From Acidobacteriota bacterium (GTDB taxonomy: Bacteria; Acidobacteriota; Vicinamibacteria; Vicinamibacterales; UBA2999): a stretch of DNA of 56,717 nt. The notes below the pieces were generated by a model. That model was not told the origin of the DNA. It did no database searches and was given only the letters and a program-made list of their open reading frames with translations. Positions 1-56,717 of the stretch are shown one piece after another. The stretch lies in assembly GCA_022842985.1 (NCBI GenBank), contig JALHON010000001.1:1-56717 (forward strand). Reading direction: 5' to 3'. The position numbers and the translations under genes were made by a program. How positions within the stretch are numbered: the first letter of the stretch is position 1; every line of letters starts with the position of its first letter.

Positions 1-485
1 GTCTGCCGGCGTCGGTGCTGCGGCTCGGACCACGCGCGACCGAACGCGCCCTGCGCCAGGAGGGCGCCGGGCGCCGCGTCGTCCACCTCGCGACGCACGG
101 CTTCTTCCGCGCCGAGCACCCGATGTACTCGTCGATCCGGCTGGCGAACACCCGGCTCGACGTGCAGGCGTGTTATGGCCTGCGCCTGGCCGCCGACCTG
201 GTCACGCTCAGCGGCTGCTCGACCGGCGTCAGTTATGTGTCGGGCGGCGACGAACTGGTGGGCCTGAGCCGTGGCCTGCTGCATGCCGGCGCCGCCTGCG
301 TGCAGCTCAGCTTGTGGGACGTCGATGACGACAGCACCACGGTCTACATGTCGGCGTTCTACGAACACTACGCCCGCGGCGTCCCGCCGGCGGACGCTTC
401 CCGGCTGGCGGCGGCCGAGACGCGGCGGCGGTATCCGCACCCGTACAACTGGGCGCCCTTCGTCATCGTCGGACACGGGCACTGA
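1..485 (+). CDS. CHAT domain (caspase-like) protein, C-terminal fragment; 5' end lies outside the window
   Basis: ORF 15..485 is open to the window edge. It carries a caspase-like His/Cys dyad context (HLATHGFF and VTLSGCSTG), then the GDELVGLSRGLL...LWDVDD core and NWAPFVIVG tail typical of CHAT domains. Confidence 0.7.
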   Translation, partial: LPASVLRLGPRATERALRQEGAGRRVVHLATHGFFRAEHPMYSSIRLANTRLDVQACYGLRLAADLVTLSGCSTGVSYVSGGDELVGLSRGLLHAGAACVQLSLWDVDDDSTTVYMSAFYEHYARGVPPADASRLAAAETRRRYPHPYNWAPFVIVGHGH

Positions 486-575
486 ATCTTTTTCCGGGGG
501 GTGTACCGGCGAGGCCCCACGTGGTCCTTGTCCATACCGAAAGATGCGGGATACCCCCCCGCAGGAGGCGCGCAC

Positions 576-1232
576 GTGGCAACGCACTACTCGTTGGAGG
601 AATGGACCGATTTCGTCCGGTCGCTCGTCGACCCGGCCACACGGGCCGCCATGATGCGCCACGCCGAGGTCTGCGCGGGCTGTGCCGACGACCGGCGCGC
701 CCTGGAGCGGCTGTCGCGGACGATGCGGGCCGATGCCGACACGGCGATCAGCGCCGGCACGATGCGCCGCGTCTACGCGCTGGCCACCCGCCTGCCCGCG
801 CCCGCCCCGTCACGGCTGCGGCGGATCGTCGCCGTGCTCGGGTTCGACAGCGGGACCCAGCCGGCGGCCGTGGGCGTCAGAAGTGCGGGCCGCGGCGTGC
901 GCCAGATGGTGTTCGAGGCCGAACGCTACCAGGTGCATCTGCAATGGGAGCTGGCGGCTCCGGGCGGTCCGGTCTCGCTGGTGGGTCGAATCAGTGCCGT
1001 GGCGGATGTGGTCCTTCCCCCGGGCCTCGTCGTCAAGGCGATGACGCCCAGTGTGCAGGCGGGTGAAGCCACGACGAACCAGTTCGGGGAGTTCGTCCTC
1101 GAATGCGCCTGGGACCCGGCGCTGACGCTGCACGTGCCCGTCGCCACCGACGGCGTGCGAATCGAAGTGCCTCTGGCGACCGTGACCGGAGGCTCCGGTC
1201 CCCGTGTGCCGCGGGGCCGGACGAGCTACTGA
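576..1232 (+). CDS. soluble zinc-binding anti-sigma-factor-like protein (HxxxCxxC ZAS motif)
   Basis: In the frame of ORF 501..1232. AGGAGG at 563-568 lies 7 nt before GTG 576. The motif H-AEV-C-AG-C matches the ZAS signature. No TM segment is visible, and the C-terminal half looks beta-rich. Confidence 0.55.
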   Translation: MATHYSLEEWTDFVRSLVDPATRAAMMRHAEVCAGCADDRRALERLSRTMRADADTAISAGTMRRVYALATRLPAPAPSRLRRIVAVLGFDSGTQPAAVGVRSAGRGVRQMVFEAERYQVHLQWELAAPGGPVSLVGRISAVADVVLPPGLVVKAMTPSVQAGEATTNQFGEFVLECAWDPALTLHVPVATDGVRIEVPLATVTGGSGPRVPRGRTSY

Positions 1233-1266
1233 GACCGGGCGAGTCCGGTCAGGGATGGAGGCAGGG

Positions 1267-2622
1267 ATGCGGGGGCGAATCGTGACAGGTGTGCTGGTGC
1301 TGGTGCTGGCACTGTGTTCGGCCACAGCGGCGCAGGCCGGCGACGAATTCATCCTGACGGCGCCGGAGTCCGAGGCCTTCACGCTGGCCGAACGTCAGGG
1401 ACTCACCATCCTGCAGCGGATCCCCGGGCGTGACGTGTTCCTCGTCCGCGGTCCCGAAGGAGTGCCGCCCGACGTCGTCATGGCGCGGCTGCTGGCGGAT
1501 CCGGAGATCGACGACGAACACGACAAGATCTTCATCGAGCCGAATACCGTCGTGCGCCTGCCGGAGGCAGGGCTGGCGGCGCCGCTCTACACCTCGACCA
1601 CCGACGCCCAGCGGGCGCTGGCGAACCAGCGGCCCGTCGCCTATCACGGGAGCCGCGTGTGGGCGAGCTACGTGCGCCAGCGTGCCACCGGGTCGATTCG
1701 TCTCTTCGACGCGCACCGCGCCTACGGCACGGGGGCCGGCATCGTGGCCGTCATCGATTCCGGTGTGGACGCCGCGCATCCCGCGCTTGTTGGCGGCCTG
1801 CTCGAGGGGTACGACTTCACACGCGACGCGCCCGGCGCGTCCGAGACCGCGGACGTCGACCCCTCGAATCCGATTCTGAACCCGACACAGGTCGTCATCC
1901 TCGACAACACGTCGGTTGTGCCGCTCAACTTCTCGACGCAGGCCTTGCTCGACGCGGCGCAGGCCGCGGCCCTGCCGCCCGGCAGCACGCCGGCCACCTT
2001 CGGCCACGGCACGATGGTGGCGAGTCTCGTGCGCCTCGTGGCGCCCGGCGCGATGATCCTGCCGCTCAAGGCGTTCGACGCCAGCGGCACCGGCCGGCTC
2101 TTCAACGTCGTGCGCGCCATGTATCAGGCGCAGGCGAGCGGCGCCCGCATCGTCAATCTGAGCCTGAGCAGCATGGCACCGTCGGTGGCGCTGGCCGACG
2201 CCGTGCACTTCCTCGACGAGGAGAAGGTGTTCGTCGTGGCGGCGGCCGGTAACGAAGGCGATGCGTCACCCCGCTACCCGGCGGCCCTGCCGCCGGTCAT
2301 CGCCGTCGCGTCGGTCACGGCGGCCGACCGCCGCAGTGTCTTCACCAACACCGGCGCCGCGGTGGCGCTCGCCGCGCCGGGAGAAGCGATCGTGGCGGCG
2401 TTTCCCGGCGGGCAGTACGCCCTCGGCTGGGGCACGTCGTTTGCGACGCCGCTCGTGTCGGGCACACTCGCGCTCATGCAGCAGGTCAAGTCGGGGATCA
2501 ACCTGGACGAGGTGCGGCGCGCGCTCGCCGTGGCGGTGCCGCTGTCAGACCCGGGCCTCGGTGCCGGGCGTCTGCACGTGTGGTTCGCCGTGAGCGAGGC
2601 GGCCGGCGTGCCGGTGCCGTGA
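1267..2622 (+). CDS. secreted subtilisin-like serine protease (peptidase S8)
   Basis: In the frame of ORF 1204..2622. GGAGG lies 5 nt before ATG 1267. Signal peptide VLVLVLALCSATAAQA. Catalytic triad contexts are VAVIDSGVD, HGTMVASL and GTSFATPLVSG. Confidence 0.85.
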   Translation: MRGRIVTGVLVLVLALCSATAAQAGDEFILTAPESEAFTLAERQGLTILQRIPGRDVFLVRGPEGVPPDVVMARLLADPEIDDEHDKIFIEPNTVVRLPEAGLAAPLYTSTTDAQRALANQRPVAYHGSRVWASYVRQRATGSIRLFDAHRAYGTGAGIVAVIDSGVDAAHPALVGGLLEGYDFTRDAPGASETADVDPSNPILNPTQVVILDNTSVVPLNFSTQALLDAAQAAALPPGSTPATFGHGTMVASLVRLVAPGAMILPLKAFDASGTGRLFNVVRAMYQAQASGARIVNLSLSSMAPSVALADAVHFLDEEKVFVVAAAGNEGDASPRYPAALPPVIAVASVTAADRRSVFTNTGAAVALAAPGEAIVAAFPGGQYALGWGTSFATPLVSGTLALMQQVKSGINLDEVRRALAVAVPLSDPGLGAGRLHVWFAVSEAAGVPVP

Positions 2623-2642
2623 CGGCCGCGGTTCCCGACCGG

Positions 2643-3254
2643 ATGGCGATCCAGCCCCCGACGCTGCCGCGGCCCACCGTGCCGCCCGACGGTCCCTCGA
2701 CGTCCTGGGACGACGTCGCGCTCGTCGAGGCCTGCCTGGCCGGATCGGAGGCTGCCTGGGTGGCGCTCGTCGACAAGTACGCGCGTCTCATCATCTCGGT
2801 GCCGCTGCGCTTCCGGTTCGCGCGCAGCGACGCGGAAGACATCTTCCAGGCAGTTTGCGTCGATCTGCTCGAACAGCTCCCGGCGGTGCGTGAGCCGGCG
2901 GCGCTGCGCGGCTGGCTGGTGCAGGTGGCCACACACAAGTGCCTGCACGCCAGGCGGCGCTCCGGCCGCGAGGAACTCACCGACCCGGTCGAACTCGCCG
3001 CCGATGCCACGAGTGCCGACGACACTCCCGAGCAGATCATGGCCGACGTGCAGCAGCAGCAACTGGTGCGCGATGCCCTGTCGCGCGTGTCGGAGCGCTG
3101 TCAGACGCTGCTGCGGCTGCTCTTCGTCGAGACGCCGCTCAGGCCCTACGACGAGGTGGCGCGGCTGCTCGGCGTGGCCCGTGGCTCGGTGAGCTTCCTG
3201 CGGGGCCGCTGCCTGCAGCGCCTGCGGAAGGCCATGACCGCGGTCGGCGCCTGA
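2643..3254 (+). CDS. ECF-type RNA polymerase sigma-70 family factor
   Basis: In the frame of ORF 2580..3254. Region 2-like segment DAEDIFQAVCVDLLE...WLVQVATHKCLHARRR. Region 4 HTH YDEVARLLGVARGSVSFLRGRCLQRLR. Start ATG 2643 is chosen only by length, so it is uncertain. Confidence 0.8.
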   Translation: MAIQPPTLPRPTVPPDGPSTSWDDVALVEACLAGSEAAWVALVDKYARLIISVPLRFRFARSDAEDIFQAVCVDLLEQLPAVREPAALRGWLVQVATHKCLHARRRSGREELTDPVELAADATSADDTPEQIMADVQQQQLVRDALSRVSERCQTLLRLLFVETPLRPYDEVARLLGVARGSVSFLRGRCLQRLRKAMTAVGA

Positions 3255-3266
3255 TCCGGCTGCCGT

Positions 3267-4016
3267 CTACGACGGCGGTTCGATCCGCGAGACCTCGTCG
3301 GCGACGAACGCCTGCCACTCCGCTTCGCTGCGCACCTCGAAGAGCGCGCGCATACGGTAGTGGCCCAGACCGCAGAGCTGCGAGCAGCCTACCTCCCACG
3401 AGCCGGTCGTGATGGGCGTGAACCACGTGCTCACGGGCAGGCCGGGCGTCACGTCCTGCTTCACGCGCATCGTGGCCAGCGTGAAGCTGTGGATGACGTC
3501 CTTGCTCGAGAGATGCACCACGGTGGGCCGGTCGACCGGCACGACGAGGATGCCGATGAGCACGAAGTCGTCGGCCGCCGCCGGGTCGCTGCGATCGATG
3601 CCGATGGGATCCGCGGCGGTGATGAGCGACGGCGTCGTGCGGCCGAAGCGCAGGTCGGGCCCGGGGTAGTGGAAGTTCCAGGCGAACTGCTCGGCCACGA
3701 CGCGCACTTCGGCGGCACCGGCCGGCGCCGGCCGCGCGCGCTCGAACCAGGCGGGCAGGGCCGAACCGGCGAGCAGCCAGACATCGCCGAGCACCACCGC
3801 GGCCACCGCCACGAGCGGCCAGCGCTGCCCGGCGGGCTTTCCGGGGGGCGCACCCGGCCGCGCGCGGAACTTCACGAGCATGATCGCGAAGAGCACGAGC
3901 CAGCTCAGGAAGATGAGCGCGCCTTCGGTGTGCGTGGCGGCGAGCACGCTGTCGAAGCGCGCCGCATGCGCCGAGGCGGGGGTGGGCAGCCAGCGGTTGA
4001 GCCACTCGCCGATCAC
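3267..4016 (-). CDS. coxB: cytochrome c oxidase subunit II (CuA subunit, no fused cytochrome c domain)
   Basis: ORF 3267..4016. Two N-terminal TM helices. CuA ligand pattern HSF...CSQLCGLGHYRM. The GTG start overlaps the upstream stop (GTGA). Confidence 0.85.
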   Translation of the reverse strand: MIGEWLNRWLPTPASAHAARFDSVLAATHTEGALIFLSWLVLFAIMLVKFRARPGAPPGKPAGQRWPLVAVAAVVLGDVWLLAGSALPAWFERARPAPAGAAEVRVVAEQFAWNFHYPGPDLRFGRTTPSLITAADPIGIDRSDPAAADDFVLIGILVVPVDRPTVVHLSSKDVIHSFTLATMRVKQDVTPGLPVSTWFTPITTGSWEVGCSQLCGLGHYRMRALFEVRSEAEWQAFVADEVSRIEPPS

Positions 4017-4219
4017 GGCGCCATCTCCGGGCGCGCGGCCGCCTCGGCCTCACGCGCGAGCGTCGCATCCTCCCGCACGATGGCCAGCGCGCCGCGCACG
4101 AGCGCGCCGACGACGATCATCGCCACGACGGCCATGAGCGCCACGCCGGCGTGCAGGCCGCTCGTCAGCAGCGAGTCGAACGGCCGCGCGCACACGACAC
4201 AGGCGATGACAGGGCTCAT
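4013..4219 (-). CDS. small hydrophobic oxidase-operon protein (possible subunit IV analogue)
   Basis: The last 68 codons of ORF 4013..4336, starting MSPVIACVV. It has ATGA overlap with the subunit III-like stop and GTGA overlap with the coxB start. One or two TM helices. No family recognised. Confidence 0.5.
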   Translation of the reverse strand: MSPVIACVVCARPFDSLLTSGLHAGVALMAVVAMIVVGALVRGALAIVREDATLAREAEAAARPEMAP

Positions 4220-4785
4220 ACGAAATACATCCCGACGACGATGCTGAACCAGACGACGAGCATCAGCCCCCAATAGCGCTGCAGTTGCCGCAGCGCGTGG
4301 ACCGGCGTCTCGGACCGGCGGTCGCGCCATGCCCACCAGGTGGCGACGAGGCCACCCCCCAACACGCCGAGCGCCAGTGCGCCGGTCAACACGAACCAGC
4401 TCGCCGCGGCCACGCTGGCGGCCGGCCCGCTGCCGGCCTTCAGCATCGCGTCAGCGGCGCCTGTCCACGCGAGTGCGACGCCCGACGCGGCCATCGTCGG
4501 CAGCCAGACGCCGATCGATCGCGGAGCGCCGGATGCGGCAGCCAGCCGCCACTGCCGTGTGTTGACGAAGGCAAGGACGAGCCAGAGGGTGTTCGACACC
4601 ACGAAGGGCTGAATCTTCCAGAGAATCGGCCGTGCCAGCCACGGCGTCGTCCACGTCTCACTGCCGGCTCTCAGCAGCACGTAGCCGGAGTAGAGCGAGG
4701 CGTAGAACATCACCAGCGAGGCCAGGAACAGCCACGTGCCGGCGTCGGCCGCGCGCGTGCGACGGGCGTCCACGCCAGGCGTCAC
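4216..4785 (-). CDS. heme-copper oxidase subunit III-like membrane protein (short form)
   Basis: The C-terminal 189 codons of shadow-extended ORF 4216..8058. W/L/F-rich with about 5 TM helices (WLFLASLVMFYASLYSGYVLLR...). GTG 4785 overlaps the coxA TGA (GTGA). Confidence 0.65.
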   Translation of the reverse strand: MTPGVDARRTRAADAGTWLFLASLVMFYASLYSGYVLLRAGSETWTTPWLARPILWKIQPFVVSNTLWLVLAFVNTRQWRLAAASGAPRSIGVWLPTMAASGVALAWTGAADAMLKAGSGPAASVAAASWFVLTGALALGVLGGGLVATWWAWRDRRSETPVHALRQLQRYWGLMLVVWFSIVVGMYFV

Positions 4786-6428
4786 GCCTGCCCCTCCTCG
4801 TAGCGATACGGCGCGCCGGTCACGACGGGCGGCACGGCGAAGTTCCCGGCCGGCGGCGGCGACGAGGTGGCCCACTCGAGCGTGGTCGCCTGCCACGGGT
4901 TCTCGGCCGGCACGCCCCGCTTCGCGCTCCACACCATGTTGACGACGAACACGAGCTGGAAGACGCCGAGGGCCACGGCGCTCCACGTCATGTGCGGATT
5001 CCACACGAGCGTCGGCTCGGCGAGCTGGTACTGCAGGCCGGCGTCGTACATCCGCCGGTTCACGCCCATGATGCCCATGAGGAACATCGGCAGGAAGACC
5101 GCGTTCATGGTCACGAACGAGCCGAGGAAGTGCACGAGGCCGAGCCGCTCGTCGAGCCGCCGTCCCGTGACCTTCGGGAACCAGTGATACACCGCCGCGA
5201 AGAGCGCGAACATCGTGCCCGGCGCCACCAGGTAGTGGAAGTGCCCGATGACGTAGTAGGTGTCGTGCAGGATGAGGTTGCTCGGGCCGAGCCCGAGCGG
5301 CAGGCCGGTCACGCCGCCCAGTCCGAACATCGGCAGGAAGGCGAGCGCGAAGCACATGGCCGTGGTGTAGCGGATGGCGCCGCCCCAGAGCGTGACGACG
5401 AGCGACGTGATGAGGATGACCGACGGCACGGACACGGCCATCGTCGTGATCTGGAAGAAGCTGCTGAGCGTGGTGCTCATGCCGGTGAGCAGCATGTGGT
5501 GCGCCCACACCACCATCGACCAGGCACCCAGGGCCACGACGGCGCCCACCATCAGCCCGTAGCGCCAGAGCGTACGCCGCGCGTGCGCGGTGATGACCTC
5601 GGCCACGACGCCCATCGCCGGCAGGATGAGCACGTAGACCTCGGGGTGCGCGAGGAACCAGAAGAGGTGCTGCCAGAGCAGCGGATTGCCGCCGCCGGAG
5701 ACCGCGAGCGGCGTGTTGCTCACGGCCAGGCCCGACGGCAGGAAGAAGCTCGTGCCGGCCACGCGGTCCATGAGCTGGAAGACGGCCGCGGCCTGCAGGG
5801 CCGGAAAGGCCAGCAGCAGGAGCAGCGCCGTCATCGCCTGCGACCAGACGAAGAACGGCAGCCGCATCAGCGTCAGGCCCGGCGCCCGGTAGGCGACGAT
5901 CGTGGCCAGCAGGCTGATGGCGCCGAGCATCGACGACACGCCCAGCATCAGGATGCCCACGAGCCACACCGTCTGGCCCGACGAGGCGAGGATGGCGAGC
6001 GGCGGGTACGACGTCCAGCCCGAGTTGGCAGCGCCCCCCGGTAGCACGAAGCTCGCGGCCATGAGCAGCCCGGCGGCCAGATACAGCAGGTAGCCGGCGG
6101 CGCCGAGGCGCGGAAACGCCAGCCCGGGCGCGCCGATCTGGAGCGGCACGAAGTACGACCCGAGCGCGCCGACGGCCATCGGCACGACGGCCAGGAAGAT
6201 CATGACCGAGCCGTGCATGGCCACGAGCTGGTAGTAGAACTCGGGCAGCAGGATGCCGCCGGGGGCGTTCGTCTCGCCGAAGATCGCCGTGGCGATGGGA
6301 ATCGGCTGCCCCGGCCAGGCGAGCTGCCAGCGGAAGAGCAGCATCAGCAGGAACCCGACCACCATGAACACGCCCGACGTGTTCGCGTAGGCGATGCCCA
6401 GCGTCTTGTGATCGGTCAGTCGCGTCAC
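4782..6428 (-). CDS. coxA: cytochrome c oxidase subunit I
   Basis: ORF 4782..6428, 548 aa and polytopic. Hallmark segments are VWAHHMLLTGM and VIGHFHYLVAPG (heme/CuB histidines). Confidence 0.92.
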   Translation of the reverse strand: MTRLTDHKTLGIAYANTSGVFMVVGFLLMLLFRWQLAWPGQPIPIATAIFGETNAPGGILLPEFYYQLVAMHGSVMIFLAVVPMAVGALGSYFVPLQIGAPGLAFPRLGAAGYLLYLAAGLLMAASFVLPGGAANSGWTSYPPLAILASSGQTVWLVGILMLGVSSMLGAISLLATIVAYRAPGLTLMRLPFFVWSQAMTALLLLLAFPALQAAAVFQLMDRVAGTSFFLPSGLAVSNTPLAVSGGGNPLLWQHLFWFLAHPEVYVLILPAMGVVAEVITAHARRTLWRYGLMVGAVVALGAWSMVVWAHHMLLTGMSTTLSSFFQITTMAVSVPSVILITSLVVTLWGGAIRYTTAMCFALAFLPMFGLGGVTGLPLGLGPSNLILHDTYYVIGHFHYLVAPGTMFALFAAVYHWFPKVTGRRLDERLGLVHFLGSFVTMNAVFLPMFLMGIMGVNRRMYDAGLQYQLAEPTLVWNPHMTWSAVALGVFQLVFVVNMVWSAKRGVPAENPWQATTLEWATSSPPPAGNFAVPPVVTGAPYRYEEGQA

Positions 6429-6457
6429 GGCGATCTCGGGTGGCGGGTCTTGGGAAC

Positions 6458-6492
6458 GTCCCGGGCCCCGAGCCCCGGGTCCCGAGCCCCGC
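6458..6492. repeat. five tandem C-rich heptamers G(T/C)CCCG(G/A/C)
   Basis: Read directly as GTCCCGG GCCCCGA GCCCCGG GTCCCGA GCCCCGC. It is intergenic, between the coxA start and the M61 peptidase start. Confidence 0.9.
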
Positions 6493-6495
6493 CAT

Positions 6496-6501
6496 TACAA
6501 T
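6496..6501 (+). promoter_or_regulatory. -10-like hexamer TACAAT, 6 nt upstream of ATG 6508 (candidate leaderless promoter)
   Basis: An AT-rich hexamer in otherwise GC-rich DNA. The spacing puts the expected start site at or next to the A of the ATG. No SD is visible. Confidence 0.35.
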
Positions 6502-6507
6502 ATCGCC

Positions 6508-8310
6508 ATGCGACGCGTTCTGTACGTCTCCCTCGCCCTGCTCCTCGCCGCCATCACGATGTCCGAGCCTTCCGCACAGTCCGCGCCCGACCCCATCCGC
6601 TACACGCTGCGCTTCCCGGCGCCGCAGACGCACTACATGGAGGTCGAGGCCGTGTATCCCACGGGCCGCCGTCCGCAGATCGAGCTGATGATGGCGGTGT
6701 GGACGCCGGGCTCGTATCTGGTGCGCGAGTACCAGCGGCACGTCGAAGGGCTCACCGCCACGGGCGAGGGCGGCCGCGCGCTCACGGCGGTGAAGCCGGC
6801 GAAGAACCGCTGGCGCATCGACACCGGCGGTGCCGCCACGGTGACCGTGCGCTACCGCGTCTATGGCCGCGAGATGACCGTGCGCAACAACTGGATCGAG
6901 AGCGGCTTCGCGATGCTGAACGGCGCGCCCACGTTCCTCACGCTGGCCGACAAGGTGGCCCGTCCGCACGAGGTCACGATCGATCCGCCGGCGGCGTGGA
7001 AGACCTCCGCCACGCCGCTCATGCCGGTGGCCGGCCGCGCCCACACCTATCGCGCCGACGACTTCGACACCATCGTCGACAGCCCGATCATCGTCGGCAA
7101 TCCCGTGGTGAAGACCTTCGAGGTCGACGGCAAGCGCCACCACCTCGTGCTCGAAGGCGACCCGTCGCTCTTCGACGCCGACCGCGCCGCCGCCGACGTG
7201 AAGAGGATCGTCGAAGCCGGCCGGGCGGCGATGGGGAAGTTCGATTATCCCCACTACTTCTTCCTGAACATGGTCACCGAGTCGGGCGGCGGCCTCGAGC
7301 ACAAGAACGCATTCCTCACGATGTCGAGCCGCTTCACCACGCGCACCCGCCGCGCGTACGTGAACTGGCTGAACCTCGTGGGCCACGAGTACTTCCACAA
7401 CTGGAACGTCAAGCGGTTGCGGCCGGTGGAACTCGGGCCGTTCGACTACGAAACCGAGAACTACACGAAGAGCCTGTGGGTGGCCGAAGGCTTCACCGAC
7501 TACTACGGCGCGCTGCTCGTGCGCCGCGCCGGCCTGCAGACCATGGCCGAATACTTCGACGAGCTCTCGAACGCCATCGAACAGGTGCAGATGCGGCCCG
7601 GACGGAATGTGCAGCCGGTGGACATGGCGTCGTTCGACACCTGGATCAAGCAGTACCGGCCCGACGAGAACAGCGGCAACACGAGCATCGACTACTACAC
7701 GAAGGGCGCCGCCATCGCCTTCATGCTCGATGCGAAGATCCGCAAGGCGACGAACGGCGCGAAGACGCTCGACACCGCAATGCGCCTGGCCTACGACCGC
7801 TACTCGGGCGCGAAGGGCTACACGCCCGAGCAGTTCCAGCAGACCATGGCCGAGGTCGCCGGCGTGGACCTCGCCGCCTGGTTCGCCGACGCGGTGAGCA
7901 GCACGAAGGAGCTCGACTTCACCGAGGCGCTCGGCTACTACGGCCTGCGCTTCACGCCGGTGGACCTGACGTCGGCGCGGCCCACGATGGGCGCCTCGAC
8001 GCGCAACGACAACGGCCGGCTCGTCGTGTCGGTCGTGCGGCGCGGCACGCCGGCGCACGAGGCTGGCGTGAACGTGGACGACGAGATCCTCGCCATCGAC
8101 GACCTGCGCGTGCGCGCCGATGGGCTGGTGGCGCGCATGGACCAGTACAAAGTGGGGGACAAGGTCCGCCTGCTCGTGGCGCGTCGCGACCGTCTCGTCA
8201 CGCTCGATGTCACGCTCGCCGCCGAACCCGGGCGGCCGTGGCGGTTGCAGCCCACGCCCGACCAGACCGCCGAACAGAAAGCGCGTCTCGAGGCGTGGCT
8301 CGGCCGCTGA
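6508..8310 (+). CDS. M61 family glycyl aminopeptidase with C-terminal PDZ domain
   Basis: ORF 6508..8310. Signal peptide. Zinc motif HEYFHNWNVKRLRP. PDZ-like segment RRGTPAHEAGVNVDDEILAIDDLRV. Confidence 0.85.
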   Translation: MRRVLYVSLALLLAAITMSEPSAQSAPDPIRYTLRFPAPQTHYMEVEAVYPTGRRPQIELMMAVWTPGSYLVREYQRHVEGLTATGEGGRALTAVKPAKNRWRIDTGGAATVTVRYRVYGREMTVRNNWIESGFAMLNGAPTFLTLADKVARPHEVTIDPPAAWKTSATPLMPVAGRAHTYRADDFDTIVDSPIIVGNPVVKTFEVDGKRHHLVLEGDPSLFDADRAAADVKRIVEAGRAAMGKFDYPHYFFLNMVTESGGGLEHKNAFLTMSSRFTTRTRRAYVNWLNLVGHEYFHNWNVKRLRPVELGPFDYETENYTKSLWVAEGFTDYYGALLVRRAGLQTMAEYFDELSNAIEQVQMRPGRNVQPVDMASFDTWIKQYRPDENSGNTSIDYYTKGAAIAFMLDAKIRKATNGAKTLDTAMRLAYDRYSGAKGYTPEQFQQTMAEVAGVDLAAWFADAVSSTKELDFTEALGYYGLRFTPVDLTSARPTMGASTRNDNGRLVVSVVRRGTPAHEAGVNVDDEILAIDDLRVRADGLVARMDQYKVGDKVRLLVARRDRLVTLDVTLAAEPGRPWRLQPTPDQTAEQKARLEAWLGR

Positions 8311-8368
8311 GCGGGACGTAGACGATTTGTGACAGTTGCCGCCTCAGGCCGGGGCGTAAGGTGTAGGC

Positions 8369-8388
8369 GGCAGCCGGCGCCGGCTGCC
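8369..8388 (+). terminator. GC-rich palindromic hairpin downstream of the M61 peptidase gene (no U-tract)
   Basis: GGCAGCCGG-CG-CCGGCTGCC is a perfect 20-nt palindrome. It lies 58 nt after the stop at 8310 and just before the GGAGG SD of the cytochrome c gene. Confidence 0.3.
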
Positions 8389-8401
8389 TGCTGGAGGCGA
8401 C

Positions 8402-8875
8402 ATGACTGGTGTGTGCGGGTGGGTCAGGGCAGCGGTGTGCGCGGGCGTGACGGTGGCGGCGGGAGCCGCCTGGCTGGCGCCGGCGGCGCTCTCGGCCCAG
8501 CAGAAGGACGCCGCGACGGCGCCAGCGGCGGCTCCGGCCGAACTGCGCGGCAATGCCGCGCGCGGGCGCTACCTCGTGGAGCGCGTGGCGATGTGCGGAG
8601 AGTGCCATTCCACCCGCGACCAGGCGGGCGTCATCATCCCTGAGACGCGTCTGCACGGGGGGGCGCTGCCGGTGCAGGTGCCATGGCCGGCCGACTGGCC
8701 GCTCATCGCGCCGCGCATCGCCGGTCTGCCCGGCTACTCCGACGCCGAAGCCCTCCGCCTGCTCACCGAAGGTGCGATGAAGCGCATCGGCGGCCGGGCG
8801 CGCGCGCCGATGCCGCGCTTCCGGATGACCACGGAAGACGCCGCCGACGTCATCGCGTTCCTGCGCACGCAGTAG
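8402..8875 (+). CDS. monoheme c-type cytochrome
   Basis: ORF 8402..8875. Signal peptide ending APAALSAQQ. A single CGECH heme-binding motif, with a distal Met candidate in APMPRF. Confidence 0.75.
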   Translation: MTGVCGWVRAAVCAGVTVAAGAAWLAPAALSAQQKDAATAPAAAPAELRGNAARGRYLVERVAMCGECHSTRDQAGVIIPETRLHGGALPVQVPWPADWPLIAPRIAGLPGYSDAEALRLLTEGAMKRIGGRARAPMPRFRMTTEDAADVIAFLRTQ

Positions 8876-8955
8876 CCTCGGGCGCCGCCACGGCCCCCGG
8901 GACGGGCGCCACGCCCCCGGCGGAGCCGGTTTCGCGGTGGTACACTCGGCCCGTC

Positions 8956-9534
8956 ATGGGCAAGGGCCGGCTCGAAGCGTTCAGCGACGGCGTGATCGCG
9001 ATTCTCATCACGATCATGGTGCTCGAGCTGAAAGTGCCGCACGAGGTCACGCTGGAGGCGCTCGGGCCCCTCTGGGGCGTGTTCCTGAGCTACGGGCTGA
9101 GCTTCGTGTACCTCGGCATCTACTGGAACAACCACCACCACATGCTGCACACCGTGCGGCATGTGACGGGCGGCATCCTCTGGGCCAACCACCATCTGCT
9201 CTTCTGGTTGTCGCTCGTGCCGTTCGTCACCGGGTGGATGGGCGAGAACCACTTCGCGCCGATCCCCACCGCCATCTACGGCGTGGTGCTGCTGATGGCG
9301 GCGATGTCCTACTGGATCCTGCAGCGCGTCATCATCCGCGCCCAGGGCCCCGACTCGCTGCTGCTGAAGGCGACGCGGAACGACTGGAAGGGCAACATGT
9401 CGCCCGTCGTCTACCTCGTCGGCATCGTCGTGGCGCCGTGGGTCCCGCTGGCGGCTGGCCTGCTCTATACCGTGGTCGCGCTTGTCTGGCTCGTGCCCGA
9501 CCGCCGCATCGAACGTGTGCTCCACGAGGGTTAG
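8956..9534 (+). CDS. TMEM175/DUF1211 family membrane protein (putative K+ channel)
   Basis: In the frame of ORF 8683..9534 from ATG 8956. Signature RLEAFSDGVIAILITIMVLEL, followed by about 6 TM helices. Confidence 0.8.
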   Translation: MGKGRLEAFSDGVIAILITIMVLELKVPHEVTLEALGPLWGVFLSYGLSFVYLGIYWNNHHHMLHTVRHVTGGILWANHHLLFWLSLVPFVTGWMGENHFAPIPTAIYGVVLLMAAMSYWILQRVIIRAQGPDSLLLKATRNDWKGNMSPVVYLVGIVVAPWVPLAAGLLYTVVALVWLVPDRRIERVLHEG

Positions 9535-9536
9535 CC

Positions 9537-9791
9537 ATGTCGATTGCCCAGAACCTCCGCGACTTCCTCCACGGCGTGGCCTACGGGCGCTACGAGCGTG
9601 AGCTCAAGCAGCAGGCCGCCGAGCTGAACGACTACTTCCTGCTGCTCTGTTACATGGAAGTGGTGGGGCTGCCGAACCCCGCGGCCTTCTATCTGCTCGA
9701 GGTCTACCCGCACCTGCTCGATCAGTTCCATCTCTGGCATCGGCGCATGGGCATGGACCGCTCGCCCGTCGGCAGCCTGCCGTGCTGTTGA
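9537..9791 (+). CDS. 84-aa small protein ending in Cys-Cys-stop
   Basis: The tail of ORF 8937..9791 from ATG 9537, 2 nt after the previous stop. Sequence MSIAQNLRDFLHG...SPVGSLPCC*. Third-position GC is high. It is immediately followed by the ArsA-like gene. Confidence 0.65.
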   Translation: MSIAQNLRDFLHGVAYGRYERELKQQAAELNDYFLLLCYMEVVGLPNPAAFYLLEVYPHLLDQFHLWHRRMGMDRSPVGSLPCC

Positions 9792-9793
9792 CG

Positions 9794-10726
9794 ATGCAGG
9801 GCCTGCTCGACCGCGAGGTCCTGTTCTTCGGCGGCAAGGGCGGCGTGGGGAAGACCACGTGCGCCGCGGCCATGGCGCTCGCGGCCAGCCGCGCCGGCCG
9901 CAAGGTGCTGCTCGTGTCGACCGACCCGGCGCACTCCACCTCCGACATCTTCGAGCGGCCGATCGGCGCCGACCCCACCGAGCTGCTGCCGAATCTCTGG
10001 GGTCTCGAGATCGACGCCGCCACCGAGTCGGCCCGCTACGTGCGCGAGGTGAAGGACCGGGTACGCGATCTCTTCGGGCACTCGATTCTCAAAGAGGCCT
10101 ACAAGCAGATCGATCTGGCTGCCAGCATGCCGGGGGCCGAGGAAGTGGCGCTCTTCGATCGCATGGGCGGGCTCATCCGCGGCGAAGACACGCGCTTCAA
10201 CCTCGTCATCTTCGACACCGCGCCCACCGGCCACACGCTGCGCCTCGTGAAGATGCCCGAACTCATGGACGCGTGGATCCGCGCGCTCACCAGGTCCCGC
10301 CGCGCCATGCTCGGCGTGGAGGGCGACGACAAGGAGGATCCGATCCTCATCTCGCTCCGGGATCGCTTCGATCGCCTGCAGGGGCTGCGGGCCCGGCTCA
10401 TGAGCGGCCGCACGAGCGCCTTCGTGCTGGTGCTCATCCCCGAGCGCCTGCCCATCGAAGAGACGGCGCGTGCGCTCGCGCAGCTCGACGAGACCGGCGT
10501 GAAGGTGGGCGGGCTCGTGGTGAACCGCGTGCTGCCGCGCGAGACCACCGACGCGTTCCTGGCCGCCCGCCGCGAGCAGGAACAGATCTATCTCGACGAA
10601 ATCGCCACCCGGTTCGCCAGCCGGCCGCGTGTGTATCTGCCGCAGTTCCGCCGTGATGTCTACGGCCTGGCGAGCCTCGGCCCGGTGGCCGACGCGCTCG
10701 CCGCCGCCACAGGAGTGAGTGCATGA
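9794..10726 (+). CDS. single-domain ArsA/Get3 (TRC40) family ATPase
   Basis: ORF 9782..10726. ATG 9794 gives MQGLLDREVLFFGGKGGVGKTT (deviant Walker A). Also STDPAHS and DTAPTGHTLRL. It has only one Cys, no CxxC, and no ArsA metalloid-binding cysteines. GTG 9782 is an alternative start. Confidence 0.88.
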   Translation: MQGLLDREVLFFGGKGGVGKTTCAAAMALAASRAGRKVLLVSTDPAHSTSDIFERPIGADPTELLPNLWGLEIDAATESARYVREVKDRVRDLFGHSILKEAYKQIDLAASMPGAEEVALFDRMGGLIRGEDTRFNLVIFDTAPTGHTLRLVKMPELMDAWIRALTRSRRAMLGVEGDDKEDPILISLRDRFDRLQGLRARLMSGRTSAFVLVLIPERLPIEETARALAQLDETGVKVGGLVVNRVLPRETTDAFLAARREQEQIYLDEIATRFASRPRVYLPQFRRDVYGLASLGPVADALAAATGVSA

Positions 10727-11241
10727 CCATCGGCCGTCCGCAGCCGGGCGATTACGCCCCGTTCTACCAGCCCTACCTCGACGCCACCGCGCCCATCGAC
10801 GACGCCCACGAGCTGCTGGCGCGCCAGAGCGACGTGCTTGCCTACATGGCGACGTGGCCGGAAGACAAGGCCGCGCACCGCTACGCCGAGGGCAAGTGGC
10901 GCGTGGTCGAGGTGGTGGGCCACATGGCCGACACCGAGCGCGTGTTCGCCTATCGCCTGCTGCGCATCGCGCGCGCCGACAGCACGCCGCTCTCGGGCTT
11001 CGACGAGAACGCCTGGCAGCTCGAAGCCGGCTTCGGGGCGCGCACGCTTGCCAGTGTCGTGGCCGAGCTGCGGGCCGTGCGGATGTCGTCGCTCGCGCTC
11101 ATCCGCTCGCTCGACGAGGCAGCCATCGAACGCGAAGGGGTCGCCAACGGCAAGCGCGTGACGGCTCGGGCGCTCGTGTGGCTCGTCGCCGGGCACTTCG
11201 CGCATCACGCCGGCATCCTGCGCGACAGGTACGGTGTGTGA
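10723..11241 (+). CDS. DinB superfamily protein
   Basis: ORF 10723..11241. ATGA overlap with the ArsA-like stop. The spaced His residues (VVGHMAD...VAGHFAHHAGIL) and four-helix-bundle-like composition are typical of DinB_2. Confidence 0.75.
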   Translation: MTIGRPQPGDYAPFYQPYLDATAPIDDAHELLARQSDVLAYMATWPEDKAAHRYAEGKWRVVEVVGHMADTERVFAYRLLRIARADSTPLSGFDENAWQLEAGFGARTLASVVAELRAVRMSSLALIRSLDEAAIEREGVANGKRVTARALVWLVAGHFAHHAGILRDRYGV

Positions 11242-12923
11242 GAACAGCGCTCGGCGGCGGCCTCGTCGGCGCCGCGCTGTTCGTGGCCGTGCTCGGCACG
11301 GCGATCGTGCGTCCGTCGAATCTCGGCTGGACGATGCGCCACGACCTCCAGACCTACGTGCTGGCGTGGACGCACTTCCGGCATGAGGCGTGGCACTGGC
11401 CGCCGGGGCGCATCGACGGCATCGGGTATCCGGTGGGCACGTCGGTCGGGAACACCGACGCGATTCCCGTCGTGGCGTTCGCGCTGAAGCCGTTCCAGGC
11501 GCTCATGCCGGAGCCCTCGCAGTTCCTCGGCGCGTGGCTGCTGCTCTGTTTCGTGCTGCAGGGCGTGTTCGGAGCGCTGCTGCTGCGACTGGCCACGCCC
11601 GACTGGCGGCTGCACCTCCTCGGCGCCGCGCTCTTCGTGCAGACGCCGGCGCTCTTCAACCGCCTGGGCCACCCGGCCCTCTGCGCCCACTGGCTGTTGC
11701 TCGCTGCGATCTGGCTCCTGGTGGACGGCATGCGGGGGGACCGCCTCTGGCATCGTGCGGCCTGGCTGGGGCTCGCCGCGCTCGTTGGTGCGGTGCAGCC
11801 GTATCTGGCCGGCATGGTGCTGTTGCTGGCGCTCGCGGCCTTCGCGAACCGCGCCTGGCGGGCCACGACGTGGACGCGCGCGGCGGCCGGCTTCGCGGCT
11901 GAGAGCGCCGCTGCCGGCATCGTGATGGGCGGCGTCTTCTGGGTGTGCGGGTACTTCCTCATCAGCGCATCGAGTCTGCAGTCCGAAGGGCTGGGGCTGT
12001 TCTCGATGAACCTGCTCGGCCCGATCATGGGCATGGGCTACACGACGCTCCTGCCAGAGATTCCGCTCGCGACGCCCGGGCAGTACGAAGGGCATGTCTA
12101 CTTCGGCATGGGCTGGCTGCTGCTCTCGGCCGTGGCTGTCGTGCTGCGCGTGCGCGCCGGGGCACCGGCGGCGCGGTTCGGCGCCGGCTGGCTGGCCGTG
12201 GCGGTCTGCACCGTCATCGCCATCAGCCCGGTCGTGACCCTCGGCGCGACCACGCTCGCGGATCTGAGCGAGTGGGCACCGGCGAGTTTCGCCACCTTCC
12301 GCTCCAGTGGCCGCTTCGGCTGGGTCACGATGTACTGCGTCTTCGCGCTCGTGGCCCTGACGCTTGCGAGCCGCCTGCCGCGCCGCGTGGCGATGGCGGC
12401 CTTCGCCGTTGCGATCGTCGTGCAGGGCGTGGACATGAGTGCGGCCTACCGCGCGCACTACGGGCGTGAACGAAATCCCGCGTGGACCGACTACGACTCC
12501 CCGGTGAAAAGCGCCGCCTGGACGGCCATCGTGCCCGCCTATCGCCACCTCGTGATGGCGCCGCCCGACATGTGCGCGGCCGTGTGGACGCCGGTGGCGG
12601 GGCCACACCTGCCGTACTCACTGCTCGCCGGGACCCATGGCGTGACGATCAACTCCGGGAACGCCGGCCGCTACGACACCGGAGCGATCCTGCGCTACTG
12701 CGCGTCGCTCGAAGCCGACGTCCGCGCGGGCCGTGTCAGCGACGACAGCGTCTACGTGCTCAGTCCGGCGATGCGCGCCGCCCTCGCCGCCGCCACGCCG
12801 GTGCCGCTCAGCTGCGGTGTGCTCGACGGCGTCGACGTGTGCGTGACGGCCGCCAGTGCGACGCGCTGGCGCGACGAGGCCAGCCAGGCGGGGTTCGCGG
12901 CGTCGACCGTCATCCCGCGGTGA
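11238..12923 (+). CDS. polytopic membrane protein, DUF6311-like (family assignment from memory)
   Basis: In the frame of ORF 10719..12923. GTG 11238 overlaps the DinB stop (GTGA). At least 10 TM helices in the N-terminal two thirds, then a soluble C-terminal domain. The N-terminal motif region is LGWTMRHDLQTYVLAWTHFRHEAWHWPPG. Confidence 0.6.
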   Translation: MRTALGGGLVGAALFVAVLGTAIVRPSNLGWTMRHDLQTYVLAWTHFRHEAWHWPPGRIDGIGYPVGTSVGNTDAIPVVAFALKPFQALMPEPSQFLGAWLLLCFVLQGVFGALLLRLATPDWRLHLLGAALFVQTPALFNRLGHPALCAHWLLLAAIWLLVDGMRGDRLWHRAAWLGLAALVGAVQPYLAGMVLLLALAAFANRAWRATTWTRAAAGFAAESAAAGIVMGGVFWVCGYFLISASSLQSEGLGLFSMNLLGPIMGMGYTTLLPEIPLATPGQYEGHVYFGMGWLLLSAVAVVLRVRAGAPAARFGAGWLAVAVCTVIAISPVVTLGATTLADLSEWAPASFATFRSSGRFGWVTMYCVFALVALTLASRLPRRVAMAAFAVAIVVQGVDMSAAYRAHYGRERNPAWTDYDSPVKSAAWTAIVPAYRHLVMAPPDMCAAVWTPVAGPHLPYSLLAGTHGVTINSGNAGRYDTGAILRYCASLEADVRAGRVSDDSVYVLSPAMRAALAAATPVPLSCGVLDGVDVCVTAASATRWRDEASQAGFAASTVIPR

Positions 12924-12950
12924 ATGCCGGGCCCGCCTGCGGGCGCGCCG

Positions 12951-14567
12951 CTAGCCGAGCGTCGCCAGTTCGAGATTCGGGTTCTGCTGCTGCATGTAGG
13001 TGAGGTGCCACGGCGACTCGAAGAGCAGCACCGGCCGCTCGTCGCGGTCCACCGCGCGCAGCACGCCCGACGACCGGTTCTCGATGTCCGAGAGCGTCTT
13101 CGCGTCGGCCTTCACCCAGCGCATCGCCACGTACGAGATCGGATCGATCTTGCACTCGACGCCGTACTCCTGCTTGAGGCGCGCTTCCACGATGTCGAGC
13201 TGCAGCGGCCCGACGACGCCGAGGATCGGCTCGCGTCGGCCGTGCACCGGGAAGACCACCTGCATCAGCCCTTCTTCCTCGAGCTGCGTCACGCCGGCTT
13301 CGAACTGCTTCGAGCGCTGATCGAGCAGGCGGGCGCGTCCGAAGTGTTCGGGCGGGAAGCGCGGCACCGGCGGGTAGCGCACAAGCGCCCCGGCGTAGAG
13401 CGTGTCGCCGATGGCGAACTTGCCGGGGTTCGGCAGGCCGATGACATCGCCGGGATAGGCGCGTTCCACCGTTTCGCGCTCGCCGCCGAAGAAACGGTAG
13501 GGCCGCGTGGCCCGCACCGTCTCGCCGTCGCGCGCGTTCACGACCGCCATGTCCTTCTCGAACACGCCTGAACAGATGCGCACGAACGCGACGCGGTCGC
13601 GGTGCTTGCGGTTCATGTTCGCCTGGATTTTGAACACGAAGCCCGAGAACCCCGGCGCGAGCGGCGAGACCAGGCCCTGCTCCGTCATCCGCGGCTGCGG
13701 TGAGGGCGCCAGCGTCTCGAGTGCGTGCAGCAGCGCTTCCATGCCGAAGTTGTCGAGGGCGCTGCCGAAATACACGGGCGTCTGGTTGCCGGCCAGGTAC
13801 TCCGCGCGGTCGAAGGCCGTGCCGGCGCCCTTGATGAGCGCGGTGTCGCCGATGAGCGTCTCGTGCGCCTCCTTGCCGAGGATGTCGACGAGGATCGGGT
13901 CGCTCGCGTCGGTCGCGCGCACGGGCGCACGGAAGCCGCCGCCGGGCACGCGCTCGTAGAGGTGCGTCTCCTGCGTGACGAGATCGAACACGCCGCGGAA
14001 GCGATCACCGGAGCCGATCGGCCAGTTCATCGGCGCCGTCTGGATGCCGAGGATGCGTTCGATTTCTTCGAGCAGCTCGAACGGATCGCGGCCCGGAAGA
14101 TCCAGCTTGTTGATGAAGGTGAGAATCGGCAGCTTGCGCAGCCGGCAGACCTCGAACAGCTTGCGCGTCTGTGTCTCGATGCCCTTGGCGGCGTCGATGA
14201 CCATGATGACGCTGTCCACCGCGAAGAGCGTGCGGTAGGTGTCTTCGCTGAAGTCCTGGTGGCCGGGCGTATCGAGCAGCGTGACGCGGCAGGTGCCGAG
14301 GTCGAAGTCGAGGGCCGCCGAGGTCACCGAGATGCCGCGTTCGCGCTCGATGTCCATCCAGTCGGAGACCACGTGGCGCTGCGTCTTCCTGCCGCGCACG
14401 GCGCCGGCCAGTTCGATGGCGCCGGCATAGAGCAGCAGCTTCTCGGTGAGCGTGGTCTTGCCGGCGTCGGGGTGCGAGATGATGGCGAACGTGCGGCGGC
14501 GGCTGACTTCGGCGACGAGTTTGGGATCGACGGCCGACGGGGCATCCAGGGGTGTTTCGAGGCTCAC
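12951..14567 (-). CDS. prfC: peptide chain release factor 3
   Basis: ORF 12951..14567. GTPase motifs AIISHPDAGKTTLTEKLL, DTPGHQDF and NKLD. Full-length similarity to RF3 is recognisable. Confidence 0.93.
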   Translation of the reverse strand: MSLETPLDAPSAVDPKLVAEVSRRRTFAIISHPDAGKTTLTEKLLLYAGAIELAGAVRGRKTQRHVVSDWMDIERERGISVTSAALDFDLGTCRVTLLDTPGHQDFSEDTYRTLFAVDSVIMVIDAAKGIETQTRKLFEVCRLRKLPILTFINKLDLPGRDPFELLEEIERILGIQTAPMNWPIGSGDRFRGVFDLVTQETHLYERVPGGGFRAPVRATDASDPILVDILGKEAHETLIGDTALIKGAGTAFDRAEYLAGNQTPVYFGSALDNFGMEALLHALETLAPSPQPRMTEQGLVSPLAPGFSGFVFKIQANMNRKHRDRVAFVRICSGVFEKDMAVVNARDGETVRATRPYRFFGGERETVERAYPGDVIGLPNPGKFAIGDTLYAGALVRYPPVPRFPPEHFGRARLLDQRSKQFEAGVTQLEEEGLMQVVFPVHGRREPILGVVGPLQLDIVEARLKQEYGVECKIDPISYVAMRWVKADAKTLSDIENRSSGVLRAVDRDERPVLLFESPWHLTYMQQQNPNLELATLG

Positions 14568-14609
14568 CCCTCAAGGGTACTGGATTCGGCCATCATGGAG
14601 GAGCCGTCC

Positions 14610-15773
14610 ATGATTTCCACGCTCGCCATCGCCGGCTACCGTTCGCTCCGCGACCTCGTGGTGCCGCTCGGCCGGCTGACCCTCATCACCGGCCCCAACG
14701 GCTCCGGGAAGTCGAGCCTCTACCGCGCGCTCCGCCTGCTGGCCGAGACGGCGCAGGGCCGGGTGGTGCCGTCGCTCGCGCAGGAAGGCGGCCTGCCGTC
14801 CACCCTCTGGGCGGGGCCCGAACGTTTCTCGAAGGGCATGCGCGACGGCGAGGCGCCCGTGCAGGGCACGGTGCGCAAAGGCCCGGTGAGCCTGCGCCTC
14901 GGCTTCGGCGGCCCCGACTTCGGCTACGCCATCGACCTCGGGCTGCCGGCGCCGCCCGTAGGCGCCTTCGGCAACGATCCCGAGATCAAGAGCGAGGTCG
15001 TGTGGGCGGGGGATACGCTGCGCCCGGCGGCCGTGCTCGTCGAACGCAAGGGCGGCGTGGTGCGCACGCGCGAGGGCGGCCGCGACTGGGTGCTGCTCAC
15101 GCATGGGCTCGCGAGCTTCGACAGCATGATGACGCACTGCGCCGATCCGCGGCAGACGCCCGAGATGCTGCTGTTGCGCGAGCAGATGCGCGGCTGGCGC
15201 TTCTACGATCAGTTCCGTACCGACCACGCGGCGCCGGCCCGCCTCGCCCAGATCGGCACGCGCACGCCGGTGCTCGGGCACGACGGCGCCGACGTGGCGG
15301 CGGCCGTGCAGACGATTCTCGAGATCGGCGATCCGTCGGCACTCGACGCGGCGATTGCTGATGCCTTCCCCGGCGCCCGCCTGCGCGTCACCGTCCACGA
15401 CGGACGCTTCGGTCTGGAGATGCAGCAGCACGGGCTGCTGCGTCCGCTGCAGGCGGCCGAGCTGTCGGATGGCACGCTGCGCTACGTGCTGTGGGTCGCG
15501 GCGCTCCTCACGCCGCGGCCGCCCGACGTGCTCGTCCTGAACGAACCGGAGACGAGTCTGCACCCCGATCTGCTGCCGCCGCTCGGCCGCCTCATCGCGC
15601 AGGCGGCGCTGCACACCCAGGTCATCGTGGTGTCGCACGCCCCGACGCTCATCGAGACGTTGCGGCACGAGCGGAGCTGCTGGACGGTCACGCTGTCGAA
15701 GGCGCTCGGCGAGACGGCCGTTGAGGAAGCGTCCGGCCTGTCGCGTCCACCCTGGAAGTGGCCGGCGCGGTAA
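14610..15773 (+). CDS. AAA_21/ABC-type (SMC-like) ATPase of unknown role
   Basis: In the frame of ORF 13725..15773. MISTLAIAGYRSLRDL...ITGPNGSGKSSLYRAL (Walker A). ABC signature-like LSDGTLRYV. Walker B VLVLNEPETSLHP. ATG 14595 is an alternative start. Confidence 0.8.
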   Translation: MISTLAIAGYRSLRDLVVPLGRLTLITGPNGSGKSSLYRALRLLAETAQGRVVPSLAQEGGLPSTLWAGPERFSKGMRDGEAPVQGTVRKGPVSLRLGFGGPDFGYAIDLGLPAPPVGAFGNDPEIKSEVVWAGDTLRPAAVLVERKGGVVRTREGGRDWVLLTHGLASFDSMMTHCADPRQTPEMLLLREQMRGWRFYDQFRTDHAAPARLAQIGTRTPVLGHDGADVAAAVQTILEIGDPSALDAAIADAFPGARLRVTVHDGRFGLEMQQHGLLRPLQAAELSDGTLRYVLWVAALLTPRPPDVLVLNEPETSLHPDLLPPLGRLIAQAALHTQVIVVSHAPTLIETLRHERSCWTVTLSKALGETAVEEASGLSRPPWKWPAR

Positions 15774-15821
15774 GGCCTCCGGAACCTCCTCGCGCACGAC
15801 GTTCCAGCCGACAACCTATGC

Positions 15822-16730
15822 GTGACGTCGTGCCCGAAGTGCGGATTCGTGCAGCAGGTCGTGGCGGCCGAGTGTGGCCGGTGCGGCATCGTATTCGCGC
15901 GGTTCATGGCGGCCCGGGCTCCGGCAGCCGACGAGGATCCGGCGGCGCACGAGCGTCCCGCGCCTGGCGGTCAGGCCGGGGCCGACGCCGTCCCGGCCGG
16001 TGAGGCCCGGCGGGAGCTCATCGCGCGAGCGGTGGCCATCCCGGCGGCGCTCGCTGGCGCTGCCGTCATCGTCCACGCCGTCCCCGGCGTGCGCATTCTC
16101 ACGATGTGGGTGCACGAAGCGGGGCACGCCATCGCCGCCTGGCTGTGCGGATTCATGGCCGTGCCGGGCCCCTGGCTCACCGTGGTGTCGCCCGAGCGGT
16201 CGCCGGCGCTGTCGGTGCTCCTCGGCGGGGCGCTCGTGGCCGGCGCGTATCAGGCGTGGCGGCACGGCCGCTGGTTCTGGGTCGCCAGCGCGATTGTCAC
16301 CTTCGCCCTCCAGCTCGTGTGCACGCTGCGCCTCTACGAGGACCAGGCGCAGGCCGTGGTCACCTTCGGGGGCGATGCCGGCTCCTTCGTGCTGGGGGCC
16401 GTGCTGATGGCCAGCATGTACGCGCGCAAGGACCATCCGGTGCGCGCCAACCACCTGCGTTGGGTGCTCGTCGTCCTCGGCGCGCTGGCGTTCATGGATG
16501 CGCGTCACACGTGGTGGGGAGGCGTCGACAGCATTCCGTTCGGAGAGGACGATCGCGGCCTCAGTGACGCGAGCAAGCTGGCCGAGTACCACAACTGGAC
16601 GTTGGACCTCTTGATCGAGCGCCATCGCACGGTCGCGACGCTGTGCGCGGGTGTGCTTGGTGTCGCCTACGTGGTGGGCCTCTTCACCGCCAGTGACGCG
16701 TCCGGGTCGGACGAGGCGTCGGGGGTCTAG
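15822..16730 (+). CDS. membrane protein with N-terminal zinc ribbon and intramembrane HExxH motif
   Basis: ORF 15822..16730 (GTG start). CPKCG...CGRCG ribbon, then about 6 TM helices with WVHEAGHAIAAWLCG in the first helices. No family name recognised with certainty. Confidence 0.6.
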   Translation: MTSCPKCGFVQQVVAAECGRCGIVFARFMAARAPAADEDPAAHERPAPGGQAGADAVPAGEARRELIARAVAIPAALAGAAVIVHAVPGVRILTMWVHEAGHAIAAWLCGFMAVPGPWLTVVSPERSPALSVLLGGALVAGAYQAWRHGRWFWVASAIVTFALQLVCTLRLYEDQAQAVVTFGGDAGSFVLGAVLMASMYARKDHPVRANHLRWVLVVLGALAFMDARHTWWGGVDSIPFGEDDRGLSDASKLAEYHNWTLDLLIERHRTVATLCAGVLGVAYVVGLFTASDASGSDEASGV

Positions 16731-17338
16731 TGGCGCCCGAGGTCGCGGCTCCGGCCGCGATCAGCCGCCCCGGCTTCCACGAGGAGCCAGGTGAAGATGG
16801 CGGCTTCGCCCACACGCTGCATGGCGCCGCGTACGTCCGCGAGTTCAGGCGCGCCCATGCCGATGAGGCTCGCGAGGGCCACGATACCGGCGGCGATGGC
16901 GAGCCAGGCGGGTCCGCCGCCTTCACGCGTCCGTCCGCCTGCCGCAAGCAGCAGACCCACGGCCCCCGCGAGGTAGGCAAGCCCGCCCGCCGCGTTGTGC
17001 AGCATCTGTGAGGCCGAACCTTCGGCCGGGCAGCCGGCATCGCAGGGGACGAAGGCCGCCATCACGTACGACCAGCCCACGGCCGACAGGAGCCCGAGGG
17101 CGGCTGCGCGGCGTCCACCGGGTCCGAGACGCGCCATCGAGAGACAGGCGACCACCAGCAGCCCGCCGGCCACGACGAACGACAGGTTCACGGCCGCGGC
17201 ATCCGGCGCGCCGGCCGCGCCGAGTTCGCTGATGAAGTCGCGCGATGCCCGATAGTCGGGCCAGCGGAGGCCAAAGACGATCGGCGGCAGCCAGGCCGCC
17301 AGCGTCGCGGCGACAGCCAGGAGGAAAGGTCGAGGCAC
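16727..17338 (-). CDS. DUF998 family membrane protein
   Basis: The C-terminal 203 codons of ORF 16727..17737 from GTG 17338. Motif SRDFISELGAAGAP and about 6 TM helices. The start is uncertain. Confidence 0.6.
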   Translation of the reverse strand: MPRPFLLAVAATLAAWLPPIVFGLRWPDYRASRDFISELGAAGAPDAAAVNLSFVVAGGLLVVACLSMARLGPGGRRAAALGLLSAVGWSYVMAAFVPCDAGCPAEGSASQMLHNAAGGLAYLAGAVGLLLAAGGRTREGGGPAWLAIAAGIVALASLIGMGAPELADVRGAMQRVGEAAIFTWLLVEAGAADRGRSRDLGRH

Positions 17339-17354
17339 ACCCCTGAGACGAACG

Positions 17355-17385
17355 GCGGCCGCGGGAGGTTCAGCCTCCCGGCCGC
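17355..17385 (-). terminator. GC-rich hairpin directly after the stop of the frameshifted gene (no U-tract)
   Basis: GCGGCC(GC)GGGAGG-TTCAG-CCTCCCGGCCGC: 12 bp with a 2-nt bulge, starting 1 nt after the stop codon at 17386-17388. Confidence 0.3.
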
Positions 17386-18196
17386 TCAGCAGCCCTTCGT
17401 ATACACCGTGCTGAAGCGCGGCGTGCCGTCGCGGTCGAAGAACGCCGATGCCGGCGCCGTCCAGACCATCGGTGCCGGAGAAGGGTCGGCGACGTCGTCG
17501 CCACACGGCATGTCCGAGGGAATCTCCGCACGGAACACGACATCGCTGCCGCGAGTGTCGACGACGGTGTATTGGCCGCTGAGCGTACGCGCCTGTCCAC
17601 CGTTCGCGGGGCGGGCTCGCAGGGCCCGGAGGTGCACGACATGCCGCTCCATGCGCTCCGCGTGGACCCAGAAGCCGTCGCCCGTCATCGGGACCCAGAC
17701 CGCGCGGAGCGGCGGCGGCCCGAGCAGGCGGACCCACTCACCCTGCGGTACGCCCCAGCCATCGATGTGATAGCCGTATCCCCCCCCCAGTCGCCGAGGT
17801 TGGCGATCCACGGGTGATAGATGCCCGGCCGTTCGGCCCATTCGATGTCCACGCCGAGACCGAATTGCTCCATGTCGCCGCCACTGAAGACGACGGGTCG
17901 CAGCACGAGGTAGCCAACGGGCGCCCCGGCGCGTGGCGCCGCAAACAGTGCGACAGGCGCTCGCGCACGACCCGGAGATTGGCCGACAGGCACGTGGCAC
18001 TTCGGAGCTGGTAGCCGCTGGAGCACAGCGCCTTGAGGCGTCGTTGCTCGTCCGTGATGGCAGCGCCGATGCGGCGCTCTTCGAAACTGAGCGAGACAAC
18101 CGTCATGCGGTCCGCGGCGTCGTGAGGTTGTGCCGCCCTTGCCGCCGGGAACGCGGCTCCCACTGTCACCGTGAGGAGGACGACAAGGCGCGTCAC
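17386..18196 (-). pseudogene. secreted hypothetical protein gene interrupted by two -1 frame changes
   Basis: Signal peptide plus the N-terminal part are read in the frame of ORF 17738..19201 (VTRLVVLLTVTVGAAFPAARAAQP...). The middle is in the frame of ORF 17685..18026 (...GYLVLRPVVFSGGDMEQFGLGVDIEWAERPGIYHPWIANLGDWGG). The C-terminal part is in the frame of ORF 17386..18099 (GYGYHIDGWGVPQGEW...STVYTKGC*). Each junction behaves like a missing nucleotide. Confidence 0.6.
17780..17788. repeat. C9 (G9 on the coding strand) homopolymer at the second frame change
   Basis: Read directly as gtatCCCCCCCCCagtc. Adding one G on the coding strand would join ...NLGDWGG to GYGYHIDGWG... in frame. Confidence 0.95.
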
Positions 18197-18210
18197 GCAG
18201 GCCAGGCTCC

Positions 18211-20703
18211 CTACTGCTGCCGGCCCGACGTGACCGGCGTGCCCGGCGAGAGCGTGGTCGTCGACTCCGCCACCGATTCCACCTTGCCGCGCGAGTAGGC
18301 CACCGGGAAGTAGCGGCCGCGCGCCCAGAGTTCGAAGAGGTCGCGGTAGTGCGGACTGTCGGGATCGCCCGACTGGCCCGGCGTGTTCAGGCCCACGCTG
18401 TTGTCCCAGTTCTCGGTGTCGGCCACGATCTTGAGCGAACCGCCGCCTGTCTGGTTGTCCTGCCCGCCGGTCGCGCTCACCGTCGTGCCGTCGCCGCCGC
18501 GCGGGAACGGGCCCACCTCGAGCTTCTTCTTCATCTCGGCGTTCACCGCGTTCGAGAGCGGATGCCGGATGAGCGCATGGTGCAGCTTCTCGTCGCCCCA
18601 CTTCCAGGCCGCCATATCGGGCCCGAAGCGCGCCGTCACATCCGCCACGCCCTGTTCGAAGGCGGTGGTCACCATGGCATCGCGACCCTTCGTGGGCTCG
18701 GCGCCGAAACGGCTGTCGGGCGCCCAGAGGAAGTCGATGACGCGCTTGGTGCTGATGAGACCGGCCGGCACCGAGGCGCGCGCGGCGGCGGGAATCGAGG
18801 CCTCGCGGACGGCCGTGAAGAGGCGGCGCGAGAAGAGTTCGTAGACGGCCGCGGCGGCGGAGTTCTTGTCGAGCACGAAGTCCCAGCTGGTGACGGCATC
18901 GCGGGCCTTCGCCACAGCGGGATTCGTGAACGTCAGGTCGCGCAGCAGCGGCACGACCGCCCGGGCCGCGATCGACAGGTCGTCGTTCTGCAGCCGCGTC
19001 ATCTCGGCCACGCTGAAGCGGCGGCCCGAGCCGAGCACTTCCTCGATGCGGTGCGCGCGGTAGGGATCGGCCCACGTGTAGTGACGCGCGTTCGGGTACG
19101 CGTAGTCGTTCGGGTAGAGGTAGTGATTCGCGGTGGCGACGAAGCCGCGCGCCGGGTTCACTTCGTTCGGCAGCGCGTTGATCGGCAGGTAGCCGTCCCA
19201 CTCGTAGCGGCCATCACCCGGCACGGGCAGCAGGCCGCTCCACGAGCGCAGCGGCGTGATGCCGGCCGCCTGCCAGCCGATGGTGCCGGTCTTGTCGACC
19301 CACACCATGTTCTCCGACGGCATGCGGTTGTATGTGCAGGCCTCGACGAACTCGGCCCACGTCTTCGCCTGATTCATGCGCAGGCTCGAGAGATACGGCG
19401 CGCCGCCCTGCTCCATCCAGCCGGCCCTGAGCGCGTAGGCGCGGCGGTTGGCCGTGTCTTCGTGCAGCACCGGGCCGTGCTTCGTGAACTTGAGCGTGGC
19501 GGTCACGGCCGCCTGGCCCTTCACCGGAATCGATTCGGTGACGACACGCATCGCTTCCCAGCGGCCCTGGTAGCGATACTCGTTCGGGTTCGCGGGGTTC
19601 GTCTCGTAAACGTAGAGGTCTTCCGCGTCGGTGCCGAAGATCGTGAGGCCCCAGGCGCCGTATTCGTTGTGGCCGATCGACACGCCCGGCAGCACCGGCT
19701 CGCCGCCGCCGATGACGTTCCAGCCCGGCGCGACGAGGTGCACCCAGTAGCGCAGCGACGGCGCTTCGATGACGCGGTGCGGATCGTTGGCGAGGATCGG
19801 CATCGAACTCTGTGTCTTCGCGCCGCTCACCACCCAGTTGTTCGAGCCGATGTCGGTATCCACGATCCGGCTGCCGTCGAGCGAACGCGTGAGCGCGAGC
19901 CGTGAGCCGTCGCCGCCCGGCGCCTCAGCGTCGAGCGCCGCGCGGGCCTCGCCGCGGTACGCGGGCACGATGTCGCCGGGCTCGAAGCGGATGGTGTCGC
20001 GGAAGGCCGTGTAGGTCTTGAGCACGTCGGCCGGGAAGGTCTTCGGATCGATGAGCGGATCGAGCGTGAGCGGCGGGTCGCCGCCCTGCAGCCACAGCAG
20101 GTCCTTCAGGCGATCGGCGCCGAGGGCCGCCAGCGCGCGCACGTGCGTGGCTTCGTTCTCGACGTTCGACGTGAGCGCCTGGTGGCGCGAGATGACCACC
20201 TCGGGCGTCCACTTGCCGGGCGTGATGCCGAGCATGCGGAACTCGATCGGCAGCGTGGCCGGCGTGCGCATCGCCTCGTCGACCAACGCATTCACGCCGC
20301 GCACGTAGGCCTCGACGATCGTCTTGCCGCGCGGATGGTAATGGTTGAGCTCGGCGTCGAGGTTGCCGCGGAACTTGTGGAGGCGTGTGCCGATGTCGCG
20401 CGTGAGCTCGCGCGGTCCCAGGATTTCGGCCACCGTGCCGGTGGCGCGCCGCCGCCAGATTTCGAACTGGAAGAGGCGATCCTTTGCCGCCAGATACCCC
20501 TGCGCCATGAACAGGTCTTCCTCGTTCTGCGCGTAGATGTGGTTGATGCCCCAGCGGTCGCGGATGACCTCGACCGGCTGGCGCAGGCCTGGCACGGCCA
20601 GTGCCGCGCGGGCGCCCTGCGGCGGCGTCTGTGCGGGCGCCGCGGGCGGCGTGATGACGAGCGCGGCAACGGCGAGCAGGGCGGCGAGTCCGGTCTTCCG
20701 CAT
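18211..20703 (-). CDS. penicillin acylase family (peptidase S45, Ntn-hydrolase) amidase, secreted
   Basis: The C-terminal 830 codons of ORF 18211..22077 from ATG 20703 (GGAGGACGTC-ATG). Signal peptide MRKTGLAALLAVAALVITPPAAPAQ. Autoprocessing/nucleophile context DIGSNNWVVSGAKT...LANDPH. Confidence 0.88.
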   Translation of the reverse strand: MRKTGLAALLAVAALVITPPAAPAQTPPQGARAALAVPGLRQPVEVIRDRWGINHIYAQNEEDLFMAQGYLAAKDRLFQFEIWRRRATGTVAEILGPRELTRDIGTRLHKFRGNLDAELNHYHPRGKTIVEAYVRGVNALVDEAMRTPATLPIEFRMLGITPGKWTPEVVISRHQALTSNVENEATHVRALAALGADRLKDLLWLQGGDPPLTLDPLIDPKTFPADVLKTYTAFRDTIRFEPGDIVPAYRGEARAALDAEAPGGDGSRLALTRSLDGSRIVDTDIGSNNWVVSGAKTQSSMPILANDPHRVIEAPSLRYWVHLVAPGWNVIGGGEPVLPGVSIGHNEYGAWGLTIFGTDAEDLYVYETNPANPNEYRYQGRWEAMRVVTESIPVKGQAAVTATLKFTKHGPVLHEDTANRRAYALRAGWMEQGGAPYLSSLRMNQAKTWAEFVEACTYNRMPSENMVWVDKTGTIGWQAAGITPLRSWSGLLPVPGDGRYEWDGYLPINALPNEVNPARGFVATANHYLYPNDYAYPNARHYTWADPYRAHRIEEVLGSGRRFSVAEMTRLQNDDLSIAARAVVPLLRDLTFTNPAVAKARDAVTSWDFVLDKNSAAAAVYELFSRRLFTAVREASIPAAARASVPAGLISTKRVIDFLWAPDSRFGAEPTKGRDAMVTTAFEQGVADVTARFGPDMAAWKWGDEKLHHALIRHPLSNAVNAEMKKKLEVGPFPRGGDGTTVSATGGQDNQTGGGSLKIVADTENWDNSVGLNTPGQSGDPDSPHYRDLFELWARGRYFPVAYSRGKVESVAESTTTLSPGTPVTSGRQQ

Positions 20704-20753
20704 GACGTCCTCCAGGCGGCGCGCGGTCGTCCGGGACCGTCGGCCGGGCGCAG

Positions 20754-20759
20754 TATACT
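20754..20759 (+). promoter_or_regulatory. -10-like hexamer TATACT, 7 nt upstream of ATG 20767 (candidate leaderless promoter)
   Basis: An AT-rich hexamer in the 63-nt divergent intergenic region. No SD lies between it and the ATG. Confidence 0.35.
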
Positions 20760-20766
20760 GCTCAAA

Positions 20767-22221
20767 ATGCGCTTTGCCCCCGAGTACGTCACCCACGTAC
20801 TCACTGACAACTTCGAGGACGCCAAGACCCACCTGCTGGCGCCTCTCATGGACATCCACTACGCGCACCTGGTGATGCTCACCGAGTGCCACATCGTGTC
20901 GAAGGGCGACGCGCGCGTGCTGCGCGCGGCGCTCGACGGCATTTCCACCGCCGAGGTCGTGAAGGTGCCCTTCGACGGCACCTACGAGGACCTGTTCTTC
21001 TACCTCGAACACCTGATTGCCGAAGCCGCCGGGGAGCAGGTGGCCGGACGCCTGCACACCGCCCGCAGCCGCAACGACATCGCGATGACCACCTATCGCA
21101 TGTGGCAGCGCGAGAGCATCGCCGCGCTCGGGCACGGCATCCTGCGGCTGCGCTCGGCGCTCCTCGGCCTGGCCGCGCAACACATCCACACGATCTACGG
21201 CGCGCACACGCACACGCAGCCGGCCCAGGTGATGACGGTGGCGCACTACCTGCTCGCCGTCATCGAGCAGCTGGAACGTGACAGCAAGCGGCTCGAGGCG
21301 GCCTACCGCTCGACCAACGTGAACCCGCTCGGCGCCTGCGCCATCACCGGCACCGGCTTTCCGATCGACCGCCAGCGCACGAGCGCGCTGCTCGGCTTCG
21401 ATGCGCCCACCGGCAACACCTACGGCAGCATCGCCACGTTCGACTACGCGCTTGAAGGTGCCTCGGCCACGGCCGTCGCCATCGTCGGCCTGGGCCGCGT
21501 GGTGCAGGACCTGCTGCTCTGGGGCATGATGGAATTCGGCTACCTGCGGCTCGCCGACGGCTTCGTGCAGTCGAGCAGCATCATGCCGCAGAAGCGCAAC
21601 CCGGTCGCGCTCGAACACGCGCGCGGCATCGGCAGCCAGGCGGTGGGGCAGGCGCAGGCGATCATCACCGCGGTGCACAACACGCCCTTCGGCGACATCA
21701 ACGACACCGAAGACGACCTGCAGCCGCTCATCGCGTCGATGTACCGCGATGCCCTGCGCATGGTGTCGATCGTCGGCGCCGCGCTCAAGGACGCGCAGTT
21801 CAACATCGAGCGCATGGAGGCCCGCGCCGGCGAAGGCGGCACGACCATCACCGAGCTGGCCGACACGCTGGCGCGCGATCATGGGCTGCCGTTCGGCACC
21901 GCGCACAAGATCGCCGGCAAGGTCATCCGCGGCAAGAACGACCAGCCGTCGGCGTTGATGTCCGACCTGCTCGTGAAGGCGTCCACCGAGGTGCTCGGCG
22001 CGCCCATCAGCTACGACGAGGCCGCGATCGAGAAGGTGCTGAGCCCGCGCCACTTCGTCGAGATCCGGAAGACGCACGGCGGCCCGGCGCCGGAACGCAC
22101 GACCGAAGCCATCGCCCAGTCGCGCGCGGCACTCGCCGCCGATGAAGCGTGGTGGAAGGGCCGCAAGGACGCGCTGGCCCAGTCGGCGACGCAGCTGCGC
22201 GCCGCGGTGAAGGCGCTGTGA
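20767..22221 (+). CDS. argininosuccinate lyase family (fumarate-lyase superfamily) enzyme
   Basis: In the frame of ORF 20143..22221 from ATG 20767. TARSRNDI, HTHTQPAQ and the signature loop SSIMPQKRNP. It lacks the usual ArgH N-terminal LWGGRF segment. Confidence 0.8.
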   Translation: MRFAPEYVTHVLTDNFEDAKTHLLAPLMDIHYAHLVMLTECHIVSKGDARVLRAALDGISTAEVVKVPFDGTYEDLFFYLEHLIAEAAGEQVAGRLHTARSRNDIAMTTYRMWQRESIAALGHGILRLRSALLGLAAQHIHTIYGAHTHTQPAQVMTVAHYLLAVIEQLERDSKRLEAAYRSTNVNPLGACAITGTGFPIDRQRTSALLGFDAPTGNTYGSIATFDYALEGASATAVAIVGLGRVVQDLLLWGMMEFGYLRLADGFVQSSSIMPQKRNPVALEHARGIGSQAVGQAQAIITAVHNTPFGDINDTEDDLQPLIASMYRDALRMVSIVGAALKDAQFNIERMEARAGEGGTTITELADTLARDHGLPFGTAHKIAGKVIRGKNDQPSALMSDLLVKASTEVLGAPISYDEAAIEKVLSPRHFVEIRKTHGGPAPERTTEAIAQSRAALAADEAWWKGRKDALAQSATQLRAAVKAL

Positions 22222-22226
22222 CCGCG

Positions 22227-22313
22227 ATGCAGCAGCAGTACGTGCGTGTGGCCGCGTCGTGGGTGGCCGTGCTCGTCGCGCTCTACGCCCTCCAGGAGTT
22301 CTTTACGCCGTGA
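22227..22313 (+). CDS. possible 28-aa single-TM peptide upstream of the SSS transporter
   Basis: Not in the ORF track because it is too short. ATG 22227 gives MQQQYVRVAASWVAVLVALYALQEFFTP*. 26 of 28 codons end in G/C. It starts 6 nt after the lyase stop. Confidence 0.35.
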   Translation: MQQQYVRVAASWVAVLVALYALQEFFTP

Positions 22314-22320
22314 CGCCGTC

Positions 22321-22349
22321 ACGCCCCAGCCCCCGGCCCCCAGCCCCCA
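22321..22349. repeat. tandem C-rich heptamers (C4-AG-C5-GG-C5-AG-C5)
   Basis: Read directly as acgCCCCagCCCCCggCCCCCagCCCCCag. It ends 11 nt before the SSS transporter ATG at 22360. Confidence 0.9.
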
Positions 22350-22359
22350 GGGCGTAGTC

Positions 22360-24063
22360 ATGCATCCCATCGACTGGCTCATCATCGGCGCCTATCTGGC
22401 CTGGATCGCCTGGGACGGCCTGCGCCTGTCGAAGAAGACCGAGGGGCTCGAGGGGTATCTGCTGGCCGGGCGCAGCCTGCCGTGGTGGGCCGTGGGCCTG
22501 TCGGTAATGGCGACACAGCTCTCGGCCATCACGATGATCGGCACGACCGGCCAGGGCTACGCGGAGGGCATGAAGTTCCTCCAGTTCTACTTCGCGCTAC
22601 CCATCGCGATGATCGTGCTCTCGGTCACGCTCGTGCCGTTCTTCCACAACGCGCGTGTCTACACGGCCTACGAGTATCTCGAGCGCCGCTTCGACGCCAA
22701 GACGCGCACGCTCACCTCGTTCCTGTTCCTCGTCTCGCGCGCGATGGCCACGGGCGTGGTCATCTCCGCGCCGGCCGTCGTGCTGTCGGTGATGCTCGGG
22801 CTGAGCGTCACGAGCACCTGTCTGCTGCTGGCGTTGCCCACGGCGTTCTACACCATGTTCGGTGGCGTGCAGGCCGTGGCGTGGACCGACGTGAAGCAGA
22901 TGGTGCTCATCGTGGGCGGCCTGCTGGCGGCGGTGGTGATGCTCGTGATGGGGCTGCCCGACGGCGTCGGCCTGGGTGATGCGCTGTCGCTCGCCGGCAC
23001 GACCGGCCGCATGCAGACGTTCGACTTCCGCTTCGACCTGACCGATCGCTATACCTTCTGGTCGGGCACCATCGCGGCCTTCTTCCTGTTCTGCTCCTAC
23101 TTCGGCACCGACCAGAGCCAGGTGCAGCGCTACCTCACGGCCAAGTCGGTGGATGAAGCGCGCACGTCGCTGCTCATGAGTGCCTACTGGAAGATTCCGC
23201 TCCAGGCGCTCGTGCTCATCGTCGGCATCCTGATGTTCGTGTTCTATATCTTCACGCCGCCGCCGATGCTCTTCAACGCATCGCACGAGGCGCAGGTGAA
23301 GGCGAGCCCGCGGGCGGCCGACTACGCGGCCACCGAGCAACGGTTCACTGCCGCCTTCGAGCAGCAACGCGAAGCCGCCGCCAACCTCACGCGCGTGCAG
23401 AAGGCGAATGATGCGGCGGGTGTCGCCGAGTACTCCGCGGCGTTCAATGCTGCCGCCGCCGACGTGAAGGCGGCACGCGCCGACGCCGTGAGCATCGTGA
23501 AGTCGGTGTCAGGCGACGGCGCCTACAACGACGTCAACTACGTGTTCCCGACCTTCGTGCTCACGCATCTGCCTGTGGGTCTCGTGGGCCTGCTCATCGC
23601 CGCGATTCTCGCCGCGGCGATGTCGACCATCTCCGCCGAACTGGCCTCGCTCTCGACGGCCACGGTCATCGACTTCTACCGGCGCTGGTGGTCGGCCGAC
23701 GCAAGCGACGCGCAGCTCCTGTGGGTGTCCCGGTCGGCCGTGGGCCTCTGGGGGCTCTTCGCCAGCGTCGTGGCCATCTATGCCGCCGAGCTCGGCTCGC
23801 TCATCGAAGTCGTGAACCGCTTCGGCTCCTACTTCTACGGCTCGATCCTCGGCGTGTTCGTACTGGCGATCGCCTCGAAGCGCGCCAACGGGCACGGCGC
23901 CTTCGTGGGCCTCATCGGCGGCATGCTCGCGGTGGGCTACGTGGCCACGCAGACGAAGGTCGAGTTCCTCTGGCTGAACGTCGTGGGCGCGGTGGCGGTG
24001 TATGTCATCGGCCTCCTGGTGAGCGCGCTCACCGGCGGCAACCCGCGCGCCTCCGAGGCGTAA
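22360..24063 (+). CDS. sodium:solute symporter (SSS) family transporter
   Basis: In the frame of ORF 22246..24063 from ATG 22360. MHPIDWLIIGAYLAWIAWDG N-terminus. About 13 TM helices with a long helical insertion around residues 330-400, as in some SSS members. Confidence 0.85.
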   Translation: MHPIDWLIIGAYLAWIAWDGLRLSKKTEGLEGYLLAGRSLPWWAVGLSVMATQLSAITMIGTTGQGYAEGMKFLQFYFALPIAMIVLSVTLVPFFHNARVYTAYEYLERRFDAKTRTLTSFLFLVSRAMATGVVISAPAVVLSVMLGLSVTSTCLLLALPTAFYTMFGGVQAVAWTDVKQMVLIVGGLLAAVVMLVMGLPDGVGLGDALSLAGTTGRMQTFDFRFDLTDRYTFWSGTIAAFFLFCSYFGTDQSQVQRYLTAKSVDEARTSLLMSAYWKIPLQALVLIVGILMFVFYIFTPPPMLFNASHEAQVKASPRAADYAATEQRFTAAFEQQREAAANLTRVQKANDAAGVAEYSAAFNAAAADVKAARADAVSIVKSVSGDGAYNDVNYVFPTFVLTHLPVGLVGLLIAAILAAAMSTISAELASLSTATVIDFYRRWWSADASDAQLLWVSRSAVGLWGLFASVVAIYAAELGSLIEVVNRFGSYFYGSILGVFVLAIASKRANGHGAFVGLIGGMLAVGYVATQTKVEFLWLNVVGAVAVYVIGLLVSALTGGNPRASEA

Positions 24064-24066
24064 CCT

Positions 24067-24186
24067 ATGGCCAGCCGGCCGCTGCTGCTCGCGCTCATCG
24101 GCCTCATCATTCTGATGGTGGCGTCGTGGGCGCTCGGCGAAGCGCTGCGCCAGCGCAAGACGACGAAGCGGCGACCGAAGCGTTGA
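24067..24186 (+). CDS. possible 39-aa single-TM peptide downstream of the SSS transporter
   Basis: Not in the ORF track. ATG 24067 lies 3 nt after the transporter stop. MASRPLLLALIGLIILMVASWALGEALRQRKTTKRRPKR*. Third-position GC is about 90%. Confidence 0.35.
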   Translation: MASRPLLLALIGLIILMVASWALGEALRQRKTTKRRPKR

Positions 24187-24199
24187 ACTGGAGCTCCCG

Positions 24200-25219
24200 A
24201 TGACCCGCAGGCCCGTGATGCTCGCTGTCCTCATGATGTGCGGTCTCGCCACGCTCACGGCGCAGGCGCCACGCGTGCACGACCTGCCGGTGACGCCGGC
24301 CAACATCCACTGGGGCTTCTACGACGCCAAGGTCCGCCCGGTGCTCACGATCGCCTCGGGCGATCGCGTGAACGTGCAGACGATGATCGCCGGTGGCCTC
24401 GGCCGCCTGCGCCAGCTCGGTGTGCCCGAGGCCGACATCCCGGCGCCGCTCAAGGCGGTGGAGCAGGCCGTGACGGATCGCGGCCCGGGCGCGCATCCGA
24501 TGACGGGCCCGATATTCGTCGAGGGCGCCGAACCTGGCGACACGCTCGAGGTGCGCTTCCTCTCGATCGGCTACCTGCACACGTTCGGCCTGAACGCCTT
24601 CGCGCCAGGTGGCGGCACGATTCCCGACGACTTCCCCTACGCGAAGCTGAAGCTGCTGCGCTGGGCGCCGGGGGCGACGTCGGTCGAGTTCGCGCCGGGC
24701 ATCACGCTGCCGCTCGCGCCGTTCTTCGGCTCCGTCGGCGTGGCGCCGCCGCCGCAGACGGGGCGGCTCTCGAGCCGTCCGCCGGGGTGGCACGGCGGCA
24801 ATCTCGACAACAAGGATCTGGTGGCCGGCTCCACACTCTTCGTGCCCGTGCATGTGCCAGGTGCGCTGCTCTCGATCGGCGACGGCCACGCGCTGCAGGG
24901 GCATGGCGAAGTGAGCGGCACGGCCCTCGAGACCTCGCTCACCGGGCAGATCGAAGTGCGCCTGCACAAGGGCCGGCGGCTCAAGTGGCCGCGCGCCGAA
25001 ACGCCCACGCACTACATCAGCATGGGTCTGCACGAAGACCTCGACGAAGCGAACCGGCTCGCCGTGCGCGAGATGATCGACTTCCTCGTCGAGACGCGGA
25101 AGCTCTCGCGCGACGACGCCTACATGCTCTGCTCGCTCTCGGCCGACCTGCACGTGACGCAGTCGGTCGACGGCGTGAAGGGTGTGCACGCCACGCTCGC
25201 GAAGTCGCTCTTCCGCTGA
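24200..25219 (+). CDS. acetamidase/formamidase family amidohydrolase, secreted
   Basis: ORF 24200..25219. Signal peptide. Core GGNLDNKDLVAGSTLFVPVHVPGALLSIGDGHALQGHGEVSGTALE is typical of the FmdA/AmdA family. Confidence 0.85.
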   Translation: MTRRPVMLAVLMMCGLATLTAQAPRVHDLPVTPANIHWGFYDAKVRPVLTIASGDRVNVQTMIAGGLGRLRQLGVPEADIPAPLKAVEQAVTDRGPGAHPMTGPIFVEGAEPGDTLEVRFLSIGYLHTFGLNAFAPGGGTIPDDFPYAKLKLLRWAPGATSVEFAPGITLPLAPFFGSVGVAPPPQTGRLSSRPPGWHGGNLDNKDLVAGSTLFVPVHVPGALLSIGDGHALQGHGEVSGTALETSLTGQIEVRLHKGRRLKWPRAETPTHYISMGLHEDLDEANRLAVREMIDFLVETRKLSRDDAYMLCSLSADLHVTQSVDGVKGVHATLAKSLFR

Positions 25220-25227
25220 GCCCGGCC
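25205..25227. repeat. 23-bp direct repeat, copy 1 (covers the last 4 codons plus stop of the formamidase gene)
   Basis: TCGCTCTTCCGCTGAGCCCGGCC, identical to 25943..25965. Confidence 0.95.
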
Positions 25228-25369
25228 GGCGGGCGAATCCTGCCACTGCCACGGCGGCCGGGTGCGCAGCTTCTGCGCCCTTCCGGTGCCGTGAAGCCGA
25301 AAAGCGCGCGAATCCGTGCTGGCACGCCACACGCACTGCAGGGCGTGGAGGCGGTGGTAGCATGCCCGC

Positions 25370-25957
25370 ATGGGCGGAGACGACGCGATGCATCCGGCAC
25401 AGCGGTCAGACACGCGGCTCACCTACGACGACTTCCTGCTGTTCCCAGACGACGGGCACCGGCACGAACTCATCGACGGAGAGCACTACGTGACGCCCAG
25501 CCCGAGCACACGGCACCAGCGGCTGGTGGTGCGCCTGGCGACGGTGCTGGCCTCGTATGCCGAGGCGCACCCAGGGTCGGGCGAGGTCTTCGTGGCGCCG
25601 TTCGACGTCGTGTTCAGCGACTTCGACGTCGTCGAGCCGGATCTGCTCTTCATTGCTGCCGATCAACAGGACATCGTCACCGAGATGCATGTGCGTGGTG
25701 CGCCGGCACTCGTCGTTGAGGTCCTGTCGCCGGGCACGCGGCGCGTGGACGAGAAATCGAAGTACCGGCTCTTCGATCGAGCCGGCGTGCGCGAATACTG
25801 GCTCGTCGATCCGGAGCTGGACATCGTGAAGGTCTTTCGGCGCGACCCGAGCGGCGCTTTCCCCCGCGTGGCCGAACTCGCAGGCGAGGCCGGTGACACG
25901 CTTACGACGCCACTGCTGCCGGCGTTCAGCCTGTCACTAACCTCGCTCTTCCGCTGA
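25370..25957 (+). CDS. Uma2 family (DUF820) PD-(D/E)xK-like endonuclease
   Basis: ORF 25370..25957 (ATG 25388 is an alternative start). HELIDGE...SPSTRHQ...VEPDLLFI...PALVVEVLSPGTRRVDEKSKYRLFDRAGVREYWLVDP. The last codons SLFR-stop lie inside repeat copy 2. Confidence 0.85.
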   Translation: MGGDDAMHPAQRSDTRLTYDDFLLFPDDGHRHELIDGEHYVTPSPSTRHQRLVVRLATVLASYAEAHPGSGEVFVAPFDVVFSDFDVVEPDLLFIAADQQDIVTEMHVRGAPALVVEVLSPGTRRVDEKSKYRLFDRAGVREYWLVDPELDIVKVFRRDPSGAFPRVAELAGEAGDTLTTPLLPAFSLSLTSLFR

Positions 25958-25965
25958 GCCCGGCC
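25943..25965. repeat. 23-bp direct repeat, copy 2 (supplies the last 4 codons plus stop of the Uma2 gene)
   Basis: TCGCTCTTCCGCTGAGCCCGGCC, identical to 25205..25227 at an offset of 738 bp. Confidence 0.95.
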
Positions 25966-25984
25966 CCTGGGCCGAGCGCACTCA

Positions 25985-26012
25985 GCCCCGAGTCCCGGCC
26001 CCCGAGCCCCGA
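25985..26012. repeat. four tandem C-rich heptamers of the same family as 6458..6492
   Basis: GCCCCGA GTCCCGG CCCCCGA GCCCCGA, in the intergenic region upstream of the GGDEF-EAL gene. Confidence 0.9.
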
Positions 26013-26138
26013 CGGGTCACCTGACCACTTTGACGTCCGTTCGCCCGGCAGTCTAGCAGCCGGCGGTGGTCCAGACTGTGCAGCGCCGTGCGATGTGGTG
26101 GCTGCACGGTCCCGCAATCCGTCCCGATAACCGAAGAG

Positions 26139-28586
26139 ATGAGCACCAAGACGGCCGGCAGCGACCTGCCGTGGCACCAGCGCCTCGAAGCGCGCGTCGC
26201 CTCGGCGCTCGGCCTGCTCGTGGCCGTCGCGCTCGGCGCGGTGCTCTTTGCCACGCTGGGCGTGGTCTCGTCGCAGTCACGCGACCGCGTGGCGGCCGAC
26301 CTCGAGGTGGCGCAGACCGCCTTTCATCGTCTGCTCGCCCTGCGCATCCGCGCCGCCATCGACGTCGTGGACGTCGCCGTCCAGGCGCCCGCCTTCCGGG
26401 ATCGCGCCAGTGAGACGCCGGGCGCGGCGACGGCGCTGGCCGAGGGCCAGCGCGGCCCGCTCCAGGCCGCCTTCACCATCGTGAGCCGCGCCGATGGCAG
26501 CTGGACCGGCACGGCCGGCTGGGCCGACCACTCCGGCAGCGGCCTGCCCGTCGTGCGCAACGCGCAGACCCGGGCGCTGCGCGGCCAGCCCACCGGGGCG
26601 CTCGTACAGGACGACAGCCGTCTCTTCCTCGCGGTCTCGGTGCCCGTGCGCGACGGCGAACGCGTGGCCGGCACGTTCACGGCCGGGTATCCACTGACCG
26701 ACGACGTCGCCCGCGACCTCGCCAACCTCGCCCGCTGCGAAGTGGCGCTCGTCGTGAACGGGCAACTCGTGGCGACGAGCCTGCGCGAGCGGCTGGGCGC
26801 CGGCGCCGAGCCGCTCGTCGTGGCCACGATGGCCGCGCCCGGCGTGCGGCCGGACGTGCTCGACGTGGGCGGCCGCGAATACGTGGCCGGCGTCTTCCCG
26901 CTCAGTCCCGACCTGCCCGGCGGCGACGCCGTGCGCCTGCTCGTGCTCTCGGACTGGGCGTCCACGCAGCGGTTCGTGGACGCGCTCGAGATTCGCTTCG
27001 CCATTGCCGGCGTGGTGGCGCTGCTGCTGTCGCTCGTCGGTGGCGTCTTCCTGAGCCGGCATTTGAGCCGGCCGCTGCGCGACATCGCCACGGCGGCCAC
27101 CGAAATCGCCGCCGGGAATCTGGCGCTGCAGCTGCCCGTGCGCGGCACCGCCGAGGCTGCCACCGTGGCGCAGGCGTTCAACGCGATGAGCGTGAGCCTC
27201 AAGTCGGCGCACGAACGCCTCGTGCACGACGCGATTCACGACCACCTCACGCAGTTGCCGAACCGCTCGCATTTCAAGGACCGGCTCGATCGGGCGCTGG
27301 CGCGCCGCCTGCGCCGCAAGGACTACCAGTTCGCCGTGCTGTTCGTGGACCTCGACCGCTTCAAGCACGTGAACGACAGCCTGGGCCACACGGCCGGCGA
27401 TCGCCTGCTCGTCATGTTCGCCGAGCGTCTGGCCTCGGCCGTGCGCGCCGAAGACGTCGTCACGCGCATGCCCGGCGCCGGCACCGTGCCCGAGCCGACG
27501 CTCGCCCGCTTCGGCGGCGACGAGTTCGCCGTGCTGCTCGACGGCATCCGCGAGCCGATCGACGCGGTGCGTGTCGCCAAGCGCGTCCAGCAGATGGCGG
27601 CACAGCCGCTGCACCTCGACGGGCAGGACGTCTTCGCCAGCGCCAGCATCGGCGTGGCCGTGGCGACCGACGCGCACAAGTCGGGAGAGGACGTCATCCG
27701 CGACGCCGACCTGGCGATGTATCGCGCCAAGAACGCCGGCGCCGGCGGCTATTCGGTGTTCGACGCCGCGCTGCACGACGAGGCGGTGCGCCGGCTGCGC
27801 CTCGAGACGGACCTGCGTCACGCGGTCGAGCGCGAGGAGTTCCGCGTGTGGTACCAGCCGATCGTGTGGCTGGGCGATCACCGCGTCGTCGGCGTCGAGG
27901 CGCTCGTGCGCTGGCAGCATCCCGAGCGCGGGCTGGTCTCACCGGGCGAGTTCTTCGACGTGGCCGAAGAAGTGGGCCTCATCACCCAGATCGACGAGTG
28001 GGTGCTGCAGGCGGCGTGCCGTCAGGTGCGCGCGTGGCTCGACGCCGGTGTGGTCACGCCAGCCTTCACGGTGAGCGTGAACCTCTCGGCCAAGGCCTTC
28101 GCGCAGGAGGCGCTCGTGCAGCGTGTCTCCGGCATGCTGCAGGCCACCGGCTGCCCGGCCGCCAGCCTGCGCCTCGAGATCACCGAAGGCGCCGCCATCA
28201 AGGACGCGGCGCGCGCCCGCGTGGTACTGGCGCAGCTGCGCGCGCTCGGCGTGCGCATCAGCCTCGACGACTTCGGCACCGGCTACAGCTCGCTCAGCTA
28301 TCTGCAGTCGCTGCCGCTCGACGTGCTCAAGATCGATCGCTCGTTCGTGGCCGGCATCGGCACCGACAAGGACAAGGGCGAGATCGTGAAGCTCATCGTC
28401 GGCCTGGCGCGCACGCTGAAGCTCGAGATCGTGGCCGAGGGCACCGAGACCGAAGCGCAGGTCGAGTACCTGCGCCTGCTCGGCTGCCAGTTCGGGCAGG
28501 GCTACTTCTTCGCGAAGCCGGCCGAGCCAGCGAACGGCCGCCCGCCCGCGGTGCCGCGCCGCCAGCGCGCCGGCGCTACGGCCTGA
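26139..28586 (+). CDS. membrane sensor diguanylate cyclase/phosphodiesterase (periplasmic domain-HAMP-GGDEF-EAL)
   Basis: In the frame of ORF 26088..28586 from ATG 26139. Two TM helices flank a roughly 260-aa sensor region. HAMP (LSRPLRDIATAATEIAAGNL). RFGGDEFAVLL. EAL motifs VEALVRW and DDFGTGYSSL. Confidence 0.9.
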   Translation: MSTKTAGSDLPWHQRLEARVASALGLLVAVALGAVLFATLGVVSSQSRDRVAADLEVAQTAFHRLLALRIRAAIDVVDVAVQAPAFRDRASETPGAATALAEGQRGPLQAAFTIVSRADGSWTGTAGWADHSGSGLPVVRNAQTRALRGQPTGALVQDDSRLFLAVSVPVRDGERVAGTFTAGYPLTDDVARDLANLARCEVALVVNGQLVATSLRERLGAGAEPLVVATMAAPGVRPDVLDVGGREYVAGVFPLSPDLPGGDAVRLLVLSDWASTQRFVDALEIRFAIAGVVALLLSLVGGVFLSRHLSRPLRDIATAATEIAAGNLALQLPVRGTAEAATVAQAFNAMSVSLKSAHERLVHDAIHDHLTQLPNRSHFKDRLDRALARRLRRKDYQFAVLFVDLDRFKHVNDSLGHTAGDRLLVMFAERLASAVRAEDVVTRMPGAGTVPEPTLARFGGDEFAVLLDGIREPIDAVRVAKRVQQMAAQPLHLDGQDVFASASIGVAVATDAHKSGEDVIRDADLAMYRAKNAGAGGYSVFDAALHDEAVRRLRLETDLRHAVEREEFRVWYQPIVWLGDHRVVGVEALVRWQHPERGLVSPGEFFDVAEEVGLITQIDEWVLQAACRQVRAWLDAGVVTPAFTVSVNLSAKAFAQEALVQRVSGMLQATGCPAASLRLEITEGAAIKDAARARVVLAQLRALGVRISLDDFGTGYSSLSYLQSLPLDVLKIDRSFVAGIGTDKDKGEIVKLIVGLARTLKLEIVAEGTETEAQVEYLRLLGCQFGQGYFFAKPAEPANGRPPAVPRRQRAGATA

Positions 28587-29811
28587 GCGCCGCGAGCGCT
28601 GCGGCGTCGAGAAACTGCCCGCGCAGCACCACCGCCGACAGGCGGCGCAGGGCGCGGATGTCGTCGAGAGGATTGCCGTCCACGAGCAGGAACGAGGCAG
28701 GGCCGCCCACGCGGATCCGGCCGGCGTCGGGGCGCCCGGCCGCGGCCGCCGACGTGACCGTGGCGGCCGTCAGCACGTCGCGCGGCGCCATGCCGATCTC
28801 CACCAGCCGCTCGAGTTCGGTGAGCAGCAGGTCACCATGCCGGTCGAGCACGTCGGTGCCCGTGATGATCGGCACACCGAGGCGCGCAGCCTTGGCGGCG
28901 ATGGGCTTCATGCGCGCGTAGGCCTGCCGGCGCGCCGCCGCGGCCTCGGGGCGGGCGCCGTCGATCGTGGCCTCGTAGCCGATGAGCGTGGGATCGAAGT
29001 ACGTGCCGTTCGCCTTGAGCACGCCGAAGATCTCGTCGCCGAGCGCGCCGTCGAGCCCGTCGGCGAGTTCCGTGAAGCGTGCCGGCGTCAGTCTCAGGTC
29101 GGGCTGGAGGTTCTCGAAGATCGTCTGGATATGTTCGATCGTTCGCAGGCCGGCGCGCGAGGCCTCGGCCCACGACATGACGAGCGGCACGTGGCCCGAG
29201 ACCGTGAGGCCGGACTTCCCGGCCTCATCGATGATGGCGTCGAACGCCTCGCGGTTGGTGGCGCGGTGCACCTTCAGGAAGTCCACGCCGCGCGCCTTCA
29301 GCTCGCGCACGGCCGCCCGCGCCTCGGCGGCGGTCGTGACCTTGCGATGGAAGTCGGCGGGTTGCTCGCTGTTGAGCGTCGGCCCGGCGATGACGAGATC
29401 GGGACCCACGCGCCGGCCGGCGCGGATGTCCTCGCGCAGCGGCAGCAGCTGGTCGAGGAAGCCGCCCATGTCGCGCACGTGCAGCACGCCGTGGCCCACG
29501 TAGCGTTCCGGGGCGCGGCCGACGGGCGTGAGCGCGGCGAGGTGGGCGTGCATCTCCCAGAGGCCGGCCACGGCGAACTTCCCGCGGCCGTCGATGACCC
29601 GGGCCGCCGGCGGGCGCGCCGCTCCCGCATCGAGCGTCTCGATGCGGCCGTCCCGCACGACGATCGTGGCCGTACGCAGCGACGGCGTCGCCGTGGGGTC
29701 GACGAGCGTGACCTGCTCGATGACGAGCCCCGGCTGCGCGGCGGCCGGCCGCACGGCCGGTCCGAGCAGTTGGGACAGCACCAGCACCGCGAGAGGCAAG
29801 CTGAGGCGCAT
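28576..29811 (-). CDS. secreted amidohydrolase family metallohydrolase
   Basis: ORF 28576..29811. Signal peptide. GLWEMHAHL metal-binding HxH context. C-terminal ITGTD...LVDGNPLDDI is typical of amidohydrolase_1-like proteins. The 3' end overlaps the convergent GGDEF-EAL gene by 11 nt. Confidence 0.8.
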   Translation of the reverse strand: MRLSLPLAVLVLSQLLGPAVRPAAAQPGLVIEQVTLVDPTATPSLRTATIVVRDGRIETLDAGAARPPAARVIDGRGKFAVAGLWEMHAHLAALTPVGRAPERYVGHGVLHVRDMGGFLDQLLPLREDIRAGRRVGPDLVIAGPTLNSEQPADFHRKVTTAAEARAAVRELKARGVDFLKVHRATNREAFDAIIDEAGKSGLTVSGHVPLVMSWAEASRAGLRTIEHIQTIFENLQPDLRLTPARFTELADGLDGALGDEIFGVLKANGTYFDPTLIGYEATIDGARPEAAAARRQAYARMKPIAAKAARLGVPIITGTDVLDRHGDLLLTELERLVEIGMAPRDVLTAATVTSAAAAGRPDAGRIRVGGPASFLLVDGNPLDDIRALRRLSAVVLRGQFLDAAALAALRP

Positions 29812-29862
29812 GCAGCAACAGACGTTCAGGGCGCCCGGAGGTTCCGCCCCCGGGGCGCGGCG

Positions 29863-30174
29863 TCAGACGGCCGGGGGCGTAGCGATGCGGTCCAGGTCGT
29901 CCTTGCCGATGACGACGTTCCAGCAGTGCAGCTCGTACTGCGCGATGTGCTGCTGGTAGAACGGATCGCCGTCGCGGATGGCGTCGAGATCGCGCTGCGG
30001 GTTGTCGTCCGAGACCTTCAGCAGGAAGATGCCGCCGTAGCGCGGGTCCATCGGGCCCGAGGCCACGAGTTTCCCGTCGGCCTTGAGCTGGCGCAGGTAG
30101 GTGCGGTGCACGGGCGTCGCCGCCTCGACTTCCTCGATGGGGCGGCGGTAGCGGACAATGGCGATGGCGTACAT
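29863..30174 (-). CDS. YciI family protein
   Basis: ORF 29863..30174, 103 aa. HRTYLRQLKADGKLVASGP...GGIFLLKV...DPFY is typical of YciI-like proteins. Confidence 0.75.
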   Translation of the reverse strand: MYAIAIVRYRRPIEEVEAATPVHRTYLRQLKADGKLVASGPMDPRYGGIFLLKVSDDNPQRDLDAIRDGDPFYQQHIAQYELHCWNVVIGKDDLDRIATPPAV

Positions 30175-30190
30175 AGCGCAGGATTATTCC

Positions 30191-30676
30191 ATGATCCGGA
30201 TTCTGGTCACCGGCGGCACGTTCGACAAGGAATACGACGAAGTGCGGGGGCGGCTGTTCTTCAAGGACACCCACGTCCAGGAGATGCTCGACAAGGGCCG
30301 ATCGCGCGTGCCGGTGTCGATCCGCACGCTCATGATGATCGACAGCCTCGAGATGACCGACGCCGATCGCGCGCTCGTCGTCGAGCAGTGCCGGCAGTCG
30401 GACGTCGATCGCATCGTCGTCACGCACGGCACCGACACGATGGTCGAGACCGGCCGGGCCATCGCGGCCGCCGGTCTTGCCGGCAAGACCGTGGTGCTCA
30501 CCGGCGCGATGATTCCCTACGCCTTCGGCAGCTCCGACGGGCTCTTCAACCTGGGCAGCGCGCTCAGCTTCGCGCAGGTGCTGCCGCCGGGCGTCTACGT
30601 GGCCATGAACGGCCAGTGCTTTCCCTGGGACCAGGTGCGGAAGAACCGCGACACGGCGACCTTCGAGCGCGTCTGA
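30191..30676 (+). CDS. stand-alone asparaginase N-terminal-domain protein
   Basis: In the frame of ORF 30158..30676 from ATG 30191. ILVTGGTFDK (TGGT threonine motif) and VVTHGTDTMVETG. Only 161 aa, so the asparaginase C-terminal domain is absent. Confidence 0.75.
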   Translation: MIRILVTGGTFDKEYDEVRGRLFFKDTHVQEMLDKGRSRVPVSIRTLMMIDSLEMTDADRALVVEQCRQSDVDRIVVTHGTDTMVETGRAIAAAGLAGKTVVLTGAMIPYAFGSSDGLFNLGSALSFAQVLPPGVYVAMNGQCFPWDQVRKNRDTATFERV

Positions 30677-30752
30677 CCACAGCCGCGGCGCGTCACGCCG
30701 CTGTTTCGTCGTTGACACATCTGAAACGTTCGTGCGACAAGGCGTCGTGCGA

Positions 30753-31415
30753 ATGGACGGCTGGTCGTGGGCGCTCGTGTGCGCGGGTCTGGCAGCCGCG
30801 GTGCCGCCCCTCGGCGCGGCCGCTGGCGCACCGGCCTCTGTGCCGCCGCGCTTTCGCCTGTCGCTCACCGCGTCCATGGCGCTCCCCGTCGAAGTGCGTG
30901 CCGCGGCGGAACACGAGATCCGCCGGATCTGGCGCCGCGAGGGGATTACGGTCGACATCGGTTCCACGGCCGCCTTCGGCGACGCCGCCGTGGATATGCG
31001 CGTCCTCATCGTGTCCGCGGCGGCGGCCCCGGCCACCCGCGACGGCCACCAGTGGCCGGTGGCCGAGCTGCTGGGGGACGCGGCCGGTCAGCCGGTGGCG
31101 CTGGCGTCGGTCGCGGCGGCTCGTCGTGTGCTCGACGCCGCCCGCCTCGCCGACGCCCCGACGACACTGGTGCATCGCCGCCTCGGGGTCGTCCTCGGCC
31201 TCGCCGTCGCGCACGAGATCGGCCATCACCTGCTGAATACGACCGGGCATGCGCGGCATGGCCTGATGCGCGCGCGCATCGACGCCCGCGAGTTCGCGGA
31301 CCTGCGCGAGGGCGGTTTCGATCTGGATGATGACGCCGCGCAGTGGGCGCGGGCGCGCCTCACGCGTCCGCCCGCCGATGCCCTGCGGCTGGCCCGCTTC
31401 GTCTACCGGCCGTAG
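30753..31415 (+). CDS. secreted hypothetical protein with zincin-like HEIGH motif
   Basis: In the frame of ORF 30732..31415 from ATG 30753. Signal-like N-terminus. LAVAHEIGHHLLNTTGHARHGLM. No family recognised. Confidence 0.5.
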   Translation: MDGWSWALVCAGLAAAVPPLGAAAGAPASVPPRFRLSLTASMALPVEVRAAAEHEIRRIWRREGITVDIGSTAAFGDAAVDMRVLIVSAAAAPATRDGHQWPVAELLGDAAGQPVALASVAAARRVLDAARLADAPTTLVHRRLGVVLGLAVAHEIGHHLLNTTGHARHGLMRARIDAREFADLREGGFDLDDDAAQWARARLTRPPADALRLARFVYRP

Positions 31416-31584
31416 CCGCGTTCACGTCTTCCTGACCCTCCCTCTGTTCCGTCAGCACGATCTGCGGACCGCGTGACGCGCGTGCAACGCACGGGCTTCG
31501 CGTGGCCGTTACGCCGCGTTGGCGTCGCTGTCGCGCCCAGCCGCCACCATAGCGACGTTCACCCGTCATGCGGAGATCGTCACG

Positions 31585-34441
31585 ATGCAGCGACTGTTCA
31601 CCCTCCTGTTCCTCCTCTTTCTGGCCGTGCCGATGCGTGCGGCCGCGCAGAGCAACGCCACCGACGGCGCGCTCGATGGCTTCGTTCGCGATCCGAGCGG
31701 CGCCTCCGTGCCCGTGGCGCGTGTCATCGCCCTCAATCTCGGCACGAACCAGGTGCGCGAGACCACGACCGACGGCCAGGGCTACTTCCGGTTTCCGCTG
31801 CTGCAGGTGGGTGAGTACCAGCTGCTCGTGAGCGCACAGGGCTTTGCCGACTACCAGCAGACCGGCATCCGCCTCAGCGTCGGCACGCAGGCGCGCGTCG
31901 AGATTCCGCTCGCCGTCGGCGGCACGACCGAGACCGTGCAGGTCACGGCCGATGCGTCGATGGTGCTCGCCGGCCAGGGCGCGTCGGGCGCAGTGCTGAG
32001 CGAAGAAGCCGTGCGCACGCTGCCGATCACGTCGCGCAACGTCTACAACTTCCACCTCGTCGGCCCCGGTGTGAAGGGGCTGCCGAGCACCGGCTTCGGC
32101 ACCACGCAGTTCCTCGTGGGCGGGCACAACCGCATGGCCTGGTCGATGGACGGCATCGACAACTCGCAGCGCCGCACCAACCGCCAGATCCGGCTCGTCA
32201 TCAGCACGCCCGAGAACGTCGAGGAAATGCAGGTCCTGTCGGGCGCCTATTCGGCGGAATTCGGCCGCGCGGCCGGCGGCGTCATCAACGTCGTCAGCCG
32301 CTCGGGCACGAACAACTGGCGCGGCGGCGCGATGTCGCTCTTCCGGCCCAACGAGTGGGCGGCCCGTCCGCCGCTCGCGGCCGTCAAGCCGCAGCAGGAA
32401 TGGTGGATGGTGCAGGGCAACGCGGGTGGACCGCTCGTGCGCGACCGGGCGTTCTTCTTCGCCAACTACGAATACAACCCGCTCAAGTTGCCGCAGCCCG
32501 TCACGATCAATCCGGACGCCGCGGCCGCCATCGGCATCCCGGCGTCGGACCTCGGGAACTCGCCGTTCGGTGAGACGTTCCACACGCCCAGCCTGAAGGT
32601 GAACTTCCGCGCCAGCGATCGCAACAGCGGTTTCCTGCGCTACACGCGCTTCACCAACGACCAGCCGGGTGGCGGCGGCGGCCTTACGACGCCGAGCCGC
32701 AGCGTGTCGTTCAAGGACCGTATGAACGGTGTCGGCGCGCAGCTGGCCACCACGTTCGGCACCGGCCTGCTGAACGAACTGCGCTTCGGCTTCAACCGCC
32801 GCGCCGAGGAGCGCAGGCCCTACGGCGAGGCGACCGCCAACGGCGCCAACATCAGCATCAACAATGTGGCCAACTTCGGCGTCAACCCGACGGGCGGCTC
32901 GACCAGCGTCGAGGCCAGTCTGCAGTTCATCGACAACCTCACGTGGACGAAGGGCCGGCATTCGCTCAAGACCGGCATCGACTACCAGACGACCGGCTTC
33001 GACGTGACCAACGCGCTCGCGCGCAACTTCTCGTTCGCCGGTCTGGCCGCCGCCGGCAGCCGCGGCGCCGTGACGCCGCTCGACCAGTACCTGAATACGG
33101 TGGCCGGCCGCATCGACCCGGCCACGGGCCGGCCCTTCACCTACACGCAGCTCCAGCAGGAGCTCGGTGACCCCACGCTGAACCTGCGCTTCCACTATCT
33201 GAATCTCTTCCTGCAGGACGAGATCCGGCTGCGCGACGACCTCACGCTCAGCGCCGGCGTGCGCTATGAGCTGCAGAACTACCCGCTGCTCGACGCGCAG
33301 GCGCCGTATCCGCTGTCGCGCGAAGTCGTGGATGACACCAACAACATTGCGCCGCGCCTCGGCCTGACGTGGCGGCCCGGCGGCAGCCAGCGCACCTCGG
33401 TGCGCGCCGGCTACGGACTCTTCTACGACACGACGAGCCTCGGGCTCATCGTGAACGCGGCCCAGATCAACGGCCGCCGCATCCTGAGCTACGTCGTGCC
33501 CGGCAGTGACGCGCGCGCGCCGCAGTTCCCGAACCTGCTCTCCACGGCGGACCCGGCCTTCTCGACGCCGCCGAGCATCACCGTGTTCCCCGACAACTTC
33601 GAGACGATGTTCGCGCACCAGGCGAACGTGACGGTCGAGCGCCAGCTCACCGACCACCTGCTGCTGGCCCGTGGGCTACAGCTACTGGGGCCACCGCGAC
33701 GCGCCGTACGCGCGCGACATCAACCTCGGCCCGGTCACGAGCACCCTCGCCGACGGCCGTCCGGTGTTCACGGGTTCGACGAACCGGCCGAACGCGGCGT
33801 TCCGCGCCATCAACCTCGTGGAGAGCCAGGGACGCGGCACCTACCACGTGCTCGACCTCTCCGTGCGGCAGCGTCTCGCCGGCGGCGTGCAGCTGAGCGG
33901 CAGCTACAGCTATTCGCGCGCCAGGAGCATCGGCGACATGGAAGGCGGCGCCCTGACCGACCCGAGCGATCCGGAACGCGACTGGGGCCCGAGCCCCGGC
34001 GACCTGCGCCATAACGTCAGCGCGCAGGCCTCGTTCGCCCCTGAGATCGACCGCGGGCCGTTCCGCTGGCTCACGGGCACGCAGCTCTCGACGCTGGTCT
34101 TCTACAACAGCGGCTTCCCGGTGAACGCCACGGCGGGCGCCGATCTGAACAACGACCTCGTGCTGATCGATCGCGCCCTCTTCCGCGGCCGCAACGCCTT
34201 CGCCGGCCCGAGCTACTTCCAGGTGGACATGCGTCTGTCGCGCCGCATTCGCATCGCCGACCTGGGCTCGGTCGAGCTGATGGTGGAGTCCGAGAACATG
34301 CTGAACCGCCTGAACGCGTCGTGCAGCATCGCCGGGTGCACCGGCGCGGTCGTGAGCCGCGACGGCGCGGCTGACTTCGGCCGCATCACCGGCACGCGTC
34401 CCGGCCGCTACGTGCAGTTCGGCGCGCGGGTGCTCTTCTAA
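31585..34441 (+). pseudogene. CarboxypepD_reg-type TonB-dependent receptor-like outer-membrane protein with one frame disruption
   Basis: N-terminal 695 codons are in the frame of ORF 31519..34014 from ATG 31585 (signal peptide, then GFVRDPSGASVPVARVIALNLGTNQ...GYFRFPLLQVGEYQL). The C-terminal 256 codons are ORF 33671..34441, ending in F. Removing one C at 33668-33670 gives ...TDHLLLAVGYSYWGHRD..., which aligns with the intact paralogue at 43209..46097. Confidence 0.7.
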
Positions 34442-36705
34442 TGGCGCGCCACACCTCGACGTGGCCCGCCGGTCAGCGCCGCGTGATGGCGGCGCTGCTC
34501 GTGGCGGCGGCGCTCATCATCGCCGCGCCGTCAGGCATGGCCTGGGGCGTGCGCGCGCATACGTGGATCAACCGCGTGGCCGTGCGCACGTTGCCCGAGG
34601 ACGGTCCGGTGTTCCTCAAGGCGCACGAAGACTGGATTGCCTATCTGTTGGTGATTCCGGACGCGTGGCGCCGGCCGTCGGAGCCCTTCCTCAAGATGCT
34701 GGAGGATCCGAACCACGGCTGGTTCAAGGAACAGTTCGCGTTCATGACCGAGATTCCGCGGTCGCGCTACGAGTTCGTGCTGAAGCTCTACGACGAGCAG
34801 CGGCGGCTCGCGGCAGCGGGTGATCCGGCGGCCGCGCTGACCAACGTCCGCTGGACGGGCACGATGGCCTACGCGGCTGTGGAAGGCTACGAGCGGATGC
34901 TCACCGGCATGCGCACGTATCGCGCCCTGCGCGAGCGCAAGGAAGACACGCGCTTCGCCGAGCTCGAGATCGCGTATGCGATGGGCTGGACCGGCCACTA
35001 CACCGCCGACGGCGCGCAGCCGCTGCACGACACCGTGCATCACGACGGCTGGCAGGGGGCCAATCCGCGCGGCTACACGACCAACCCGCGCGTGCACGGG
35101 CTCTTCGAGACGCAGTTCGTGGACCTGATGCAGCTCGAGGGCGGTGACATCCAGCCGAAGGTGCCGGCGGCGCGGCGCCTCGCCGATCCCTTCACCGCTA
35201 TCGTCGAGCATCTCGACGAGGCGGGGCGTCACACCGAGCAGGTCTACCGGCTCGAGAAGGCCGGCGCCCTCGCCGATGCCGCGAACGTCGAGGCGCGCAC
35301 GCTGGTCATCCAGCAGACGGCCCGCGGCGCGGCCCTGCTCCGCGACCTCGCCTACACCGCCTGGCTGAAGAGCGGCGAGCCGCCGGTCAACGATCCCGGC
35401 GGCAACCCGATCGTGCCGGCGCATCCGCGCTACAACCCGGCGACGGGCAGCGCGCCGGCGCATGTCGCGCCGGCGCCTGGCACCGCGAAGCCGGCGTCTC
35501 CGCCCGCGGCCGACGCCGCTCGCGGCTTTCGCCCGATCGCCTTCACGGATCCGGTCATCGGGAAGAACTTCTATCTGCTCGATGCCATCGGCCGCACGCC
35601 GGCCGCACGCGCCGTGATCGAGCAGGCGCCAGCCCTGAAGGCGCTGCGCGACGCCAGGGTCGCGGCCCTGGCGAAGGCGGCGACGAGCTGCGGCAACGAC
35701 ACCACGTGTATCGCGGCGGCTTTCACGTGGACCGCGGCCGACATCGCGAGCGCCGAGCGTGCGCTCGTCGCGCTGGCCGCCGGCAACGGCGAGGTGCGTA
35801 CGCTCATCGCCCGCGACCTGCGCCCATCGGGCCTGCTGCAGGCCTACGCGGACGGCGACGACGCCGCGCTCCTCGCCGGTGCGTGGCGGGAGACGGCCGC
35901 CGGCCTCAACCGCATCATCGAGACGTACGCGCAGGGCAAGGCGCCGCGCTACCCGAAGATCGATGCGGTGTCCTACGACCCGGCGTCGGAGTCGTACCGT
36001 CGGCTGCTCGGCATCATGGCCGCCGTGCTGCACGAGCAGCGCGACGAGCTGACGACGTTCTACGCGCCGGCGCTGGCCTTCGCGCGCCGGCTGCTCGATG
36101 CGAACCGCCGCGATGAGGCCGGCCGCTTCGAGCCGATGCACGAGGGCGAGAACGCGGCGGCGGTGCGTCGCGCCGCCAGCGTCCGCTGGGCCGACTTCCC
36201 CTACACGGCGATCGTCGTGCCGGGGGCTGGCCCCGACCGTGAGGACGTGGCACTCGATCCATGGGCGAAGATGCGGCTGGAACTGGCTGTGGTGCGCTAC
36301 CGCAAGGGCCAGGCGCCGTTCATCCTCGTCTCAGGCGGCTACGTGCATCCGAATCAGACGCCGTTCAACGAAGCGCTCGAGATGAAGCGCGCGCTCGTGC
36401 GCGACTTCGGCGTGCCGGCTGAAGCTGTGATCATCGACCCGCACGCCCGCCACACCACGACCAACCTGCGCAACGCCGCCAGGCTCGCGTTGCGCTACGG
36501 CCTGCCGGCGTCGTCACCGATGCTCATCACGAGCGATGCCGGACAGAGCGCGTACATCAGCGGCAAGGAGTTCCACGACCGCTGTCTGCGCGAGATGGGG
36601 CACCTGCCGGGCACGCTCGGCCGGCGTCTGTCAGCCTTCGATCAGGAGTTCACGCCGTCGGTGCGCGCGCTGCACGCCGATGCGACCGACCCGCTCGATC
36701 CGTAG
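34441..36705 (+). CDS. fusion protein: N-terminal S1/P1-nuclease (zinc phospholipase C fold)-like domain, long linker, C-terminal DUF218 (YdcF/ElyC-like) domain
   Basis: ORF 34441..36705. The ATG overlaps the upstream TAA (TAATG). Signal/anchor. MAWGVRAHTWINRVA and GHYTADGAQPLHDTVHHDGW match the S1/P1 metal-ligand pattern. The C-terminus TAIVVPGAG...FILVSGGYVHPNQTPFNEALEMKRALVRDFGVP...IIDPHARHTTTN matches DUF218. Confidence 0.7.
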   Translation: MARHTSTWPAGQRRVMAALLVAAALIIAAPSGMAWGVRAHTWINRVAVRTLPEDGPVFLKAHEDWIAYLLVIPDAWRRPSEPFLKMLEDPNHGWFKEQFAFMTEIPRSRYEFVLKLYDEQRRLAAAGDPAAALTNVRWTGTMAYAAVEGYERMLTGMRTYRALRERKEDTRFAELEIAYAMGWTGHYTADGAQPLHDTVHHDGWQGANPRGYTTNPRVHGLFETQFVDLMQLEGGDIQPKVPAARRLADPFTAIVEHLDEAGRHTEQVYRLEKAGALADAANVEARTLVIQQTARGAALLRDLAYTAWLKSGEPPVNDPGGNPIVPAHPRYNPATGSAPAHVAPAPGTAKPASPPAADAARGFRPIAFTDPVIGKNFYLLDAIGRTPAARAVIEQAPALKALRDARVAALAKAATSCGNDTTCIAAAFTWTAADIASAERALVALAAGNGEVRTLIARDLRPSGLLQAYADGDDAALLAGAWRETAAGLNRIIETYAQGKAPRYPKIDAVSYDPASESYRRLLGIMAAVLHEQRDELTTFYAPALAFARRLLDANRRDEAGRFEPMHEGENAAAVRRAASVRWADFPYTAIVVPGAGPDREDVALDPWAKMRLELAVVRYRKGQAPFILVSGGYVHPNQTPFNEALEMKRALVRDFGVPAEAVIIDPHARHTTTNLRNAARLALRYGLPASSPMLITSDAGQSAYISGKEFHDRCLREMGHLPGTLGRRLSAFDQEFTPSVRALHADATDPLDP

Positions 36706-36714
36706 ACGTCAGCT

Positions 36715-36740
36715 CGCGCGGGCGGCAGACCGCCCGCGCG
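36715..36740. terminator. 11-bp-stem GC hairpin between convergent genes (bidirectional terminator candidate)
   Basis: CGCGCGGGCGG-CAGA-CCGCCCGCGCG, a perfect stem located between the stops at 36705 (+) and 36766 (-). Confidence 0.45.
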
Positions 36741-36765
36741 CACTCATCCCTCGCCGCCGACACGC

Positions 36766-38982
36766 TTACGGGCGGAAGCCCACCGCCAGCCAGGCGGTGA
36801 TGCCGGGCGCGTCGATCCCCGACCCATGCACCCGGTAGAGCCTGTCGAAGAGGTTGCGCACGCCGCCCGTGACCTGCAGGCGTTGACCCATCGGCGCGGC
36901 GCCGAACGCGTCCACGGTGATCCAGGCGGGAGTGCCGGTGGGCGAGATGCGGTGGTCGGCCAGGTCGCCTGACGACAGGCGGTTCTGGCGGGCCGCCCAG
37001 CGCGTCGCAAGGCCGGCCCAGGTGGAGGTTCGCGGACGCCACTGCAGCGCGACGCCGCCGTTCACCGGTGGGATGCGGCGCATCGGCTCGTTCCTGGTCA
37101 GGGCCTGGCCGCGGGTGGCCGTGGCGTGCGCGGTCACGACCACCGCCGGGTATGGCCGCCATTCCACCTCCGACTCCCAGCCGGTCACACGGGCTTCGCC
37201 GACGTTGGCTTTCTGGAACACCGGTTGGCCATCGAAGGTGGGCAGCCCGTCGTAGGTGGCGCGGACGCGGTCGATGAGATCCGTGAGATTCGTGCGGAAG
37301 GCAACCACCGTGGCCGAGACGGCGCGGCCGCGGGCGCGGATGCCGAGCTCGCTCGTGAGGCCACGTTCAGGCGCCAGGCCGGCCGAAGGCACTTCGATCC
37401 CCGAATCGAAGCGACCGAGCGTGCTCACGTCGTCGATGTTGGGTGCGCGAAACGACTGGGCGAGCGAGCCGAAGAGCAGGCTCTGGCCCACGAGCCGCAC
37501 GGATGCGCCCGTCTGACCCACCCATGCACTCGGCGTCACGTCGAGATCGCGGAAGGTGGCATCCGACGCGCTGACGCGGAAGGACGAGTAGCGCGTGCCG
37601 TCTTCGGCGCGCAGGCGGCCCGCGGTATAGACACCGCGGGCGAAGACGGCGGTGCTCGCGGCCGTGGCGCCGTCGGGATACAGGCCGCGGCGGTTGAGAC
37701 CCACACCCGTGCGCGTGTCGAGATCCACCCGGGTGCTGCGGACCGCGTCGGCGTAGGCTTCGCCGCCGCCCTGCAGCACGAGCTGTGGTGACAGCCGCTT
37801 CTGGATGTCGACCGAGAGGCCGAACGTGCGCACACGGTCGCGTTCGGTCGTGTCGGTGACCGAGCCGGCGCGCTGGATGCGGCGGCGTTCCTCGGTGCGC
37901 TGGAACGAGGCGGTGGCGGCCACCGCGTCGGCCCAGCCGAGGGACTGCGCGGTGTAGCGCAGCGAGGCGAGCTGGCGCGTCTGCGGGTCGAAGGCGTAGC
38001 GCGAGAACCCGCGCTGCACCACCTGATCCCAGCGCGGTACGTCGTCCTGATGGTGTGCCTGCAGCGTGGCGGTGAGCAGGTGCGCCGGCGACAGCCGCAC
38101 GGCGAGGGCCAGATCACCGGCCGCTTCGCCGAAGCCGCTCGGCGACAGCGTGCCGCGGCTGCCGCCGGCCCGCAGGTCGCCGGTGTTGTGCGCCGAGAGG
38201 CCGCCGCGCACGGCGAGCGTCGGACTCGCCAGTGACACGCCCAGGCGTCCGCGCTGTTCGACGGCCCCGGCGCTGATGCCGGCGCGGCTCTCGAGCGCAC
38301 GCGTCCAGCCGCCATTCGAGAACTCCGGGGCGCGGGTCACGAGATTGACGACGCCGCCAATCGCGTCGCTGCCGTAGAGCACCGAGCCGGGGCCGCGCAC
38401 CACTTCGATGGCGCCGAGGGTGTCCGGATCGACCGTGCCGAGGTACTGATTCGGGCCGAAGCGGTAGGTGGCGTTGTTGAGCCGCACGCCGTCCACGAGC
38501 ACCAGGATCTGGTTGCCGACGAGGCCGCGCACGTAAGGGGCGCCGGCGCCGAGGTTCGTCTTCTGCACGAGCACGCCCGCCGTGTCCATCAGCGCGTCGG
38601 GCGTCGTGCCGGGCAGGCGCGCATCGAGATCGGCGCGCGTCACCACCGACACCGCGCGCGGCACGTCCGACAGCACTTCGCGCGCGCGGCCGGCGGTGAC
38701 GACGACGCGTTCATCGACGCGAAGTGCGCGGCGGCGCAGGCGCACGACGATCGGGCGTGGCGCGCCGGGCGCGACGTCGAGTGCATGTGTCTCGAAGTCC
38801 GTGGCCTCCACGCGCACGCTGACGACGCCGCGGTCGTCGGCGTCGCCGATGGAGACGACAGCGCCGGGCACGGGCGCTCCGCTGGTGTCGTCGACGACGC
38901 GAACCTCGATCCGTTCGATGGGTTGAGCCGCAGTGAGTGACGCCGAGAGCATCAGCATCGAGGTGAGGACAATCGCGCGCAT
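36766..38982 (-). CDS. TonB-dependent receptor (plug plus beta-barrel) with N-terminal CarboxypepD_reg-like domain
   Basis: In the frame of ORF 36766..39123 from ATG 38982. Signal peptide MRAIVLTSMLMLSASLTAAQP. Plug motifs DALMDTAGVLVQ, APYVRGL and LVDGVRLNNA. Confidence 0.85.
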   Translation of the reverse strand: MRAIVLTSMLMLSASLTAAQPIERIEVRVVDDTSGAPVPGAVVSIGDADDRGVVSVRVEATDFETHALDVAPGAPRPIVVRLRRRALRVDERVVVTAGRAREVLSDVPRAVSVVTRADLDARLPGTTPDALMDTAGVLVQKTNLGAGAPYVRGLVGNQILVLVDGVRLNNATYRFGPNQYLGTVDPDTLGAIEVVRGPGSVLYGSDAIGGVVNLVTRAPEFSNGGWTRALESRAGISAGAVEQRGRLGVSLASPTLAVRGGLSAHNTGDLRAGGSRGTLSPSGFGEAAGDLALAVRLSPAHLLTATLQAHHQDDVPRWDQVVQRGFSRYAFDPQTRQLASLRYTAQSLGWADAVAATASFQRTEERRRIQRAGSVTDTTERDRVRTFGLSVDIQKRLSPQLVLQGGGEAYADAVRSTRVDLDTRTGVGLNRRGLYPDGATAASTAVFARGVYTAGRLRAEDGTRYSSFRVSASDATFRDLDVTPSAWVGQTGASVRLVGQSLLFGSLAQSFRAPNIDDVSTLGRFDSGIEVPSAGLAPERGLTSELGIRARGRAVSATVVAFRTNLTDLIDRVRATYDGLPTFDGQPVFQKANVGEARVTGWESEVEWRPYPAVVVTAHATATRGQALTRNEPMRRIPPVNGGVALQWRPRTSTWAGLATRWAARQNRLSSGDLADHRISPTGTPAWITVDAFGAAPMGQRLQVTGGVRNLFDRLYRVHGSGIDAPGITAWLAVGFRP

Positions 38983-38999
38983 GCCCGGCCATGCTAGAC

Positions 39000-39020
39000 C
39001 GCGAATGCCGTGAATTCGCG
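39000..39020. promoter_or_regulatory. inverted repeat CGCGAAT-N7-ATTCGCG in a divergent promoter region
   Basis: Read directly. It lies between the TonB receptor start (38982, -) and the phosphoesterase start (39084, +). The arms extend imperfectly to GACC/GGTC. Confidence 0.3.
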
Positions 39021-39083
39021 TGGTCGCGCAATGTTTACGTCCCCCTTGCGTCGCCGTTACGGCCGGCCAACAGGCTTGACGGC

Positions 39084-41624
39084 ATGACACGCACCGTTCG
39101 CGCGCTGGCTCTCGGCACCACACTCGTCATCGGCGTCACGTCGATGGTCACCTCGATCGCACAACGTGGGCCGGCGCCACCGGAGTGGCCTGGCGTCAAA
39201 GGCGGCGGTGCTGTGCTGTTGCCGAATGGCTGGACGGTTGCTCCCGCCGGCCGCAGCGTGCAGGTGGGCGACTTCCCGATGTCGATGGTGCTCGCGCCGG
39301 ATGGGCGCCGACTCATCATCAGCAACAACGGCTGGTCGAAACCGTCGCTCACGATCGTCGATACCGTGCAGGCCTACGTCAGCGCGCGCGTGCCGCTCGA
39401 TCACGCCTGGCTCGGCCTCGCGTGGCATCCCGATGGCAAGAAGCTCTATTCTTCAGGCGCGGCCGAAAACACCGTCAGCGAGTTCACCTATGTGAACGGC
39501 GGACTGGTGCCCGCGGGCAAGATCTTCATCGACCGGCCGGCCATCACCCTTACGCCGGGCACGCGCGATCTCGGCGGCACGGGCTTCATCGGCGGTCTGG
39601 CGGTGCATCCGGATGGCACGCGTGCCTACGCGGCGCATGTGCTCGGCCGGGCCATCAGCGTGCTGGACCTCAAGGAAGGGCAGGTGAGCCGTACCGTGAC
39701 CCTGCCGGCCGAGCCCTACACGGCCGTGCTCACGCCCGACGGCGGGCGCCTGTTCGTGTCGATCTGGGGCGGCAGCAAGGTGCTCGAACTCGATCCCGCG
39801 ACGCTCGACGTCAAGGCCGAGGTCGCCGTCGGCGAGCACCCGAACGCCATGGCGATCACGAAGGACGGCCGTCTCTTCGTCGCCTGCGCCAACACCAACC
39901 AGGTGTGGGTGGTCGACCTCGCCACCATGGCGGCGCGCGAGCAGATCTCGGTGGCGCTCTATCCCGACGCCCCTCCGGGCACCACGCCCAACGCGCTTGC
40001 GCTGTCTCCCGACGGCACGACGCTCGCCGTCGCCAACGCCGACAACAACACCGTGGCGCTCGTGGACATCAAGACCGTGAACGACAGCGAGGTTGAAGGG
40101 TTCATCCCCACCGGCTGGTATCCCACGGGTGTGCTCTTCTCGCCCGACGGGCGCCGGCTGTTCGTGCTGAACGGCAAGGGCTTCACCGGGCAGGCGAATC
40201 CGCGCGGTCCGCAGGCCACGTCCGGGGCGGCCGATGGGCAGTATGCCGGCCAGCTCCTGCAGGGGGCGCTCTCGATCATCGACATGCCGGATGAGGCGCA
40301 GCTCAAGGCGCATACCGCGAAGGTGATGGCCGTGACCGCCTACACCGACGCCAAGCGTCTCACGCCGGCCAACGCGCCGGTGGCGTCACCGATTCCCCGC
40401 CGCGTCGGCGACACCTCGCCCATCAAGTACGTGTTCTACGTCATCCGCGAGAACCGCACCTACGATCAGGTGCTCGGCGACATCGGCAAGGGCAACAGCG
40501 ATCCGACGCTGACGATCTTCGGCGAAGACGTCACGCCGAATGCGCACGCACTGGCCCGCGAGTTCGTCCTGCTCGACAACTTCTACGTGGATGCCGAGGT
40601 CAGCTACGACGGCCACGCCTTCTCGACCGGCGCCTACGCGACCGATGCGGTCGAGAAGCTGTGGCCCACGAACTACGGCCGCCGCGGTGGCGCCTATCTC
40701 AGCGAAGGCGGCTGGGGCGATCGCAATCCGTACGGCAATCTGTCCGCACCGGCCGCCGGCTATCTGTGGGACTTCGCGCTGCGCGGCGGCAAGACCGTGC
40801 GCAGCTACGGCGAGTTCGCCGAACGCCGCACGCCCACCTCGCCGGCCGAGGCCACGGTGCCGGGCCTCAAGGGCCGCGTGCACCCGCAGTATCCGCCCTA
40901 CGACCTCGACATCCCCGACAACCGCCGCATCGACGTGTGGCTCGAGGAGTTCCGCCAGTTCGAGCAGAACGGCGCGCTGCCGCACCTGAACATCGTGCGC
41001 CTCGGCAACGACCACACCTTCGGCACGCGCGCCGGCAAGCCCACGCCGCGGGCGATGGTGGCCGAGAATGACGCCGCCCTCGGCCGCTTCGTCGAGGCCA
41101 TCTCGAACAGCCGCTTCTGGAAGGAGTCGGCGATCTTCGTGCTCGAAGACGACGCGCAGAACGGCCCCGACCACGTCGACTCGCACCGCTCGCCGGCGCT
41201 CGTCATCAGTCCGTTCGCGAAGCGGGCGGCGCTCGACAGCACGCTCTACACGACCTCGGGGATGCTGCGCACGATGGAACTCATCCTCGGCCTGCCGCCG
41301 ATGAGCCAGTACGACGCGGCCGCGACACCGATGTACAACGCCTTCCAGCCCACGCCCACGCTCACGCCCTTCAAGGCGCTGGCCGCCCGCATTCCGCTCG
41401 ACGAGAAGAACGGCGCCGGCGCCTGGGGCGCGCAGGCCTCGCTGCAGATGAACTTCGAGGTCGCCGACATGACGCCCGAGTACGAGCTCAACGAGATCGT
41501 GTGGAAGTCGGTGCGTGGTGCGGATTCGCCGATGCCGCCGCCGGTGCGTTCGGGGTTCATCCGCGTCATCGAAGACGAAGAAGAAGAGGAGCGCGAACGC
41601 GCGGCCGCGAAGCCGCGCCAGTAG
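39084..41624 (+). CDS. secreted bifunctional-looking protein: YncE-like beta-propeller plus phosphoesterase (PLC/AcpA family) domain
   Basis: In the frame of ORF 38991..41624 from ATG 39084. Repeated LAxxPDG(K/R/T)xL(Y/F) blades. C-terminal YVIRENRTYDQVLGD, GNDHTFG and LEDDAQNGPDHVDSHRSP are typical of the phosphoesterase family. Confidence 0.8.
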   Translation: MTRTVRALALGTTLVIGVTSMVTSIAQRGPAPPEWPGVKGGGAVLLPNGWTVAPAGRSVQVGDFPMSMVLAPDGRRLIISNNGWSKPSLTIVDTVQAYVSARVPLDHAWLGLAWHPDGKKLYSSGAAENTVSEFTYVNGGLVPAGKIFIDRPAITLTPGTRDLGGTGFIGGLAVHPDGTRAYAAHVLGRAISVLDLKEGQVSRTVTLPAEPYTAVLTPDGGRLFVSIWGGSKVLELDPATLDVKAEVAVGEHPNAMAITKDGRLFVACANTNQVWVVDLATMAAREQISVALYPDAPPGTTPNALALSPDGTTLAVANADNNTVALVDIKTVNDSEVEGFIPTGWYPTGVLFSPDGRRLFVLNGKGFTGQANPRGPQATSGAADGQYAGQLLQGALSIIDMPDEAQLKAHTAKVMAVTAYTDAKRLTPANAPVASPIPRRVGDTSPIKYVFYVIRENRTYDQVLGDIGKGNSDPTLTIFGEDVTPNAHALAREFVLLDNFYVDAEVSYDGHAFSTGAYATDAVEKLWPTNYGRRGGAYLSEGGWGDRNPYGNLSAPAAGYLWDFALRGGKTVRSYGEFAERRTPTSPAEATVPGLKGRVHPQYPPYDLDIPDNRRIDVWLEEFRQFEQNGALPHLNIVRLGNDHTFGTRAGKPTPRAMVAENDAALGRFVEAISNSRFWKESAIFVLEDDAQNGPDHVDSHRSPALVISPFAKRAALDSTLYTTSGMLRTMELILGLPPMSQYDAAATPMYNAFQPTPTLTPFKALAARIPLDEKNGAGAWGAQASLQMNFEVADMTPEYELNEIVWKSVRGADSPMPPPVRSGFIRVIEDEEEEERERAAAKPRQ

Positions 41625-41744
41625 TCTCACGGTCGTCGCGGGGGCGGCGGCGACCCGTCAGGGGCCGTCGTGCACGCAGCCGACGCGCGATTGACATCGT
41701 GCCGTTGCAGGGTTGCCACACCGGCGCGTCACGATCGCGGCACC

Positions 41745-43094
41745 ATGCTGCCGACCCGCCGCACCTTCCTTGCCCGCGCCGCCCTCGGGGGCGGCGCCAT
41801 CACGCTGCCGCTCGATGCGCTGCGCGCCGCCGTGCGCCGCGACGGTCTCGCGCGCGAGACGCCGGCCTACGGGCCGCTCGTGCCTGTGCCGGACGAGACG
41901 ACGGGCCTGCCGCTGCTCCAGCTGCCGGAAGGGTTCCGCTACGCGTCGTTCGGCTGGACGGGCGACCCGATGGAGGGCGGCATCCGGACGCCAGGCGCGC
42001 ACGACGGCATGGCGGCGTTCTCCGGCCCCGATGGTCTCGTGCATCTCGTGCGCAACCACGAACTCGATCCCGGCCCGGCGTTCGCGGCGGCACGCGCCTA
42101 CGATGCCGGCGGCGGTGCTGGCACGACGACCGTGGCGTTCAACCCGTCGACCGGACGCGCCGAACGCAGCTGGGCCAGTCTGTCGGGCACGCTGCGCAAC
42201 TGCGCCGGCGGGCCGACGCCGTGGGGGTCGTGGCTGACCTGCGAGGAAACGGTGCTCGGGCCGGAAGACGGGCGCGGGCTGGCCGAGCGTCACGGCTACG
42301 TGTTCGAAGTGCCGCTCACGGGCGAGCCGACACGTCAGCCCCTCACGGCGATGGGGCGGTTCGTGCACGAAGCGGTGGCGGTCGATCCGGCCACCGGCAT
42401 CGTCTACCAGACCGAAGATGCCGATCGCGCCGGCCTCTACCGGTTCGTGCCGCACACCCCGGGCCGGCTCACGGCCGGCCGGTTGCAGATGCTCGCGGTG
42501 CGCGGCCGTGCCCGCGCCGACCTGCGCAGCGGCCAGATGACGCGGGTGCCGATGGGCGTCTACTGGGTGGACATCGACGTGCCGGACGTCAAGCGGCCGG
42601 GACAGGGCGGACGCACGGTCTTCGATCAGGGGCGGGCCGCCGGTGGCGCGATGTTCGCGCGCCTCGAAGGCGCCTGGCACGCCGACGGCCGCATCTCCGT
42701 CACGAGCACGAGCGGCGGCAACGCGAAGATGGGGCAGGTGTGGGAACTCATCACCGGCGCCGATCAGTTGAGCCTGGTCTACGAGTCGCCCGGGATGCAC
42801 GAACTCAACATGCCCGACAACCTCACCGTGAGCCCGCGCGGCGGACTCGTGCTCTGCGAGGACGGCACGGCCAACCCCTGCGTGCACACGCTCACACGCG
42901 ACGGCCGGATCGTCCGCTTCGCCCGCAACAACGTGCAGCTGGCAGGTGAACGCCACGGCATCGAGGGCGACTTCCGGTCCAGCGAAATCGCCGGCGCCAC
43001 CTTCAGCCCGGACGGGCGGTGGCTGTTCCTCAACGTGCAGCACCCCGGGTTCACCGTGGCCATCACCGGGCCGTGGGAGCGCGGTCCGATCTAG
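41745..43094 (+). CDS. phoX: PhoX-type (DUF839) alkaline phosphatase with twin-arginine signal
   Basis: In the frame of ORF 41670..43094 from ATG 41745. MLPTRRTFLARAALGG. CAGGPTPWGSWLTCEE, GRFVHEAVAVDP, GLYRFVP and NMPDNLTV. Confidence 0.8.
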   Translation: MLPTRRTFLARAALGGGAITLPLDALRAAVRRDGLARETPAYGPLVPVPDETTGLPLLQLPEGFRYASFGWTGDPMEGGIRTPGAHDGMAAFSGPDGLVHLVRNHELDPGPAFAAARAYDAGGGAGTTTVAFNPSTGRAERSWASLSGTLRNCAGGPTPWGSWLTCEETVLGPEDGRGLAERHGYVFEVPLTGEPTRQPLTAMGRFVHEAVAVDPATGIVYQTEDADRAGLYRFVPHTPGRLTAGRLQMLAVRGRARADLRSGQMTRVPMGVYWVDIDVPDVKRPGQGGRTVFDQGRAAGGAMFARLEGAWHADGRISVTSTSGGNAKMGQVWELITGADQLSLVYESPGMHELNMPDNLTVSPRGGLVLCEDGTANPCVHTLTRDGRIVRFARNNVQLAGERHGIEGDFRSSEIAGATFSPDGRWLFLNVQHPGFTVAITGPWERGPI

Positions 43095-43208
43095 TCATCC
43101 GCTTGTTGCGCGCTCGTGACAGAAACGAGTCGCGTGCGAGACGGCTCTGACATGCCCGTCTGGCTGAATGGACCTGGCCGATCGACACGGCCATGTCCAG
43201 GAGGCAGG

Positions 43209-46097
43209 ATGCAGGCACGGGTTCGAGCGGTGATGGTGGCGGTCGTGATGCTGGCGTGGCCGGCGGCGTTCGCGCACGGACAGGGACAGGCGATCGACGG
43301 GATCATCGAAGGCATCGTACGAGGGGCCGAGGGCGGCGCGCCGATGGCCGGCGCCACCGTGCGCGCCTTCAATGCCGGCACGGGCTACGAGCGTGTGGTC
43401 GTCAGCGACACCGCCGGCCGCTACGGCATGCCGCTCATGCCGCCCGGCGAATACGTGGTCTTCGTCGAGGCGCCCGGCGTGGCCGGCATGAACCGCACCG
43501 GCCTGATGCTGCGGGCCGGTCAGGTGCTGACGATCGAGTTCGAGATGTCGAACACGGCCTTCGCGGAAGCCGTGCAGGTCACGGCGGCGCAGCCCACCGT
43601 CGAAGTGGGCCGCACGGTGCAGTCGAACACCTACGACGAGCGCATCGTGCGCTCCGTGCCCACCATCGGCCGCAGCATTCTCGACTTCTTCGTCCTGCAG
43701 CCTGGCGTGAACGCGCCGCCCCTCTCGACCGGCGGCTCCGGCACGGGCACGCCGAGCACGGTCTATGGCGGACTCGGTTTGCGTCAGATGAACGTGGACG
43801 GCGTCTCGAACAACCTCCAGGGCGGCGCCCGCAACCTCGTCATCAGCCAGGAAGCGGTGCAGGAGTTCCAGACCGTCACCAACTTCTCGGCCGAGTTCGG
43901 CCGCGTCGGCGGCGGCATCCAGAATGCCTTCACGCGCTCGGGCACCAACGCCTACCGCGGCTCGGCGTATCTCTTCACGCGTCAGGACTGGCTGGCCGAA
44001 CGTCCCTTCCTGCTGGCGCCGACGGCACCCGATCCGGAGTTCCAGCGCTACAACTACGGCACCACGATCGGCGGTCCGGTGAAGAAGGACAAGTCGTTCT
44101 TCTTCCTGAGCTACGAACGCTGGTCGCAGGATCTGCCGGTGGTATCCACCATCGCGCCGGCCAACGCGGCGGTGCTCGGCATTCCGGCGAGCAGCATCGG
44201 CGCCTGGACGTCGACGTTCCGCGCGCACACGATCACCGCGCGCAATGACACCCAGCTGAACGCCGCGCACCGCCTGTCGTTCCGCTTCAACTACTACTAC
44301 GACCGCGAGTCGCCGCTCGGCGGCGGCCTCATCGCCCGGGAAGTGGCGGCGCGGTTCGACGAGAGTCCGATCTCCTACACGACGCAGCTGGTGTCGGTGC
44401 TGCGGCCGAATCTCGTGAACGAAGCACGCGTGTTGTACGCCACGCGCAGCATCTCGAACGGCGTCTCCGCCGACCCTGATGCGCCGAACATCGACATCAG
44501 CGGGATCGGCAGCTTCAACGGCAACAGCAACGGCACGCGCCGGACGCGCGAGGCCGGCATCCACATCGTGAACAACCTGACCTGGACGGCGGGCCGCCAC
44601 GCGGTGAAGGCCGGCATCGACCTGCTGCCCGTGAGCTTCCGTGAGCGCACGACCAACATCAACGGCTCGTTCGTGTTCGGCGGCCTCACGGCCGTGACCG
44701 GCGGGCGCGGCGCCGTGACGCCGCTCGATCAGTTCCTGCTGACCCAGCAGGGCGCCATCGACCCCTCCACCGGGCGGCCCTACTCCTACTCGCGCTTCAC
44801 GCAGAACATCGGGGCCGAGTTCTTCACCGCGAGGACGTTCAACCAGGGCTACTTCGTGCAGGACGACATCCGTCTCACCGACCGTCTCAAGCTGAACGTC
44901 GGCCTGCGCTACGAGTACTTCGGGCGTCCGGACGCCAACCCCAACCCGGCGCTGCCCATCACCGGCAGCTTTCCGGCCGACACCAACAATTGGGCGCCGC
45001 GGCTCGGTCTGGCGTATGACCCGACGGGCAGCGGCCGCACGGTGCTGCGCGCCGGCGCTGGCCTCTACTACAACGTGGTCGTGGCGCAGACCTACAACAC
45101 GTTCCTGCGCGGCAACGGCATCGACGTCGTGGGCGTCAACGTGACGCCGACCACGCCGGGCGCCCCGGCGTTCACGCGCGGCAAGGTGCAGCCGCCCACG
45201 GGCGTGAGTGTCGTCTCCGACGTGCGCGCCATGGCGAGTGACTTCGAAGACCTGCAGGTGGCGAGCTGGTTCGGCACGTGGGACCAGGAACTCTTCGCCG
45301 ATACGGCTCTCTCGCTCACCTACCAGGGCAACAAGACCAGCAACCTGCCGGTCGCCCTCAACACCAATCTGCGTGAGGTGGGCGTGCTGCCCGATGGCCG
45401 GCGTCAGTGGTCCACCACCAACCGGCCCGACCCGCGCTTCGGCAACATCTTCGTGTCGTCCTCGGTGGGCGAGCAGCGCTACGACGGCCTCGTGGCCACG
45501 CTCACGAAGCGTTACTCGCACGGCTACAGCGTGCAGCTGTCGTATCACCTGTCGAAGACGCGCGGCACGGCCTTCGTGAACGACTTCACGGGGTTCGGCG
45601 TGTTCACGTCGCCCTCGGATCCGCTGGACCCCTCGGTGGACGACGGCCCGTCGGACTTCGACATGCGCAACCGCTTCTCGGCCACCGCGGTGTGGCAGCC
45701 TGCGTTCACGGGCCTCGGTGGTGTGGCCGCGGCGCTCCTGAACGGCTGGAAGTTCTCGACGCGGGTCATCGCGTCCGACGGCTTCCGCTTCAACGCCACG
45801 ACGGGGCAGGACACCAACGGCGACACCGTGTTCAACGACCGGCCGTCGGGCCAGGGTTACAACAGCTTCGAGCTGCCGGCCTATGTCACCACCGACCTGC
45901 GCCTCGACCGCACGGTCACCATCGGCGGACGCTCGCTCGAGCTCATCGCCGAGGGGTTCAACCTCACGAATCGCCTGAACCCCACGAACGTGAACCGCAC
46001 GTGGGGGCCGAACGCCACGGCCAACGCCAACTTCAATACACCCACGGCCGCCGAAACCGCGCGGCAGTTCCAGATCGCCGTCCGGTTCTCGTTCTGA
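43209..46097 (+). CDS. CarboxypepD_reg-type TonB-dependent receptor-like outer-membrane protein (intact paralogue of 31585..34441)
   Basis: In the frame of ORF 43116..46097 from ATG 43209 (AGGAGG upstream). Signal peptide. GIVRGAEGGAPMAGATVRAFNAGTGY...GRYGMPLMPPGEYVV. Ends in ...QIAVRFSF. Confidence 0.85.
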   Translation: MQARVRAVMVAVVMLAWPAAFAHGQGQAIDGIIEGIVRGAEGGAPMAGATVRAFNAGTGYERVVVSDTAGRYGMPLMPPGEYVVFVEAPGVAGMNRTGLMLRAGQVLTIEFEMSNTAFAEAVQVTAAQPTVEVGRTVQSNTYDERIVRSVPTIGRSILDFFVLQPGVNAPPLSTGGSGTGTPSTVYGGLGLRQMNVDGVSNNLQGGARNLVISQEAVQEFQTVTNFSAEFGRVGGGIQNAFTRSGTNAYRGSAYLFTRQDWLAERPFLLAPTAPDPEFQRYNYGTTIGGPVKKDKSFFFLSYERWSQDLPVVSTIAPANAAVLGIPASSIGAWTSTFRAHTITARNDTQLNAAHRLSFRFNYYYDRESPLGGGLIAREVAARFDESPISYTTQLVSVLRPNLVNEARVLYATRSISNGVSADPDAPNIDISGIGSFNGNSNGTRRTREAGIHIVNNLTWTAGRHAVKAGIDLLPVSFRERTTNINGSFVFGGLTAVTGGRGAVTPLDQFLLTQQGAIDPSTGRPYSYSRFTQNIGAEFFTARTFNQGYFVQDDIRLTDRLKLNVGLRYEYFGRPDANPNPALPITGSFPADTNNWAPRLGLAYDPTGSGRTVLRAGAGLYYNVVVAQTYNTFLRGNGIDVVGVNVTPTTPGAPAFTRGKVQPPTGVSVVSDVRAMASDFEDLQVASWFGTWDQELFADTALSLTYQGNKTSNLPVALNTNLREVGVLPDGRRQWSTTNRPDPRFGNIFVSSSVGEQRYDGLVATLTKRYSHGYSVQLSYHLSKTRGTAFVNDFTGFGVFTSPSDPLDPSVDDGPSDFDMRNRFSATAVWQPAFTGLGGVAAALLNGWKFSTRVIASDGFRFNATTGQDTNGDTVFNDRPSGQGYNSFELPAYVTTDLRLDRTVTIGGRSLELIAEGFNLTNRLNPTNVNRTWGPNATANANFNTPTAAETARQFQIAVRFSF

Positions 46098-46189
46098 CCG
46101 CGGGTCCCATGCTGCGACGATTCCTTGCGCCCTTGCTGGTGCTCGCGCTCGGTCTGCTCCTGATGCCCTGACCCGCGCGGGCTGCGGTA

Positions 46190-46570
46190 CAAGAAAACGG
46201 GCACCCGAATCGATCCGGGTGCCCGCCTTCCGCTCACGTTGCAGCGTGAGCTCTTTCGGTCCGTGCGGTCCCTCGCCAGCGCGCGTGCCGCACGCGCCGT
46301 CTCATTCGTCGACCTGGCGTTCGAACGCCGTTACCGGATCGGCGCGCCGCAGGGCGCGCGGGTGTCCGGACCGGACGACCAGTCCTGGTGGCGTGACCAG
46401 CCTGGGATGAATGAGGCGTGCGCGCTCGGGAACCCGCGCTACGAAGGCGGCATGGAGCCCGGTGGATCCTCGCTCGCGACGGCTGTCATCGTGCGACCTC
46501 CTTCCGTGCCGGGGCCTCGGTGTCGGGCGGTGCAGCGGGCCCCGTCGCCGTGCGGCGAACGCTGCATCTT
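46190..46570 (-). ncRNA. candidate unclassified structured RNA (or non-coding transcript), about 380 nt
   Basis: Bounded by the promoter-like element at 46576..46604 and the terminator at 46198..46225. No frame has the high third-position GC of neighbouring genes. It contains many GC hairpins. I could not match it to RNase P, tmRNA, SRP or 6S RNA by eye. Confidence 0.3.
46198..46225 (-). terminator. canonical intrinsic terminator oriented for the minus strand
   Basis: 10-bp GC stem (CGGGCACCCG / CGGGTGCCCG) with an 8-nt loop. On the minus strand it is followed by TTTTCTTGT. The plus strand has no T-tract after the stem. Confidence 0.6.
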
Positions 46571-46575
46571 CCGCC

Positions 46576-46604
46576 ACCCTACGCCTCGCATGCCGAGGTG
46601 TCAA
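46576..46604 (-). promoter_or_regulatory. sigma70-like promoter TTGACA-N17-TAGGGT on the minus strand
   Basis: Reverse complement of 46599-46604 is TTGACA, and of 46576-46581 is TAGGGT (TAnnnT). The spacer is exactly 17 nt. Confidence 0.4.
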
Positions 46605-46685
46605 GCCCGGCCACGGTTTGTGACGGCTGAGTCCGCGCTTCGCGGTATCGTGTGAAGCGCGCGTTTGCCGCGCAGGAGAACATCC

Positions 46686-47501
46686 GTGGTGATCATTCGA
46701 GGTCTTGCTGCTGTTGCCGTCATGCTCGCAGGCGCGGCGTGTTCCGCGCCGCCGGCATCCACGTCCGCACCGGCATCCGCGCCCGCACCGGCTCCCGCCG
46801 GCGCTTCGGCGGGCAGCAGCGCCGGCAGCACGGCGGGCGCCGAGGCCGGCACGATCCGCGGTGTCGTCGCGGAATCGATGAACTCCGGCGGCTACACGTA
46901 CGCGCGGCTCACGGCCGGCGGCAAGGACACGTGGATTGCCGGCAGCGAGTTCCCGGTGAAGGTGGGCGACCAGCTCACTGCCGCGGTCGACATGCCGATG
47001 GAGAACTTCCACAGCCGCACGCTCAATCGCGACTTCCCGCTGGTCTATTTCGTGCGGGAGGTGGCGCTGAACGGCCAGGCGATCACGGCGGCGGCGGCCG
47101 GCGGGTCGATGCCCGCGCTGGCTGGCAGTCACGGCGGCGGCGACGCCATGGCCGCGGACGAACCCGAGGAGCCCACGCTCATTGCCGCCGTGCCCCCGGT
47201 GCCCGGCAGCGTGAAGATCGCGGACGTCTGGGCGAAGCGCGCGGCACTCTCGGGCAAGCCGCTCGTGCTGCGCGGGCAGATCGTCAAGGTCAACCTCGCC
47301 ATCATGGGCGCCAACTGGTACCACCTGCAGGATGGCAGCGGCGTCGTCAAGGACGGCACGCACGACCTCGTCGTGACGAGCGCCGCCGAGTTCAAGGCCG
47401 GTGACATCGTGACGGTGAATGGGACGCTCACGACCGACAAGGACTTCGGCGCCGGGTATTCCTACGAGGCCATCGTCGAACGCGCCGACATCCGGAAGTA
47501 G
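46686..47501 (+). CDS. lipoprotein with two OB-fold-like repeats, function unknown
   Basis: In the frame of ORF 46665..47501. AGGAGA lies 6 nt before GTG 46686. Lipobox MLAGAAC. Ala/Ser/Pro linker, then two related beta-rich modules. Confidence 0.65.
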   Translation: MVIIRGLAAVAVMLAGAACSAPPASTSAPASAPAPAPAGASAGSSAGSTAGAEAGTIRGVVAESMNSGGYTYARLTAGGKDTWIAGSEFPVKVGDQLTAAVDMPMENFHSRTLNRDFPLVYFVREVALNGQAITAAAAGGSMPALAGSHGGGDAMAADEPEEPTLIAAVPPVPGSVKIADVWAKRAALSGKPLVLRGQIVKVNLAIMGANWYHLQDGSGVVKDGTHDLVVTSAAEFKAGDIVTVNGTLTTDKDFGAGYSYEAIVERADIRK

Positions 47502-47549
47502 CGCGCGGGGCCGCGCCGGGCCGTCTGCCGCGCCAGCGCCGGCCGGCCG

Positions 47550-49136
47550 CTACGGCGTGAGCGTGACTGGCAGCGCTGCGCCGTAGAGCATCGTGCGGTC
47601 ATTGTCTTTCGCGGCCCACGTGACGAGCGTCTCGACGCTCTTCTGCACGAGGCCGGTGAACACCGTGCGGCCGTCGGCCACGACCGTGACCGGCCGGCTG
47701 AAGTCGATGACTTCGGGCGAGAGCAGCAGCGTGAACGCGGCGACCCCGCGCGTGGTTGCCCGCACGGTGTTGCCCTCGCGCACGACGTCCACGCGTCCCG
47801 CCGCGCGCGGCGACGGGAAGAGCGGCGTCACCTTCGGCACGAGCGTGGGCTGATAGGTGCCCTTGAGGTCCACGGTCTGCCGCGTGGAGCCGCGCTCCAC
47901 CTCGAAGTGCAGCGCCTCGCCGGCCTGGTAGATCCCGAGGAAGTCGGTCAGCTCGAGCGCCTCCGGCAGCTGCCGGCCATTGATGGCGGCCACGAGGTCG
48001 CCCGGCTGCAGCCCGAACGCCTGGGCGTTCGAACCGGCGAGCACGGTGGTGACGCGCATCCCGTTCGACCGCACGCCGAAGTTCGGCTCCTCGCCGGCCG
48101 TGAAGTTGTTGAGGTCGGGCAGATCCTCGCCCGGCCGCGCCTGCGCCAGCCGGTCGATGACGAGCCAGTGGGCGCGGTTGCGGCTCGTCGTGCTGTCGGT
48201 CTGCCATGTGAGCCGTGCCGGATGTGGTTCGCGCGGATGCGCCGCCACGAAGCGCTCGAAGTCGTCCTTCACCGTGGGCCACCACGCCGTGTTGTGTCCG
48301 GCCTCGGGCTGCGGCTTGTATTCCATCGTCAGGCCGCCGGCCTGGAACTGCTTCAGGTACGGCTCGACACGCGCCGCCGGATACAGCGGGTCCTGGCCGC
48401 CGTTCACGACGAAGAACGGCTTGTTTGTGAGGTTGTGCGGAAAGAGCGCCCCGCGCAGGCCGAGGTCACGATTGCGCAGCACCATGATGAAGCCGTTGAG
48501 CGGCAGGAAGCCCGCATACGGCGTGGTGTCGCGCATCGCGACGTAGAAGGCGGCGGTGCCGCCGTCGGACACGCCCGAGAGCACGACGCGGTTTTCGTCC
48601 ACGTTCCAGGTGCGCTTGACCTGATCGAGGATCGCCGGCACGTTCACGTCCTGCAGCGGACCCCACCACGGCGCCTCGGCCCAGGCCTGCGGCAGCACGT
48701 AGATCTGCTCGGCGCCGGCCAGCGCGCCAATCGAGCCATCGCCGCGCGCCACCGGATCCGGCCGGCCCACGCCGCCGTGGAGCTGCACGCGCACCTGGTA
48801 CCGTCTGGTGGCGTCGTAGCTGGCCGGCACATCCACCGTGAAGGGATAGGTCGTGGCCTCCATGCTGCGCGTGAGCTTCTGCACGCCGCGCGGGGCGTTC
48901 GGGTCGTAGGGCCGGCCCTGGCGCAGCCGCGCGTAGGCGGTGTCGAAGGTCACGCCAGACTGCACGACGGCGGGCGCGGCCGCGGTCGCCTCCGCTACGG
49001 TGGTGGCGGCCCAGAAGGCGGCGAACGCTGCGCCAATCGCCGGCGCCTGCGCGGTGCCGCCGGCGCCAGGCACGGCCGTGGCCAGCGCCAGCGCACCCAT
49101 CGTGAGGAACAGCCCAGGGCGGGTGAGTGCACGCAT
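47550..49136 (-). CDS. secreted alpha/beta hydrolase (esterase/peptidase-like) with PDZ domain
   Basis: In the frame of ORF 47550..49565 from ATG 49136. Signal peptide. Nucleophile elbow VVLSGVSDGG. PDZ-like GLQPGDLVAAINGRQL. Confidence 0.75.
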   Translation of the reverse strand: MRALTRPGLFLTMGALALATAVPGAGGTAQAPAIGAAFAAFWAATTVAEATAAAPAVVQSGVTFDTAYARLRQGRPYDPNAPRGVQKLTRSMEATTYPFTVDVPASYDATRRYQVRVQLHGGVGRPDPVARGDGSIGALAGAEQIYVLPQAWAEAPWWGPLQDVNVPAILDQVKRTWNVDENRVVLSGVSDGGTAAFYVAMRDTTPYAGFLPLNGFIMVLRNRDLGLRGALFPHNLTNKPFFVVNGGQDPLYPAARVEPYLKQFQAGGLTMEYKPQPEAGHNTAWWPTVKDDFERFVAAHPREPHPARLTWQTDSTTSRNRAHWLVIDRLAQARPGEDLPDLNNFTAGEEPNFGVRSNGMRVTTVLAGSNAQAFGLQPGDLVAAINGRQLPEALELTDFLGIYQAGEALHFEVERGSTRQTVDLKGTYQPTLVPKVTPLFPSPRAAGRVDVVREGNTVRATTRGVAAFTLLLSPEVIDFSRPVTVVADGRTVFTGLVQKSVETLVTWAAKDNDRTMLYGAALPVTLTP

Positions 49137-49377
49137 GCGGCCGCACGTTATCACGGCCGAGTTGCCGGGGCGGAGGGCGTGCGGCTGCCGGGGTGGGACG
49201 TGCGGCAATGACACGTCCGTCGTTCCGGATCCGGACATCGGGTGGTGGTGAACGGGACGAGCGGCGGGATGAATCGCGGGCGTCGCCGCGCGATCCGCCG
49301 AAATCCGGCCGGAACCCGCGTGTTGCGGGCAGGAGGCGCGGCTGGCATGGTCCTCGCCTATACCAGGGCAGGTCGGC

Positions 49378-49614
49378 ATGGACAGGCCCCGCATCAGACC
49401 CTCACGCACCCGCCGCTGGACATCGCGCGCCATCCTCACGCTCGGCGCGCTCGTGCTTTCGGTCACCCCTGTCGTTTCCCTCGGGGCGTGGCTCGTGATG
49501 TCCGATCCGGCGGTGGCGGCCGATGTCGCCGCCGAGGGCGATCTCTGGCCCATCGTGCGCGCCATCGTCGAGACGATCGGCGACGCGGTGCGCGATCTGC
49601 TCGCGATGTTCTAG
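49378..49614 (+). CDS. 78-aa hypothetical single-TM protein
   Basis: ORF 49378..49614. High third-position GC. Arg-rich N-terminus, then a TM helix AILTLGALVLSVTPVVSLGAWLV. Confidence 0.45.
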   Translation: MDRPRIRPSRTRRWTSRAILTLGALVLSVTPVVSLGAWLVMSDPAVAADVAAEGDLWPIVRAIVETIGDAVRDLLAMF

Positions 49615-49624
49615 AGGCCGGACG

Positions 49625-50683
49625 CTAGCCGGCGGCCGCGACGAGCGCGTCCACGTCCGCGGCGGACGTGCGGAACGACGTCAGCAGCCGGATGAACACC
49701 TCGTGCTCGCCGACGGTGTCGGTGCCCGGACCCTCGCCTGGCCACACGAGATACCGCGCGCCCTGCGCCTGCAGGCGCTCGTGCAGCGCGCGCGGCACGA
49801 TGGCGAAGACGGCATTGGCGTCGACCGGCAGCGGCAGGCGCACGCCGGGCAGGGCGCGGAAGGCCGCGGCCAGCCGGTCGGCCATCGTGTTGGCGTGGCG
49901 GGCGTTGCGCAGCCAGCGGTCGTCGGCCAGATAGGCGAGCATCTGCGCGGCGAGGAACCGGTTCTTCGACACGAGCTGCCCCGTGCGCTTGCGCAGGTAG
50001 CGGAAGTCGGTGGCGAGCGCGGCGTCGAAGAACACCACGGCCTCCACGCCCATCGCGCCGTTCTTCGTCGCGCCGAAGGAGAGCACATCCACCCCCGACT
50101 TCCACGTGAGCTCGGCCGGCGTGCAGGCAAGACGCGCGAGTGCGTTGGCGAAACGGGCGCCGTCCATGTGCGTGCGCAGGCGCCGCTCGCGGGCGACGGC
50201 AGCGAGCGCCGCGACCTCGGCCGGCGTGTAGACGGTGCCGAGTTCCGTCGCCTCGGAGATCGAGAGCACGCTCGGCCGCTGTTCGTGTTCGCCGCGGCCG
50301 AGGGTGGCAAAGAGCGCGGCCACCGTGGCCGGCGTGACCTTGCCGCCGGCGCCGCGCGCGCCCATGAGGCGGGCGCCGCCGCTGAAGAGTTCCGGCGCGC
50401 CGCATTCGTCCACGACGATGTGCGCTTCGTGGTGGCACACGACGGCGCCGTACGGCGGGCAGCACGCGGCCAGCGCGAGCGAGTTCGCGGCGGTGCCGGT
50501 GACCACGAGGAAGGCAGCGACGTCGCGCTCGAACACTTCACAGAGGCGCGCTTCGGCGGCGAGCGTCCAGTCGTCGTAGCCGTAGGCGCGAGCCGTGCCG
50601 GCGTTGGCCTCGCCGAGCGCCGTGAGGATCGCCTCGTCCACGCCGTGTACGTTGTCGCTGTTGAAATTCATGGGCGTCAGCAT
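49625..50683 (-). CDS. ltaE: low-specificity L-threonine aldolase (beta-eliminating lyase family, PLP)
   Basis: In the frame of ORF 49625..50854 from ATG 50683 (50671 is an alternative). NFNSDNVHG, VTGTAANSLAL, HMDGARFANA and the PLP lysine context SFGATKNG. Confidence 0.85.
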   Translation of the reverse strand: MLTPMNFNSDNVHGVDEAILTALGEANAGTARAYGYDDWTLAAEARLCEVFERDVAAFLVVTGTAANSLALAACCPPYGAVVCHHEAHIVVDECGAPELFSGGARLMGARGAGGKVTPATVAALFATLGRGEHEQRPSVLSISEATELGTVYTPAEVAALAAVARERRLRTHMDGARFANALARLACTPAELTWKSGVDVLSFGATKNGAMGVEAVVFFDAALATDFRYLRKRTGQLVSKNRFLAAQMLAYLADDRWLRNARHANTMADRLAAAFRALPGVRLPLPVDANAVFAIVPRALHERLQAQGARYLVWPGEGPGTDTVGEHEVFIRLLTSFRTSAADVDALVAAAG

Positions 50684-50759
50684 TCTGCCACGCAGCCCGC
50701 CGGGTGCTCGTCCGTCGGCCCGGCGACGCCAGCCATCGGCAACGCGGGTACGATGGGGT

Positions 50760-51401
50760 ATGTTCGTCGGACGCCGGTTGTTCCTGCGCCTGAGCGCGAT
50801 GGCTACCCTCGTGGCGGCGGCCACGCCCTCGATGCTGGCTGGCACCAGTGGCAATCGCTATAGCAACCGCCGGCTCGGCCTGTCGCTCACCAAGCCCGAG
50901 GGCTGGCGCTTCCTGTCGGTGGTCGACTTCAATGCCGCAGCCGATCGTCAGCTCGTGCACATCGACGACCCCGAGGTGCTCGACATCCTGCGGGCGCCGG
51001 AGGCGGTGCCGTTCCTCGCGGTGACCAAGTACGCGGCTGGCTACGACGATCTGAACCCCTGCTTCACCTGCTGGGACGAGCCCATCGAGCCCGCCTGGGG
51101 CGATGCGCGTGCGTGCCATGTCGAAGCTCTCGACGGCTGGACACGATTGCTGAGCGAGGTCGACGTGGCCACCGAGCCGACGCCCTTCACCATGACCTGC
51201 GGCACGGCAGCCACCTTCTCAGCCTGGTCGTTCCGGTTCGATCACGACTCGGGCCGCAGTTGGCCCGTCCGCGTCCGCACGCTGCTCGTGCACCGCGGCG
51301 CGCGCATGCAGACGTTCCACTTCATGGACGGCGTGACGCAGGGCGCCGACGCGTCAGACGAATTGAAGCGGGTTGCCGCGTCGCTCGCCTACGAGGCGTA
51401 G
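50760..51401 (+). CDS. hypothetical exported protein with Tat-like signal
   Basis: In the frame of ORF 50595..51401 from ATG 50760. MFVGRRLFLRLSAMATLVAAA. No family recognised. Confidence 0.55.
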   Translation: MFVGRRLFLRLSAMATLVAAATPSMLAGTSGNRYSNRRLGLSLTKPEGWRFLSVVDFNAAADRQLVHIDDPEVLDILRAPEAVPFLAVTKYAAGYDDLNPCFTCWDEPIEPAWGDARACHVEALDGWTRLLSEVDVATEPTPFTMTCGTAATFSAWSFRFDHDSGRSWPVRVRTLLVHRGARMQTFHFMDGVTQGADASDELKRVAASLAYEA

Positions 51402-51448
51402 CCGCGACGAGCCGCCAGGCGCGCCTCCACCAGGCCGCGCGCCGGGCA

Positions 51449-53713
51449 TCAGAACCGGTACGTCTGGACGATCTTCATCACGGCGCGGCGGTCGATCGTG
51501 CCGAACCGGCGGTCGCTGTCGATCCAGTTGTGGGTGTAGACGACGAACACGTCGTTCCCGGGCTTGCGGATCCAGCGGAAGCGCATCTGCCAGCCGAGCG
51601 ACTGGCTCTGCGTGTCGTACTGGACGTTGTTCGAGAGTGCGATCCACGGGCTGAACTGCGTCCGCGCATCGAGCCGATAGAGCTGCGTCGTGAAGGCGCC
51701 TTCGGCGAGCGCGACGTCGTTGTATTCGCTCGACGCCTGGATGTAGACGCCGGGACGCGGCCGCAGCCGCAGATCGAAGTTGAACTCGCGCCGCGTGCCG
51801 TTGTAGAAGTCGCCGAACGAGTATTCCGCGCGCCCCGACACCCACCGGTTCTGCGCCGAGTCGAAGACGATCTGCTGGCGGCTCCATTCATACCGGCTGC
51901 CGATGGGCAGGACGAGGCCGGGATTGATCTCGAAGTTCACCTCGAGCTGCTCCGTGGTCTGGAACCACTGGAGCTGCAGCCGATCGCCGGCCTCGAACAG
52001 GAGCTCGAGCGGCGTCAGAAAGAACTGCCGCGTGATCAGGCGGTTGTCGGGAAACGTGACGACTTCGACGTTGCCGCCCGTCTGGATCTCCCGCAGGATG
52101 CCCTTGTTGATGCGGGGCGCGTACTCGAAGTTCGAGTTCCAGCGCTTGAAGTTCCGCCGCGGCGTGAAGCCGACGGCGGCGTCGTAGGCGGGATCGAACT
52201 GCCGGAAGAACAGGTTGGCCGAGATCGGCTCGTTGTTGTACGAGACGCGCCCGCCGAAGGCGTTCGTGCCGCCGTCCCGATTCTGCAGGCCCGTCGTGTG
52301 CAGGAACCAGGCGCCTGTCTCGAAGTTCTTGCCCGACCCGAACAGTGAGGGCGTCGCCAGCGTCACGTCGGAGCCGAGCGTGTGCTGGTCCACGATGTTC
52401 GACGACTCATCGACGCCGGCCCGCCGCGTGTAGAGGAGGCCGGCGAAGGACTGCCGGCCGAAGCGCCGGCGCAGCCGCGCCACGGAGTAGTCTTCGGACG
52501 CCAGACGGGTCGTCGATCCGGGGGGCGCATCGTCCTCGCCCGTGCGGACGTGCAGCACGCCCACGTCCTGCTTTCCGATCTGGCCGGCAAGTCTGGCGCC
52601 GAACAGCACCTGCTGCGGCTGCCCCTGATTGAGGCCGATGCGGCGCGAGAAGAACGGCGAGGCATCACCGGGCGGAAACTCGAAGAAGCTGGAGCCCTCG
52701 AGGAAGAACTCGCGGCGCTCCGGAAAGAAGAGCGGGAAACGCGTGAGGTTGGTCCGCCGCTGATCGACCTCGGTCTCGGCGAAGTCGGTGTTGACGGTGA
52801 AGTTCGCCCGCAGCGCGGGCGTGATGTTGTAGAACATGTCGACGCCGGCGTTGCCGTCGGCCGTCGTCGCCGGCTGGCCGCGTCCAGGTGCATTGCCCAC
52901 GCCGGCCACGCCGTACGGCTTCACTTCCAGGCCGAGCCCTGTCGAGACCTCGCCGATGCCCGTGAGGCGTCCGGCATTCGACATACGCAGCAGGCCCTCG
53001 GTGCGTTGCCAGCCCGTCCACAGGCTCTCTTCGTTCTTGCGGCGCACGGTGCGCTGGAAATTCACGCCCCAGGTGTCGTTATCCGGGTTCAGGTTGAGCG
53101 TGCGGAACGGAATCTCGATCTCGGCCGTCCAGCCCTGGTCGTTGCGGCGGACGCGCGCGATCCAGATTCCATCCCACGACTTGTTCATCTGGCCGCCGAA
53201 GCCGCCGCCCCCGCCGCCGGGACCACCACCCCCGCCGCCGGGGCCCGTGACCAGCCCGTCACCCATGGCACCGGCCGGGTTGATCTCGAAGAAGTAGCCC
53301 GTGCGGCCGTCGAGGTAGGTGTCGAAGCCCCAGAGGAAGCGGTCGTCGCCGCTGAAGGGCTGATCGCGCTGCATCTGGTTGGCCAGCATGCGGTCGGGCT
53401 CGGAGTCGAAGCAGACCACGCCGAGGATGATGCGGCGGCTGTCGACGACGACGCGTACCTCGGTGCGCTCGGTCGCCGGCGCGCCGGGCCGGGGATCGCG
53501 TTGCCTGAAGTCGGTGGCGGGAACCGCCCGCGCCCAGGCAGCTTCGTCGAGGGCGCCGTCGATGACCATGGTGTCGCCTTCGCTGAGGCGCACGGCCTCG
53601 AGGCGCGGCGCCGCGGCGGCAGGAGCGGATGATGGTGGCTGTGCGCCAGCCACGAGGGGCGCGGAGATTGCCAGCGCTGCCACGAGCGCGCGGGCACCCA
53701 ATCGATGTCTCAC
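51449..53713 (-). CDS. DUF5916 / CBM9-like domain outer-membrane-type protein
   Basis: In the frame of ORF 51449..53812 from GTG 53713 (GGAG 7 nt upstream). Signal peptide. VIDGALDEAAWARAVPATDFRQRDP is typical of the CBM9-like N-domain. Long beta-rich C-terminal part ending in F. Confidence 0.75.
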   Translation of the reverse strand: MRHRLGARALVAALAISAPLVAGAQPPSSAPAAAAPRLEAVRLSEGDTMVIDGALDEAAWARAVPATDFRQRDPRPGAPATERTEVRVVVDSRRIILGVVCFDSEPDRMLANQMQRDQPFSGDDRFLWGFDTYLDGRTGYFFEINPAGAMGDGLVTGPGGGGGGPGGGGGGFGGQMNKSWDGIWIARVRRNDQGWTAEIEIPFRTLNLNPDNDTWGVNFQRTVRRKNEESLWTGWQRTEGLLRMSNAGRLTGIGEVSTGLGLEVKPYGVAGVGNAPGRGQPATTADGNAGVDMFYNITPALRANFTVNTDFAETEVDQRRTNLTRFPLFFPERREFFLEGSSFFEFPPGDASPFFSRRIGLNQGQPQQVLFGARLAGQIGKQDVGVLHVRTGEDDAPPGSTTRLASEDYSVARLRRRFGRQSFAGLLYTRRAGVDESSNIVDQHTLGSDVTLATPSLFGSGKNFETGAWFLHTTGLQNRDGGTNAFGGRVSYNNEPISANLFFRQFDPAYDAAVGFTPRRNFKRWNSNFEYAPRINKGILREIQTGGNVEVVTFPDNRLITRQFFLTPLELLFEAGDRLQLQWFQTTEQLEVNFEINPGLVLPIGSRYEWSRQQIVFDSAQNRWVSGRAEYSFGDFYNGTRREFNFDLRLRPRPGVYIQASSEYNDVALAEGAFTTQLYRLDARTQFSPWIALSNNVQYDTQSQSLGWQMRFRWIRKPGNDVFVVYTHNWIDSDRRFGTIDRRAVMKIVQTYRF

Positions 53714-53869
53714 GAACTCACTCCAGCGGCCACCAGATGCCGGCAACAGGCGCCCAAAACCGCGCCGGGGATGATACCGCGCCCGCCCGCCGCCCGGTGT
53801 CACACCCTGCAACGCACGGCCGCGCCGCCCTGAAGGCGGACGGGCTTCGTGCCGAAAAGCTGAGCAGCT

Positions 53870-54688
53870 ATGGCTACCACGATCGAAGTGTCACCCCGCG
53901 CCGGCCGGCGCCTGGGTGTCGTGCTCCTGCTCCTCCTCGTCGCCGCGACGGCCTCGTGCGGCTTCCGCACCATCGACACCGGGCATGTGGGTGTCACGAC
54001 GCTCTTCGGTAAGCTCACCGGCGAGCAACTGCCTGAGGGGCTGCACCTCGTGAATCCGCTCAAGCGCGTCGCGGAGATGTCCATCCGCACGCAGGAGATC
54101 AAGGAACACGCCGATGTGCCATCGAGCGAGGGCCTCATCATCGGCCTCGAGACGTCGCTGCTCTACCGGCTGGAGCCCGATCGCGCCGGCGAGGTGTTCC
54201 AGAAGATCGGCCCGCGCTACGCGGAGATCGTCGTCATCCCGAACCTGCGTTCGGTGATGCGCGCGGTGACGGCCGCGCACACCGCCAACGCGCTCTACAG
54301 CGAAGGCCGCGAGCAGGTGGCGCAGCAGATGCTCGCCCAGCTCAAGAAGATCCTCGAGGCGCGCGGCGTCGCCGTGGAGAACGTGCTGCTGCGCGACATC
54401 AAGCTGCCCGACACGCTGCGCACCGCGATCGAGGCCAAGCAGCAGGCCGATCAGCAGTCGCAGCAGATGCAGTTCGTGCTGCAGCGCGAGCGGCAGGAAG
54501 CGGACCGGAAGCGCATCGAGGCCCAGGGCGTGGCCGACTTCCAGCGCATCGTCTCGACCGGCATCAGCGATCAGCTGCTGCAGTGGAAGGGCATCGAGGC
54601 CACGGAGAAGCTCGTGAACAGCCCTAACAGCAAGGTCGTCGTCATCGGCAACCCGAAGAACGGCCTGCCGCTGATTCTCGGTCAGTAG
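53870..54688 (+). CDS. SPFH/Band 7 (prohibitin-like) family membrane protein
   Basis: ORF 53870..54688. N-terminal anchor, then the SPFH core (GHVGVTTLFGK...VENVLLRDIKLPDTLRTAIEAKQQA) and a coiled-coil tail. Confidence 0.85.
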   Translation: MATTIEVSPRAGRRLGVVLLLLLVAATASCGFRTIDTGHVGVTTLFGKLTGEQLPEGLHLVNPLKRVAEMSIRTQEIKEHADVPSSEGLIIGLETSLLYRLEPDRAGEVFQKIGPRYAEIVVIPNLRSVMRAVTAAHTANALYSEGREQVAQQMLAQLKKILEARGVAVENVLLRDIKLPDTLRTAIEAKQQADQQSQQMQFVLQRERQEADRKRIEAQGVADFQRIVSTGISDQLLQWKGIEATEKLVNSPNSKVVVIGNPKNGLPLILGQ

Positions 54689-54761
54689 GCATGACCCTGT
54701 CCCGTTTGGCGCGAATCTTGCGCAAGTGGCGTGCCATTCGGGACAGGGCGAATTGCAGGAT

Positions 54762-56246
54762 CTACCACGTGACGCGGACGCGGTAGCGTACCGTCGCCTC
54801 GGCGCCGGCGGCCACCGGCACCGAGAAGCGCGCGGCGAAGGCATCGGTCTTCGTCCAGCGGTGCGACGACGACAGGATCGTCCACGTGCCGCCGAGCGGT
54901 TCGTTCACTTCCACCATGATGGGCGTCTCCTTGCGGTTGCGGAGCGTGACCTCGTAGGCGAGTTCGTAGGTGGCGGCGCCGCGTTCCTGGAAGTCGGTCT
55001 GCCGGCGTTCGGCCACGACGTCGAACGCGGTGCCGATCTGCAGCGACAGCCGCTCGTCCTTCGGCGTGTGGTCGATGTGGTCCTCGCCCACGTACTGCAC
55101 CTGTCCGTTCGGGTCGGTCTGATAGATGCGGACGGTGCCGGCCGGCATCGGCATGCCGAGGCCAGAGGCGGCGTCGTTCCGGAAGTCGTAGAACACCTTC
55201 ACGCTGTCACGCAGCGGCGTGCCCGGCTGCTGCCGGTTGCGGTAGATCCACTGCTGCCCGTCCACGACGTAGCGGCGCGCCACCGGCACGCCCGTGCCGT
55301 GCAGCAGCGCGAGCTGCTTCGTTTCGGCATTCGCGATCGTGGTGCGCCGGCCGAGCGTGTAGAGGTGGTACTCCGAGAACGTCTGTTGAGTGATGGCCTC
55401 CTGCGCGTCGACGGCCATCGCGGCGCGGGCCGCGAAGTTCTGCCGGGCGGCGTCAGGTTCCACTTTGTGCAGATCGCCGGCCACGAGCTGCAGCTTCGCG
55501 CCCGTGAATGACGTGCCGGTGTTGTTCTTGAGCGTCACCCAGCCGTCCAGGTCGCTCGCGCGGCCCTGCTGATCGATCGTGAGCACGTAGTCGGCGTTCC
55601 ACGCGATGTTGTTGGCCAGATACGCGGCCTCCACGCGGTGGGCCGGCGCGCCGCCGTTGTCGAGCGTCCAGACGAGCGTGGGACGGCTGTAGAGCGTGTC
55701 CGGCAGATCGGGGAAGCGGTAGTGATCGGCGGCGATGCCGGTCACGATGTCGGTGCCGATCCGCCACACGGGTCCGTTGTTGAGCGCGAGCAGCGTCGCT
55801 TTCACTTCGGTGGTCTTGGCGGTGCCGTTCTCCATAGTGGTGCGCACGAGCGTCAGCTCGCGGCCCACGTACTTCTGCAGCAGCTTCTGCGGATCCAGCA
55901 GGTCGTACTCGTAGTTCTGCTCGAGCACGGGCAGGCGTCCGGGCTGTGTGAGCGAACGCAGGTGCACGGTGGCCGGATTCACGGTGGCGGCGATGTCTTC
56001 GAAGCGCAGGTGGAGCTCACCGGCCGGCAACGTCAGCGCGCGCACGTCGCGCACGAGCGCCAGGCCGCCGTTGTAGACGGTGAGCGCCACGTCTTCCTGC
56101 TGGCTGTGACCGCTCACCACGACGGGTCCGGCGGGGGCAGCGGCGACAGTAGGACGCGGGGCCTCGGCGCGCGGCGCGGCGATGCTGACGAGCGCGGCGG
56201 CAGACACGGCGAGCAGGATGGGCAGGGCGAAGGACTTGGTGGTCAC
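54762..56246 (-). CDS. DUF4139 domain protein (MuiA-like), secreted
   Basis: In the frame of ORF 54762..56657 from GTG 56246 (AAGGAG 6 nt upstream). Signal peptide. VALTVYNGGLALVRDVR...NYEYDLL...AYLANNIAWNADYV is typical of DUF4139. Confidence 0.75.
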   Translation of the reverse strand: MTTKSFALPILLAVSAAALVSIAAPRAEAPRPTVAAAPAGPVVVSGHSQQEDVALTVYNGGLALVRDVRALTLPAGELHLRFEDIAATVNPATVHLRSLTQPGRLPVLEQNYEYDLLDPQKLLQKYVGRELTLVRTTMENGTAKTTEVKATLLALNNGPVWRIGTDIVTGIAADHYRFPDLPDTLYSRPTLVWTLDNGGAPAHRVEAAYLANNIAWNADYVLTIDQQGRASDLDGWVTLKNNTGTSFTGAKLQLVAGDLHKVEPDAARQNFAARAAMAVDAQEAITQQTFSEYHLYTLGRRTTIANAETKQLALLHGTGVPVARRYVVDGQQWIYRNRQQPGTPLRDSVKVFYDFRNDAASGLGMPMPAGTVRIYQTDPNGQVQYVGEDHIDHTPKDERLSLQIGTAFDVVAERRQTDFQERGAATYELAYEVTLRNRKETPIMVEVNEPLGGTWTILSSSHRWTKTDAFAARFSVPVAAGAEATVRYRVRVTW

Positions 56247-56310
56247 GGGCGTCTCCTTGGGGACCAGGGGTCTGCAGTGAGAACGCGCGTCCGCGGATTT
56301 CTTGCATAAC

Positions 56311-56353
56311 GGGGTCAGACCCCATTCGGGGAAACCGCCGGGGGACTGTCCCC
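56311..56353. repeat. two 13-nt palindromic REP-like units, GGGGTC-A-GACCCC and GGGGAC-T-GTCCCC, 30 nt apart
   Basis: Read directly at 56311-56323 and 56341-56353, in the intergenic region between two minus-strand genes. Confidence 0.8.
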
Positions 56354-56398
56354 AATCTGGGCGGGGGGAGACTTGTGGCAGGAACTGCGCGCCGGGCG

Positions 56399-56717
56399 TT
56401 ACGGCGCCGGCACCCAGGTGCGGCCGCCGTTGGTGGTCGCGAACCGCGCGCCGGAGGCGGCGGTGACCACCGCGTGCATCGCGTCGGTGGCCGTGAGGGC
56501 GGTGAGCCGCTCGGCCGTCGGCACGGGCTCGCGGGTGAAGGTGGCGCCGTCGGTGGCGCGCAGCACCGCGTCGGCCGAGATGGCCCAGCAGACGCCGGGC
56601 GCCGGCGACGCGATGGCCAGCACCGTGACGCCCGCCGGCAGCTGCGCGCGTTGCCATGTCGCGCCCTGATCGAGCGACCGCTCGACCGCCCCCGCCCGCA
56701 GCCGGAACGACACCGCC
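56399..56717 (-). CDS. BNR/Asp-box repeat (Ycf48/sialidase-like beta-propeller) protein, C-terminal fragment; 5' end lies outside the window
   Basis: ORF 56399..56713 is open to the window edge. Asp-box-like repeats SLDQGATW and TTNGGRTW. Confidence 0.6.
   Translation of the reverse strand, partial: AVSFRLRAGAVERSLDQGATWQRAQLPAGVTVLAIASPAPGVCWAISADAVLRATDGATFTREPVPTAERLTALTATDAMHAVVTAASGARFATTNGGRTWVPAP

Follow-up and report, generated by a model that had tools for sequence, protein, structure and literature searches.

The closest described parallels to the locus presented here come from Escherichia coli and from the ArsA/Get3 superfamily of ATPases. In E. coli, YbdD and YjiX (DUF466, PF04328) are small cytosolic proteins encoded directly 3' of a CstA-family transporter gene (CstA/BtsT), and yjiX is in turn located directly 5' of yjiA, which codes for a P-loop NTPase of the SIMIBI class. 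Both small proteins end in Arg-Cys-Cys and their Campylobacter relatives in Cys-Sec (10.1101/2022.07.06.499078), pyruvate uptake needs both cstA and ybdD (PMC5847655), and YjiA belongs to the COG0523 GTPases and has a CXCC metal motif (PMC2770081). Inspection of the annotated E. coli genome confirmed the gene orders btsT-yjiX-yjiA and cstA-ybdD, and an alignment of DUF466 showed two invariant histidines along with the Cys-Cys pair. Within the ArsA/Get3 superfamily, ArsA docks on a secondary carrier and ArsD uses vicinal Cys pairs, and in Get3-type targeting the cytosolic domain of Get1 that docks on Get3 is a helical hairpin.

We have analyzed a stretch of 56,717 nucleotides from an Acidobacteriota bacterium of the Vicinamibacterales (assembly GCA_022842985.1, contig JALHON010000001.1), referred to here as the window, in which a small protein ending in Cys-Cys is encoded next to an ATPase of the ArsA/Get3 class.

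Gene organization of the locus

Five closely packed plus-strand genes form the cluster, with the following features:

8956..9534, + strand, gene 1, TMEM175/DUF1211-type membrane protein (Pfam TMEM175 PF06736, 107 bits)
9537..9791, + strand, gene 2, cory-CC-star protein of 84 aa (NF041419; DUF7990/PF25952), first core gene of the module
9729..9740, + strand, codons of the HxWH motif, His65-Leu-Trp-His68, at the end of helix 2 (H65, W67 and H68 invariant)
9783..9791, + strand, TGC TGT TGA, codons of the terminal Cys83-Cys84 with the stop (taken from the sequence itself)
9794..10726, + strand, gene 3, single-domain ArsA/Get3-class P-loop ATPase of 310 aa (TIGR00345, PF02374), second core gene of the module
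10723..11241, + strand, gene 4, DinB_2 superfamily protein of 172 aa (PF12867, 73 bits)
11238..12923, + strand, gene 5, DUF6311 polytopic membrane protein of 561 aa (PF19830, 137 bits)

All the coordinates of the preliminary description hold, as do the four junctions (2 nt, 2 nt, -4 nt and -4 nt). Gene 1 stops with TAG at 9532-9534, followed by a 2-nt gap; gene 2 ends with TGC at 9783, TGT at 9786 and TGA at 9789, and the ATG start of the ATPase gene (9794) lies 2 nt past that stop; the ATPase/DinB and DinB/DUF6311 junctions are ATGA and GTGA overlaps, respectively. An alternative start for the ATPase is an in-frame GTG at 9782, which would give a 10-nt overlap with gene 2. Close packing of genes is, by itself, usual in bacterial operons. 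The ten neighbouring ORFs scanned, covering ~1.2 to 22 kb of the window, encode cytochrome oxidase subunits, an M61 peptidase, cytochrome c, prfC, an AAA_21 ATPase and a penicillin amidase, among others, and no ars genes were found among them.

The small protein and its relatives

The 84-aa protein is a member of an already catalogued family. It scored 90.6 bits against NF041419 ('cory-CC-star protein'; cutoff 80 bits), and its homologues bear the precomputed PF25952 domain (DUF7990); the protein thus belongs to the RefSeq family of CC-stop small proteins next to ArsA-family ATPases, to which the preliminary description had tentatively assigned it. A search of the literature returned no publication on the cory-CC-star/DUF7990 family, functional studies included. 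The protein has the family motifs (GLPNP, FHxWHRRMG, SP and CC), the CC-stop end and the adjoining ArsA-family ATPase gene, and differs from the family in nothing essential. The window's Vicinamibacterales clade is set apart by a 'PCC' end, where most other members have 'RCC' or 'SCC', by a third, clade-specific cysteine (Cys38), and by the lack of the upstream CstA gene that is typical of most other members.

Conservation of the Cys-Cys end had been put forward as a check, and the end proved to be all but invariant throughout the main branch, that of cory-CC-star. One search found it in 118/120 homologues, the two exceptions resembling frameshifted or read-through gene calls, and another in 120/120; it was also present in 143 of the 144 extracted loci, where the stop codon is TGA, TAG or TAA. 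Since all three stop codons are used, the TGA marks a genuine end of the protein rather than a Sec codon, and the Cys-Sec variants known in DUF466 were not seen among the 144 extracted loci of DUF7990. Judging by this conservation, the terminal Cys-Cys is not a chance feature. Across 118 non-redundant CC-star/ATPase pairs, the invariant residues of the small protein were D32, F34, E41, P46, P48, P58, F64, H65, W67, H68, R70, G72, S76, P77, C83 and C84. Among cluster representatives, HxWH and the terminal CC were both present in 52 and both missing in 22, and the distance between WH and the C-terminus was 16 residues in 237/237 homologues; the idea of a strict His2Cys2 site is however weakened by 5/89 DUF7990 members that keep CC without the His motif. 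The small protein is also more conserved than its neighbours, with 77% identity in locus L040 vs 67% for ArsA and 51% for DinB.

In the AF2 model (pLDDT 88.5), a helix (3-43), the GLPNP turn and a second helix (48-70) are followed by a coil tail (71-84). The highest Kyte-Doolittle value over 19 residues was 1.32, for a segment that extends across the GLPNP turn, so that no TM helix would be expected and a soluble helical hairpin is the predicted form of the protein. As read from the aligned homologues, its C-terminal tail is of fixed length and holds the invariant His65-x-Trp-His68, Ser76-Pro77 and Cys83-Cys84-COOH.

Conservation of the gene neighbourhood

The ATPase gene was found directly 3' of CC-star at each of 80 related loci from genomes and at 70 of 71 metagenome loci, as well as in every locus inspected singly (Pseudomonas, Halomonas, GCA_900184245.1 and Acidobacteriota), with distances between the called genes ranging from a 10-nt overlap to a 38-nt gap. 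The pairing is therefore present everywhere sampled. DUF7990 relatives with neither CC nor His (L173, L174) likewise precede an ArsA-type gene, which indicates that the link to the ATPase belongs to the hairpin body.

The rest of the cluster fared differently in the tabulation of neighbours that had been suggested along with the sequence description: DinB was recovered within the Vicinamibacterales, where it adjoins the pair in 61/73 loci, located 5' rather than 3' of it in L019 and L170, and was absent in the 80 CstA-type loci, while TMEM175 and DUF6311 did not hold as partners. TMEM175 adjoins in only 4-5/73 related loci, all with a CC-star at least 93% identical to that of the window, and DUF6311 in 7/67; both are absent in the 80 CstA-type loci. 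The same five-gene order was found in the nearest relatives (L001, L002 and L005); upstream neighbours at other loci are cytochrome c, DUF5916, methyltransferase or nuo genes, and in more distant Acidobacteriota the pair is flanked by unrelated genes (DUF5916, methyltransferase, NADH dehydrogenase, MFS, hydrogenase). Gene context thus shows a conserved, presumably functional, unit of two genes, DUF7990/cory-CC-star and the dedicated ATPase directly 3' of it, and not of five. By the same comparison, TMEM175 and DUF6311 are recent neighbours outside the conserved module, and DinB appears as a partner only inside the Vicinamibacterales clade.

A CstA-family transporter gene is located directly 5' of CC-star in all 69 loci outside the Vicinamibacterales clade, giving the order CstA -> DUF7990 -> ArsA in each of them. 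This conserved third partner in most other lineages had been missed in the preliminary description. No CstA was found within ~5-8 kb in the window or in any of 84 related loci from Acidobacteriota, so a role of the pair as transporter accessory may not apply in this clade at all. CC-star and the E. coli proteins YbdD and YjiX are alike in being small and cytosolic, with a Cys-Cys-COOH end and two invariant histidines; like DUF7990 in the CstA-linked loci, the latter are encoded directly after the transporter, and yjiX precedes an NTPase gene as CC-star does. In contrast, YjiA is a G3E GTPase whereas the partner in the window is an ArsA/Get3 ATPase, and the window has no CstA. Homology between DUF7990 and DUF466 was not detectable, hhalign aligning the last 8 residues only, which makes the parallel an analogy. 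Purified BtsT alone is reported to transport pyruvate, in which case transport would not depend on the small-protein/NTPase pair.

The partner ATPase and alternative explanations

The product of gene 3 scored 265 bits against TIGR00345 and 258 bits against PF02374, and contains the deviant Walker A motif GGKGGVGKT (9830-9856), STDPAHS and DTAPTGHT. Its closest solved relatives are 5zme, 3zq6, 1f48 and 3ug6; the solved structures of Get3 and archaeal ArsA are clearly homologous, and the fold and deviant Walker A dimer architecture are shared with Get3/TRC40, NosAFP and BagAB. Its single Cys and lack of CxxC, noted at the outset, were confirmed, the Cys being residue 23, directly past the P-loop. 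Conserved positions of the partner ATPases are chiefly generic ArsA/Get3 motifs and include zero cysteines, and 25/118 of these ATPases are entirely without Cys, so that the thiols would be supplied by the small protein and not by the ATPase, and both arsenite pumping and Get3-type tail-anchor targeting become unlikely.

These data bear on two readings suggested by homology. The CC protein could be a vicinal-Cys chaperone delivering As(III)/Sb(III) to an ATPase that powers an efflux carrier, given that the ATPase falls within the ArsA/Get3 superfamily and that the CstA-linked loci, with a secondary transporter, a small Cys-Cys protein and an ArsA-like ATPase, resemble arsDAB in layout. We find this extremely unlikely, in agreement with the earlier opinion on arsenite pumping: ArsA has two fused halves with metalloid-binding cysteines whereas the window ATPase is a single domain with one non-conserved Cys, it scores 148 bits against the arsenical-pump ArsA equivalog TIGR04291 (cutoff 650), no match to the ArsD family appeared even at E<=10, no ArsB, Acr3, ArsC or ArsR was found among the neighbours scanned or in the other loci inspected, and the linked transporter, CstA, is a pyruvate/peptide importer. 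The ATPase could instead work as a membrane-targeting chaperone, with the small protein or some other hydrophobic, tail-anchored protein as its client. Its homology to Get3/TRC40, the hydrophobic central stretch of the small protein, the membrane proteins encoded nearby (TMEM175 and DUF6311 in the window, CstA elsewhere) and the likeness between the hairpin of Get1 and that predicted here are consistent with such a role, which nevertheless seems improbable, since the small protein has no TM-grade segment (the maximum of 1.32 falls across the turn), the CxxC zinc motif is missing, there are no counterparts of Get1, Get2 or Get4, and the bacterial Get3-fold models give scores far under their cutoffs (NosAFP, 67 bits vs 325; BagA, 72 bits vs 400; also BagB). 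The strict one-to-one gene pairing and the invariant His and Cys residues point to a dedicated partner and not to a general client pool.

Two further readings involve the neighbouring genes. Rab C-terminal CC motifs are lipidation sites, and the Cys-Cys end might similarly be modified covalently, by lipidation or by S-thiolation/transfer through a DinB-type thiol transferase, with the ATPase handling the modified protein. The DinB_2 protein of the window weakly matched mycothiol S-transferase and the YfiT family of bacillithiol transferases, it stays with the pair even when moved upstream, and the extra Cys38 is specific to this clade; yet DinB is missing from the CstA-linked members, which make up by far the larger share of the family, and so cannot account for a CC pair that is universal. 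Genes for acyl- or prenyl-transferases were seen in none of the inspected loci, and HxWH, conserved together with CC at a constant distance, would be expected of a coordination or catalytic site more than of a simple acceptor. For these reasons we regard this explanation as rather unlikely. That all five genes constitute one pathway, with TMEM175, DinB and DUF6311 acting on the substrate of the CC protein and the ATPase, as the preliminary description supposed in treating them as one functional unit, would agree with the junctions, which suggest a single transcript and translational coupling, and with the order repeated in the nearest relatives. The scarcity of TMEM175 and DUF6311 in related loci, their absence from the CstA-type loci and the variety of other upstream neighbours contradict it, and on comparative context this proposal is largely refuted and very unlikely.

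A possible mechanism

The reading that we tentatively prefer, at slightly less than even probability, is that the hairpin is a dedicated partner of the ATPase dimer whose His2/Cys2 end works as a metal-binding or redox arm, serving CstA in most lineages. The hairpin body would dock on the dimer as partner or adaptor, and the end with two His and two Cys would be a thiophilic arm, binding a metal or acting as a redox-active vicinal dithiol, and the ATP cycle may control how this arm is exposed or loaded. In most lineages, gene context suggests that the pair serves the CstA-family secondary transporter encoded directly 5', for which YbdD with CstA in pyruvate uptake, btsT-yjiX-yjiA with its metal-binding COG0523 GTPase, and the docking of ArsA on ArsB could be precedents. 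In the window's Vicinamibacterales clade the pair might act in trans on a distant transporter, or have been re-used with DinB in thiol or metal chemistry; in the sampled flanks of this clade, it travels with the DinB-fold (thiol-transferase-like) protein and no CstA.

The five-gene cluster

Five plus-strand genes fill window positions 8956-12923, as read directly from the sequence. Their positions, junctions and family assignments had been laid out in the preliminary description, and were confirmed by sequence reading and by the profile scores.

Genes of the cluster and neighbouring features (window coordinates)
3267-6428, minus strand: cytochrome c oxidase subunits II and I, just upstream of the module
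8402-8875: small cytochrome c, just upstream of the module
Gene 1, plus strand: TMEM175 (PF06736, 107 bits); stop codon TAG at 9532-9534, with the ATG of the next gene at 9537
Gene 2, plus strand: cory-CC-star protein, 84 aa (NF041419, 90.6 bits, cutoff 80); ends TGC-TGT-TGA at 9783-9791
Gene 3, plus strand: single-domain ArsA/Get3-class ATPase (TIGR00345, 265 bits; PF02374, 258 bits); ATG at 9794
Gene 4, plus strand: DinB_2 (73 bits); ATGA overlap with gene 3 at 10723-10726
Gene 5, plus strand: DUF6311 (137 bits); GTGA overlap with gene 4 at 11238-11241
12951-14567, minus strand: prfC
14649-15773, divergent from prfC: AAA_21/AAA_15 (AbiEii-like) ATPase, 374 aa
18211-22077, minus strand: 1288-aa ORF, matching penicillin amidase (PF01804) only at residues 501-1267

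The start of the ATPase gene is ambiguous: an in-frame GTG at 9782, made of the last base of the Pro82 codon and the first two bases of the Cys83 codon of gene 2, gives a 10-nt overlap, and the ATG at 9794 a 2-nt gap. Gene callers often pick the overlapping start (e.g. in the related loci L081 and L083), because the CC codons come after NNG in many loci. Since NNG TGY codons make a GTG start, the frequent "-10" gap between the two genes is partly an artefact and was excluded as evidence.

The small protein belongs to a catalogued family with an invariant C-terminal end

The NF041419 match of the gene 2 product (CC-star) covered residues 6-84 of 84, and homologues 96% identical to it carry the precomputed PF25952 (DUF7990) domain. 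The RefSeq family of CC-stop small proteins neighbouring ArsA-type ATPases, mentioned in the preliminary description, is thus NF041419, with a score above its curated cutoff. Records named "cory-CC-star protein" exist for Halomonas, Pseudomonas, Luteimonas, other Gammaproteobacteria and Vicinamibacterales, and the literature search returned no paper naming cory-CC-star, DUF7990 or PF25952. The family is catalogued but uncharacterised, and the window protein is a new lineage member, with a 100% identical counterpart in one related locus (L001); the window itself is a close match to MAGs of Vicinamibacterales-type Acidobacteriota. The family is compact but phylogenetically broad: it makes up 211 of the 50%-identity clusters in a set of 1.84 billion representatives, and relatives are encoded in no fewer than 504 species genomes. 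Some nr/UniRef records of CC-star proteins (P0280, P0347, P0356) are titled "DNA helicase", which looks like a propagated misannotation.

The terminal Cys-Cys proved to be conserved, ending 238 of 240 homologues: 118/120 homologues of the window protein, the two exceptions looking like frameshifted or read-through gene calls, and 120/120 matches to a profile of distant members. In 143 of 144 extracted loci the CC is followed by TGA, TAG or TAA, and as all three stop codons come after it, the CC is a true C-terminus; no Cys-Sec variant of DUF7990 was seen in these 144 loci. Residues D32, F34, E41, P46, P48, P58, F64, H65, W67, H68, R70, G72, S76, P77, C83 and C84 are invariant across 118 non-redundant loci, and in all 237 homologues compared, 16 residues separate the HxWH motif from the C-terminus. 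Among cluster representatives, HxWH and terminal CC are both present in 52, both absent in 22 and mixed in 15. A third cysteine, Cys38 (codon at 9648-9650, within LLLCYME), occurs in 67/67 Vicinamibacterales-type proteins versus 0/51 of the CstA-linked ones.

AlphaFold2, with an alignment of 127 sequences, predicts a helical hairpin (helix 3-43, GLPNP turn, helix 48-70; mean pLDDT 88.5) followed by an extended tail at 71-84. The protein has no transmembrane-grade hydrophobic segment (maximum hydropathy 1.32), and sequence and fold searches of the PDB found no relative. It is predicted to be a soluble hairpin, and it bears the invariant 2-His/2-Cys end at fixed geometry.

The partner ATPase

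The gene 3 product, a single-domain protein of 310 aa, falls within the TRC40/GET3/ArsA superfamily (TIGR00345 cutoff, 135 bits). The deviant Walker A GGKGGVGKT and the motifs STDPAHS and DTAPTGHT are all present and near-invariant across partner ATPases; with these motifs it is, catalytically, a complete ATPase of the ArsA/Get3 superfamily. The preliminary description had noted a single cysteine, no CxxC and no ars genes nearby, and all three points hold: the only Cys is residue 23, the sequence has no CxxC, and no ars genes were found among the window neighbours scanned (cytochrome oxidase subunits, M61 peptidase, cytochrome c, prfC, AAA_21 ATPase and others). Positions conserved across partner ATPases are mainly generic motifs, with no cysteine among them; 25 of 118 have no Cys at all, and a Cys just past the P-loop is mostly clade-specific (51/67 Vicinamibacterales-type versus 3/51 CstA-linked). 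With no conserved cysteine in the ATPases, it is the small protein to which any thiol chemistry must be assigned.

The scepticism already voiced about arsenite pumping was correct. The arsenical-pump ArsA consists of two fused homologous halves, whereas the window ATPase is a single domain scoring 148 bits against TIGR04291 (cutoff 650); the conserved metalloid-binding cysteines of ArsA have no counterpart in it, its sole Cys23 not being conserved, and its scanned neighbours offer no equivalent of the ArsB/Acr3 partner. A role like that of the tail-anchor factor Get3 is also unlikely, as Get3 has a CxxC zinc-binding dimer motif that is absent here. Get3 further has a methionine-rich hydrophobic groove for clients that bear a C-terminal transmembrane helix; on the client side, the CC-star protein encoded next to the ATPase shows no transmembrane-grade segment. 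Identity with NosAFP (67 bits, cutoff 325) or with the Mycobacterium tuberculosis BagA/BagB family (BagA 72 versus 400 bits, BagB 58 versus 521) was also rejected, and the literature on Rv3679, Rv3680 and Rv3678A added nothing.

What is conserved around the pair

Neighbourhoods were compared by tblastn with defined queries and by contig annotations. The ArsA-like gene directly follows the CC-star gene in 80/80 Vicinamibacterales-type genome loci, and among 80 metagenome loci of the larger branch the ATPase is downstream in 70 of the 71 scored, which bears out the expected co-occurrence. The two genes are an obligate, closely spaced pair.

The view of the five genes as one functional unit was not supported by this comparison. 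TMEM175 is adjacent in 4-5 of 73 loci and DUF6311 in 7 of 67, in the closest relatives only, and in remoter Acidobacteriota loci the pair is flanked by unrelated genes (DUF5916, O-methyltransferase, nuo genes, MFS, hydrogenase). The "five-gene operon" thus arose recently and locally, around a pair that is itself conserved. DinB is a clade-level companion of this pair: it adjoins it in 61 of 73 testable Vicinamibacterales-type loci, lies upstream of it in L019 and in the separately fetched L170, and is missing mainly from the most divergent subclade. The gene 4 product scores above the DinB_2 cutoff, and carries His67, His158, His161 and His162; its similarity to thiol transferases is weak, at 31.6 bits for YfiT (cutoff 160) and 29.7, just above the cutoff of 27, for mycothiol S-transferase (MST).

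Nine loci with a Vicinamibacterales-like CC-star/ArsA/DinB arrangement (L013, L038, L052, L055, L057, L062, L068, L073 and L077; CC-star 69-93% identical to that of the window) come from records titled "uncultured Bifidobacteriaceae", "Bifidobacterium sp.", "cyanobacterium" or "Bathyarchaeota archaeon", probably taxonomy mislabels of MAGs. In several close relatives a cytochrome c gene, not TMEM175, is immediately upstream of CC-star.

Linkage to CstA in other lineages

In most lineages the pair is associated with CstA. CstA (PF02554), DUF7990 and the ArsA-like ATPase follow one another in this order, with genes that overlap or nearly abut, in Pseudomonas sp. KB-10, Halomonas sp. HP20-15 and GCA_900184245.1, and among the 80 metagenome loci of the larger branch CstA is directly upstream of CC-star in all 69 with enough flank. 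In one database ORF (P0147), CstA and CC-star seem to be fused. Searches of the 56.7-kb window and of the related loci L001-L080 detected no CstA, and none lies within approximately 5-8 kb in any of 84 Acidobacteriota loci.

Divergent DUF7990 relatives without the CC and the His motif still lie between CstA and an ArsA-like gene. A metagenome locus (L173, 588-4169) encodes CstA, two tandem DUF7990 paralogs lacking CC and HxWH (ending ...LIEM and ...DALF) and then an ArsA-like ATPase, and in P0204 (163 aa), related to these paralogs, two copies are fused in one chain. A His-less "QYDFCC" type (L174) also precedes an ArsA-like gene. As relatives without CC or His keep this neighbour, it is the hairpin body to which the ATPase link belongs, with HxWH...CC as an addition in the DUF7990 main branch.

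Comparison with YbdD and YjiX

In Escherichia coli K-12 the gene orders are cstA-ybdD and btsT-yjiX-yjiA. YbdD and YjiX (DUF466/PF04328) end in Arg-Cys-Cys-COOH and adjoin CstA or a paralog, and Campylobacter relatives end in Cys-Sec (10.1101/2022.07.06.499078). Pyruvate uptake falls to similar levels upon deletion of cstA (13% of the wild type) and of ybdD (20%), and deleting both genes adds nothing further (PMC5847655). The GTPase YjiA belongs to COG0523 and carries a CXCC metal motif in its switch I (PMC2770081). The DUF466 alignment contains two invariant His (H31, H36) and the terminal CC, the same inventory as DUF7990. YbdD and YjiX are encoded directly after a CstA-family transporter, as in the other DUF7990 lineages (69/69) but not in the window.

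Homology between both families was rejected after three negative tests, namely two profile-profile comparisons and a PF04328 search: hhalign gave probabilities of 2.5-5.8%, aligning only the terminal 7-8 residues, and the PF04328 profile had no match at E<=10 among 38 diverse DUF7990 members. Sharing a slot but no detectable homology, DUF7990 and DUF466 are therefore analogues.

A possible mechanism

The CC-star hairpin may dock on the ATPase dimer; the Get1 hairpin docks on Get3. Through its ATP cycle the ATPase would then control a thiophilic arm at the C-terminus of CC-star, which would either bind metal or undergo cycling as a vicinal dithiol; thioredoxin reductases and MerA, with C-terminal arms of Cys-Cys or Cys-Sec, are precedents. 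Where CstA is present, the pair might modulate or energise the carrier, in parallel to ArsA acting on ArsB and to YbdD being required genetically. In the clade of the window, loss of the CstA linkage and gain of a DinB-fold neighbour and of Cys38 suggest that the pair acts in trans or has shifted toward thiol/metal chemistry with DinB. As to the chemistry itself, the Sec variants of the analogous DUF466 would lean towards redox or nucleophilic reactions, and the co-conserved histidines together with metallochaperone-type NTPases lean towards metal handling.

CstA/BtsT carriers, which are widespread and induced by starvation, import pyruvate and peptides and need small Cys-Cys-COOH proteins, the requirement for YbdD being a genetic one. 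DUF7990 is a second family with this ending, unrelated to the first but found in the same genomic slot and always with its own ATPase, which argues that the dithiol end and the NTPase partner are the functional essentials. A speculative extension, which we regard as rather unlikely, is that DUF7990 with its ArsA-like ATPase and DUF466 with YjiA are independently evolved versions of one unrecognised device, in which a SIMIBI-class NTPase operates the His2/Cys-Cys arm of a small protein to gate, energise or metal-load CstA-family carriers, and which Vicinamibacterales detached from CstA and coupled to a DinB-fold thiol enzyme. The window adds only a lineage variant, without CstA and with DinB and an extra cysteine; the added value lies in the CstA linkage and the parallel with YbdD/YjiX-YjiA, which make function experimentally approachable in tractable organisms such as Pseudomonas, Halomonas and Corynebacterium.

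Other features of the window

Nothing informative came from scanning the region and the window for promoters, terminators, Rfam families and tRNAs. AbiEii-like AAA_21/AAA_15 ATPases, of which one is encoded beyond prfC, often belong to defence or toxin-antitoxin systems. Finally, the first 500 or so residues of the 1288-aa ORF match nothing in Pfam; alternatively, its start may have been called too far upstream in this high-GC DNA.
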